From assembly GCA_002104905.1 (NCBI GenBank), contig MCFE01000143.1, positions 1 to 64,000 on the forward strand: 64,000 bases of DNA, given 5' to 3'. The notes beneath the pieces are model-generated. The model did not search any database and was not told the origin of the DNA. It was given only the letters and a program-made list of their open reading frames with translations. Position numbers and translations under genes: made by a program. Positions 1-64,000 of this stretch are shown piece by piece (the first letter of the stretch is position 1; each line of letters starts with the position of its first letter). Source of the DNA: Basidiobolus meristosporus CBS 931.73 (Eukaryota; Fungi; Basidiobolomycota).

Positions 1-1125
1 CTTCCAGGCGGATATTCGAGTTAATATGAGGCCGAGAAATATATCACTAGATGAAAACAATGTTCCATACAGAACAACCTCACAACAGCAATTTTGTTAG
101 CCATACTCATTATAAATGGATTTGGGAACTTGAAATACCCTACGATTCATTAGTTGAACAGAAACACATCATTGTGTTGCGTACAAAGCTAAAGATTCCT
201 CAATAGCTACGAGAAGCAACTATATTAAATGAGATGTTCGAATCCGATCATTGGGATGACGATTATAATAGCGGTAATCAGTGACAAGTACTTAATAGTA
301 AGATTACACGTTCGTTTTTCCGGCACCAGCACACCAGCACAAGCACGCTGCACATCACTCGGGATAGCAGACAAGGTAACCGATAAAAAGCAGTCCACAA
401 GAAGCTGAGGAAAAGCACTACCCATGAGAAGTTGAGGAACAGCACCATTCATGATACATCTGGTGTCCACGCTGGGAGCTATTGACTCGTTGGGATCAAT
501 ACAATAAGCAACAGGGTTAGATTTTATAGTGACACAAAGGATATATTTGTACTAAATCGTCAGACACTTACAAAAGCATTGCATCACCCATTGCGATGGG
601 CTTGTTTGGCAGATCGAGGAGGGGTATGAGTAGGGTCACTTTGGGCAAGTCATCTATTGAATGCAAGTACAATACACAGATTGATGTGCATAAGCAACAA
701 TCAAGAGTTGGGAACCGGCCGCTGATCTTGGTACTTCCCTCACCAATTGTTTGTGCTATCTAGTCACTTGAGTCTGATTCATCGGGCTCCCTAGACATCT
801 CTATAATAGCTTGGACTTACTGCGAGATCATGGTTAGCGTGCCCATCTAAAAAAGTGCACAATCGAGGTCAAGCAAGGAGCCAATTAACTCTGTCGCACA
901 ATAAGCACTTTCGTGTAAATGATGTCATGGAATCCGGGCATTGTATTGCTGGGGTTAGCTTGACTGATTGTACACTTACCAAAGTTGTGATAAAAGCTGT
1001 ACTCAAAAGAGATTGGCTCAAACGTTGGTTGGTAACACAGGCCAAGTAAGCCCGCATCTCAATACCAATTATAAATAGGCTGCCCTTGGCTCCTCACCGC
1101 ATACCAAACAAAATTTACAACCAAT

Positions 1126-1452
1126 ATGAATGAGCAGCCTTGTCCTCCATTTTTATCCAAACGCCAATCTTCCCCACCTCTCCCATTGCAAGAGATTCCG
1201 CACTCATTTGAAGCCACCATTGGGCAATTGACTGGAAAATCCTTCCACCTATCTCCCACCCAGATGTCACCTTCTCCCCCAGAAAGCATATGCGAAGAAT
1301 CGGACTTGGAGCTTGAAATCGATAGAGCTCTTTCAACTGGTTTCAACCATAAGAAGGACAAACGGGTGCATGACTACCATCACAGACTTCACAAACGATA
1401 CAATGGAATGATGGGCTACCTGCAAAAACAAACTACAACTTACTGGAAGTAG
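1126..1452 (+). CDS. Hypothetical 108-aa Pro/Ser-rich protein
   Basis: Single ORF with a TATAAAT box about 55 nt upstream (near 1070). No recognisable domain. Confidence 0.35.
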   Translation: MNEQPCPPFLSKRQSSPPLPLQEIPHSFEATIGQLTGKSFHLSPTQMSPSPPESICEESDLELEIDRALSTGFNHKKDKRVHDYHHRLHKRYNGMMGYLQKQTTTYWK

Positions 1453-1959
1453 ACTCGAGTATTGTTGGCAGCAGTTGTTCTCTGAGCCGAAGCAAACTCT
1501 CGCTCTATGTAAATTGTAATCTCACCTAGCTAGAAGGGTACTTCCACTAATTTATCAGACCATTGATGTGTAAATAAATCGGTCAATCACGAAAAATAGG
1601 AAATTTCCTCTCAATCCACTATTGGCATATCGCCTCCAGGACATACATCTATCTGCCTGCAGGAGTAGCCCTCCTCCTTTGATGAGATGGAGGTAGAAAT
1701 CGGCATTTACATTTAGCATCTGATCTGATTGACAGGCCCAGGATAGGAAAAGCAGGAGAAATAATAAGCTATATCACTTACAGGGGCGCGCATACACACC
1801 CATTCTATCTGTAGAACTCCTCCAATACCACGCTGAATTCAGCACTGGGTAACGATCGTGGTAAGGTATATTCAGGGGCACTAAGTACTGCTAGGATACA
1901 TGACTCGACAATATACACTTTGTCCTATGTTTATTAATCATTGTCGATAGCTGCTTTAC

Positions 1960-4110
1960 TCATTCATTGTCGTTGCCAGGGTTTCCCTTGCTCATACGAC
2001 GTTTGATATACGCCTTGACTTGGATATGGCCGTCTGAGGTCACCGCCATAAGGCGTTTACGTGAGTTCGCCCACAGTACAACTCCAATCTCATTGGCATA
2101 CCTGTACACCACATCATAGTCTTGTTGTCTGACAAATTGCTGATAAAGATAGCCTGGAAAGAATGGCTTAGAATGTGGCAAATGGCCCATAGATTCAACC
2201 AATCAACTAACCATTCGTCCCTGCAACCCGATTACGCTCCATCTCCCATAAGCGAATTTGATCTACAACTGTAACAGGAAGGAGTGGAACCTAATGGTTG
2301 AAGAGACACTTAGTCCAATGGGTCACTTGCTATTCACGACGCTATTCAGTAACTGACTTGTTTACGCATTTGGGGGTGCGCATGTGTGCTAAGGTAGGCA
2401 ATAATCTGATCGGCTGTGATCCCGTTTACCAATGCAGCACGGACGCTATCTCGTGTGAGCGCACCAGTGACCATATTTTTGAAGCGACATTTCAGATGCA
2501 CGAACAGATTCAAGACTGCGATTTGGAGAGGTGACTCTAATTAAGATCGGTATGAGTGAGCATTCTTTGCATCAATTCTTAATGTCGCGCAACCTGTATA
2601 AGCGTATAGGCGATAATTTGTCTCTAGAATAATAAACCCAGTTTCGGTCTCTTGGTCGGATTTCTTCTTATTGAATGAAGCATTCCCTGCTGTGAGAGAG
2701 GTGGCGAGCCTTGTGGGGTAAAAACGACGGGATCCTTTCTATAGCAATGCGTCAATACAAAAGAATATCAATCTGGCGTTCTCGTCACTTACCTTGCGTT
2801 GGTATACTATTCCATAATCTCTAAGATCCTCCAACATTTGTACTTGAGTGGGAGTAAGTGTTTCGGTGGAATAGTCCTGCCAAAAGCATGGTTAATTACT
2901 CTTATGATAGATATTGAGGGAGGAGGCATACGTACCTTGCCCAGCTCGAGGCTGCCCAGTTGGAAAAAGAAGTTCAAAACCTCCACCAAATCCATTTGTA
3001 GTTTCTAAAGATTCCATCAGTTAAATAATAAATAATGCGTGCATGCCTACAAAGCTTCTTACTTCTGCCATATCGAGGTATTGCAGCAGAAACGCCCACA
3101 CCTGAGTATTTACGTCTTGTAATAGAAACTGGAAACCTTTGTTGGAGATTTTCATATTGGATTGGCCATCACCACTATGAAAACGTCAGTCTCTCTATGG
3201 ATAATTCTTGGAAAGAGGCCTGTCGATACCTTAGCGCCATCAATCCGGAGCGTCTTAGTAGATTGAGGACACCTTTGCTAGGCTTTTTTGTATCCGATGT
3301 TCCAACCATATAATGGAGAATTGCCTGGGTCGTGAACATGAGTAAATTCACGATACCATAGGATTTCAGCACAATGCTGCAAATACCTCCCACTGCTGTG
3401 TTGCATATGTGTCTAAGAATGATATATCCACTTTGTGTTTATCGGGGGTGGCTGAGAGCAAACCGAAGCTTTGATGGTTTCCACTATAGAAAGAATGATG
3501 GGAGAAAAGCAAGATCAATAAAGCTCTGTTGGGCAAAAAGACATCCATTTACGGGAATCAAGTTTTGTTACCCTCCAGTCAAGGCATTTCTAAAATGTTC
3601 GCGGAAAGTATCGCTCATATAAAGTAAACCCTCTTTCTCGGTTAGAATGTGAAGTTTGGAAAGTTTCTCTAAGCTCTCCTTTTGTTTTCTAGCGTACGGA
3701 TCAGGAACAGACACAGAAACGGTTATCGAAATGTTTCCTCTGGATTGGAAGGCACCCATATAGACGGAAGTTTACTTACGTAGCTGCCTCAGTGTAACAC
3801 CATCCATTAAAATCTTGCAAAGAAATTGGCTCTTCAACATACAGCATTGCCATGACAAATTGTTTAGCTAAACTAGGTAGTAATCTACGATCAAAGGATG
3901 AGTTATTCAGGTGCCAAAAAATGAACCCTTAAGAGTGTCCTCGAAGATCTCCAGCAATGCAGACTGAGCTAGTACACTGAATGATATGAAAAGTATATCT
4001 TCCAACCTGAAAATGGACAAACATGTGGCAGGTTTCAAGAATAATCTATTGAAGGTCTGGGTTGGCAAAGTTTCCAGGTATTCGTAAACATTGGTCTTAA
4101 AGTGTGTCAT
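1960..4110 (-). CDS. TFB2: TFIIH core subunit Tfb2/p52 (GTF2H4), multi-exon
   Basis: N-terminus [49 protein letters not shown], internal [22 protein letters not shown] and [19 protein letters not shown], and C-terminus GYLYQQF...[35 protein letters not shown] all match Tfb2. The first five introns were traced as GT-AG; the later ones were not. An alternative ATG lies at 4119. Confidence 0.93.
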
Positions 4111-4991
4111 GCCCGGCATCTTCCCAACGAAACCGCTCAACAAGTTCAACAGAGCAACCATAGCGCACAGATGGATATTTAAAGGAGATCCATCACGTGA
4201 TCATGGGATTTGAATCTTGCATCGGCAACTATACCTACAACCGCTATAAACCGCAGATTCAGATGTATGAAACAGAGTTAATGGGATGGAACATAGATGA
4301 TTTTATAATTTAGCCTGCATACGAGACATATGTGTATGTATACATGCGTGGGTGAGAACGGACCATATAAAAGCAATCCAAACAGGCCTGATCACTAGCG
4401 ATAATCACCAAGGAAATGGACTCACCTACTCTTGTAGCATCTACTTATGATCCTCGATGCGAGAACAATCATCCAGACGACGCTTTCACAATGCATGTGC
4501 CAGAGCGCAAGGAACAAATAACCGAACACGTCAATGATCCCAGAGAGTCAGAAGATTTCGAGCTAACTGGCTTGTAACGGTGAATCAGAAGATTCCAAGC
4601 TAACTGGCTTACTTGTAACACCTGAATAAACCTTCAACAACTCCATCACATTGTCTTACCAACGTAATCACACAAACGCTCCCACTAACCCTTTAGCCAG
4701 TGGAGATGTGGGTTAGGTTTGATTTAGCTAAAGCCAGGATGAGAGGAAATTTTTCCATTCAGTCACCATCGTGTAATCATCGGAATTAATTGATCGGAAT
4801 TTAAGATTTATATAGTAAATTTATATCCACCTGTTGGACGTTGAGAATCTCTCCACCTTTCCAAAATCCGCCATCTCTTGACCAACAATAACCTCCCAAT
4901 TTGCTTTGTGGCCTACAGACTTCATTTATAGTTGAGATTAAAGCAACAGCACGTTTCATTCGATAGCTACCTATTGTATCGGGATATTGCG

Positions 4992-6347
4992 ATGAAGACC
5001 GGCTTTACTACCCCTTCATCTAGGTGGCTAATGCCGTTCATTTGCTTAATTTGTTGGCCTCATAGAGTCGAGGCAATGGATCAATATACAGCATGGACCA
5101 TCTCGATCGTTTCCTTTGTAGCCGTTGTTATACTCGTTATGGTGGCTATTTGCTGTAAATATCACATAATGCCCCAACTCTCTCAATCACTGGCATTCGA
5201 CAGTGATGAAACAGATAGATTGCTAACCGAAGCGGATTATACCGGCATGAATGCGGAAACTCTGCCTGAACCAGAACGGCAAAGCTTTGAACTATCTCGT
5301 GCATTCGAAGCCGCCTTTCCACCTTGCAGCGTATCAACCGAGTTGACTTCTGAACAGTCAGCTATTATTAGAGAGAAGGGAGTCAAGGCCTGGGAATTTG
5401 AGGCGGATTCCGATGTAAATATTATTGTGCAGGACCGTACGGAGGTTTCGTTCTATGGCGGAGAATATTGTGTACAGACCAATTTGCCACTTCCCAAGCG
5501 AGACCCTGTATATTACTTCGAAGTAAAGGTATTTGAGAAAATACCCAAGACTCGAATAGGGATCGGACTCTCAACCAAGCCATACCCTTCCTGGCGTTTT
5601 CCAGGTGAATATTTATTTTGCGTAACGTTGAGTTGCTCTTGAATCTGTTTCCTAACGTCGCTCCTGGCAGGTCGCAACAGACATTCTATAGGGTACCACT
5701 CCAACGGCCGCAAGTACTCGAATGATCCGTTTGATGGAAAGCCTTATGGCGTGCCCTACTACAAAGGAGACGTCATCGGATGTGGATATCGCACACAAAC
5801 GGGTACAGTTTTCTTCACTCGCAACGGAGTAAAGCTTGGAAGTGCAGTGACTGGGGCCCATCTGAACTTTTTCCCCACCATCGCGGCTGACGGACCGTGC
5901 ATTCTACACGTGAATTTCGGGCAAATGGGGTTCGTTTTTATCGAGGCGAACGTGAAAAAGTGGGGACTAGCTCCTTCTGTAGGAAATCTCTCTCCTCCCC
6001 CAGCCTACGGCTCTGAAAGGGATTCCCTCCTCCTGGAGTCCGGAAGCGCGCTAACTGAGCAAGAGTTGGCCTCCATCAGGTTGTCGATCCATTCGAATGC
6101 AGACTTGCGGCGATCCATCTTTGGAGAAAGCTCGCGCGCCTCTATCCTGAACACCGACCAACCCATCTCTTACGGGGCAATAGACGCTCATCCACAGCCG
6201 GCTTTGAAAGATGCAGTTACTATCCCCATGGAACACGCCACACCCCCGCCCTCTTATTCGTACGGTGAATGCTCGCACAGTACCCACATCCATTCTCAGT
6301 CTGGCGCCGGATCATCAGCCGAGAACGTTCATCGCACCATCTTTTAG
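4992..6347 (+). CDS. SSH4: Single-pass membrane SPRY-domain protein of the Ssh4/Ear1 family (Rsp5/NEDD4 adaptor)
   Basis: TM helix (WTISIVSFVAVVILVMVAICC), SPRY motifs (YYFEVK, IGLSTKPYPSWRFPG, GDVIGCGY, FFTRNG, FPTIAADGPC, VNFGQMGFVFIEANVKKWGLAP) and PY motifs PPPAY and PPPSY. Intron 5605-5670 (GT-AG) joins the two ORFs in frame. The start could instead be ATG 5076. Confidence 0.85.
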
Positions 6348-6941
6348 CATTACTTAGGTTAATTTTTTTGTCGTCGTGAAGTTGCCCGTTCGCATCCTGT
6401 AAATTCCCCAAGAAATCCCATTCTGCCAGAGGTCAGTATGCGGCAGCGCCCCTATCATTTATGGTAACCGTGTCACCAATATCCCAATCCACTCTGTTCT
6501 ACCCCTCTCATCGCCATGCTGCTCCCCCGAGTGCCTTTGCTGATTATCAAGCGCAGTTCACGCATTATTCACACTATTTGCATTGTCCGAATATCTCCAT
6601 TCACCAATGGATTGGTGATGGAAATAAATGAAGTGCACTTATATATGCGCACGAATCTGTTTGTGTTTGCATATCTCCCTAGTAATATGAAAGTCTAGGA
6701 TATTATACATTGACTTTCCCTGATTTTTCTGATTTTTGGCTGACCTGAATGCTCGTAACCTGCGAGAGTGTATGGTTAGGTATCGTGCTAGATATTTTAC
6801 AAGGGTAGTCCAACAGAAGTTTCTGGTAACCACCAACCAAACATCATATGAAGACCAGCCAGAATCCTACTCACCTACTTGGATTATATGTGGAGTAGAA
6901 TGACCACAAAACAAAGCCTAAATCTCTCTTAGGGGTAGATG

Positions 6942-7118
6942 TGTTGTGAGAGTCTTGGAGATTTTGGAATTGATTGTGAGAACAGGAAGAATATGCGGTT
7001 TCACAATGATTTATTGAATGTAGAAGTGGTATATATGCTTTCACAAGGAAGGTCCTATGAACGTGTGTACAAAGCTTGGGGCATTTAGACAACTTGGAAT
7101 ATTTTCACCAAAGTGTCA
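6942..7118 (-). mobile_element. Partial diverged LTR (same family as 61944-62292)
   Basis: Begins TGTTGTGAGAGTCTTGGAG on + and aligns by eye to the 7730 and 61944 LTRs, with internal deletions. Confidence 0.7.
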
Positions 7119-7190
7119 AGTAATCAGAACATTAGAAATTAACTCGAAATTAAAATTAATCCAAATCAAGCTTTGAGTGTATGAATAACT

Positions 7191-7465
7191 TGTTGTAAGA
7201 GCTCTGGAGATCCTGAAAGAGATTGGGAGAGCAAGTAGATTGTGTGGTTTTCACTTGGTGATTAATTGAATGTAAAAGTGATGGTTATGCTTTTGGATTG
7301 TCTTGGAAGACTTGTCAATTTTCATGTTCTGGGGACCTCATATTCTGGCATATAACTCCAAGTAAATCCTGACATGAGTCTGGGCAGGGTATCCCAAGAT
7401 TCATAGAATGTGATCTAAGTGACCAAGTCAATTCATTATTCAGGTGTAATTATAAAATTCACGCA
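7191..7465 (-). mobile_element. Diverged LTR relic (copia family)
   Basis: Begins TGTTGTAAGAG and shares the GTGGTTTTCACTTGGTGATTAATTGAATGTAAAAGT block. No TSD seen. Confidence 0.7.
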
Positions 7466-7729
7466 TGATCTAGGTGTAAACTAAGCAACCACAATATCCA
7501 CAGCATGCCTATCACCAATTATAGCAAGTTCTTGTAAAAGAACAATGCTTTATTGGTACTCCTTATACATGCAAGCTTGGTCTACCAAGTCAAATCTATC
7601 ACTCTTCAAACATTGCATCAAATATAATTCACATCTAATGTGAGTGTTGTGCATCAACATTTAAAACTTGGCCAATTTCACTCTGTTAGAAAATCTAGTA
7701 CCCTAACTGATTTTCCCTAACCCAAACAT

Positions 7730-8078
7730 TGTTGTAAGAGTCTTGGATATATTGGAAGTGACTGGGAGAACAAGTAGATTATTTGGTTTTCACTTGGTGA
7801 TTTATTGAATGTAAAAGTAGTATTTATACTTTCACATGGTCTTGGCATAATAAACCCATAGAATAGGTTGAGGAAGGTCCTAAGAACACGTGTGCAAAGT
7901 CTGGGGCTGTTTGGATAACTTTGAGAATTTTCATGCTCTGGGTACCTGGTATTTTGGTGAAAATATTCTAAGTAAATCCCAACAAGGAATTTGGTCAGTA
8001 TTCTCAAGGATATGAAGGTAATGTTCTAAGTGACTAAGTTAGGTGAATATTTAGGTGGAAATACAAATTTTTACAACA
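7730..8078 (-). mobile_element. Complete 349-bp solo LTR of a Ty1/copia element
   Basis: TGTTGTAA...TTACAACA inverted termini, perfect 5-bp TSD AACAT (7725-7729 and 8079-8083), same length as and colinear with the LTR at 61944-62292. TATAAATA and AATAAA lie on the minus strand. Confidence 0.93.
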
Positions 8079-8733
8079 AACATAACTAATCACTGTATGG
8101 TTTATTTTATCACTTCTCAGAATCTATTTTTAGCTATCACACCTGATCAATTTTCAAGTGGTCATTATGTCCTCAACTGATCTGCTAAGCCTTTCCAAAG
8201 GATTAGTCATCTGAGATCTATCCAATCACTTAGCAGTTGCCAAGACATCAGCTGATTAATGATGCAATTTTTCATTTATCTTATGCACCTATCAACACCC
8301 CAACAGAGTTCAATTAGTCCAGTCTCTTGGTGCTTACTAATTCAACTTGATCTAAAAAATATAAATAAAGATTACTGAACCTTTTGGTTTAGTGTGTGTC
8401 TCAACAAAATTAAGATTGTGCCTCAGCAAAATTAAGAATTAAACAATTCCGTTCTAGTTTCCACCCAAGCTTAGCATATCTAGCATTCCCAAGAACCTAG
8501 CCTAGCCTGTATAGCAAACCAACTCTGTTGCCTTTATAGCCCAACTCAACTATATACAAAACCAATATCAGACCAGAACTTCTCTGCTAATATATCTGTC
8601 ACCCTTGACAATTCTAAGTTTCTGCACTTAGTTGTCACTTAGGTTCAGTTAACTCATTCAAGAGTTTTATTACACTTTTCTCTTGGATATAACAATGAGC
8701 CTCTAACCCTGCTATTGATTCCTATATGTTATA

Positions 8734-9087
8734 TGTTGTAATTATTTAATTTACACCTAAACCACTCATATAATGTAAGATTTGACTTAGCTTATTGCTA
8801 AGTTCTGAATTATTTACCTAAGATTTAGTTTGTAAGATATCATCTAATTCTTGGAGTTAGTGAAGGTCTGGAAGTTATCAATATCTTCAAACTCGTCCAA
8901 AATCTACCAGACTTTGAACACAGCTTCCTGGGACCTTTTTAAAGCATTCTTATTATTATTCTCACGAAGTTCCCCAAAAAGTATAAATACTTTATTTCTA
9001 CTCAATAAAGCAACAAGTGAATATCAGGCAATTCTTCTAGTTCTCCAAATTTCAAACACTTCCAATACTCCCTAGAATCTTGCAACA
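8734..9087 (+). mobile_element. Diverged LTR of the same family, opposite orientation
   Basis: TGTTGTAA...TTGCAACA. Contains CCAGACTTTG, AAGTATAAATACT and CAATAAA blocks matching the reverse complement of the 7730 LTR. No TSD. Confidence 0.75.
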
Positions 9088-11253
9088 AAGGCGATGCTAA
9101 AATGCTTTTAGAAAGATTCCAGAAGCTAGAGTGAAAAGCTTGAGAATGTTCAGTGTTTAGCTAAACAAATCAGTAGCAATACCCCCAACATGTACTATAA
9201 ATCTTGAAAGGGCATTCCCATTTCACATTAATATCACGATTTGGTAGTTGAATTACAAATCATCAGAGTAGATCCTATGCTTTGTCATCGATTCAAAAAA
9301 CTTGGCCCGCAAGTTAATCCACAATGCGATTCAGATGACATAATTGACACAAAAAATTAGCGTATATCTACAATGGTTGATTTCTCCACTTCATGAAGCA
9401 GTCGTATCCAAATACTTCAATGAAATGCTCAGTATGAATATGACTGTGTGTGGTGAAACCATCAAATAGATGCAAGTGAGACGGCGTGAATTAACCAAAA
9501 TTCTGAGAAATTGGATTAACAAAGAATGAAACAAATCTCGGAAATATTGCAACATTTCTTTCAGTTCTGCACAGTCTTGATGCTTCGAGTACAAATGCCG
9601 ACAATTTGAGTCCGAATCGTACTCGTGTTACTTCAGGCTAATTGGGCTAGAGTGGCAGGCATTCAAGGTTTGGAAGCCACTAGATTACCAGAGATTTCGG
9701 GGAACCGTCAAAAGGAGTTTGCCTAATTTGAGTCTTGGCTACTGGTGTCATAATGAGAATATGATGAATGATGTAATTCAACCATTTGATGCATTTGGTT
9801 ATATAGGCTTATATAGGGTGCCTTGTAATATCAGTCAAGGTCCCGATCCGTATGTAAATATCCCGATAGTTAAATCTCGATACTGAAGAGGAATCTTATC
9901 TGCTAGAATCAAATATTCCATAATCTATCGCATGAAATTCCTGCTTAAATGTATGCCTAATTTATTGGCATCACATCCAGCCGGCAAGTCCCTATCTAGC
10001 TAATCAACAAGTTTACGTATGCACTACAGCATGTCAATCTGGCTTCGTCCCTAGCTCGTGGCTCACCTTCACATGCAATTTTCAACTGCATCCATGGCTT
10101 AGCCTGGAGTGATGCAAAAAATAATGCCGGATGGCTTTCATAAGTGTGACTGGACGCGGCTGCCTTCATATTGCACCTGCTTCAGTGAGGCCCCTAACCC
10201 TAACCCCCTATCGACACTAAGGGTAGGTTAGCCATGGAGAGGGTTCTGGATTGGAAGAGCTCAGGTGTTATTTACCATTATATTGCACTTTGTTGGGAGA
10301 ATAGTCGAAGAACGCTAGCATAGTATTCACCAATTAGTACATGGTGCCTATCTTTTCAGCCTGCGAAACCTCGACGACATGGCTTTATTGGTTCCATATG
10401 GAGTTGCCAGGGATCATCATACATGTCGTTAAGATGACCACCTAGTCAACATCTAAGCGGCCCATGACCTCAACCCGCTACAAATATGGGAAGCAGCAGG
10501 ATATTGCATCACCATCCTACTTGAGAAAACCCCTTTCTAGACAAACTGGATATCCAAGCCATCGCTGTACTACGCAACTGATTTCGTGCTTCCCCCGATG
10601 CCTTAACGAAGCCTCATATACATCCAGATTAGAACCAGTCACATGGATTTAACTATAATTGCATTGCTAATCCGGAGTAGACTGATACATTACCACGTTA
10701 AAATCATCACCCGTCACACGTGATTCATCCAAGCCTCGCTGCTTACGATTGGGGCTGGAACCGGAGGACTGTATTTGGAGGATTCCCTTATTTATCGCCG
10801 CAGGTAATTTTAAAAAACAAGGGCCAATCTCAGTTTGGGAATCGGTGGGTCCGGTACTTTGGACCGTTCTCCCAAATGGACCGGACCCGCTCAGATTAGT
10901 CACTCAGGGAACTCCTAATTGCATGGAGATGTGCGAAAAATATACCCTGATGAGTATTAATAGGCATCCATGGGTGACAACTGTTGAAGTCGTGGATCGT
11001 GTCTTGCTACAGTTGAGTGGAGTTGAACAGATATAGTACAGATTTTATTTACAGTGCTACTTGCTTTTTGTGGAAAAGTGGATTGGGCACTTGCAATGAA
11101 AAAGTAGGGCAGAGTGAGATGTAACCAAGACTCCCCCCCCCCAATGGACAATTTGGTTGGTGCGTGCTTAGTGTAAAGAACCCGTCTTTAGTCCGCCAAA
11201 GATGTACAGTAGCAAGCGCACCGCTTGGAAAGGTTTGGTCTTGGCGTCGCTGT

Positions 11254-11487
11254 TCAGAACCATTTAACATCCAAAAGCGGGGTTTCGTAGTTGTTGCTGA
11301 AAGACAATAACTTCTGGGGTAGGTCCATGTTGTCGGACTGTTGGTATGCAGGAAGGGAGTCACTTGGGGGAGCTTGCGAGATTTGGTCCTCGATTTGAGA
11401 CTGTAGTATGTCAAGAGGACTCTTCTCGATAACGGTGTTAGAATCTAACTGGGATATGATGTCTTCGATGGAGTTCATACGTTTCAT
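11254..11487 (-). CDS. Orphan 77-aa protein (paralog of 12123-12314)
   Basis: Shares the SIEDII..LD...V..KSPLD.L...I motif and a C-terminal DVKx(F/Y) with the neighbouring ORF. TATA-like AATATATAAA lies about 80 nt upstream. Confidence 0.6.
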   Translation of the reverse strand: MKRMNSIEDIISQLDSNTVIEKSPLDILQSQIEDQISQAPPSDSLPAYQQSDNMDLPQKLLSFSNNYETPLLDVKWF

Positions 11488-12122
11488 TCCTCTCGGGTAA
11501 AGAATCAGATGGTGGGGCTAAAGCTAGTCAACAGAATTGGTTCGAGCCAGGTAATCGTGTTGCCCTTTATATATTTCGGGAGCATTTGGCATTTCGAACC
11601 CTTCCAATCAGTCGGCTGAAAAAAGTCCAGGGCGCTTGCTTTTTTGTTGAGTCGTGACTGGTAAATGAATTACAAAATAGTTTGATCTTTCATGTCATAC
11701 CTCGACCCAATACGAGCAATCAGCCAAAGGTCCGATCCAACGGGAGATCTGCTAGGGCGATTGAAGCAAACACCACCAAACCGGCAAGTGTTGAAACATT
11801 TCGATATATTTCGAGTATCAAAGCTACCACGGTACATGCAGAGTACCAACGCTACTATGGTATATATCCAGTATCAAGCGCATATCTGGTAAATGGGGAA
11901 TAGACGCCTAGAACGTCGACTGTGCTTCATTGTGACGAAAAAGATGATCCGATGGATGCATGAGCTGGTCAGCCAGAGCTGATCGTCTGCTGAACAATCA
12001 TCCCATTTCGGCAGAATATTATGGTAAAATGAACGCGGAATTGAATTGGATAGGTGAGGAAGTATGTACATTTATTTACATGTAGTCAAATAAAAACTGA
12101 GCAGGCGCATGATGGCTGTCGT

Positions 12123-12314
12123 CTAGTAGGACTTGACGTCCTGTCTTGTTTCTTGGGAAACCTTCGGAATGTTGACATCTTGTGATATCAACTTGGCCAG
12201 TTCTTGCTGAATACGGGCTTCCAGGAGATCTAGAGGGCTCTTGTCGCAGACATTCGAAGCATCAAGCTTCATGATGATGTCCTCGATGGAGGCGCTGAAG
12301 GTTCTGTTTCTCAT
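12123..12314 (-). CDS. Orphan 63-aa protein (paralog of 11254-11487)
   Basis: 16 of 31 identical residues with the 11254 ORF over the N-terminal motif. TATATA lies about 92 nt upstream. Confidence 0.6.
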   Translation of the reverse strand: MRNRTFSASIEDIIMKLDASNVCDKSPLDLLEARIQQELAKLISQDVNIPKVSQETRQDVKSY

Positions 12315-15300
12315 TCAAGGAGATGGCAAGAAGAGAGTGACAAGGATGAGAGCGGATGAAAAGTAAAAACCCCGATGGCCATCTGACGAAGAGCGGCACC
12401 CACACTATATACTTTTCCGGGATCACACCAAACGGGAATGGATTGGGTATCTCGGCTGCATTAGGGAGAGGTGATGTTTCATTAAACTGAATTGTGTAAA
12501 TGAGTTGGAAAACAATGTAATAACAAACTCCCATATTTGGCTATCTCATGTTGATAAAATCTCTGCCTTCCAAGTTTGGAAAGTCGCCTTGGCAACTAGA
12601 ATTGCGTTTTTATGGGCAACCTTCGTTCAGCTTATCAATCACCCTACCACTGATTTGATTGATTTCGCAGCTCAAATTGGACGTAGGAAAGCTAAACTAG
12701 AATGGTATGTCGACCCTGTGATTGCAAGGAGGGTGAGAAAGAGGGTGTGCTTTATCATCCATCTCGTTAGCGAAGACTGAGTAATCCTGCCCGACACGCT
12801 CCTGGTGAGTGCAGTACAGTCATGGCTACGGGCAAGGCTAGGGCCGGATGATGGGACGATAAGAGTATTCGTTGGGATGGAAGCGAACACTACAGGTTTG
12901 AGCTTGCTTTCGAAGGTTCTATCCAACCCCTCTCTCTAGAAAACGTCGGTAAATCGGAATATATCAGAAAACCAATGGGGCTAAAACCCAATCGATCATT
13001 GATCTTACAATAATTAATTGGTGTGCCATTCCCCTTTCCTTATTCACGGCTACACCAATACCGCTGCGGCTACACACACCATCCACCATGAACGCCGTGC
13101 AGAAGAGGCACGATGCTCTGTGTCCACTACCAACTGGATTTTTCTACATATAAAGGGTCTCCTTGGCTCCGCTAGGGTGCGGACATTGTTTGGGGCATGG
13201 GTGGGGTGGTTCTTGTTGCAGCAAGCTCTATAGACTGCGCCCTGAAATAAGCTAATTGAGGCAATTCCGCTGCAGCATGAGGTTCCTCCCATCAACAATG
13301 CAGATGAGATACAGCACACTTTATGAGCATGAGAATTCCTATCAACTCTGCAGCTTTCAGATTTCCTTCACAGAAGAGGTTAGGGTGGTCGACACATAAT
13401 GGATCCTCCCCTCCATAGTGGAGATACTCGATGTTGGATAGACGAGTATAGAATGTTACACAGCTCATGAGGGTTTCTGGTTTAGGTTTAGATGCAGAGC
13501 AACTTGGTTAGTATAACCAGTAAAGGATTAGACAATGCGCTGAACAGCTTCGCTCCCTATTTTCAGTATTTCCTTTTCCGCTCATTGGGTGCCTGCATAA
13601 GCAGCACATCCGCCCACCTCTCAACTGACCGTTCGTAAACACACCGCAGTCTCCTTGCATTCACCCAAAACGACTGCGCCTGAATCTAGAACAAGCGCTG
13701 TTGCGTTGCCTAAAGACAAACAGGTGATTGTAGCTGAGAATGCATGACATGGTGGTTCACGGTTTAATATGAACTATTTCATGCTCACTGTTTGTGTTGG
13801 CGGATGATGCGCCAAGTGATCTCACTACAACACGGAATCCAGACGAATCGTATAGCGGGGAACTGATTAAGAAGTAAGGCTCACATGCCGACAGAGGCAT
13901 TTGGTGGAGGTACACATTATCATAGGTTAAAATCCACTGTCCGGAAACAATCAAACCAAATACCATGAGCGGCATGGATAAATTATTGCGTTCTCCGAGT
14001 CCAGAATATTACCAGATTACCCTTCCTGAACCGTTAGATCAGACCAGCCATGTACAAATTAGTAAACTTCCACCGTTCGCTGACACCTTATGAATGTGTG
14101 AGTTTGGGCGTTGATAGACGGCATTAGGACATCGTCAGTATACGCCTCCAGCGTGGATTATTTGCTTTGATGGTCGAGATGCTGAGTTTTACCCCACAGA
14201 TATGGTACGGATGGTGACGAAAATGGAATCGCCCGTTCCCGATTGGTCGAAAATTCCTATGGTATCCCAACCAACAGGTGGCAACACGAATGCGCAATCG
14301 CTGAGCACCATCACTGATTGATGCCCAGTGAGTACAGCGGCTGGCCGTTCCTTCTTGCGCATTTAAAGCTCAACGAGGCCATTCAAATCTTCCAAGGTCC
14401 TCGATTCATAGGGCGCTGCAAGATGATGCGTCCTTGAATCAGCCCCGACAGCCTTCCATATAACCATCCGACTAAATAAGGTTAGCGTGAGATGGTGCTA
14501 GATTGCTTCTCTCCCGTTGGATGTCACGAAGAATTCCGGCTGACATCATCGCCACCTATAGTTGTTTACACCATGATGTAATCGGAGTGTTTTGGTATTA
14601 CTGACACTCCAGAATACGCCGTCAGTAGTCACCTCATTGTTCAAAAGATTTGATACATCTAAAACGATGCTTCTCATCACTGCTTGGTTTGCTAACAAAG
14701 CGTATGGAGCCCACCCTTTTGCTTGGCCACCAAGACAAAATGGGTGGGGATTTGAGCTATCTGGGCAGCAAATGTAGGCTGATACTAAGAGGGCTCAATG
14801 GTATTTTAGATTGCTGCCATGATGGTTCAAAGGTGGTGGGCAGCCTGGTCCTCTACTGCAGGTTGTCTTCATTAGAAGCACTTGCTAGGAATCCCAATTC
14901 TTGAACAAAGATCTGCATCATCAACAAATCATCATCGAGTTCGTTGGTCCAATGAGAATCCTCAGCTAAATCATTGTTTAATACATGGTACAATTGCACT
15001 TAAATCGAAATTCACTTAATTTCACTGGTATTCAGTGTAATGAAAATTGATTACCCTTCGTGACACTTCAACTAAATTAGATTGTTATTTATGGACAGTT
15101 TGCTAATGGGCGCTGACCATACACGAATTTGCCAAGCCCTAAAGTAGCACTGGGGCCTATTCTTAGCCCAGTCGATTCCAGATATAATGCCAGTTGGTGG
15201 ATTGCTGTTATATTCACTGGAAATAGTAATCTGGAATGGACTGAAAATCTAAACTCAAATAAAGATTCCTCTATTGACTCTAGCTTTGATCAATCGCTGC

Positions 15301-15663
15301 GTTCTACCGAGGGAAGTGGGTGGGTTAGAACCTGGTATTAATTGCGGTGCTTGCTGTCGTGTTATTAAGTGGCAGGGTAACTCAATCAGTTGCTTATCAG
15401 AAATCAAGTTGATTACGTTGTCCCTGAGGCAGGATGTGATGTGATAGGATAAGGGTGATTTGGGGATGGCGGAAAGGGAGGTCTATTAACTTGGATGAAG
15501 TAGACCTCAGGGTACGCTGAATTTGGTCAATAATATAGTTCATCTATTTGTGACCAATTAAATCCCTCCACTCAAATATCCCTCCACCTGATATAAAGTT
15601 ACAACCTTGCCTCTCAACCAAACCTCGTTCCTTCCATTAGAACTCTTTACCACACATTTTACA

Positions 15664-17070
15664 ATGGTCAATGTCAAGAAAATTTGCTGTATTGGTGCTG
15701 GATACGTCGGTGGTCCCACATGTGCCGTCATTGCCTACAAATGCCCTGACATTCAAGTCACTATTGTAGATGTTAACCCTGGACGTATTGAAGCTTGGAA
15801 CTCCGACAAGCTTCCCATCTATGAGCCTGGCCTTGAGGAAGTTGTATTCACCGCTCGTGGTAGAAACCTGTTCTTCTCTACTGACGTTGACAAGGCTATT
15901 CAAGAGGCTGATCTTATCTTCGTCTCTGTCAACACCCCCACCAAGAAGAGCGGTATGGGTGCCGGGTTTGCCGCTGATTTGGCCTATGTCGAAACTGCCA
16001 CAAGACGTATTGCCGAAATCGCCACCAGCTCCAAGATTGTTGTTGAGAAGTCTACCGTTCCTTGCCGTACTGCTCAAAGCATGCGCACCATCTTAGAGGC
16101 CAACTGCCGCGATGGTATTCGCTTTGACATCCTTTCCAACCCCGAATTTCTTGCTGAAGGTACCGCCATTGATGACTTGTACAACCCTGACCGTGTCTTG
16201 ATCGGCTGCCTTCAAACCCCTGAGGGTCTTGAGGCCCAAAAGGCTTTGGTCGAGGTCTACACTCACTGGGTTCCTGAAGACAGAGTCATCACCACCAACC
16301 TCTGGTCATCTGAGCTCACCAAGCTTGCTGCTAACGCCCTCTTGGCCCAACGTATCTCTAGCATTAACGCTCTTAGTGCTGTTTGCGAAGCCACTGGTGC
16401 CGATGTTGATGAGGTTGCCTATGCTTGTGGTAAAGATAGCCGTATTGGTCCCAAGTTTTTGAAAGCCAGTGTTGGCTTTGGTGGCTCATGCTTCCAAAAG
16501 GATATCCTCAACTTGGTCTACCTCAGCAAGCAATTCCATTTGGAAGAGGTTGCTGACTACTGGCACCAAGTTGTCATCATGAACGAGTACCAAAAGAAGC
16601 GTTTCGCTTCTCGTATCATCAAGTGCTTGTTCAACACCATTACCCACAAGAAGATCGCCGTTCTTGGATTCGCCTTCAAGAAAGATACCGGAGATACCAG
16701 AGAATCCGCCGCCATCACCTTGATTAAGGATTTCATCCAAGAAAATGCCAACATCACCATCTATGACCCCAAGGTCGAGGAGGAACAAATTTGGTTCGAT
16801 TTGACTGAACCTGGTCTCGTCAGTGATGAGCAGAAGGTCAAGAAGCAAGTTACCATCTGCAAGGACCCCTACCAGGCCACTGCCCAGGCAGATGCCGTTG
16901 TCGTTGTCACCGAATGGGACGAATTCAAGACTCTTGACTGGAAGAAGGTCTATGATAACATGCACAAGCCTGCCTTCGTCTTTGACGGACGTCTTATGCT
17001 TGATGCCCCCAAGCTCCGTGAAATCGGCTTCAAAGTTGAAGTTATTGGCAAATCCACTTTAACCAATTAA
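15664..17070 (+). CDS. UGD1: UDP-glucose 6-dehydrogenase, intronless
   Basis: [14 protein letters not shown] Rossmann motif, [15 protein letters not shown], catalytic [24 protein letters not shown] and FDGR. Strong codon bias. The true ATG is at 15664; the ORF track starts at TTG 15607. Confidence 0.97.
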
Positions 17071-17967
17071 TCCCCGCATCCTCGTTTAATTTTTCTACTT
17101 GGCTAGTACCATTCCTTATTACACCCTGTATAGAGCATGAGTATATGGTAGTCTAATTCCAATTATTCAATATTTGAATAAATTGAGACCTATCATGGAC
17201 ACCAACAGCGTTCACCCTTGTTTGTTACAACATCTCATGCGATGGCGAAGTTCATCAATGATTTCCCTGTCGTACCAGTACGAAGACCGTAATTTTGCGA
17301 AACATTAATTGACGTGATTGTTGCTGAGTTGAGTGTGCGTGTATAACGTCAGCAACTGTTTGCAATGCTGGTGTGTTTATTCCCAGGATGACGAATCGAT
17401 GGATAATATCCTGACGCTTGTGAGATAAGTGGTTACCGTGTTTCCAGAGTATTGATAACCAATGCTTATCACTTCGCTTGTATTATAGGGACCCAGCCCC
17501 AACATACAAGTACTATTTAGGGCCCATAGTTATGTATGTGTGACGCAGCCAATAGAGCTGTTCATATTTATCCCTTTTGCATGGGGTACATGAGTTATGC
17601 GAGTGGTAAAAATGACAGAGCAGGGTGCGTATCCATGATTGGCATTTCTGGTCAAAACGGAAATTAAATCGTTGTTTGCCTAGAGTTGGCATAATTGCTC
17701 TCTCCTGTTTGTATGCTATATGTCAGACAGCATAAATGCATCATCAGCAAATGTGGTCATGGACATCGATGTTGAACCAATTTTAATGAAATACAGAGAA
17801 TATGATGATACAGCTTGGGAGTATTGACCATCACGTATGTTATGTCACATTTGTTTGGCAGGTGTACTCTACATGCACCGTAATCGCAGCCTTCGTATTG
17901 GGCCTCCGGTGGATTTATGCTCTCATGTTTACTTCCTGATCGGAAGTGTTGAGAGTACGGAGTTTCA

Positions 17968-20145
17968 CTATTCATCATCCTCCTCAGCAGTGCTATAGGG
18001 ATATTGGTGAGTAAACCTAACATTGGTATCGGAGAAACCTGAAGCATACCTCAGCCAGTCAATGAAGGGCCGTGCGCTCTCCTGAACCTTTGTGGTGGTT
18101 CTGGAAAGCGAGTTCCACTTGATGAAAGACTCCTCGTCAACAAGGTCGATATCGTAGAACAGTTTGAATAGCGCGGGCGTCTTTGGAACTGCATGGTCAT
18201 TGAGGAGCAAAAACTCTTCCCAAGCGCGCAGGAATGCAATCTGATCCTGTTCAGTGCGCACGAACTACGTTTTGGCGAAGGGTTAATCCCACGTGTAAAC
18301 AACTGGTCCGGCCAGCATTGAAATACCTTTTTGCACAAAGCGTTTCTTCCATTGACTTCCTTGAAGAGGTTATTCAGATCCGAGAACAAGCTGGGAATCA
18401 GGACGTTGAAAAGCTCCTTTTTGGAAAGGTTGTTTCTGAACTCAATTCGCGTGATCTCCTTGAATTCGTCGTTGAGGCGTTTTCCTGGTTCTTCATCCTT
18501 TCTTGCGTCGATGAATCGCTTGAGATCGTCAATCAACCCTTTGTACTCATGTCGCTTGCCAGCACCGTTAGTGCTCCTGTTTCCGTTTCCACCCTCTGGC
18601 CCATTCATTTGTTGCTTCCTATTGGATCCAATCAATATGGTCATTAAAACAGTAGGAAAGGATACCATCCTTGTGTTCACTTACAGAGAGTTGATTCTTC
18701 CTTGCTCATCATCAGATGGCTCTAATACTCTCAACCACGATTTGTCCTTGTCAGCCTAGAATACCCACAATGAATACAATTACTTAGATATGCTGCTTCT
18801 AGAGATTACCTTTCCGCTTAACAAATGGTTCAACGAAACCTTCTCGTTCTTCTCCCGACGACGAAGCGGTTGGAGAGCTTTCGTATCTTCGTGCGTTTCC
18901 TTCTCAGGGGTAGTCAGAGGTTCGGCCGGAGATATAGATCTACTGGATAGTTCGTTGGAGGTAGGCATCAAAATGGGAGTGTCGCGCGCACAATCTTGCT
19001 GCTCCAAACCCACATCCGATTGGAGGGTTCTCGAAGGAGGGGACAAAGACCCGGTTTCAAGTCGTCTAGCAAAAAAGGCCTCGGGTGAATGATGTTCGCC
19101 GGAGGGGTTGCCTCTCCACCCACGTAGTTTCTGCATATCTTGGGCAGGTGGAGGGCCGGTGGAGGTGCGTTCTTTTAACTCGGCACGTCCATGGGCAAAG
19201 TTGCATTTAGGCCCGTATTGGCAAAAATTCTCCTTCATGAATCTTTCGCAGAGCTTGGTCTTGTACAAAGGGTTGTCGTTGCTTTCCCTAATCTTATTTT
19301 CTACGGTGGATGGCTTCTCGTTGGTCTGGGGCTTCTTTTCCTTCAACTCGACCACGCCGTGGGCAAAGGTGCATTTCGGTCCATAAGGGCAAAATCCTTC
19401 GGTCTCAAACCGTTCACAGAGACGAGTTTTGTACAAAGGATTGTCATTATTGCCAGGAGCGGGGGAGGTGGACAGAGTTTTCTCAATTCGAGAGCGATCG
19501 CGTGGCTCGTAGCGCTGTTCGGGGCGCTGCTCTTGCCGTTGACGGGTGATTATGTGACGTTGAGAGTCAAGCGGCAAAGCAATGTTCAGATTTTTAAGCT
19601 TGTGCTCCATGCTATCCACGTTGCTTCGTTGCCGTGGTTGAATAATGTTGAGCTTGTTTGTTTCAATGTAAACGGACGCTTGTCTCAGGACATCGCCCAT
19701 CGTCCTAAAAACTGACTTCTCAATTGCTTGAGCGAGCGTCAGCCAGGATAGATTGAGACCTTCACCAGTGGGTAGTACACGAGCATTGTCGGCAAGTCGG
19801 GCCAGGTAATATACCACTCGCTTTGGTTGACTCCCACTAAGGTATCTTAATTCAGCTCGGAAATTTTTATCAATAGTTAATTCCTTGATGTTCACTCCGG
19901 TGATGTTGATGGTTTCGCGGATTGCACATCTACACAAATAAGGTGGGGAGGAGAGGAGGGTTAACAACTTTGAAAAAGGGATGAGTGGTCGGAAGAGCGT
20001 ACTTCAATTCGTCTTCGTCGCCAATAACCTTCCCCTTGGGAGGAGTCCAGTGACGCTTATTGGAAAATGTATCGTTAATTAATAGGAACTCGAGAGACCG
20101 CTGTTGACGAAATATGAGAAAGCCGGTAGAGTGAATAGTATTCAT
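17968..20145 (-). CDS. Nudix(NUDT2-like)-tandem CCCH zinc finger-W2 domain fusion protein, 6 exons, 621 aa
   Basis: Exons 20145-20003, 19929-18810, 18755-18685, 18618-18327, 18264-18050 and 17992-17968 are joined by GT-AG introns of 54-73 nt and give 1866 nt in one frame. Nudix motifs WTPPKG and KRVVYYLA, two YKTxLC-x8-C-x5-C-x3-H fingers, and C-terminal W2 AA-boxes (FYDIDLVDEESFIKW, PFIDWLSTAEEDDE). Confidence 0.88.
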
Positions 20146-20572
20146 GAGAGGAGAGGAGAAACGTTATTATAACTTAAATAGAGTCCGCCCTAGGAAGGAG
20201 ATTGGGAACGGATTTCGCTTGGGCTTGTGTGTCTGTTTCTCAGATAAGTTGAAGTTGGCCTAAGAATTTTTGGGTATTTTATTCAGTGCGACTGGGTCCT
20301 GCTAGTCAGGGGCACGGGGCTGTGGACAAAGAGATTTATGCATGATAAGATAACAATTTTGTATAGCAACTTCTAATTGATCCGATGGATGGTCAGTTGG
20401 GCGGATTAAGCAGTGGAAGTCTTTAATATATTATTTACAAAGAATGACAAGATTCTCAGTAAAGGGAGATGAGGAGGACTAATAATAACAAGAAATTTGG
20501 TTGCATGGATGCTCGATCCTTTCAAAACATGATTGCGATGGGTTTGACATGCGTCATTGCGACGATTAAATT

Positions 20573-22853
20573 TTAGTAATACAAAGTGTTGCGAAGCTTC
20601 TCCTTGAAGTCTGCTATGACCGCGGTTTTCTTGTCAAGCAGAGCTTCCAACTCCTTTGCATGCGCACCAATGTTGGCGGAGTTAGACTTGGATGCTGAGG
20701 AGGCACTGAGCTTCAACTTTTGCATCAACATCGTCTCCATCTGGCAAATGTATGTGATCTCACGAATGGTGCTCTTGTGGCTCTTGATTAGATCCCCGAG
20801 GCCTTCCAGCTGAGAGCTGCCTGAACTAAGGTAACTATCCTCAAATGACGAAACTGATGATCTACGGCTGCGGCTCAATTCAGCACTATTATACTGAGGC
20901 TTGTAACGAGCCTCTTGGGATACTCGAGGCTCGCGGGCTGGAGGAGTGGGAAGTGCGAAAGTCTCTTCTATGTTATCTTCCTCACTAAAGAACTCGGGAG
21001 GGGCCTCGTCATGGATCAGGTTCTCGGGTTCACTTTCCTGGACCTCTTCAAAATCGCCGCCGTGCTCTTCCTCGGCGTTGTTGTCCACCTCCTCGACTAC
21101 ATCGGTTTCGGAGCTGGAGTACCCATAGTATCCGGTCTCTTCGTCCTCGTCTTCGTCGTCGTAGTCGGTGTCTCCCTTCAATTCCTTGACTCTGTCGGCG
21201 TATCTGAGGGTGTTCAGTGAATGCTCACTGTTGGACATATTAGGAGAAATGGTGCCGATCATGCATGTGCGGGAGTTGCCGATGAAGGAGTCCTTCAGCA
21301 CTTGGGTGAGCTTGCTCTGTCTGAAGGGAAGATGCTTGCCTCCTTGGTCTAAGGCACGGATGCACTCTTTGAGTGCTAGCAAACTCTTGTTGATTTCAGC
21401 GCCCTCCATTCTTGTTTTGTTGTCCGATTCGCCACGGTCGGCACCACGCTCGCTTCCTGCAAGATCGATGAAACTAAATTTACCGTGGATCTTGCGTCTG
21501 TCGCTTTTGTGCTTCAACACCATTTGCAAAATGGCATGAGAACGAGAGGAATCGGCATTCGCCCCGGTGGTACCGGTGGTTCTGGCGGAGTGCCCGTAGT
21601 TGAACACCTCCAATAGCTCATCGACACATGAAATCTCGATTTCACGGATGCCGACAATGACGACGTTCTTGTTCCCATCCTCACGAGCAGCAAGCTTCTT
21701 ACGGTTGTTAAGGAGATCGTGTAATTGTCCCTGGTAGATCTCGTAGAAACTGACATAGCAGGAAAGATGCGAGAATTGCTCGTCATCTAAGAGGGTGAAA
21801 ATATCCCTGCCGGCAAGTACATATAGGCCTTGTTCGGCATCAAGCATTGTGAAGGTTTTACCACTACCAGTTTGACCATATGCAAAGCAGGTGGCTTTAC
21901 CTCCTTCGAATATATACTCGACAAGAGGGAGGGCGGTACGAGTGTAGACTTGCTCGTTGTCGGCGGTAGAATCAAACACTTCGTCAAAGACAAACTCGTG
22001 TTGCTCTACATACTTGGTCAGGTCCACTCTTAATTTAGGCTCATTAACAGCAAGCTTGCGACGCCCGGCAACACTAATGATATCGACCTCGCCCTTCTTG
22101 AGCTCCCTGGAGCTCAAAGGTCTTTTACGAATGCAAACTCGGATTCTATCACTTAGGCTTCCGGTTGTGGTAGGGGCGGTGGATTTTCTACGACTGGGAG
22201 CAGTAGACTGTCTACGCATGTTAGGGTTTGAAGATACAGGTGGAACACCATAAGCACTGTTCATAGTGGTTCTTCTCTTAACCACTGGAATAGGGTCACT
22301 CTCCTTGACACTACTGTCGGATTCTTGTAATTTCTGGACAATAGACATAGAGCGTGTCATCCGACGCTGCTGAGGACCAGCATCAAGTTGTTCGGTAGTT
22401 CGCCTAGTTCGGCGTGCTTGGTCAACAGCACGAGATGAAGGGGGCACGGGAGGTCTTTGCGAGGCTCGCAATGGAGCAATGGATTGTCTGGAATAAGCAG
22501 AGGTGCTTCTGGACAAAGATGAAGAGAAATCACCAGGATGCTCATTTTTTACAGCTTGAATGAGTTGAAAAAGTCTTTTTCTGTCGTCCATACTATTCAC
22601 ACCAAGAGTTCCGTAATCCTGCATAGTAACCTATAAACAATGTCAACGCAATGCTCCTTCGGCAACTTACGTTCCTTAAGAAAACTTACCTTTGAAAGCT
22701 CCTCTATAGTAGTGATGCCATTGGCAGCAAAGCTAACAAGACATATAGCAGTGAGCAGAAGTGTGAATGAGTAAGCCAGCGAGGGACAAAGTACCTTGGA
22801 TAATAGTGCTCCAAATCAGCTTGTCTTAAAGTTTCTAAAATGACAGCGCTCAT
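20573..22853 (-). CDS. Kinesin-13 family (KIF2/KIF24-like) with N-terminal SAM domain
   Basis: Motor motifs IRVCIRKRPL, EPKLRVDLTKY (KVD-like loop 2), FAYGQTGSGKTFTM, SSRSH, FIDLAGSERG and HLPFRQSKLTQVLKDSF. Two short upstream exons (MSAVILETLRQADLEHYYP / FAANGITTIEELSK) complete a SAM-like domain. Internal motor and C-terminal coil. Confidence 0.92.
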
Positions 22854-23722
22854 GGGAAGGTATGGGAGAGGAAGTATCTATTGGGAATGGAAAGTAGTTA
22901 GGTTGAGGGGGGGTTAGCAGAGGAAAGCGGAATCAGAGGGAGCTGAGCAATCGAACGTACAATGTATTTAGGCTGAATAAGATAAAGGAGCCCTTCAAGC
23001 AGACGGAATATTTAATTTTTGCTTGGTGTTTTCAGATAAACAATACCTCAACTCAACAACCTCAAAACAATAGTACACAGCTGATGCTTACGGTCCCGAA
23101 ATCTCTGATCCTTTTTGCGCATTGTTGTTTTGATTTTGTAATTCATTGGTATACATAGTGATGAAAAAAAGGGATTCGTTGGAAGTAATATGAATGATTG
23201 GTGGAGATGCATCAATAGCGGTAAACACTACTCTTGTATAGGCTTCGTGATTAATTACCCGTCGGGTTACACATTTTGACTAATCTTAAGCGTCTACTTG
23301 CTACAATTTGCGCTACTCCCACATCCCGTGTTGTCTCAGCCGGTGACATGAAGTCGAGGGTTAATTGGCACCAACATGTTCCAAAGCTGTTAGTGTACTG
23401 TGATCTGCATGAGATAACAATGGATACACACTACATATTCTGATTCTTATTGTGTAATTCTGTCTAGATCCCGTTGATTCAATTGATTTTACTATATATA
23501 CGGATCCTTGTAGGGGGCGTACAATGTGAGGATAATATTAGCCATTGAGTACTAGATCTCTGGCACCTTTTTTAGGTCATCTCCTTTTATTGCTTCTTTT
23601 CTCCAGCCTGCCCTTCTTTTTAATCACTACATAGTTGGGCGTACGCTGTTGTCTACCTCGCTTCTTTAGTAACACGTGCCTTTCACTCCAAACAGTGGTT
23701 TGAAGCCTTACCCGACAAAAGT

Positions 23723-24100
23723 ATGCAACGACCAACTTCCAATATATTGGCCGCTTTTCTTAATACCTCGAGGACGTCACTACTCAAGCTATCTATTGTC
23801 CCCCCCTCCATTTTTCTAGTACCCTTTATTATAGCAGTGTACTCTTTATGCGTGGGCTTCGTAATCAGCGTGTTCTTTGCAAGCTATTTCCTGACTGGTT
23901 GTGATTTACTGGCTAGGATTTACACCGAAAACCTGAGCGACTATTCAACTTTTTGGAAAGAGTGGATCAGGAAGAAAGGAGAGGAGAATGGGGTAGAGTT
24001 TGAGAGGGATATCTTGAACACGTTATGGAATCTGGCCTTGCAATGTCTACGAGTCGTGCGAGGCTATATGCGCCCTGAAGAGCCGGTGAGAAACTCCTAA
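23723..24100 (+). CDS. Hypothetical 125-aa membrane protein with one long hydrophobic segment
   Basis: Single ORF with an uncharged stretch of about 35 residues (LSIVPPSIFLVPFIIAVYSLCVGFVISVFFASYFLTGC) followed by an amphipathic tail. Confidence 0.5.
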   Translation: MQRPTSNILAAFLNTSRTSLLKLSIVPPSIFLVPFIIAVYSLCVGFVISVFFASYFLTGCDLLARIYTENLSDYSTFWKEWIRKKGEENGVEFERDILNTLWNLALQCLRVVRGYMRPEEPVRNS

Positions 24101-24563
24101 GACGTCAATCGAACGTTCACTTACGACCCTGTCATTTCTGTCAGAGCTTCGATAGCTTACTCTCCATATGCATTAATGTCAGAACCCTCTCAAAGTGCAC
24201 TAATAATTCGGTTGACGCTTAGTGCGGCTACTAAACCACCACCGTCTATGCCGCCTCTCACACCTCACTTTTTGTAACATATCCCAAGGGTCATTTACCT
24301 CTTTCATATGAACTCCCGATGTTCTAGTCTTGCTCATTAAGACAATTATTTGCTAACTTCTGGGAGCTTCACCGCTAGCTTCTATGTATTATTTTGTTAC
24401 TTCTCAGTATGGAGGTAGCCATACCCTTTGTTGCTCATTCATCTATGAAACTTTTTGCCAATTTCATACACATCTCATCACCACTTGTATCCATTTACAG
24501 TGATTCAAAAACCTGTTATTTTCCCATTCTTTGAGCTCGTTGGCCCTTTCAAGGATTGCTAGT

Positions 24564-24602
24564 ACACACACACACACACACACAAATACATATATATATA
24601 TA
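24564..24602. repeat. Compound (AC)10 plus (TA)n microsatellite
   Basis: Directly visible. Confidence 0.9.
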
Positions 24603-25844
24603 CCTATTATTGAATTAAAATTGTATCCAAGCATAGCGCACGAACCCCTAGATTAGCATGTGATGTTCATCCACATTCACATGCAAGCCAAACAAAGTCC
24701 CCAATGAATGCGGAGACATGAATCAACATTGAGTATGATCGGTTAACCAAGTTGAGTGATGATTAATGTTAATTGTTGGTATAGTTTATTCAAGTTTGCT
24801 CGGATGGTTAGCGATATAGGAAGGAATCTCGACAGTGATGAATGAACATGAACTTGCCCCAGCTCGGCGGTTTGTAGATACAGGAGGGGAGATGGGTTGG
24901 CTCATCAGGAGCTAGTCTTTCTTACCCTTTAACGTCACAGAAGAGAAGGATTGAGTAAATACTAACCAATAGATGAAATACCGCACAAGTAACTTACACG
25001 AGCCAGTTGAACAGTGCCGTAAAGCGCACCACTGAGTGCAGTTCCCACAAAGAGAAAGAAGGTCACAACAATTGCCTTGTCTCCAGGGGCCTTCAGCCAC
25101 ACCGGCTTATGCACTTGCGACTGAAATATAGAGCAAGTTTAGCCTACTGGAGACCTCAAAGTTGCTGCTTCCAGTAACTTACCTGATATAGCTTCTGCTT
25201 CTGAATGACATTGTTGGGGCGATTCCAAAAGGTCTCCATATTGTGATGTGCGGTTGTTTGGCAAAAAAGCGGCTGACTCCTCGCTACTAAGCCTCATTGT
25301 CTCCTTGAAATATACTCTTTCCAGTAGCCACGTGATGGAATGACGATGCCTCCGGATCTTGTACACATTGGTGAGAACGCTGGAGCGTTCCATGCTGAAA
25401 ATAGATGACGGTCACTTCATCACCCTGAAGGCAGCCAGGTTTGACGGTGAAACAGTCTCAGCAGACCAATCACCTCCGAATATGCGTGATATAACGAGAA
25501 GTTGCCAGAAATAGCCAGTAGTGAATTGTAACCATATACATAGGGTATCAATATTATACGTTGATTTTGAAACTCAGTGCGAATTCCTTGAAACAAATGT
25601 CGTTCCTCAAGGTTAGGATTGCTTCATGACTGAACTTCCGCTCCTCGACCACCAACATGATGATTGTTCGCGACATCGTATCATGTATCTCTCCATCACG
25701 GTGGCTAGTTAAGCTATGCTGTCCTAACCAAAAGATATCCTCCTCTCTCCGCTCCCAACCCTCTTCTATAATATATAGATAGATCTTGTTTCCAGGCCTA
25801 TTAAACAGTTTCCTTTTGGTGGTGATTCGACCCATACAGAAAGG

Positions 25845-26633
25845 ATGTCTACCTCGAATGAATATTACCTTCTAATTGTGTCCTTGATCCTTGTGTTACT
25901 AGGGGGAGCACATGGCAGTTTACCCGGTATTTTGAATGCAAGTGGCGAGAATGAACTTTCCCAAGGTTGCCAATCTCATGTCCAACAGACGCTCGCCTCG
26001 GATGACTTCCTATCATGCAAGCCATTTTCATTCTACATGACGCTGTCCAAGGAGTTTGCGGATATGGCGAAAAATGCTAGCTCCATTGCCCCAACGATGA
26101 ACGAGATCTGTGCTCCAGGGGGCGACAAACAATGTGAGAAACTGATGAAAGATATGCGGGGGGAGTTTGTAAAGACCCAGAATTGTGGCGGCGACATGAA
26201 GAAAGGGAGCAAAATAGCCATGACGATGTATATTTCGTTTGTGAATTATCATTTGATGCAGCGAACTGGCTGCCTGAAAAACCAGGAAGACGAGTACTGC
26301 TTTGCCGAGGCGACATCTCAGCGCTCCCAGCTGGACATGTATTTCATGCCTTATGGCCACCGGCTGGGGAGTAGTAGCAGCGGTGTCCCGAAGATGTGTA
26401 CTACGTGCGCGCAACAAATTATGAACATATACGGTCGATTTGGGTCTCAATATCTGAACCCTCTTAGGAAAACCTTTGATCAATCAAAGATGCTGATGAC
26501 CCAACAATGCGGCTCAGTCTATGCAAAAATGCTTAAGAATCACATGAATGCTGCCCCAGCCACCGCCCTCCTCCCACTCATGGCCTGGCTAATCTTGGCC
26601 CCGTTGTCAACCTTTCTGAGTGATACTCTCTAG
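25845..26633 (+). CDS. Secreted, probably GPI-anchored Cys/Met-rich cell-surface protein, 262 aa
   Basis: N-terminal signal peptide (LLIVSLILVLLGGAHG), 10 Cys, C-terminal omega-like NAA followed by a hydrophobic tail. TATA-rich element near 25766-25780. Confidence 0.8.
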   Translation: MSTSNEYYLLIVSLILVLLGGAHGSLPGILNASGENELSQGCQSHVQQTLASDDFLSCKPFSFYMTLSKEFADMAKNASSIAPTMNEICAPGGDKQCEKLMKDMRGEFVKTQNCGGDMKKGSKIAMTMYISFVNYHLMQRTGCLKNQEDEYCFAEATSQRSQLDMYFMPYGHRLGSSSSGVPKMCTTCAQQIMNIYGRFGSQYLNPLRKTFDQSKMLMTQQCGSVYAKMLKNHMNAAPATALLPLMAWLILAPLSTFLSDTL

Positions 26634-26831
26634 AGAGTTTAGTCCCGAGTTCCGGCCTTTAAATCATCACTACCCTTTGACAACCTCGAAATGCACACTC
26701 CTTATCGGAACTTCAATATACAATTTATAGAGCAGCATCTCCGCCTCTCATAATCTAATAAATTTAATGTCTATGTTCATCAACTCATTGGAAACCAACC
26801 CTGATCTGTATATGCCACTGAAACGAAAATC

Positions 26832-28900
26832 CTATTTAGGGGGCTGACCGGCATAGCTCAGTTTGATTTTTCCATCTGCGAGTTCAGTTTTAACCCCTAC
26901 GTCCTCCAGCACTGGATGTTGAACCGTATCGATAGGCTTCATCTCTTCCACCAGTTTCTGATTCTCGGGATTGTTTTGAAGGAGATTGCGAATCGCAAAG
27001 ATGGCGTATTCTCTGATATCTGAGGTAATGAAGAGTGTCAGGTGAAGCGGTCATAGAGATATTGGGGAAAGTAAAATTACATGGATTGCGGTCATCGATA
27101 TTACAGTTACTCAACACCAGTGCCAAACCACCAAGTTCACGGACCTGGTCAGGAATGAATCAATAGCCGTTTCGAAGCCCTTTTGAACAATGCCGGAGCT
27201 TACCTCATCCTGGACAAACTTGTTTCCATAACTAAGGTTACCAATGAGCCGGATTATATCGCGCTTTATGTATGCGAATCCCTCGGCCCCCTTACTTCGA
27301 TCGCTATCGGTGGTTAGCTCTAGAGGGGTAGCAACGGCTTTGGCGATTCGAGGAAATACTCTCTCGGCCTCTCCTAACAGGTTGATTGCAGCCCCCAAGA
27401 GCCCTTCTCTGGTGCACTTGTTGGCAAGTTCAATGTTCGGCTTGTTTGTGAGCTTTGAGAAGGATTGCAAGAACAAAACAATAGCAGAGTATGCGGTGCT
27501 CATCTCGCCCACTGCATAATTTGAAGTGGAGAGGTCTGTTCTCTTCAAAATATTGATCGCGAATTCCGACGTGCTGAGAAAAGACTCGATCATGTGGCTT
27601 AGAGTTGCATCATCAATCAGCTCTTCCGCATGCTCGTCCGAGTTAAGTCTTGCGTCGAGTATTTTTAGTAGAGTGGATTGATTGGTGCTAATGCAGCTAG
27701 ATCCTTCTGTGAGATTGTTAAAAAGAACAGAATAATGACCCTGTTCTATGAGCCGGGTGATGATCTCGTATCTAAATGTGGTGCATACGGCTTAGAAAAA
27801 GGCCCCATGGCTAACGTTTTGTGCCATCGTACTTACATTAACTCGAACACCTTTGAATTTTCGTTCTCCAAATTGGCCTCCGCTAGCTCCATCATTGCTC
27901 TTACAAGCGTAATGCCGGCGATAGTGGTCACGAGTTCTTCACTGCTTGGATAAGGAGACATTAAACTATAACCTAGTGCATTACGGTACAAGAACACCTA
28001 CCTGCTCCGACTACCGGCCCCATGTATGCAATTGTACACTAGGACAAGAACTGTAGTGACAACTGACGGTTCATTGGACTTCAATATTTTCCTAGAATTC
28101 AAATGGACCCAAGATTACTATATGGTTTTTGCAGGTTGTCCGGTCGCCAAACTTACCCAAGCAGATCATTGTCTGTGTCTCTTGAGATTAGATCGCCCCA
28201 CACTATCTTTTGGGTCTCTGAATTACCAGTCACCATATTAGATAAGCCTTGGACAGAAAACCGAAGACATTTCGACTCCTCCTAGAAAATCGAGAAGGAT
28301 GAGTAAATAGATATACCAATAGCCCGTCCTCCATCCATATTTTCTTACTTCGACAACACCCATTTCTTCTTGACGATTCAGCACTTCGGTTATCACCTTC
28401 TCCAGTTTTACATGTACTTTGTGGTTTCTATTGGATAGTCCATGCAAACGAAAATTAACGAATGCAGCCACGTGAGAAAGCAGAGTAAGCAGTGCATATT
28501 CTACTTACACTGCATTCTTTTGGTTTTGTGGAACCTGGGCAACTAAAGTTCGCCACGTCTTAACGATTCCGGTAACTATCCGGGTGGCTTCCTCGAATTT
28601 AGGGTATGCCGAATCAAATAACTCGTCAAGCTGGTTCCAAAGCGTGGGTGGGACCTCGGCTCTGGTGAACAAAGTTAGTGTTGGTCTTCATAGGCGTCCA
28701 TCGAGGCCCTACCTTTTTTCTATAGAACCCCGTACCACGGTTTCGAAATTTTCGAGCTCTGCTACTATAGCCTGCTCGGGCTGATTTAGGTTTAATGACA
28801 TTACTGCTAACAATCAAAGAACACTCGATATCTCTACAGAACCAATGTTTGTGTGCTAGTTGAAGATCAGCCAAGTACCGATAGTATCTTCCAAGATCAT
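26832..28900 (-). CDS. ATXN10: Ataxin-10 / Ctr86 homolog (ARM repeats), multi-exon
   Basis: C-terminal Ataxin-10 motif KRDIIRLIGNLSYGNKFVQDE...LVLSNCNIDDRNPYIREYAIFAIRNLLQNNPENQKLV and N-terminal WRTLVAQVPQNQ. Stop TAG at 26832-26834. The start at 28900 is inferred through a short first exon. Confidence 0.85.
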
Positions 28901-29215
28901 CGCACCATCAATCCCCTGTCGAATGGGACTTTTTTTTTGTGAAAAATCTTCAGATTGGGCGGATCCCGATCTCACTGGGCCAGCCAGTGGAATAAAAATA
29001 TGCAAGCGAGTTGAGCAAATTCCTCCTTTCCGCTACCGACTCCCAGTCAAGGTACGCGTCTATCGCATTTACCTAATGTTTAATTTCATCCATCCATCGC
29101 TTCGATGTGTGAAATCTTCGAACTGTTCATTGTTGCTTGTAGTTCTAGTGCAAACACCACACTTTGACGTTTACTAACGGGACTCTCTTCATTAGTATCG
29201 AGGTTGTAAAGCGAC

Positions 29216-29404
29216 ATGGCCAAGTCCAAGAATCACACCAACCACAACCAAAACCGTAAGGCTCACCGTAACGGTATCAAGAAGCCCAAGGCTCAACGCC
29301 ATCCTTCCCTCAGAGGTGTTGACCCCAAGTTCCTCCGTAACCAACGCTTCGCCAAGAAGGGTACCCAAGCTGCCGTCAGAGCCGCCAAGGTTGCTCAAGA
29401 ATAA
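29216..29404 (+). CDS. RPL29: 60S ribosomal protein eL29
   Basis: [25 protein letters not shown]...[18 protein letters not shown] 5'UTR intron is likely at 29052-29195. Confidence 0.98.
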
Positions 29405-30162
29405 ATGGAGGACTTACGGCTATGTAGGACCTTGTGCCCTTTACCTTGAACTCTATTGAATAAAGCAGTTTAACCGATCCTTGTATGGCCCTTTTCCATT
29501 GAACAAGGCGGCCTTGTTGGGCCTACCCTTTGTGATCTTGCTCATTGATAATAATCCCGAAAGTAAAGTCACTCCTGTGCGTAAATATGCATTCAATCAA
29601 ATCCACCGTCTGAATCGGTGGTTTTGCAAATCCCATTGCGCATTGCCCATTGCCCATCATCCAATATACATGTATACATACGTCAGCACCAAGCAGACAC
29701 AGAGGAAATCAGTAAATTCCGGAAATATTGGGCGAAGAAAATAGTTGAATGACAGCATTACCCTATGTCGAATCCTAATCTCATTGGAATCTGGGATATC
29801 GAGTAAACATTTCACAACCACATTTCATATCCATTTGATCATTGGTCCAATAACAAGAAAACTTCTGGGTCTTTGCTCTATGCTCAGTAAGGTTGGCTCC
29901 TGTTCAGTGTTAATCCAACTTCACTCCTTTAAAAGTAATATCTTATACTACATCCATCCATCTTTGGTGGTATTTTGCTTGCCTTCATTCACGCACATCA
30001 TTTGACTGACCTGAGAATTTCCTGGTTTCACTCAAAACGTTTCTTGTTACTAAATAATCGTGTAATGTATGTGGCCATCCTACCTTGATGAGTTTCATTC
30101 CTAACCAATCTAAATACTCACTCATCATTTTCGTGGCGTTTGAAAGATAAAGATAATTTGGA

Positions 30163-31486
<1,324 letters not shown>

Positions 31487-31841
31487 GTGTGACCACCTAC
31501 TACGAATGACAGCCCCACCCCTCCACTCATGTCACTTTTTTTCGTATACAAGAAGAAGTGAAGCCCCTATATTTTTATAAACGGAAAGTCCTTTTTTTGT
31601 AGTTTTTTTGAATGAAATCCCAACATTTTAAGAATGCGTAGGTTTATGTGAAGTGGTGAGCAGCGTTGGACTTTAACATCCCTCAGTGACCGGGTAACAA
31701 GCGGGGCCGGCCCACAGGTGATGTATCATATTGGGGGATGCTACGTGGCACCGATGATGTGCAGTGTACAGTTTCTCGACAACTTCGATGATGGTTTTTA
31801 TTAATCAATAAAATTGGGTGGTTTCCAAGTGGATCTGCAGT

Positions 31842-32495
31842 TTAAATGAAACCAATCTTGTTGGCAACATCCAAAGCATCGACGTCAGCGGTAAGGCGGA
31901 CGTAGGCCTTCTTTTGGCCGTCGGGGCGGATGAGGGTGTTGATCTTGGCGGCGTCAACATCGTAAAGACGCTTGACAGCATCGCGGATTTGGCGCTTGTT
32001 GGCACGCACGTCGCACAAGAAAACCAAGGTGTTGTTGTCTTCGATCTTCTTGATGGCGGTTTCGGTGTTCAATGGGCTGCGGACGACTTCGTATTGGTCC
32101 ATGCGAGGCTCGCTGGGGACGGACTTGCGTGGGTAACGGGGGGCACGAGCAAGACGAAGGGTCTTGGGAAGGCGGAAGGTGGTGGAGGTGCGGACCTTGC
32201 GGACGGCAGATCCGTGGGTACCCTTCAAGGCAGCCTTCTTAGCGGCAAGAGCCTTGTTCTTCTCAGAAGCAACTAGAAATAATCAGAATTCGTCAATAGA
32301 GCCGCTTGGGTTGGACCGTGGGTGGGAAAGGTGGGGTTTTAGGGATGGATGTGTCAATTCATCGAAAGGATTCCCAGCGCCCGGGGATCTCTTCGATGGG
32401 GATGACGGGAACCGCAAAACATCACTCATCAACGCAGTCAGGGAACAGCAAAATATCACTCATCAACGTAGTCAGTGTTCAGTACCTTTAGCCAT
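31842..32495 (-). CDS. RPL25: 60S ribosomal protein uL23 (L25/L23a), 2 exons
   Basis: Exon 1 ATGGCTAAAG (32495-32486), intron 32485-32273, exon 2 with [19 protein letters not shown] and [32 protein letters not shown]. Confidence 0.96.
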
Positions 32496-32767
32496 TTCTG
32501 TTATAACAGATCGAAGTGTGTCGACCACAAATAGGAGAGGAAGAGAGCTAACCTTCCCGGCGGGGTTTCTTTTGTATCTACTCCGCCCCAAATCCCAAAT
32601 CTACTCATGATGATTTGTTTATTCATGATACTGATCCGGGGTGGGTCCCTAAAATTCCGCTGGCGTGACTGGGATCTTCCAGGCAAACGTAGGTCTTTTA
32701 TTATATTTCAAAAACCATGGTGATTATCGGCATAAAGGATTCTATATTTTCTCGCACTCCCGCGTTC

Positions 32768-35074
32768 TCACTCGTCGGTCGATTCTTCGTCTGATGTTCG
32801 TGTTTGCGTCTGGTTGATGGTGTTCAGAAAGTACTCCCACAGCTGGACGATCTCCCACTGATTCTCGCACATCGACTGCAGGAAGGCCTCGACTGAGTCC
32901 CGGAAATCCTCCACCTTCTCTTTGTCAAACCGGTCCAGCTCGGAGCGGATCAGCTTGGAAACCTCCTCGTAGTCAAGCCTGTTGCTTTCCACTCGACTCT
33001 CCGTCTCGCTGATGTCTTGACTAACATGGGCGATTTTCTCTGGCTTCGTTTGGGGTTGCATCCGGAGTTTCTCCAACGTGGTTCGCTTCTTCTGCAATTC
33101 GTAAAGGCTGCTCTGCCAGGATTGGTAGGCTTTGGTGCGGGCACTGAAGGTGACTTCAATCGAGCCGATGATCCGGATGTATTCGCAGGTGGTTTTCCCC
33201 ATCGTCGCCAGGTCACACGACGTCTATGAAGACTTGGTCAATGGTCTTGGCGAATGCGAGTCACATGGATGCTGGCCTACCTGTTTCTCGTGCAATGCCT
33301 TCAGCCGCTTCTGGAGCTCACCGAGGCCCATCAGGTTTTGCATCAGGCCTTTGTGGAGCTCAGCACTTGACAGCGCGTAGATACTTTCACCCAAATTGAA
33401 GTGGGAGGAGCCTAGGTCTGTGTTTCTCGAGGTTAGCTCCGACTTCCATGGCATAAGGCCGATATCTCACCTCTGCGTTGCTTAGACAGCACATCGATTG
33501 ATTTTGACAGCGCTTTCAACTGGGTCCCGAGGGTCTCCAGTAGATTCCTCTTGTTTTCGAACCACTAAATCACAACGACGGTTAATCCGATGAATGGCCT
33601 CACGATACCGTCGCCTCGGTTACCTCGTCCGTCTCTGCAAATTTGGAAAAGCTGGTGGCGCTCGAGACCGCATCCCCAAAGGCGCGCATGATCCCCTTGG
33701 AGTTATCACGTCTCCGCTCTTTGACCTGGGAACAGAGCATTAGTGGATGTTGGTGCCAAGGGGGCTGGGTGACTGTACATCTCTGGTGAAGTTCTCTGAT
33801 TCCAAGAAGATCTTCAGATCCGGATCTCCGTAGAGCATTGGATGGGCGGTGATTTTGACCAGACATTGCTCCAAAGCAACCCTCCTGCTTTCAACAAACT
33901 CTCCTTGGAAACGACCTGATGAATCGTTGAAGAAATCTCAAGTCATGACCATGAAACCACAATAGATTGGCTTACCAAGGGCGTGCTTTTCGGGCACCGG
34001 CGGCACTATCACTCCCGGGTTACCAGTGGTAAGCTGATTATACAACCAAAGAAAGTCGCGGTACCGACGATCCACGGAGAAATGTTGACTACGGAAGGCG
34101 GATGATGTGGTCTACCAGAGAAGTAAGCTAAGGGTGCGGCCCATGTTTACCAACCCCGGCGGGATTACCTTTGTTGTCACTTTATATACAATATATGGGT
34201 TGATTGGGTCTCCGATACGCCGAGGATCGGAAACGGTCACCTCGAATTTAGGTCTGACACCGGTTGCTGGGACACGTAAAGATGAGAGTGACGGCTGGAT
34301 GGAGAAAATACATGAGCAAGCCCATACATATGTACTCGGATCGGTTCGGGCACTGCTTACCTGCGGAGACCTTGCTCTGTCGGAATCTGCTATAGAGGAA
34401 GCGTCGTTTCCAAAGGCTTCTCTGTGATTAGGCTCCAAGAAATGGTCGAAGCTATTCCTTGTTTCATTATCCTCGAACTTCTCCTGCGCTATGTCATTAG
34501 TGTTCAGATCCACCTTTAGCTCTAACTTCGGCGTAATATCTTCAGCCAGAGGTACTTGCTTGACAGGGGACACTTCTACTTTCTCCTCTTCAGCCTCATC
34601 GGCAAGGATATTGAAGCTTGGTTTGCGTACACTTCTAACTGGTCTAACCGCAGTGGAAGAAACAGTTGGTGTAGCAGCGGAACACCAGGGATTAGGGGTA
34701 GGGTTAGGATTGGGAGTGCTGCTAGTATTTTGGAGAGTCTCCTGAGGTTCCTCGACTATTTTTCTCGGTGTCTCTTGATCTTTGTAGTTGCTGGTTTCTT
34801 GGTGTGCTGGCTGAGCACCTTCATCCTGCAAATTCAGTTGCTCCATGTGGCCCAGGTCTTCTACAGCGTGCAAAGGCGCTGTTTCGTAAAAATCGGTGTG
34901 CTCCCTGGGATATTGAAATTCATTGTTGTGCTCACTTTCCGAGCCAGAAATCAGGGAGCTGGCAGAAATGGCGTCTGCGAAAGGGTTGATTTCCTCATAT
35001 TGAAAGCTCAGATGGCTTGTGGTGTTTTGGGAACGCAAAAATTCCGACAGTTCATCCAGTTGGTCCTTTTCCAT
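32768..35074 (-). CDS. VPS5: Retromer SNX-BAR sorting nexin Vps5 (PX + BAR), multi-exon
   Basis: PX motifs FEVTVSDPRRIGD, VDRRYRDFLWLYNQL, VIVPPVPEK and FVESRRVALE. BAR C-terminus SELDRFDKEKVEDFRDSVEAFL...WEYF. Long acidic disordered N-terminus. Confidence 0.92.
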
Positions 35075-35357
35075 GTTGAAAAGGAGGGAATAAGAAAGAG
35101 GTTGCCGATGGACTTGCAAGTAGATGATGGCTCAAATAAGGTTCAAGTGGATTTTGAGGATAACAGCATCATTTGATCTAATTAATGCTAGATATATCTC
35201 AATATCAGCAATATCCGAACCCCCAGGAATTTTCCTTGACCACGAATTAACCAACTCTTGAAGTTATCCGGATATTTGGAACCTTACAAAGAACTTTCCT
35301 CAATATCTACTGAACCTCCCTACAGTCAAGAAATTTACTTTCTCTACCTTACATCTA

Positions 35358-36224
35358 ATGGAAGAATTATCCGCTAAAATAGACTCGGCTCTCGTAGACT
35401 ACATGTCTGAGATGGAGGTCTACCAAACACATCTAGAAAATCTGAAGAATAGTTTCAAAGAGGTAACGCCATATTTACTTTCCAGACCGATTCCTCCCAA
35501 AACCAGTGTTGTTGACTGGAATTACCCTCATTGTCAAGGGATTCTATCACCTAGGCCAAGCCAAATACATTATGGGTGCTAGTAAACTATCAAGAATTTC
35601 ATATGATTCAAGAATGGCTGCAAGCGCTGTTGTGGCGTAGGTTATCTTAGACTTGGGCGCAGTGAAGACATGTAGTAACAGGTTTCCATGTAGCAAACCC
35701 GAGACAACGCCCAGCGTCTCGGATACGGTTGATGACTTGGCCTTATCCCTAGAATTCCTTCAGATTTCCAAGAAGACACCCAAGAAAGCCAAGAATGAAG
35801 AGGCGCAGGAGGAGAAAATTCGAAGACGCCATAAAGACACAGCTTCCGAGGAGCCCACCGGGGAAGAGGAAAAGGCTGAGGAAAATACGGAGCCTGAAGA
35901 TACAGAGGTTCCTTCGACAAAAGAGAAGGTGGAAGACGACACCACTGAAGAGGAAGTGACGTTTATTCGTGATCCACTCACCTGGTTCGGCTTTTTGACG
36001 CCGCCAGCACTTAGAGAAGCTCAGGGACAATTCAAGCATGGTATGTACCCTCCCTTATAACATTTCAGGGACTCATCACTGAGCATACAATCTTAGCACT
36101 GGACGCATCCATCTCAGTCGTAAATGCCCGTCAGACGGTAGAGGCAAAGGCACTGCACTACGAACAACTCCTCAAAGAAAAGCGCGAGCTAGAGGAGCTG
36201 AATACCGACCAAGCTACCTCCTGA
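35358..36224 (+). CDS. VMA22: V-ATPase assembly factor Vma22/CCDC115, multi-exon
   Basis: N-terminal helix ...LENLKNSFKEGFYHLGQAKYIMG after splicing, and C-terminal RDPLTWFGFLTPPALREAQGQF motif typical of CCDC115. Confidence 0.85.
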
Positions 36225-36977
36225 TCCACAGCCACCTTCCCAAGCTTTATTTCATTGAGATTTTTGTTTTGTTGCATTAGATACAATAAATGGTGTCCAA
36301 TAATGGAATTTCATCGCGCTCTAGAAGAACATCACGTCAGCAATTACCACCATGGGTATCAATGGAGCTGCAGGGAACGTAATCTGATGTTGGTACCAAA
36401 CCTGGTAAGATGGCCCTACAGCTGATCGGGAATTGGTTACCTCTTTTTATTCAGTGTGTTTGATACCCACGAGTGGGCCAATGAACTCAAAGGTAGCGAG
36501 TATTTACCGTAGGCCATGATCCTTAGTTTATAGGAAATTAAATTCAACGGGCTATTGTGATTTCGTACCTTCTTCGTTGCATCACAGATTGCGTTCTTTG
36601 CACTTTTATCCGAACTCGATCTATTTTCCCTTCGGAATCTGTTCTACCCATCGTTTCGCGTCTTGACAAAAGCCTGAAGGTGACTGACAGAAGTTGTGTG
36701 TATTTTTCTCCAGATCTGTGTTTTCTAAATTCGCGTCCTCTCTGCAGTTCTCTTCCCCACGCCAAACCTTCAATCACAGCGATCTGTCTCAGTGACGATT
36801 GTATTTCCCAGTAAGACCAATGATTTTGTCCTGTTTCTTCCACTCCTAACATTGCTGATGCGTCGTAACCCGTGATTTAGAGGCCACAAGCGAAAGCACA
36901 TGTTGGAAAACAAACCAACTTTAGAGAGTGTCAGTCCCAAACCCAACTTCGCCCCAAAACTAGCTTGAATCTAGATA

Positions 36978-39308
36978 ATGAACGACAAAGATAATTTACT
37001 TCACACCTACGCCAGTTATTCCTCCCATCCCATCCAGGCTCAATTTCTCTACGGCAATACTAGCCCTATCCGTTCCCCCAATCATACGCCTTCACCCTCC
37101 ACCTCGCCTGGCGCTACTTTCAATGCCTACAATGGATCCAATCAGTTGTATTCCAGTATACTGCCAAGGTATCCAGGCTTGTCCCAGAAAAGTCTCCTAA
37201 ATTCCGGCTTGTCTCCTATGTCGATGTCCCAATCTTCCCAGTCTTCTTCGAATCAAAACCTCTTAAGCATGATGCCGCTGCCTACTCCTACTACCCCGCA
37301 TCACCAACACCAGATCAATCACCTGCAAATATCACGCCAGTCAACCGGCTCACACCATCACGCTCGTACCGCAGCTGCACTTTCGCGTTCTACTGCTCAT
37401 AGTAATCCCATCACGATTACCGATCCGAACAATCCCTCTGTCACGATCAACGGCTTGAGCAAAAAGTCACAAGAAAAGGAAGGCGCCGGGAGCGACGGTG
37501 GCACCGGAAATCAGTGGACAGTGCTGGACATGGGTGGGATGGGGCTGAAGAATATTAGTTTGGAGTTGTTTGGTTACGAGTTCTTGACCACCCTGTACCT
37601 GAACCATAACAACCTGACCTTCCTGTCTCCCGAAATCCGCCGCTTAACTAATCTTACCCATCTGGATGTGTCGGGCAACAAGCTTACCTCCATTCCTGCG
37701 GAGATAGGCTTCCTAATCAACCTGAAGGAGCTGCTGATGTTCGACAACCTTCTGGAGACAATCCCGCTTCAGCTTGGAACACTGTACCAACTAGAAAACC
37801 TCGGGTTGGAGGGCAACCCAATCAAGGAGCCGCTGATGTCTATTCTGTACAAAGAGGGGATCTCGGGGTTGATTGGCTATCTTCGAGACAGCTGTCCTGG
37901 TATGTAGCTGCCTTTGCCCATCATATGTCTCTCGCCCCACTAATCAGCATCTGAAGTTCCTCCGCCTCCGCCTGAAAGAGAGTGGCTGACCTTTGAGACC
38001 GAGAAGACTGACAGCGAAGCAGAAGACGGTAACGGCGTGCTAGGTGGTCTGTCGAGGCATAGGCTGGGCAATGCTAACGTTTTGCTACTTAGACGTCTTT
38101 ACAATCCTGACCTACAACATCTTGAGCGAGAAATACGCCACGTCACAGCAGTACGGCTACACCCCTTCGTGGGCGCTGGAGTGGGGGTACCGCAAAGACC
38201 TCATTCTTCAAGAAATCCTTTCCTACAGCCCCGACATCATCTGCCTGCAGGTAAGTTTTCTCCAGCACATCCACCCCCACGAAGCAGATTTCTGAACCGC
38301 CACCCAAGGAAGTTGAGACTTCTCAGTACGAAGAATTTTTCCGCGAGCAGCTGAAGCAGGCGGAGTACGAGGGGGTATTCTGGGTGAAAAGCAGAGCCAA
38401 GACCATGAGCGAGTGGGAGCGAAAGTCAGTCGACGGTTGCGCCACCTTCTTTAAATCGTCCCTGTAAGTGAAATGAAACCACGTCGGGAAGTATCGGACG
38501 ACTAATGCATTTCGATTCAGATTCTCCCTTCTTGACCAGAAGGTCATCGAGTTTACCCAGGTGGCTATGCAACGGCCGGATTTCGAGAAGACCGAGGACT
38601 TCTTCAATCGATTCATGACCAAAGACAACATCTCTGGACTGGCTCTGTTGGAAACCAAGAAAGCCAAGCGGAAGATAGTCATTGCCAACGCGCACATCCA
38701 CTGGGACCCCACCTTCGCTGATGTCAAGCTTGTTCAGGTTGGTCTGCTGTTGGATGAGCTGTCGCGGTGCGGTAACGAGTGGATCAAATCCTACAAACTA
38801 GACTACCAGACCATCTCCAAGTTCCCAACCATCATATGCGGCGATTTCAACTCGCACCCCACTTCGGGGGTGTACGAGCTGTTGTCTCGAGGAACGGTCG
38901 CCTCGGACCATGAGGATATCGGATCTTACAATTACGGGGCTTTCACATCCAAGGGGCTATCTCACAAGCTTCCCCTTCGAAGCGCCTACTCCCAGATTGG
39001 CGAATTGCCGTTCACAAACTTTACTGCCCACTTCACCGGGGTGATAGATTACATCTGGTTCAACACGGGAACGCTGAATGTCAACGGCCTTCTAGACGGC
39101 TTGGACAAGGAGTATGTCGCTAGAAATGTCGGCTTCCCCAACGCGCAAAACCCATCCGAGTAAGTAGCATCGCACAGGTCTCCTCCGGCCACGCTAACCC
39201 CCTCCTCTTCTGCATAGCCATATCTGCCTGCTAGCCGAGTTCAAATTCAGAGCGCCGCAAACAGGCCCCACGAACCCGCTCTTTCGAAAACCCAATTCAA
39301 CAAAATAA
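36978..39308 (+). CDS. CCR4: CCR4-NOT deadenylase Ccr4 (LRR + EEP nuclease), multi-exon
   Basis: LRRs ([22 protein letters not shown]), [37 protein letters not shown] and PSDH after splicing. Confidence 0.96.
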
Positions 39309-39334
39309 GATGCAATAGACGTTGGGACCGAACC

Positions 39335-39356
39335 CTCTCTCTCTCTCTCTCTCTCT
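39335..39356. repeat. (CT)11 microsatellite
   Basis: Directly visible, in the CCR4 3' region. Confidence 0.9.
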
Positions 39357-39648
39357 GACCAAAATTCGCCAATTTTCTTCCCCACCAATGTTGATTGAAT
39401 CAAACTTTTTATTGTCCTTTGTTTCTTGTTTAGGTGTAAATAAGCATCGAGTTTCTTCTTTCCCCGTTTTTCATAAACCATTCGAAAGCCACCCCCGAGT
39501 TGGCGTGATCATCCCGACTCGACTCCCTGCTGAGCCTCAGATCACATGGTTTTTATGACTTGAAATCACCTACCCATTGATTACCGAATAAGTTTATGAC
39601 TTCTGAATAAATGCTTCTTTTTACTACTTTCCCAGCCCAGCAATAACC

Positions 39649-40457
39649 ATGAGGGTAGTGGGTCTGACCGGGGGCATCTCCACTGGTAGGATGTCGTCTC
39701 AAGGTACCTTGCTGCTCGGGAGACTCACGTGCTTTGTTTTCCTTAGGCAAGTCTACGGTCTCTCGTATGCTTTCAGAGGCTGGCTATCCCATCATCGATG
39801 CGGACCTGATTGCCAGAGAGATCTTGTATCCTGGCAAGCCAGCCTACAACAAGATAGTGAAAACCTTTTCAACCGAGATCCTCCAAGCCAACGGAGAGAT
39901 AGACCGCGCCAAACTGGGCGCCCTGGTCTTTTCCGACGAGAGCGCGCGCAAGAAACTAAACAGCTGTACCCATCCCTACGTCAAGCGTCGGATGGTCGAG
40001 CTCGTGCTGTACTACTACGTCACCGGGCACTCGTTGGTCTTTCTGGACGTCCCGCTGCTGTACGAGGCCAAGCTTGATAAGTTCGTGAGCTGCGTTGTCG
40101 TGGTGTATTGGTAGGAGAAACGGCCAGAGCCCCCTTCTCGATGAGCCTCAGAAATAACCAGCTTCCTCTCCTTCCAGCTCGACCGAGGCCCAGCTCCAAC
40201 GCCTGATCAAAAGAGATGGCTCCACCGCGGAGGCTGCCCAAGATAGAATCAACGCACAGATGTCTATCGAGGAGAAGAAGGGGCTGGCAGACATCGTGAT
40301 CCATAATACCGGTACCATACAGGAGACCCAAGAACAGGTGAAGGCTCTGCTCCACAAGCTTCAGCCATCCGCATTTGCCACGGCGTTCTACCTGGCGGCA
40401 CCGGTGATTTCCGTAGCATCGTTGTTGCTTGGCATCAAGTATTGGTACTCTAGGTAA
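39649..40457 (+). CDS. CAB5: Dephospho-CoA kinase, 3 exons
   Basis: MRVVGLTGGISTGKSTVS P-loop after splicing, IIDADLIAR, IDRAKLGALVF, DVPLLYE, RINAQMSIEEK and a C-terminal membrane anchor. Confidence 0.95.
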
Positions 40458-40739
40458 GCCAGCAGCCTCGAGTTTGAAAAATAAATTATTCTTACAGTTT
40501 TATTTTGAGCATGAGCATGGGCATGAGCATGATGGATGAGTGGGGAGTGGAGGGTGGAGGGTGGAAGTGATGGTGTGCTTTTAAATGGGAAAAAGTCTAG
40601 TACATGAATGAGTGATTTGGGCGGGATCCATAATATTTATACAAGAATTTTTGCTGCGACAACTTACGAAAATCTTGTGGTAACTACGGCCTTGGGAAGG
40701 GAAAAAGAATTGGAATGAGATTATGCATATGAACAGTGA

Positions 40740-42722
40740 TTAGATGCCGGCTGAAGCGTTAGGTGTGCCTATCCTTGTCGGGTAGATGTTGGTATGTGTG
40801 GTGTTCGGTGACAGCCCGTTCATTTTCTCGTAGATTCTCCTCGCGTTCGCCCGGTCCTTCGACCTGAAGCATAGCGTCAACAGAGTTTTGTATGAGACGT
40901 TGTTGGGGGCCACTTGGTCCTTCTTCATCAGTTCCAGTATGACCCGTGCGCTGTCCATGTCCTTGAGCTTGGCGAATAGATCCAACAGGGACGAGTATAC
41001 GTAGATGTCTGGTTTGATCTGGTTCTTCCTCATTTCCTCGAACAGTTTCCAGGCGCCCTGGACGTCTCGGTTTTGGACGTAGCCCTGCAGGAGAACTGCG
41101 TAGGTCACCACATCCGGCTTGATGTTCGCCTCGAGCATCTTGTGGTACAGCGCCAGCGACGTCTCCGGGTCCAACGAAAGATTCGCCTGGTGGATCAGCG
41201 ATGTGTACGTGACCACGTTCGGGGTGACCCCGCGAGAGGACATCTCCTTGAACACCTCCTCGGCACTCTCGACCTCCAACTGCTTCATGTATCCGTTGAT
41301 GAGGGTGCTGTACGTGAAGATGTTCGGTGGGATCTTGTTCCTCTTCATCCACTCGAACCATTGGTTCGCCTGTCCCATGTCCCCGATCTGGGCAAACCCG
41401 CTGATCAGCGTTGTACAGACATACTCGTTGGCGCTCGTCCTGTTGGCGAGCATCTCGTAGAACAGCTTGACTGCGTTATCCATCTGGCCAGCGTCGGTTA
41501 GTGCACTTAGCAAGCTATTGTAGACGATGGTGGGCACCCGGTGGTTCAGCTTTCGCATCCTCTGGATCAGGATGTGCGCACTTCGGAAATCCCTCTGCTG
41601 AGCATAGCCTGCCACGACGTACCCGTACACTCGGCTGTATGGATACACCTTCATCGCCAGCATGTCGTTGAGCACCTGGCTGGCCGCCTCCATGCGCCCT
41701 TGCTTGGAATGCTCCAGGATCAGCGTGTTGAAGATGCGTGGATCGACCGGCTGGGGCGAGATGCCGCCCTTTGAACGGGAGAGCGATCGCTTGTAATCCC
41801 CATACACCGACATGGCATCCTCCGGCCGGTCATGTGACATGCACATGGTGATCAGCTCAGCGTAGACCGAGGGAAAGATCGGGGTCTTCGCGGTGGTGGA
41901 TGCCATCGAGTAATATCGGAGAGAAAGATCTACGTCCTCCTTCATTAGAAAGTAGATGACAAGATTGTTAAGCAGCTTCGGGTCCATCTCCAGATGCTTC
42001 GGGATGATCGAGGAGATGCTCAACAGCGAATCGATGTCTCCTAATTGGACGAAAAGCTCGGTCACCCGGTCAAAGATCGGTTGGGTGTAGGTGAGGTGAG
42101 CAGGGAGAAGGGATTGGAGAAGGGAAAGATATCTGGAAGAATCAATGCCCCCGAGTGGACCACGAAGAAGGTCCAGCAGAAGGGCTTCCCGGTGGGACTG
42201 TGTGGACAAAGTCTTGAATACCTCGATAACCTCGGGTATCAGGTTGTTTGCTAGTAACCGCTTTGCATAAGCAAGATAAACCTCTTGGGAGATTTCCATG
42301 TGTGAAGCTATCTGGTAGTCGAAAAGGATCCGCCATCTATCGAGGGCGGAGTGGGTGGTTGTGAGTCGAGTGGATACTGAGGGGGGAAGCTGTAGGGGAG
42401 CAAGTTGCGAGGTGGACGGTTGCGTAGAGAGGATACGAAATATATCTATTCCTAGAGCTGTTTGCATGTGTTTTTTCTTGGACTGAGTGGCTTCCTTGTT
42501 CTTGGTAAGAATGCTAGAGCAAGAGAAGGCCTCATAATTCGTAGAAAAGGACTTCACTGGGGAAGACTGATCTCGACAGGGGCTGATACTACTAAACTTT
42601 CGCTCGTTCTTGCAGCTACACCACCGGCTGTGCACGGCGGGATCAGCACCGGTCTGTAGCTTTGTGACAGAGCGACCTAGGCGTAAGAAAGCGCGAGTGG
42701 AGCGCATCAAAGAAGTACGCAA
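40740..42722 (-). CDS. Pentatricopeptide-repeat (PPR) protein, probably mitochondrial
   Basis: Many 35-aa repeats (FNTLILEHSKQG, YNSLLSALTDAG, PNIFTYSTLINGY, PNVVTYTSLI, PDVVTYAVLLQGY, PDIYVYSSLL) and an Arg/Ser-rich presequence-like N-terminus. Confidence 0.9.
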   Translation of the reverse strand: MRTSLMRSTRAFLRLGRSVTKLQTGADPAVHSRWCSCKNERKFSSISPCRDQSSPVKSFSTNYEAFSCSSILTKNKEATQSKKKHMQTALGIDIFRILSTQPSTSQLAPLQLPPSVSTRLTTTHSALDRWRILFDYQIASHMEISQEVYLAYAKRLLANNLIPEVIEVFKTLSTQSHREALLLDLLRGPLGGIDSSRYLSLLQSLLPAHLTYTQPIFDRVTELFVQLGDIDSLLSISSIIPKHLEMDPKLLNNLVIYFLMKEDVDLSLRYYSMASTTAKTPIFPSVYAELITMCMSHDRPEDAMSVYGDYKRSLSRSKGGISPQPVDPRIFNTLILEHSKQGRMEAASQVLNDMLAMKVYPYSRVYGYVVAGYAQQRDFRSAHILIQRMRKLNHRVPTIVYNSLLSALTDAGQMDNAVKLFYEMLANRTSANEYVCTTLISGFAQIGDMGQANQWFEWMKRNKIPPNIFTYSTLINGYMKQLEVESAEEVFKEMSSRGVTPNVVTYTSLIHQANLSLDPETSLALYHKMLEANIKPDVVTYAVLLQGYVQNRDVQGAWKLFEEMRKNQIKPDIYVYSSLLDLFAKLKDMDSARVILELMKKDQVAPNNVSYKTLLTLCFRSKDRANARRIYEKMNGLSPNTTHTNIYPTRIGTPNASAGI

Positions 42723-43197
42723 AGGTCAAACAACAGAGGGTAGGCTGACTTCTACAAAATCAACGATATCGTTCCAATTCAAACCGGGGCGGTTCTAGAA
42801 AGGTTCTTGCGGGGTGTACGAAAACCAATATTACAGTGGGGAAGCTCTGTTCAGAAGATTAGAGTTGCATTTAGTTGGCAATACGACCGCAACTAAAACG
42901 AAGTACCGTTCGCCTGTTTGGAAAATTGGGGTAAAGTGGGGAGGAACCGAAATGTTTCGTTGAAGTGAATCCCTTCAATACCAGCGGACAAAAAATTTTA
43001 TTGCCTTGAGCATCGATATTGGGTTTGCCTAATTTATATCAATGTTACACCAACCAACCTCCGCTGACCGATTTCGTCGGCTAATCAATCGGCTAGGTGT
43101 GGAATTAAAGTTGTGATGGTAGGGTGCGATTGTGGTTTGGCAGGCATATTTATTTCAAGATATTCTTACAAGGGCACTTTATTCTACATATGAATAT

Positions 43198-44487
<1,290 letters not shown>

Positions 44488-45496
44488 CTATGATCTCAGT
44501 CCATCGGAAGGTTGGCGGTAATTTTTAGCTCATTTTGTCGATAGGTTTCCATATGAATCCATTCAAATAAGCCAGGCCGAGTGCCCATCATGATTAGCAC
44601 AGCTTATTTCGCCCATTGACATGTGATATCGAGTGATGCACCGTGGAAATTGTTTATTGGTTGAGGGCTCGATGGCTGCTTCAAGCAGCCACCTTTACCA
44701 GACTTGGGACACTGCCAACTTAATGCCATCCAAGGTCGCTTTTCTAGATGGTTGCACATATGTATTCGTTGAAATCAAAGGAATTCGGCTGTAGCGTTTC
44801 CATAGGTGGAGCATTGGAGGCTAATGGATCACGAACCCAAATTCTTATGCCAATTAACCATTCATGCAAGAACCAGTGTACCACACCTACAATGACTCAC
44901 ACCCATGGATTTATTAAATCTCAGCTGGATGCCGAACTTCTACTGTCGCCGGTGGTCTATGCTTAAATCTTGAATTTTACATGCGGGTGATGCATGAATA
45001 TTGCTAAGAGGCGCCATTATACAAGACTCCATAGCTCATGTATTGGTTACAAAACTGTGTGTACACCTATTTATTGGATATTATTGGGGAGGGGGATAGC
45101 TACAGTATTGCTATATCTCAGATACAAACGTGATGAGTGTTGCATTAAACGAGACAACAGTTAGATACGCGGCTTAGCTGAAGGCAAATTTTCGTTGGAA
45201 AATATGCTAAAACCGTAACAAGTTGCATAAATCTAGAGATGGAAGTAAATAATCTGGATCAGAGAATTTTTAGGATAGTTACCAAATTAAATGTTTATTC
45301 GGAGTGGTTGAAATCAGTAGCGTGCGGGAAATATTCAACTATTACTGGTTGTAGTTGAATACCGAAAGAATTCACAGAATGTTATCCCATTGATTGTTGA
45401 ATGTGAAGTTCGGCCTTTTCTTGGAATAGAAGTGCCGAAATTTCATCAGTTTATTCATAAAATAGATTCTCAGCGTGTTAGCGAAGGAGGGTATTC

Positions 45497-46759
45497 TTAT
45501 TGGTTGGAGTTAAATACCAAAAGGTTAGGAGTGGTTCCCTTCAATCCAGTGATCGCATTCTTGGTGGCCTTGGCGGCGAGTGCTGCATACACCTGAGCTG
45601 GGCTGCTTAAGCCTCCTTGGGACAGGTACAAGGCAGCAACACCAGCAACATGAGGACTAGCCATGCTAGGTGCCAGAGATCTTCTTCGAGGCTGAGGTGC
45701 CACCGATCCAGGCAGAGGTGATGTCCTGACCTGGGGCCAAGATCTTCACACACTTGCCATAGTTGCTGAAGCTGGCCAAGGTGTCGGAGATGGTGGTGGC
45801 TCCAACAGCGAACGCATCGGCGGCATTGGCAGGGGACACGTTGCAAGCATCCTGGCTCTCATTACCGGCAGCCACAATGAAGGTGACACCGGCCTTGACA
45901 GCGGCATTCACGGCCTGCTTCAAAGCCTCACTGTTGCCACCGCCAAGGGACATGTTGGCCACACTCTTGCGACCACTCTTCTTGGCCTGCTCGGCCACCC
46001 AGTTCACCCCGGAGATGACACCTGAGGTGGTGCCACTCCCGCTGCCACTCAGCACCTTCACTCCGATGAGCTTGGCCTTCTTGGCTACACCATAGGCGTT
46101 GCCACCCACTGTGCCAGAGACATGGGTTCCGTGACCATTGAGATCGTCATTGGCCTCGCCAGTGATGAAGCTCACAGGAAGTGTGGCCCTGCCTCCGAAG
46201 TCGGCATGCTTGACATTGATACCAGTATCGATGACATACACATCAACACCCTCACCAGCCACATCAGGATAGTTGTATGGGGCGCTGGTGTTGCGGGTGC
46301 GCTGCGAGACTCTTGGAAGGCCCCAGCTTGGAGGGTTGTTCTGTACTCCAGAGATGGTGAACACTTGCTCAGCCTCGACGTATTCGATATCTCCATTGGT
46401 CTTGAGCTCATTGACTAAGCCTTGGCTGAGCACGCCGGCATAGGCGTTGAAGCTGTCCAAGGAGTACTTGTTCTTGAGCTCATTCTTCAGTCCGTTGTTG
46501 CCACTACGGCCACGGTTGTACTGGTCCAGCTTAGTCTTGAGGAATTGGTCAACTAGAGATCGAAAGCGTGGTTAGCCATCACTACCATGATGCGTGTTTA
46601 CTTTGGGAGTTCTCGCACTCTACCTTTGTTTGAGTCTGCGCCTTCCTTGATCTTGACGATGTACTTGTTGGATACGTCCACGCTTTGAGCTTCGGTAAGC
46701 TGAACAGTCAAAAGAATGGCTACGAGGGAACCCAAAGTGAAAGTGCGGATGTTGACCAT
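45497..46759 (-). CDS. Subtilisin S8A (proteinase K-like) copy A, with a +1 frameshift at about 45668 just before the catalytic Ser
   Basis: Signal peptide, I9 prodomain, and IDTG / HGTHVSG / GTSMASPH triad. Intron 46553-46623. The extra base creates ACC-TAG. Either an artefact or a pseudogene. Confidence 0.85.
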
Positions 46760-47556
46760 TTGTGAAGGCTAATATAATTGATTATCTGTTAGAAAGCAAG
46801 GACTGCGATCTATGTTTTATACCAATTAGAGGATGTCGCAATTGCATGCTTCTCAAATTTAAAAATATTTAATGAAAATAAGTAGCAGGATGTACTATTG
46901 CCATCGAGTATAGAATGCTGATAACCCATATCAACCAAAACCTTAGAATTCTCAAATGTGTACCAAGCACCTGGTGGGAAATTTTCCCGTCTGATGGTCC
47001 AGTTTCAAGTATATTACTTCGAACAGAACGTCACGACTTGCGAAATCACAACCAGTATTTCGGGTCAAATCCGGTTTGGTCATGGGCGGCATCAAGTCGC
47101 GATTTGATGAAACGTAGATCCCTTCTATATTGCCGGAGTAGTACAGGTGACTTTCACAGATAAAGCGCCATCGTCTGATAATCCATGCTCTCAGAACTTG
47201 GCGTTATTGGAGTGCACATAATTCCATTATCCGGTACGTGGATCCTGATATATTATGGCCGACCATAGATTTACCGAAGATTAAGTCTCCATCTTGTGAA
47301 TTCTAAAATAAAGAACCATTGCCTGGCCAAATCTGAAATTCATGACAAACTATACACGCATAAGCAAAACCGAGATTGCTTCTACAGTCACGATGTTGTA
47401 CAATTCAATATGTCAGTATATAAATTATTCGAGCTCTGAGTAAACGATGATTTTGTATTCATCTTTAGCAAGCATTCGGCAATAGATTGAGGGTAGAGGC
47501 CCGAATGAAAATCATAAATATTGCAGTTTATTTTGTCACAGTAGATTAGGACTCAA

Positions 47557-48819
47557 TTATTGGTTGGAGTTGAACACCAAGAGATTGGGGGTAGTGCCCT
47601 TCAATCCAGTGATCGCATTCTTGGTGGCCTTGGCGGTGAGTGCTGCATACACCTGAGCTGGGCTGCTTAAGCCTCCTTGGGACAGGTACAAGGCAGCAAC
47701 ACCAGCAACATGTGGACTAGCCATACTTGTGCCAGGAGATCTTCTTCGAGGCTGAGGTGCCACCGATCCAGGCAGAGGTGATGTCCTGACCTGGGGCCAA
47801 GATCTTCACACACTTGCCATAGTTGCTGAAGCTGGCCAAGGTGTCGGAGATGGTGGTGGCTCCAACAGCGAACGCATCGGCGGCATTGGCAGGGGACACG
47901 TTGCAAGCATCCTGGCTCTCATTACCGGCAGCCACAATGAAGGTGACCCCGGCCTTGACAGCGGCATTCACGGCCTGCTTCAGAGCCTCACTGTTGCCAC
48001 CGCCAAGGGACATGTTGGCCACACTCTTGCGACCACTCTTCTTGGCCTGCTCGGCCACCCAGTTCACCCCGGAGATGACACCTGAGGTGGTGCCACTCCC
48101 ACTGCCACTCAGCACCTTCACTCCGATGAGCTTGACCTTCTTGGCCACACCATAGGCGTTGCCACCCACTGTGCCAGAGACATGGGTTCCGTGACCATTG
48201 AGATCGTCATTGGCCTCGCCAGTGATGAAGCTCACAGGAAGCGTGGCCCTGCCTCCGAAGTCAGCGTGCTTGACATTGATACCAGTATCGATGACATACA
48301 CATCAACACCCTCACCAGCCACATCAGGATAGTTGTATGGGGCGCTGGTGTTGCGGGTGCGCTGCGAGACTCTTGGAAGACCCCAGCTTGGAGGGTTGTT
48401 CTGTACTCCAGAGATGGTGAACACTTGCTCAGCCTCGACGTATTCGATATCTCCATTGGTCTTGAGCTCATTGACTAAGCCTTGGCTGAGCACACCGGCA
48501 TAGGCGTTGAAGCTCTCCAAGGAGTACTTGTTCTTGAGCTCATTCTTCAGTCCGTTGTTGCCACTACGGCCACGGTTGTACTGGTCCAGCTTAGTCTTGA
48601 GGAATTGGTCAACTAAAGATCGAAAGGGGGGTTAGCCATCACTACCATGATGCGTGTTTACTTTGGGAGTTCTCGCACTCTACCTTTGTTTGAGTCTGCG
48701 CCTTCCTTGATCTTGACGATGTACTTGTTGGATACATCTACGATTTGAGCTTCGGTAAGCTGAACAGTCAAAAGAATGGCTACGAGGGAACCCAAAGTGA
48801 AAGTGCGGATGTTGACCAT
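47557..48819 (-). CDS. Subtilisin S8A copy B, with a +1 frameshift at about 47735
   Basis: Near-identical to copy A including the intron. TCCT in place of TCC/TCT in ISG(T)SM. Confidence 0.85.
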
Positions 48820-49663
48820 TTGCGAAGGTGAGGATATTTAGTTGCTTAACTGAGGGTACTGCACTTTCACTTTTATATTGTCGTTATTAGTAAAAATTCT
48901 CATAACAACTAATGTTCTTGCAGAAAACGGAAAAGATGAGCATACATACTAGTATGTCACATTGAATACATCCAATTCAATCTTAACAGTCGTTTGTACT
49001 CGTGATTCTGGGTTCACACACTAACGGGCTACTCGGCCTATTCGTCAGTTAGACATCAAGTGCTTCTGAATTTGGGATTGGAAGAATACTAGCTGTAAAC
49101 TTGTTATGACTGTCAAGCCCACTAGTCCACTCATCTGATCAACGAAGATCTTTGCCATATCGCTGGATTGACCATGTGATAGCAACAGCCGTTGCCATCC
49201 CATTTGATTGAGAATACCTGAATTGTCTCGATTCCCGACCTCCGGTCGTAATTTTACAACCTCTGGATCCGATCGCAGTCTTCCCAGGTTCCAAAACGTA
49301 TGCACACTGTCCTCTAATTCACACATGTTACATCTTAATCAAAATCGTTGCAACACCTGGTGGTAGTATTAGCAAGAAGGTGATAATCAACGAACCGTGG
49401 GTGTTTAATTATTATTATAACTATTCAGTAGTAACATATTGACCTAGTACCAGATGAGAGCACCAACGAACCACTTGTCAATCAACATTATTTTTAACGT
49501 TTTAACGATAGTAGGAATGGCAAATTAAATAATGTATTCATTTAGGTATAGTAGAGATTTCACAACCTACTTTTTGCAGTCACCGCTATTTCAATTGCTA
49601 TAATGGTGGTGTTTATTTAACGCCGAAAATATTGGTGGAACAGTAAATAAGGTTTCGATATTC

Positions 49664-50927
49664 CTATTGGTTAGAGTTGAACACCAAGAGATTGGGGGTG
49701 GTACCCTTCAATCCAGTGATCGCATTCTTGGTGGCCTTGGCGGTGAGTGCTGCATACACCTGAGCCGGGCTGCTTAAGCCTCCTTGGGACAGGTACAAGG
49801 CAGCAACACCAGCAACATGTGGACTAGCCATGCTGGTGCCGGAGATCTTCTTCGAGGCTGAGGTGCCACCGATCCAGGCAGAGGTGATGTCCTGACCCGG
49901 GGCCAAGATCTTCACACACTTGCCATAGTTGCTGAAGCTGGCCAAGGTGTCGGAGATGGTGGTGGCTCCAACAGCGAACGCATCGGCGGCATTGGCAGGG
50001 GACACGTTGCAAGCATCCTGGCTCTCATTACCGGCAGCCACAATGAAGGTGACCCCGGCCTTGACAGCGGCATTCACGGCCTGCTTCAAAGCCTCACTGT
50101 TGCCACCACCAAGGGACATGTTGGCCACACTCTTGCGACCACTCTTCTTGGCCTGCTCGGCCACCCAGTTCACCCCGGAGATGACACCTGAGGTGGTGCC
50201 ACTCCCGCTGCCACTCAGCACCTTCACTCCGATGAGCTTGGCCTTCTTGGCTACACCATAGGCGTTGCCACCCACTGTGCCAGAGACATGGGTTCCGTGA
50301 CCATTGAGATCGTCATTGGCCTCGCCAGTGATGAAGCTCACAGGAAGTGTGGCCCTGCCTCCGAAGTCGGCGTGCTTGACATTGATGCCAGTATCGATGA
50401 CATACACATCAACACCCTCACCCGCCACATCAGGGTAGTTGTATGGGGCGCTGGTGTTGCGGGTGCGCTGCGAGACTCTTGGAAGGCCCCAGCTTGGAGG
50501 GTTGTTCTGTACTCCAGAGATGGTGAACACTTGCTCAGCCTCGACGTATTCGATATCTCCATTGGTCTTGAGCTCATTGACTAAGCCTTGGCTGAGCACG
50601 CCGGCATAGGCGTTGAAGCTGTCCAAGGAGTACTTGTTCTTGAGCTCATTCTTCAGTCCATTGTTGCCACTACGGCCGCGGTTGTACTGGTCCAGCTTAG
50701 TCTTGAGGAATTGGTCAACTAAGCGATTAAAAGCGTGGTTAGCCATCACTACCATGATGCGTGTTTACTTTGGGAGTTCTCGCACTCTACCTTTGTTTGA
50801 GTCTGCGCCTTCCTTGATCTTGACGATGTACTTGTTGGATACGTCTACGATTTGAGCTTCGGTAAGCTGAACAGTCAACAGGAATGGCTACGAGGGAACC
50901 CAAAGTGAAAGTGCGGATGTTGACCAT
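49664..50927 (-). CDS. Subtilisin S8A copy C, with a +1 frameshift in exon 1 at about 50883
   Basis: Exon 2 (50718-49664) is intact and the intron is 50719-50790. Exon 1 is 137 nt instead of 136 because of ATTC at the Ile codon. Confidence 0.85.
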
Positions 50928-51715
50928 TTCAGAAGAAGAGACTTGATTGCTTGTTGTCACAATATGGAGCTGCGCTTTTCTATTTATAAGCTCGCATGCT
51001 GGTATTCCCTTCCATTCTACAGCCAGATTGTCAAAGTAGTAAAGATTTACCAATAGGTTACATCTCAAGATTTTCTTGTTTTTTAATTCGGTCATGTTTC
51101 AATGGCGCAATACATACATGGTTTATTCAATGGTGCAATTCAATGCCTACCAAAGGGGTTACGTATACCATCATACCAAATCTCTTTTAGCTAGGTGTAT
51201 GGTCTGGTTTTTTCCAATTCGAAAGCGAGCCTGTTGTCAGAAAAAGTGTAACACAGAATAGGATACTCCTTGATCCACGATTTCATACACTGATCATCAA
51301 CTCTGTGGTCGAATGATTGATTGATTATTGTTACCACATGGCTGGATTGAGCTTTGGAAATTGGTACTTTATCCATATAGGAATATTGTCGCAATCCGAG
51401 GGATCTGCAGGATTGTATCAAGTGAGCATCTTTCATTAAATTCGGTTAGGTTGGACAGCTCCGCAATGGAAATTTCTGGCTCTTACCTTCCCAGTCAACC
51501 AATTCCCGATATATCAACAAATGCTAGTGTGATGAAGACTCGATTATTTTCAACAGATTCAACGTTAATATCGATACTAATCATTTGGAGTGACGATCCG
51601 CATTCAAAAACCTCATACCGTGCGATATGATAGCCATACGAGTGAACATGGAGAAGCGTTAATGTGGTTGTTTATTAAAATAATTCAACTCAGGTCAGAA
51701 ATGATAATGAATGAG

Positions 51716-52981
51716 TTATTGGTTGGAATTGAATACCAAAAGGTTAGGAGTGGTTCCTTTCAATCCAGTGATCGCATTCTTGGTGGCCTTGGCGGCGAGT
51801 GCTGCATACACCTGAGCTGGGCTGCTTAAGCCTCCTTGGGACAGGTACAATGCAGCAACACCAGCAACATGAGGACTAGCCATGCTGGTGCCAGAGATCT
51901 TCTTCGAGGCTGAGGTGCCACCGATCCAGGCAGAGGTGATGTCCTGACCCGGGGCCAAGATCTTCACACACTTGCCATAGTTGCTGAAGCTAGCCAAGGT
52001 GTCGGAGATGGTGGTGGCTCCAACAGCGAACGCATCGGCGGCATTGGCAGGGGACACGTTGCAAGCATCCTGGCTCTCATTACCGGCAGCCACAATGAAG
52101 GTGACCCCGGCCTTGACAGCGGCATTCACGGCCTGCTTCAAAGCCTCACTGTTGCCACCACCAAGGGACATGTTGGCCACACTCTTGCGACCACTCTTCT
52201 TGGCCTGCTCGGCCACCCAGTTCACCCCGGAGATGACACCTGAGGTGGTGCCACTCCCGCTGCCACTCAGCACCTTCACTCCGATGAGCTTGGCCTTCTT
52301 GGCTACACCATATGCGTTGCCACCCACTGTGCCAGAGACGTGGGTTCCGTGACCATTGAGATCGTCATTGGCCTCGCCAGTGATGAAGCTCACAGGAAGC
52401 GTGGCCCTGCCTCCGAAGTCAGCGTGCTTGACATTGATGCCAGTATCGATGACATACACATCAACACCCTCACCCGCCACATCAGGGTAGTTGTATGGGG
52501 CGCTGGTATTGCGGGTGCGCTGCGAGACTCTTGGAAGGCCCCAGCTTGGAGGGTTGTTCTGTACTCCAGAGATGGTGAACACTTGCTCAGCCTCGACGTA
52601 TTCGATATTTCCATTGGTCTTGAGCTCATTGACTAAGCCTTGACTGAGCACGCCGGCATAGGCGTTGAAGCTGTCCAAGGAGTACTTGTTCTTGAGCTCA
52701 TTCTTCAGTCCGTTGTTGCCACTACGGCCGCGGTTGTACTGGTCCAGCTTAGTCTTGAGGAATTGGTCAACTAGTAATTGAAAAGGATGGTTAACTATCA
52801 CTACCGTGATTACGACATGGTACTTACAGATTATTCGCACTCTACCTTTGTTTGAGTCTGCGCCTTCCTTGATCTTGACGATGTACTTGTTGGATACATC
52901 CACGATTTGAGCTTCGGTAAGCTGAACAGTCAACAGGATGGCTACGAGAGAGCCCAAAGTGAAAGTGCGAATATTGACCAT
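51716..52981 (-). CDS. Subtilisin S8A copy D, intact, 396 aa
   Basis: Exon 1 52981-52846, intron 52845-52771 (75 nt and stop-free, so the ORF track reads through it), exon 2 52770-51716. Full catalytic triad. Confidence 0.95.
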   Translation of the reverse strand: MVNIRTFTLGSLVAILLTVQLTEAQIVDVSNKYIVKIKEGADSNKGRVRIICKYHVVITVVIVNHPFQLLVDQFLKTKLDQYNRGRSGNNGLKNELKNKYSLDSFNAYAGVLSQGLVNELKTNGNIEYVEAEQVFTISGVQNNPPSWGLPRVSQRTRNTSAPYNYPDVAGEGVDVYVIDTGINVKHADFGGRATLPVSFITGEANDDLNGHGTHVSGTVGGNAYGVAKKAKLIGVKVLSGSGSGTTSGVISGVNWVAEQAKKSGRKSVANMSLGGGNSEALKQAVNAAVKAGVTFIVAAGNESQDACNVSPANAADAFAVGATTISDTLASFSNYGKCVKILAPGQDITSAWIGGTSASKKISGTSMASPHVAGVAALYLSQGGLSSPAQVYAALAAKATKNAITGLKGTTPNLLVFNSNQ

Positions 52982-53706
52982 GTTAATGATAAAGATACTA
53001 GAATAGATGCTTGAAAGATAAAGTTGTGCTGCCCTATTTATACGTGATGTTTCTCTTTTGAGGGCAGGCATTATCCAGTAGGAGGTGCCCGCTACTACTG
53101 TAACCTTAAGATTCACACGTTCCATCCGCGCCAACACACCAAGCCAGTCAAGTTAAATGTTCCCGCGAATGAATATTTCTCATAACTGTCTGGAATTTCG
53201 CACCATATTTAGCCTTTAAGATTTACACTTACAAACAGGTCGTTAGCTAGTTATCACTTCCTTATTCGTACAGTTTTCACAGCAATATCGTTAATCATTT
53301 CTATTTTTCGAAATTGCGCAAGTTACCATCCGAATTGTCTTGAAATCATGAAGAATAAGTACCTTGCTGTGCCTTATACGATGTTGCAATATGTGGGAAC
53401 CGGTTAGGGAACTAAGGAAACAAGCCGTGCGTTCAATAGGAGGCCGACCCATTAGGTAGTAATTTATAGATGTGCCTTGTGACGTAGAGAAATTGATCAC
53501 ATAAAATGGTAGTTATAGCGACTAAATAAGGGATGGCAAGTTTGTAAATACCATCGAAATATTGATTAATATGGATGTACCGGTAACGCGCCATCATCAT
53601 GCTAATTTGAAATAAGCAACCTTAATTTACCAACATCTATATGACTGTCAACATTTCATTCATTTATTCCAAGATACATGGTGCACCCAATACCGATGGG
53701 TGTTGC

Positions 53707-54966
53707 TTATTGATTAGAGTTGAAAACCAAGAGATTGGAGGTGGTACCCTTCAATCCAGTGATCGCATTCTTGGTGGCCTTGGCGGCGAGTGCTGCATAC
53801 ACCTGAGCCGGGCTGCTTAAGCCTCCTTGGGACAGGTACAAGGCAGCAACACCAGCAACATGTGGACTAGCCATGCTGGTGCCAGAGATCTTCTTCGAGG
53901 CTGAGGTGCCACCGATCCAGGCAGAGGTGATGTCCTGACCCGGGGCCAAGATCTTCACACACTTGCCATAGTTGCTGAAGCTGGCCAAGGTGTCGGAGAT
54001 GGTGGTGGCTCCAACAGCGAACGCATCGGCGGCATTGGCAGGGGACACGTTGCAAGCATCCTGGCTCTCATTACCGGCAGCCACAATGAAGGTGACACCG
54101 GCCTTGACAGCGGCATTCACGGCCTGCTTCAGAGCCTCACTGTTGCCACCGCCAAGGGACATGTTGGCCACACTCTTGCGACCACTCTTCTTGGCCTGCT
54201 CGGCCACCCAGTTCACCCCGGAGATGACACCTGAGGTGGTGCCACTCCCGCTGCCACTCAGCACCTTCACTCCGATGAGCTTGACCTTCTTGGCTACACC
54301 ATATGCGTTGCCACCCACTGTGCCAGAGACGTGGGTTCCGTGACCATTGAGATCATCATTGGCCTCGCCAGTGATGAAGCTCACAGGAAGCGTGGCCCTG
54401 CCTCCGAAGTCAGCGTGCTTGACATTGATACCAGTATCGATGACATACACATCAACACCCTCACCAGCCACATCAGGGTAGTTGTATGGGGCGCTGGTGT
54501 TGCGGGTGCGCTGCGAGACTCTTGGAAGGCCCCAGCTTGGAGGGTTGTTCTGTACTCCAGAGATGGTGAACACTTGCTCAGCCTCGACGTATTCGATATC
54601 TCCATTGGTCTTGAGCTCATTGACTAAGCCTTGGCTGAGCACGCCGGCATAGGCGTTGAAGCTGTCCAAGGAGTACTTGTTCTTGAGCTCATTCTTCAGT
54701 CCGTTGTTGCCACTACGGCCGCGGTTGTACTGGTCCAGCTTAGTCTTGAGGAATTGGTCAACTACATGATCAGAAGACGGTTAATTCTGGATGTGATGAT
54801 AGAAATGCCGTCATGGTTCTTGAAAACCACCTTTGTTCGAGTCTGCGCCTTCCTTGATCTTGACGATATACTTGTTGGATACATCCACAGTCTGGGACTC
54901 AGCCAGCTGAATAGCTAGCAAGATGACTGCCAGAGAACCTAAAGTGAAAGTGCGGATATTGACCAT
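53707..54966 (-). CDS. Subtilisin S8A copy E, intact, 396 aa
   Basis: Exon 1 54966-54831, intron 54830-54762, exon 2 54761-53707. Full catalytic triad. Confidence 0.95.
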
Positions 54967-55729
54967 GGTAGCAACTTGGATTGTTAGATAAATTCCATTT
55001 TGGCTAACAAGCTGCATTATATACCTTTTTGTGAAAGTTTTTCAGCAGGGAATAGAAATGATCTACATACTATCGTAAGATGAATCGAAGTCGAGTATCT
55101 AGTGCTTACATGTTCCCAGCAATCATTTCTATCCTTTCTAGATTGAGATGAGGTGATTGCTTGATGTGCTCATTGTTGGAATACCGGTAAGCCATAAAAC
55201 GCCGACCGGTCACATACCGGCTTATAGGTTCTAAGTTGATTTTGTCCCTCAGTGACTGCAGTCGATCATTGCCATATAGCGGGATTACGCTTGTGATAGA
55301 AAATATGGCAATTAACTAATTTGACGAGAACTCTATATTCGTATCCTTAAGGTATAGCAACCGTTGCTGATGAATTAACCTATATTCTAGGTAATTACCC
55401 AAGAAGATTCCGATCTAGTTTTACCCAGATTATGAAATACTCCCAAAAGTCGTGATCATGTGCTTTTCTAGAAAACCCAATGCTCCGAGATATCAACAAT
55501 ATTTCTTCTACTTCAACAGGGAGCCTGAGAAATTCGGAAGTTACCGGTTCTATTGATTTTTTTTGAATATGTTAAGCATTGATGCTTCCATTTACGCCAC
55601 GATTTCATAGAATGTTATTCCATTGATTGTTGAATGTGAAATTCAGCCGTTTCTTGAAATAGAAATGTCGAGATTTCATCAGTTTATTCATAAAATAGAT
55701 TCTCAGCGTATAAACGAAGGAGAGTACTC

Positions 55730-56293
55730 TTATTGGTTGGGGTTGAACACCAAAAGGTTAGGAGTGGTGCCCTTCAATCCAGTGATCGCATTCTTGGTGG
55801 CCTTGGAGGTGAGCGCTGCATACACCTGAGCTGAACTGTTCAGACAGCAGCATTCATGACCTGCTTCAAAGCCTCACTGTTGCCACCATCAAGTGACATG
55901 TTGGCCATACTCTTGGGATCACTCTTCTTGGCCTGCTCGGCCACCCAGTTCACCCTGGAGATGACGCCTGAGGTGGTGCCACTCCCACTACCACTCAGCA
56001 CCTTCACTCCGATGAGCTTGGCCTTCTTGGCCACACCATAGGCGTTGTTACCACTGCGGTCACGGTTGTACTGGTTTAACTTGGTCTCAAGGAGTTAGTC
56101 AACTACAGGTTAAATGTATTATTGACTGCGAAGGTAAAAATACATTTAAGACTCTCTGAACTCTATCTTTGCTCGGATCGGAAGTTTTCTAGACTTTGAC
56201 GATGTATTTGCTCGATACATCCACAACTTGAGCCTTGGTCAGCTGAATTGGCAACAGGATGGAACCCAGAGTGAAAGTGCGGATGTTAAGCAT
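55730..56293 (-). pseudogene. Subtilisin pseudogene copy F
   Basis: Two internal deletions of about 290 bp and about 396 bp remove the catalytic Ser, His and Asp. Remnant exon 1 reads MLNIRTFTLGS. Confidence 0.9.
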
Positions 56294-57096
56294 AATGATA
56301 ATGAAGCCCTTTTTTAGTGGTTGAAAAGTTAAGGCTGTACTATTTGCTTTATACTGTTTTTTGGCACAAATATTCACTTCGTTGACTGTATATAGTAAGG
56401 ATTAACAAGGTAATTGGGAATTCCCTTTGATATTCGCAGCACTAGTCAGCAGTCTATTTGTTCACACATGATCATTGGTACTCACTAAAGCTGGCTAAGC
56501 TATTTTTGGCCCTTTACTTTTGTACCCCCTTAGCTCCCATGTCCAAAGCACCTCATGATACGATATGGTTGAGATCTATATTTGAAAACCAGTTTAATCT
56601 TGTTTTAGATATCGTATCCGCAAGTCCACCCCGCTTGGCCAACAGTGATCATTACCATATCGTTGGATTGCTCGTGAGATAATAACAGTCACTGTGCATT
56701 CATTTGATAACAATTATCGGATTGGAATGGGAATTTCCATACTTGACTTCAACTTAATTCCCGGTGAATCTGATCATTTGTTAATACATCATAGATCTTA
56801 TTGCACATCATTCTATAATCTCAACCAAAGATTCTATCGTTATTACACTGATGTTGCCCCTACTGTAAACTCTTTGCAAGCTTCAGCGGTTTATTTGGAA
56901 AGTGGAATTCCACGTAGTTTTTGCTCATCCTTTTAAGGATAATTTGATGCAATTAGCATCTCAAAATGCATTTTACATTTACCAGAAAGACTCATACACC
57001 GCGTGTGTGGCTGTTCGACTATACTCCATTCCACCGAAAGATATAAGCGTTGAAGCTATTTATTTGTACGATACCTTCACCAAGTTAAAACAACAT

Positions 57097-57968
57097 GAGT
57101 GCTGCATACACCTGAGCTGGACTGTCAGACAGCAGCATTCACGGCCTGCTTCAGAGCCTCACTGTTGCCACCACCAAGGGACATGTTGGCCACACTCTTT
57201 GCGACCACTCTTCTTGGCCTGCTCGGCCACCCAGTTCACCCCGGAGATGACACCTGAGGTGGTGCCACTCCCGCTGCCACTCAGCACCTTCACTCCGATG
57301 AGCTTGACCTTCTTGGCCACACCATAGGCGTTGCCACCCACTGTGCCAGAGACATGGGTTCCGTGACCATTGAGATCGTCATTGGCCTCGCCAGTGATGA
57401 AGCTCACAGGAAGCGTGGCCCTGCCTCCGAAGTCTGCATGCTTGACATTAATACCAGTATCGATGACATACACATCAACACCCTCACCAGCCACATCAGG
57501 GTAGTTGTATGGGGCGCTGGTGTTGCGGGTGCGCTGCGAGACTCTTGGAAGACCCCAGCTTGGAGGGTTGTTCTGTACTCCAGAGATGGTGAACACTTGC
57601 TCAGCCTCGACGTATTCGATATCTCCATTGGTCTTGAGCCCATTGACTAAGCCTTGGCTGAACACACCGGCAGAGGCATTGAAGCTGTCCAAGGAGTACT
57701 TGTTCTTGAGCTCATTCTTCAGTCCGTTGTTGCCACTACGGCCGCGGTTGTACTGGTCCAGCTTAGTCTTGAGGAATGGTCAACTAGAAGTGTATAGTCA
57801 ATTAAAAGCCCCACATTAGCTAGCAATTTTCATTGGTCTTACCTTTATTTGCGTCGGCACCTTCTTTAACCTTAACGATGTACTTGTTACCACATCGACA
57901 ATCTGAGCTTCTGTGAACCGAGCAGCCAACAGAATAGCCACCAGTGAGCCCAAGATGAAAGTACGCAT
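57097..57968 (-). pseudogene. Subtilisin pseudogene copy G
   Basis: Frameshifts in exon 1 and before SLGGG, the same approximately 290-bp deletion as copy F, and a truncated 3' end. Confidence 0.9.
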
Positions 57969-59085
57969 TTTGTAGGCGGTTTTGATTTTAGCGATTGAGA
58001 AGATAATGATGGTCTACCAGTTGCGCATTGCTTATGTACCGGTTCAATATCTGGACCCATCATGTCCATGCGACCGAGGATATCAGAATTAGCTTACATC
58101 CAGGTTTCAACCAGAATCACCTGTGGGAGTCATCAGCGACGCACCAAGTTTCTTATTCACGTATGGAATTCATATTTGGCAAGCGAAAGAATCACTTTCT
58201 GGCGGTGGTGACCCATCTACCCTCTTGTACAGCTCCATCTAGTTGACTTTTGTAGCTGAAACACTGGGGGTCGCGCGCAATCTGGTAGTTGCCAAATATG
58301 CACCATCTATCGGTGAATACTCTGGCAGGAGGCTTCGCTGATCTTTTCCATACTTTTGGAATGGCGGTGAGAAGATCACAAGTGCCACGGAGTCATTTGA
58401 TACGAAAGGTTTTGCCTTCCCCTATGCAGTTGGTTTAGCCCTTCTGGGCACATTAGTGTGAAGATCAAAATACCCAGAGTCACCACTGATCCATACACCC
58501 TATCCGAAACTTCATGGCGCCAGAATGCACATGAGCTCGGAGTTATTATCCATGAGGTCCACTTAATGAATATCATTAGTCGGAATTCTCAGCCGGGTAG
58601 TCAGATTGACAGCCCTAAGTGCGTTTGTAATTACGTCCCATCCAATGCCATTTTGGAATCAAATTTCGAGTTTTCTCCGCATATACTACCATTTCATTCA
58701 TTTATCTACTGTGTATATCTTCATGTGAATCTTCATGATTCGCCCTTATGGGAAACTTGTACTTGCCCTAGCAAGCTGCTCAAAATGCCTACTACTCTAT
58801 AAGCTCGTTGAAGCCTATCCCGAATCTAATGGTGATAAACATTTGCACATGGATGGAAGCCCTTCAGTGGTAGGTACTCCCTTGGGTTGTAACAAGGTGT
58901 AAAATGTGTGCATTGGCCCTCTACCAAAAGTGCAACTCCTCAGCATAAATCATGATACGTTAGGTCTCTTAAATTGAATGGAACTCACTTTATGTGTAAG
59001 TATAGGTTTGATATATTGGCACATGGACTATACAAGTACCCTGTAGATTTGTAAAGTAGATAGGCAATAGTAGTGCAGGTATAAT

Positions 59086-60717
59086 TGCTGGAAATTTTGT
59101 AAATCCACCTGAATATTTACCTTAATTAGTCACCTAGATCATAATCTACAAATCTTAGATTATTCTGGCCATATTTCTTGTAGGGATTTACTTGGATGCT
59201 TTTCACCAAAACATCAGGTACTCAGAGCATGAAATATCAGGAAGTTGTCCAAACAGTACCAAACTTTGCACACATGCTCTTGAGACCCTCAATGTTAAAG
59301 AGCAAAAATGCAAGGAATGCCTCAAAGAAACCTATCAGACATGCTTAGCTGCTAAGAAAATTTATCATATACCAACAACATTAGCTACAAAGATGACCCT
59401 GGAGCCAAATAACAAATTACCTTATTTGTTGATGGAATAGAATCATTGGGTATACAAACCATGGATGAAGATCCCATATTTGCCCTTGTGAAGAGCCTTA
59501 CAAGCTGGTTTCAGGGCCTTTCATTAGCCTTGCAGTCCAGAGCTGAAGATATGACTTTCAAATGAATATACTGAAGGCTCCTAGATGAAAAGTCAAGAAA
59601 ATCAACCACCAAAAAAAAGGATGATGAAAATGCTTTGATATGCAGATACAGACAAATAAAGGGGCACTTACAGCTATTCAAAGGCTGCAAAAGCCTTTTT
59701 TGTAACAAATGCAAAAGTAAAGGATACTTGTCAGATTGGTGCCTTAAAAGGAGTATAATGAGCAAAAACACATGAATTTGGAAGTGCTGCAACCACCAAT
59801 GATGACTACTGATATCAGCACTCAATATGGCCACCAAAAAAAACTGTCAGAAATGATATTGTAACTTAGGAGCATGCCAACATCTCACACACCACATAGA
59901 ACTTACCAAACATCAACATATTCAAGTTACAAAGGCATTCAATGGAGACAATACAAATCATGGTGCAATTGGAGAGGAAGCCATCTAAGCCACCTTATGA
60001 GCCATCATATCTGCAAGCTAACATAAGCAACTCCAACATACCAAATACCAATGCTTTGGCACAGGAGATCTGGACACATCCTTTTTATAATTTAAGTACA
60101 CAGAGCAGAAATGAGCTAATTTCCAGAGTAAAAATTGATGTTCTAGCTAGTTTGGAGCTCTATATTACCAACATACTTGGGAAACAAGACCTACATATAA
60201 AAGAACCCTATGCTAAGCAAGACAAAGAAGAAATTTGAGCTAATTTACCAGGGTCTACATGGACCTATGATAGGTTTATTATTTGCCAGAAAACATATGT
60301 CATCACACTTGGTAATAAGTGAAAAAACACAAGTGGGTCTGCTTCATGGAAAAAAAGGAAAAAGAATGATCAAGGCTGAGGGAGTTTATATTGCAGGTTT
60401 TGTAATTGCACCCAAGTATTCACCTACCTAGGCCACTTAGATCTTAAAGAATTCTACCAAACTCCCTTGCTAGGACTTACTTGAAATACTTATACTAAAG
60501 CATCAGGTACCCAGAACATACATTTCTTGAAATTGTTTGAGCAACCCTAAACCTAGCGCACATGCTCTTTAGACCTTCCTGGGCATGTTTTGAGTGCTTG
60601 CTCTGCCAAGACTATGTCAAGGTGAAAATGATACTTTACATCCAATCAGTCATTAAGTTAAAAGTACATAATCCACATACTCACCCAATCAGTTCCAAGT
60701 GTAACTAAAGCCTAACA
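59086..60717 (+). mobile_element. Old, internally deleted Ty1/copia element (5' LTR fragment, gag/protease/integrase remnants, PPT, 3' LTR)
   Basis: LTR-like 59086-59290 and about 60384-60717. Gag-like DPIFALVKSL...SLQSRAEDMTF, Zn-knuckle-like CNKCKSKGY, integrase-like ELIYQGLHGPM, and PPT-like GCTGAGGGAG at about 60375. Confidence 0.7.
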
Positions 60718-60835
60718 ATATCTTAGCTATAGTGCAGGTGAGTTTTGTCATATATTGCTTTTGGCAGGAAGTGGCAGTGCATCCTCAAAGTCCCCACTAC
60801 TGATATTAGTGTAAACACACCACTTATCTAGCCAA

Positions 60836-61697
60836 TGTTGTAAAAACTTGTAATTCCACCTAGATATTCACCTAACTTAGTCACTTAGATCATTACCTTC
60901 CAGTCCTAGTTAATACTGACCAAATTCCTTATTGGGATTTACTTGGAATATTTTCACTAAAATGCCTGGTATCTGGAACATGAAAATTCTCAAAGTTGTC
61001 CAAACAGCCCCAAACTATCCAAGTAAACCTTAGAAGCAGTGAAGAAAGCCATACACTGACCTTCAAAGAAGTACTCTATGTACCAGAAATAGCCAAGAAC
61101 CTACTCTCTGTAAGCAAGGCCACAGCAGAAGGACTCAGTTTTGGTTTTGACAACTCTGGATGCAGGATCACTGATCAAAATGGTGTTCATATTGCTTCAG
61201 GCATAAGAGATCAGAATCTATAAAAGTTGACTTAAATTCCATCATATCTGGAAGCCAATATAAGTAACTCAAATGAAGAAACACCAATGCTTTGGCATAG
61301 GAGATTTGCACACATCAATTTTGATTATTTGCGCTAAAATGATCAAAGATCAGCTAATTTCTGGAGTGAAAATTGATCCCGCAGCTAATTTGGAGCACTG
61401 TGAAGCCTGCATATATAGGAAACAAGCCAGACAACTGTTCAAGAGCTCTGGGTTAATCAAAACTAATAAAAAATTAGATCTAATTCACTCAGATCTGTGT
61501 GGACCTATGCAAAATTTATACTTAGGCAGGATGAAGTATTTAATCACTTTTATTGATGATTATACAAGATACACATGGGTCTACTTCTTGAAGAGAAAGG
61601 AAAAAGCTCTGTCTAAGTTCAGGGAGTTTAAAGCCATGGTGGAGAGTGAAACTGGTGAAAAAATCTAGAAAATACGCTCTGACAATGGTGGAGAATA
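60836..61697 (+). mobile_element. Truncated copia fragment: LTR 5' half fused to protease/GAG-pre-integrase/integrase
   Basis: LTR TGTTGTAAAAA at 60836-61016, then KEVLYVPEIAKNLLSVSK, LWHRRFAH-like, CEAC, DLIHSDLCGPM, FIDDYTRYTWVYFLK and KIRSDNGGEY, with stops. Confidence 0.9.
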
Positions 61698-61835
61698 TGT
61701 TGTAAGAGTCTTGGAGATATTGGAAGTGATTGGGAGGACAAGTAGACTATGTGGTTTTCACTTAATGATTTATTGAATGTAAAAGTAGTATTTATACTTT
61801 TCCCTGGTCTTAGCATTACAAACACGTAGAATAGG
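61698..61835 (-). mobile_element. Partial LTR inserted into the integrase of the + strand copia fragment
   Basis: Starts immediately after the SDNGGEY codons and is nearly identical to 61944-62082. Confidence 0.85.
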
Positions 61836-61943
61836 TAAACCAATGAGCTACAATCCCCAACTTAGTTGGCATCTTAACAAGAGTATGTGCTGGGTTCAGC
61901 ATCCTTTGAGATGACAATGTACTAAAGCTTCCAAAGTCAAAAC

Positions 61944-64000
61944 TGTTGTAAGAGTCTTGGAGATATTGGAAGTGATTTGGGAGAACAAGTAGATTATGTG
62001 GTTTTCACTTAATGATTTATTGAATGTAAAAGTTGTATTAATACTTTTCCCTGGTCTTGGCATTACAAACACGTAGAATAGGCTAAGAAGGTCCCAAGAA
62101 GATGTGTGCAAAGTTTGGGGCCGTTGGGACAACTTTGAGAATTCTCATGTTCTGGGTAACTGGTATTTTGGTGAAAATATTCTATGTAAATCCCAACAAG
62201 GAATTTGGTCAGTATTCTCTAGAATTTGAAGGTGATGATGTAAGTGACTAAGTTAGGTGAATATTTAGGTGGAAATACAAATTTTTACAACACTCCCACT
62301 CAGCTAAATGTTCATACTAACTAGTCCTAATTTTGACCTAAGATATTCAAACTTGTCTCTGGCTAATGGTTTGGTAAATATGTCTGCAATCATTTCATCT
62401 GTAGGACAGTAAGCTAAGCTAACTAAGTTATTCTATATAGCTTCACGTATGAAATGATGTCTAATATCTATGTGCTTGGTTCTAGCATGAAAAGTTGAAT
62501 TTCTACCTAATTGTATACATCCTTGATTATCTTGAAATAAAGTAATAGGCATTTTTTGACATAGGCCTAATTCTGTAAAAGCTTTCTTAACCACATTGCT
62601 TCTTTTGTAGCTTCACAGGCTGCCATGTACTCTGCCTCTGTGGTAGAGAGTACTATGGTTGATTGCTGTCTTGAATTCCATGAAATTGCTCCTTTACAGT
62701 AAAGAAAGGTGTATCCTGTGGTGGATCTTCTGTCTTGTAGATTTTGTCCCCAATCAGCATCAGAGTATCCCACAAGATCCTGTTCTGAATCCTTATGAGT
62801 GTATCTTACGCAGATATCAGCAGTTCCTTTTAGGTATCTAAAGATCCGCTTAACTCCTGCAATATGATCAGATCCATAGTTCTGATTATGTTGGCTGACA
62901 ACTCCCACTGAATATGAGATACCTGGACATGTTCCAAGCATGATATACATCAGACTGCTGAGCATAGACTGATAAGTAAAGTCAGGGCTTTCAGATGGCA
63001 CCAAGCTCTCTTGATTTGGTTGAGTTTTGACCAAGTCAAGGTTTGTCTCCATTGGGGTAGCTGCCAGTTTACAGTCTTCCATTTGGTACTTCTTTAGTAT
63101 ATCTTGAATAGACTTGGATTGGCTTAGGGTGATAGTCAGGGTACTTCTGTCTATGGAGAACTTGATCCCAAAGTAGTAATTAAGTTCTCCTAGATCAAAC
63201 ATCTTGAGCTCCTTTGATAGGCTGGATTTAGTCTCTTCCAATATTTCTAGGTTATTGGTGGCTATAATAAGATCATCCACGTATAGAGCTAATAGAACTG
63301 GATTTACTCTATCTGGCTTATAGTACATACTATAGTCAGCATTACTCCTTTTGAAACTCAAAGATTCCAAATAAGAATCTATCTTGCAACTCCAGGCTCT
63401 TGGTGATTATTTGAGACCATGTAGTGACTTTTTAAGCTTGCAGACCAAATGGGGGTTATCTTGGACAACAAACCCATCAGGCTGGTCCATATACACATGT
63501 CCTCATCAAGTTCTCCATTCAAAAATGCAGCTTTTACATCCATTTGATGAATAAAAAACTTATATTCGGCTGCAATAGCCAATATTAATCTGATGGAATT
63601 AAACTTGGCTACCGGTGCAAAGGTCTCAGTATAGTCAAGTCCTTGTGTTTGAGAGTATCCTTTGGCTACAAGTCTTGCTTTGTATCTTTCAACTGTACCA
63701 TTGGCCTTGTATTTTTTCTTGAAGACCCATCTGTATCCAATTGATTTTTGGTTGATTGGTAATTTGACTAAGTCCCAAGTTTGATATTCCATCAGGGCCT
63801 GATATTCCTCAGTCATTGCAGATCTCCAAAACTTTGTCTGAGGGCTCTTTAGGGCCTCATTTACAGTCTGGGGCTCATCAATATGGACTGAATAGGCATA
63901 GGCTAAGCTTGTACCCTCATTGATATAGTAATTTGGGCTATTTCTTGTCCGATTGGATCTCTGGGCATTTGATACTGGAATGATCACTTCTGAGATATTC
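61944..64000 (-). mobile_element. 3' part of a Ty1/copia retrotransposon (RT-RNase H, PPT, 349-bp 3' LTR 61944-62292), continuing beyond the window
   Basis: RT motifs RYKARLVAKGYSQTQGLDYTETFAPV, HQMDVKAAFLNG and LYVDDL. RNase H motifs GYSDADW...RRSTTGY, DNQG and TKHIDIRHHFIRE. PPT GAGTGGGAG abuts the LTR TGTTG. At least three frameshifts or stops. Confidence 0.95.

Follow-up and report, generated by a model that had tools for sequence, protein, structure and literature searches.

A Nudix, tandem CCCH and W2 domain fusion in Basidiobolus meristosporus: a protein family in non-Dikarya fungi with a degenerate Nudix box and a possible role as an mRNA-selective regulator

We analyzed a 64,000-nucleotide stretch of the Basidiobolus meristosporus CBS 931.73 genome (GenBank scaffold MCFE01000143.1; the window) and find that it contains a real gene for a genuine three-domain fusion, in which an NUDT2-type Nudix domain is followed by two CCCH zinc fingers and a C-terminal W2 domain. 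The architecture is already published and the gene is an ordinary member of the fungal NUDIX "subfamily A", which comprises 84 proteins, is found in fungi only, carries two zf-CCCH domains and a W2 domain, and is related to NUDT2 (PMC12210691, BMC Genomics 2025). New here are the loss of Nudix box residues across 42 aligned members, a near-invariant pocket, and a Nudix domain that is better conserved than the W2 domain. From these sequence features we give even weight to the view that the protein is an mRNA-selective post-transcriptional regulator, acting in translation or decay, whose W2 domain would dock on eIF2-β or the preinitiation complex and whose Nudix domain would be a barely catalytic or non-catalytic binding module.

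The N-terminal domain (residues 1–140, positions 19,653–20,145 on the minus strand, across intron 1) has an NUDT2-type Nudix fold according to PDB profiles, AF2 and Foldseek. Pfam NUDIX is detected in the full protein at residues 8–119 (29.9 bits, cut-off 21.1). The best match of the family profile in the PDB is human NUDT2 (3U53, E = 5e-28), and the Caenorhabditis elegans enzyme also scores highly (1KT9, E = 1e-25). The AF2 model (pLDDT ∼90) has the expected α-β-α fold and superimposes on Ap4A hydrolases, including 1KTG and 3U53, with target-normalized TM-scores of 0.86–0.92 and r.m.s.d. values of 1.5–2.0 Å. Shared with NUDT2 (3U53, 1KT9) are 31–34% sequence identity, the WxPPKG motif, the specificity tyrosine and a conserved lysine. 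The GFLIFR, WTPPKG and KRVVYYLA segments on which a preliminary description had based its NUDT2 assignment are all present. NUDT2 is a stand-alone protein of ∼150 amino acids, whereas the domain is here fused to RNA-binding and W2 domains. A word-indexed search with residues 1–145, weakened by word and length limits, returned no match to stand-alone NUDT2 paralogs.

In the alignment of 42 members, Trp-33, Pro-36, Lys-37, Phe-71, Tyr-77 and Lys-84 are invariant or nearly so. Human NUDT2 residues Trp-38, Pro-41, Gly-43, Tyr-82 and Lys-89 correspond to Trp-33, Pro-36, Gly-38, Tyr-77 and Lys-84, which are kept in 40–42 of the 42 proteins; human Tyr-82, the counterpart of Tyr-77, is the ApnA-specificity tyrosine (PMC5389931). 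The Nudix domains of two Basidiobolus species are 94% identical, and identity to other orthologs averages 51%, compared with 80 and 33%, respectively, for the W2 domain. Judged by these identities, the Nudix domain is under strong constraint and is more conserved than the W2 domain.

The canonical Nudix box is GX5EX7REUXEEXGU, with metal-binding glutamates. The corresponding segment GKVIGDEDELKCAIRETINITGV (residues 38–60, positions 19,893–20,034 on the minus strand, across intron 1) departs from it at both EE positions, which are non-acidic: in an ungapped alignment Asn-56 and Ile-57 occupy the positions of Glu-61 and Glu-62 in human NUDT2, and the box reads RETINITGV here and RETQEEAGI in NUDT2; a Mucorales member of the family has RETFETTGL. 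The EE-to-NI replacement reported in the preliminary description is thus seen in the rebuilt translation, but only half of it extends to the family. The second glutamate of the EE pair is missing in all 42 members, which have Ile, Thr, Leu, Ala, Val or Ser instead; the first position is Glu or Asp in 38 of 42, and its replacement by Asn is confined to two Basidiobolus species. We therefore reject EE-to-NI as the family state, the family-wide loss covering the second glutamate alone. The RE glutamate is kept in 27 members and lost in the other 15. Outside Basidiobolus, most members retain Glu-44 (of Gx5E), Glu-53 (of RE) and Glu or Asp at position 56, and position 104 provides an extra acidic residue (Glu or Asp) in 23 of the 42. 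One relative has lost the entire box yet keeps the fold and the remaining protein. The subfamily A survey describes the box as 'well-preserved' (PMC12210691); in our alignment the second EE glutamate is lost family-wide, and both are lost in Basidiobolus.

Degenerate boxes on a retained fold and ligand pocket are found in NUDT21/CFIm25 and in the NUDT9-H domain of TRPM2. CFIm25 has a role in mRNA metabolism and binds Ap4A and RNA without hydrolyzing them. Its box, RLxxEIxGR, carries the same EE-to-EI change as the consensus of our family (PMC5389931), and human NUDT9-H binds ADP-ribose without hydrolysis (PMC6461439). Both belong to other Nudix subfamilies, with kinship at the superfamily level alone, and inactivity is proven for them and predicted here. 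Changing the NUDT9 box to RILGEE or REFGKK abolishes activity (PMC6461439), whereas some Nudix enzymes, the GDP-mannose glycosyl hydrolases, are active despite non-canonical boxes (PMC5389931). On the residues present, the Ap4A-hydrolase-like domain is probably inactive. Residual or altered catalysis in the family is possible, because three acidic box residues persist in most non-Basidiobolus members and about half of the proteins have an acidic residue at position 104.

These residues also bear on the published proposal, which came from a purely computational survey, that subfamily A proteins are active Ap4A hydrolases (PMC12210691). An active Ap4A/ApnA hydrolase, brought by the fingers and the W2 domain to mRNAs or to the translation machinery, the site of Ap4A synthesis by aminoacyl-tRNA synthetases, would fit the NUDT2-like fold and pocket residues, the favorable docking of Ap4A, Ap3A and NAD+ (PMC12210691), and the acidic residues at positions 44, 53 and 56 in most non-Basidiobolus members. 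Docking, however, is no test of catalysis, and the second EE glutamate is absent from every aligned protein, the RE glutamate from more than a third and both EE glutamates from Basidiobolus. Comparable changes inactivate NUDT9 (PMC6461439), the RE-glutamate equivalent of human NUDT2, Glu-58, is the residue changed in the E58A mutant crystal entries 4ICK and 4IJX, and the relative without any box has kept the protein around it. We thus regard an active hydrolase as unlikely.

The two zinc fingers are of the TTP type. Finger 1 with its lead-in, PLYKTRLCERFETEGFCPYGPKCTFAH, spans residues 212–238 (positions 19,359–19,439, minus strand), and its Cys-219, Cys-228, Tyr-230, Cys-234, Phe-236 and His-238 are invariant in 31 orthologs; finger 2 with its lead-in, PLYKTKLCERFMKENFCQYGPKCNFAH, spans residues 268–294 (positions 19,191–19,271, minus strand) and likewise has invariant Cys and His residues. 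Pfam zf-CCCH finds both in the full protein (E = 8e-19), and their best PDB matches are TIS11d (1RGO) and TTP (1M9O). They share with the TTP/TIS11/ZFP36 proteins (TIS11d; yeast Cth1/Cth2; Schizosaccharomyces pombe Zfs1) the C-x8-C-x5-C-x3-H spacing, the YKTxLC lead-in and the RNA-stacking Tyr and Phe positions, all of which are conserved. In this protein the two read PLYKT[RK]LC-x8-C-x5-C-x3-H, with the lead-ins PLYKTRLC and PLYKTKLC, in which Arg or Lys replaces the Glu of TTP, and they alike belong to the FAHG-x-x-EL, or 'finger 1', type.

The spacer (residues 239–274, positions 19,251–19,358, minus strand) counts exactly 36 residues from the His of finger 1 to the first Cys of finger 2, as first described, its last seven residues being the lead-in of finger 2. 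It has 18 residues in TTP, a length that never occurs among 48 members of our family (range 26–75), and its middle is unconserved with pLDDT values below 50. Because of this difference in length, the RNA target is not readable from TTP. There is no C-terminal NOT1-binding motif here or at the end of any ortholog, unlike in TTP, because the C-terminus is the W2 domain. From the linker length and the missing NOT1-binding motif, we reject an assignment to the TTP family proper.

A complete W2 HEAT domain forms the C-terminus (residues 461–621, exons 4–6, positions 17,971–18,572, minus strand). Pfam W2 matches residues 549–621 (62.9 bits, cut-off 30), and the W2 family profile retrieves the C-terminal domain (CTD) of eIF5 first from the PDB (2IU1, E = 2e-17), followed by eIF2B-ε, eIF4G1 and DAP5. 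Among PDB sequences, our W2 domain is closest to eIF5-CTD, with 66.8 bits compared with 45 for eIF2B-ε. As a Foldseek search with the full-length model gave Nudix domains alone among the best 50 matches, the W2 domain was folded and searched separately. Its model has ten helices (pLDDT ∼94–97) and returns W2 domains only, with TM-scores of 0.6–0.72; a word-indexed search restricted to this region returns family members only.

Both AA-boxes can be aligned with human eIF5. AA-box 1, YDIDLVDEESFIKW (residues 579–592, positions 18,115–18,156, minus strand), corresponds to YDADLLEEEVIISW, and its Tyr-579 and Trp-592 are invariant in the family. AA-box 2, FIDWLSTAEEDDE (residues 609–621, positions 17,971–18,066, minus strand, across intron 5), corresponds to FIKWLKEAEEE and contains the invariant Trp-612 and a putative CK2-type S/T-x-x-E site; 21 of 30 members have Thr or Ser at position 615, ahead of a stretch of acidic residues. 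The predicted W2 domain with AA-boxes ending in WLSTAEEDDE is thereby borne out by Pfam, the PDB profile and the eIF5 box alignment. W2 domains have other partners besides eIF2-β; those of eIF4G and DAP5, for instance, bind Mnk1. The AA-boxes of eIF5, eIF2B-ε and 5MP bind the K-boxes of eIF2-β, an interaction that is modulated by CK2 sites in AA-box 2 (PMC12439599).

eIF5-CTD and 5MP/BZW have the same HEAT fold, both AA-boxes and the CK2-type site in AA-box 2, but wholly different N-terminal partners: neither the eIF5 GAP domain nor the 5MP N-terminal region is found in our protein. Pfam gives no match to an N-terminal eIF5/eIF2-β-type GAP domain at E = 0.01 or better, the N-terminus having the Nudix fold. 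The protein resembles 5MP in having a W2 domain without a GAP domain, and could therefore compete for eIF2-β. Sequence-specific RNA binding by the fingers would, in contrast to eIF5 and 5MP, limit such an effect to particular mRNAs.

With all three domains in hand, an RNA-targeted 5'-end enzyme, a self-contained decay factor, can be weighed, in which the fingers would pick AU-rich mRNAs and the Nudix domain would decap them or strip their 5' phosphates in the manner of Dcp2 or NUDT2. TTP-family proteins normally recruit decay enzymes. The second-tier PDB profile matches of the Nudix domain are decapping enzymes (African swine fever virus g5R, E = 4e-10; Dcp2, E = 3e-5), and NUDT2 acts on RNA 5' ends, converting ppp-RNA to p-RNA (PMC8616924). 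The loss of catalytic residues counts against this enzyme as it does against an Ap4A hydrolase, and the strongly conserved eIF5-like W2 domain would be left unexplained, so that we consider it still less probable.

The coding region occupies positions 17,968–20,145 of the window on the minus strand. Its six exons, rebuilt from the raw sequence (20,145–20,003, 19,929–18,810, 18,755–18,685, 18,618–18,327, 18,264–18,050 and 17,992–17,968), are separated by five introns of 54–73 nucleotides, all of them GT..AG, and yield a coding sequence of 1866 nucleotides for 621 amino acids plus stop. The spliced translation is identical to the GenBank protein K493DRAFT_407074 of this strain (P0001 in our set), so that the single reading frame of the preliminary description stands. 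The domains are set apart by disordered linkers. Exon 2 (1120 nucleotides) holds two-thirds of the Nudix domain and both fingers, and the junction between them is consequently independent of splicing. Were intron 2 retained, translation would end nine codons into it, which could give an isoform without the W2 domain. Each small exon contains residues conserved in orthologs. Exon 3 codes for a conserved DKSWLRVLEPS motif; the segment KDKSWLRVLEPSDD (residues 424–437, positions 18,708–18,749, minus strand) has the family consensus EKxWMKVVELSxxE and shows no difference between the two Basidiobolus species (100% identity). A Coemansia spiralis protein of 587 amino acids (P0106) has all three domains in one uninterrupted, intronless reading frame, showing that splicing is not required for the fusion, and a second relative (L002) likewise has all three regions in one frame.

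That two or three adjacent genes were misjoined by predicted introns is conceivable for the W2 part, which in this genome is reached via three such introns, but we reject it as extremely improbable on the shared Nudix and finger exon, the conservation of the exon 3 motif across phyla, the same domain order in at least 51 independently annotated proteins, the intronless C. spiralis frame, and the report that subfamily A genes are expressed in Mucoromycota and Mortierellomycota (PMC12210691).

All named members of the family are non-Dikarya fungi (Zoopago-, Kickxello-, Glomero-, Mortierello-, Mucoro-, Chytridio- and Olpidiomycota), and the whole architecture, in the same N-to-C order, has been conserved in every non-Dikarya lineage of fungi that we sampled. 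A relative from Sorochytrium (Blastocladiomycota; P0077) has the tandem zinc fingers and the W2 domain, with no Nudix domain detected. Among the named relatives there are no Dikarya, animal or other non-fungal members; some metagenome and Logan matches have no taxonomic placement. Tractable or medically relevant carriers are Mucor, Rhizopus, Lichtheimia, Apophysomyces, Basidiobolus and Spizellomyces.

The claim that this architecture is uncharacterized does not hold, as it had been catalogued as subfamily A in a genome set that includes B. meristosporus CBS 931.73 (PMC12210691), an outcome that the preliminary description had itself named as refuting. Our protein contains PF00293, two copies of PF00642 and PF02020, has the NUDT2-type residues and comes from a non-Dikarya fungus, and it agrees with subfamily A in its two C-x8-C-x5-C-x3-H fingers, NUDT2 kinship, pocket residues and occurrence in fungi only. 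Searches of the literature on the three-domain combination, on Mucorales and in TTP-family surveys returned PMC12210691 as the sole match.

In the regulator that we propose, each finger would bind a UAUU-like half-site, and the long, unstructured spacer probably lets the distance between the two half-sites vary. The W2 domain would dock on the lysine-box tail of eIF2-β, with eIF3c or eIF1 as possible further docking sites, in the way of the W2 domains of eIF5, eIF2B-ε and 5MP. This would make the protein an RNA-tethered eIF5 mimic that alters the use of the ternary complex or the preinitiation complex on the mRNA it binds, with repression the likelier outcome. The Nudix module would be a sensor or a second RNA-end anchor, whose ligand (a dinucleoside polyphosphate, a cap or the 5' end of an RNA) would be bound but hardly, if at all, hydrolyzed. 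A dead sensor coupled to binding of AU-rich elements and to eIF2-β engagement, as suggested in the preliminary description, would be compatible with all our findings, which support it indirectly. More speculatively, and in our estimate doubtfully, a fungal invention may have turned a dead NUDT2 fold into an Ap4A-, cap- or 5'-end-responsive switch on the RNA-tethered eIF5 mimic, a route that Dikarya would have lost.

If the proposed regulator is correct, it would be the first natural protein to join sequence-specific mRNA recognition directly to the eIF2-β/eIF5 node of initiation, and the literature label 'Ap4A hydrolase' would be corrected for a family with a degenerate catalytic box in every aligned member. 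Ap4A signaling in eukaryotic translation is still poorly understood, and the regulator would add a concrete effector through which Ap4A or cap-like nucleotides could act there. Aminoacyl-tRNA synthetases produce Ap4A, and, should the switch exist, a stress alarmone made by these enzymes would directly gate the use of eIF2 or the preinitiation complex for a defined group of AU-rich mRNAs.

K493DRAFT_407074 (positions 17968–20145, minus strand) lies in a window of eukaryotic character, with a GC content of about 45% and short GT..AG introns. Six exons (20145–20003, 19929–18810, 18755–18685, 18618–18327, 18264–18050 and 17992–17968) were joined by reading the minus strand; introns 1–5 measure 73, 54, 66, 62 and 57 nt, and the spliced coding sequence of 1866 nt encodes 621 amino acids. 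A protein search with exon 2 as sole query returned the 621-aa K493DRAFT_407074 of B. meristosporus CBS 931.73 (contig MCFE01000143.1) at 100% identity, and our spliced translation agrees with it at every residue, confirming the six-exon model of the preliminary description. All motifs named there were located, including the Nudix box GKVIGDEDELKCAIRETINITGV, the C-terminal WLSTAEEDDE and two PLYKT[RK]LC-x8-C-x5-C-x3-H fingers spaced by 36 residues. Pfam assigns the full protein a NUDIX domain (aa 8–119, 29.9 bits, cut-off 21.1), two zf-CCCH fingers (E 8e-19) and a W2 domain (aa 549–621, 62.9 bits).

The Nudix-finger junction is splice-free, because exon 2, uninterrupted over 1120 nt, carries the last two-thirds of the Nudix domain together with the two fingers and a long disordered region. 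Three introns separate the finger region from W2, and exon 3 carries a motif, DKSWLRVLEPS, that is conserved across phyla (family consensus EKxWMKVVELS). The N- to C-terminal domain order is the same in 51 of the proteins retrieved, and expression of the family has been seen by RNA-seq in Mucoromycota and Mortierellomycota (PMC12210691). The fusion question is settled by relatives with all regions in one ORF: the three domains of Coemansia spiralis P0106 (587 aa) form a single intronless ORF (locus L005), and Logan contig L002 encodes a decayed Nudix region, fingers and W2 within 545 codons. These points, apart from the three introns, speak against an annotation artefact in which neighbouring genes were wrongly fused, and the one-ORF relatives, the recurring order and the reported expression lead us to dismiss this reading as extremely improbable. 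The fusion is proven independently of splicing, which is new in this analysis. At the start of intron 2 (18780–18809), retention would add 9 further codons (VISRSSISK) before a stop; the predicted product, a Nudix and zinc-finger protein without W2, is a possible regulated isoform.

The upstream neighbour (20573–22853, minus strand) encodes a 719-aa protein whose N-terminus holds SAM domains and which also has a kinesin motor (SAM_1, Kinesin and Microtub_bd in the precomputed Pfam annotation), a layout that we take to resemble KIF24-type kinesin-13 and that is curious for a non-flagellated fungus. The downstream neighbour (15664–17070, plus strand), a 468-aa UDP-glucose/GDP-mannose dehydrogenase with N, central and C UDPG_MGDP_dh domains, is an ordinary housekeeping gene.

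An exhaustive HMMER search for the family returned 85 proteins with E-values no higher than 1e-30. Domain queries sorted the fetched proteins into 51 with Nudix, the two tandem fingers (TZF) and W2, 32 with Nudix and TZF (many partial) and 15 with TZF and W2. All named members retrieved are from non-Dikarya fungi, with none seen among them from Dikarya or from outside the fungi. Besides Basidiobolus and Mortierella, they comprise Kickxellomycotina (Dimargaris, Dispira, Kickxella, Coemansia, Smittium, Furculomyces and Zancudomyces), Glomeromycotina (Gigaspora, Funneliformis, Diversispora, Entrophospora, Ambispora and Geosiphon), Endogonales/Mucorales (Jimgerdemannia, Umbelopsis, Lichtheimia, Apophysomyces, Rhizopus, Mucor, Pilobolus and others), many chytrids and Olpidium; P0077 from the blastoclad Sorochytrium has TZF and W2, and a Nudix domain was not detected in it. 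The architecture, which the preliminary description did not know to be characterised, is already catalogued in ‘Analysis of NUDIX enzymes across fungi reveals previously unrecognized diversity’ (BMC Genomics 2025; PMC12210691), whose genome list includes B. meristosporus CBS 931.73. Its ‘subfamily A’ holds 84 proteins, all fungal, most with W2 (PF02020) and zf-CCCH (PF00642), which the authors relate distantly to NUDT2; the supplement reports two C-x8-C-x5-C-x3-H domains, an eIF4-gamma/eIF5/eIF2-epsilon domain and conservation of NUDT2 residues W38, P41, G43, K89 and Y82. This entry is computational only and enzymatic in its interpretation, and we found no experimental work on the family in the literature searched. 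K493DRAFT_407074 is an ordinary member of this family of known architecture. Table 2 of the same study lists a fungal NUDIX subfamily B fused to an IF-2B domain (PF01008), so that fungi may have joined Nudix folds to domains of the translation-factor type on more than one occasion.

Built from 42 Nudix domains of the family (alignment A1), a profile run against the PDB matched human NUDT2 over the whole domain (3U53, E 5e-28), C. elegans Ap4A hydrolase (1KT9, E 1e-25), the ASFV g5R decapping enzyme (E 4e-10) and Dcp2 (E about 3e-5). The AlphaFold model (pLDDT about 90 across residues 1–140) superimposes on Ap4A hydrolases with a target-normalised TM of 0.86–0.92 and an r.m.s.d. of 1.5–2.0 Å. 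By ungapped alignment, W33, P36, G38, E44, R52, E53, N56, I57, Y77 and K84 correspond to human NUDT2 W38, P41, G43, E49, R57, E58, E61, E62, Y82 and K89, respectively. W33 is found in 41 of the 42 sequences, P36, K37, F71, Y77, K84, G105 and W110 in all, and position 104 is Glu or Asp in 23. Within the canonical box GX5EX7REUXEEXGU, the Gx5E glutamate is E in 40 sequences and D in 2, the arginine of RE is kept in 40, and its glutamate column reads E 27, N 8, V 4, A 2 and S 1. The EE-to-NI change seen earlier is fixed in part: the second glutamate is lost in 42/42 (I 19, T 7, L 7, A 4, V 3, S 2), and the first (E 25, D 13, N 2, A 1, Q 1) has become Asn only in the two Basidiobolus sequences. 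The metagenomic tandem-Nudix protein P0153, a closest canonical relative, has intact boxes (REVKEEAGL and RETEEEAGL). Fingers excepted, Nudix is the best conserved globular part, with 94% identity between the two Basidiobolus species and a mean of 51% to other orthologs (W2, 80% and 33%).

Mg2+ coordination needs an intact Nudix box; NUDT9 with a RILGEE or REFGKK box is inactive, and human TRPM2 NUDT9-H (RILRQE) binds ADP-ribose with no hydrolysis (PMC6461439). The family consensus RExxEIxGL shares its EE-to-EI change with NUDT21/CFIm25 (RLxxEIxGR; PMC5389931), and PDB entries 4ICK and 4IJX are human NUDT2 mutated at the RE glutamate (E58A). A ligand-binding pseudoenzyme, or an enzyme whose chemistry is much reduced or altered, would be expected to show what is seen here: a pocket that stays fixed, a metal site that has degenerated, and strong purifying selection. 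The Nudix region of the L002 relative lacks the box, WxPPKG, Y77 and K84, is still matched by the family fold profile (36 bits), and is followed by retained fingers and W2, which argues that the core job of the protein would not depend on catalysis. Its intronless ORF (L002:965–2602, Logan SRR9894653) adjoins an RPS13 gene. We consider the Basidiobolus Nudix domain probably inactive, and lean slightly towards inactivity family-wide; both assignments stay conditional because three acidic box residues are usually kept beyond Basidiobolus, position 104 is often acidic, and certain non-canonical boxes retain activity (PMC5389931). As read from the alignment, the loss of the second EE glutamate throughout the family, beside an invariant pocket, is new, and contradicts the ‘well-preserved’ box and hydrolase label of PMC12210691. 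That study names Ap4A as substrate from docking, and the literature's view, an active Ap4A hydrolase placed at the translation machinery, appears unlikely to us; an RNA-targeted decapping or 5'-phosphatase enzyme appears very unlikely.

Residues 205–305 matched TIS11d (1RGO, E 3e-17), TTP (1M9O) and two more TTP-type structures in the PDB, fingers 1 and 2 aligning separately. Across 31 full-length orthologs, little or no variation is seen at the Cys and His positions of either finger, at Y230 and F236, or at Y286 and F292, the corresponding positions of finger 2. We do not file the family under the TTP family proper because the spacer (36 residues here, 26–75 in 48 members) is 18 residues in none, the two fingers both conform to the finger-1 type (C-x-FAHG-x-x-EL), R or K replaces the E of the TTP lead-in, and K493DRAFT_407074 lacks the C-terminal NOT1-binding motif. 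The consistently long spacer, unconserved and predicted to be disordered in its middle, is new. We infer that the fingers would recognise UAUU-type half-sites as TTP does, with relaxed spacing. Residues 147–216 and 302–432 are predicted to be disordered and are unconserved, except for a short motif (424–437) that is 100% identical between the two Basidiobolus species and is reported here as new.

A profile built from the C-termini of 30 family members (alignment A2) matched human eIF5-CTD best (2IU1, E 2e-17, 66.8 bits), together with other eIF5 entries (E 1.6e-16 to 2.7e-10, 63.8 to 43.5 bits), eIF2B-epsilon (E about 8e-11, 45 bits), eIF4G1 (E about 2e-9, 41 bits) and DAP5 (E 7e-4, 22.7 bits) in the PDB. 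In this alignment YDIDLVDEESFIKW and FIDWLSTAEEDDE correspond to eIF5 AA-boxes 1 and 2. The modelled domain (pLDDT 89.7, pTM 0.83) has ten helices and at E 0.02 or better matches only W2 domains (eIF5, eIF2B-epsilon and DAP5; TM 0.6–0.72); the model therefore indicates a W2 domain that is complete at about 160 residues, extending beyond the 80-residue Pfam core. Its assignment as eIF5-like is new. In the C-terminal domains of eIF5, eIF2B-epsilon and 5MP, two AA-boxes bind the eIF2-beta N-terminal tail, and more negative charge at their common CK2 sites in AA-box 2 raises affinity (PMC12439599). Position 615 is Thr or Ser in 21 of 30 family members, followed by A-E-E-E, a CK2-type site. From homology it is reasonable to infer that the family W2 would bind eIF2-beta. 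In P0128 (Logan, 616 aa), which has Nudix and two fingers, phmmer recognised no W2 in the C-terminal ~170 residues, which may be a diverged W2 or another helical domain.

The reading that we favour, with about even confidence, is an mRNA-selective regulator. The fingers would tether the eIF5-like W2 to particular transcripts, where, bound to RNA, it would imitate eIF5 towards eIF2-beta or the preinitiation complex, and the NUDT2-derived module would hold a dinucleoside polyphosphate, a cap or the 5' end of an RNA while turning over little or none of it. A reading outside this one, the hydrolase, the decapping or phosphatase enzyme and the artefact is quite unlikely. The functional idea of the preliminary description, a catalytically dead nucleotide-sensing module coupled to AU-rich element binding and eIF2 engagement, is plausible, and the family offers an appealing candidate, open to experimental test, for a novel mode of translational control.
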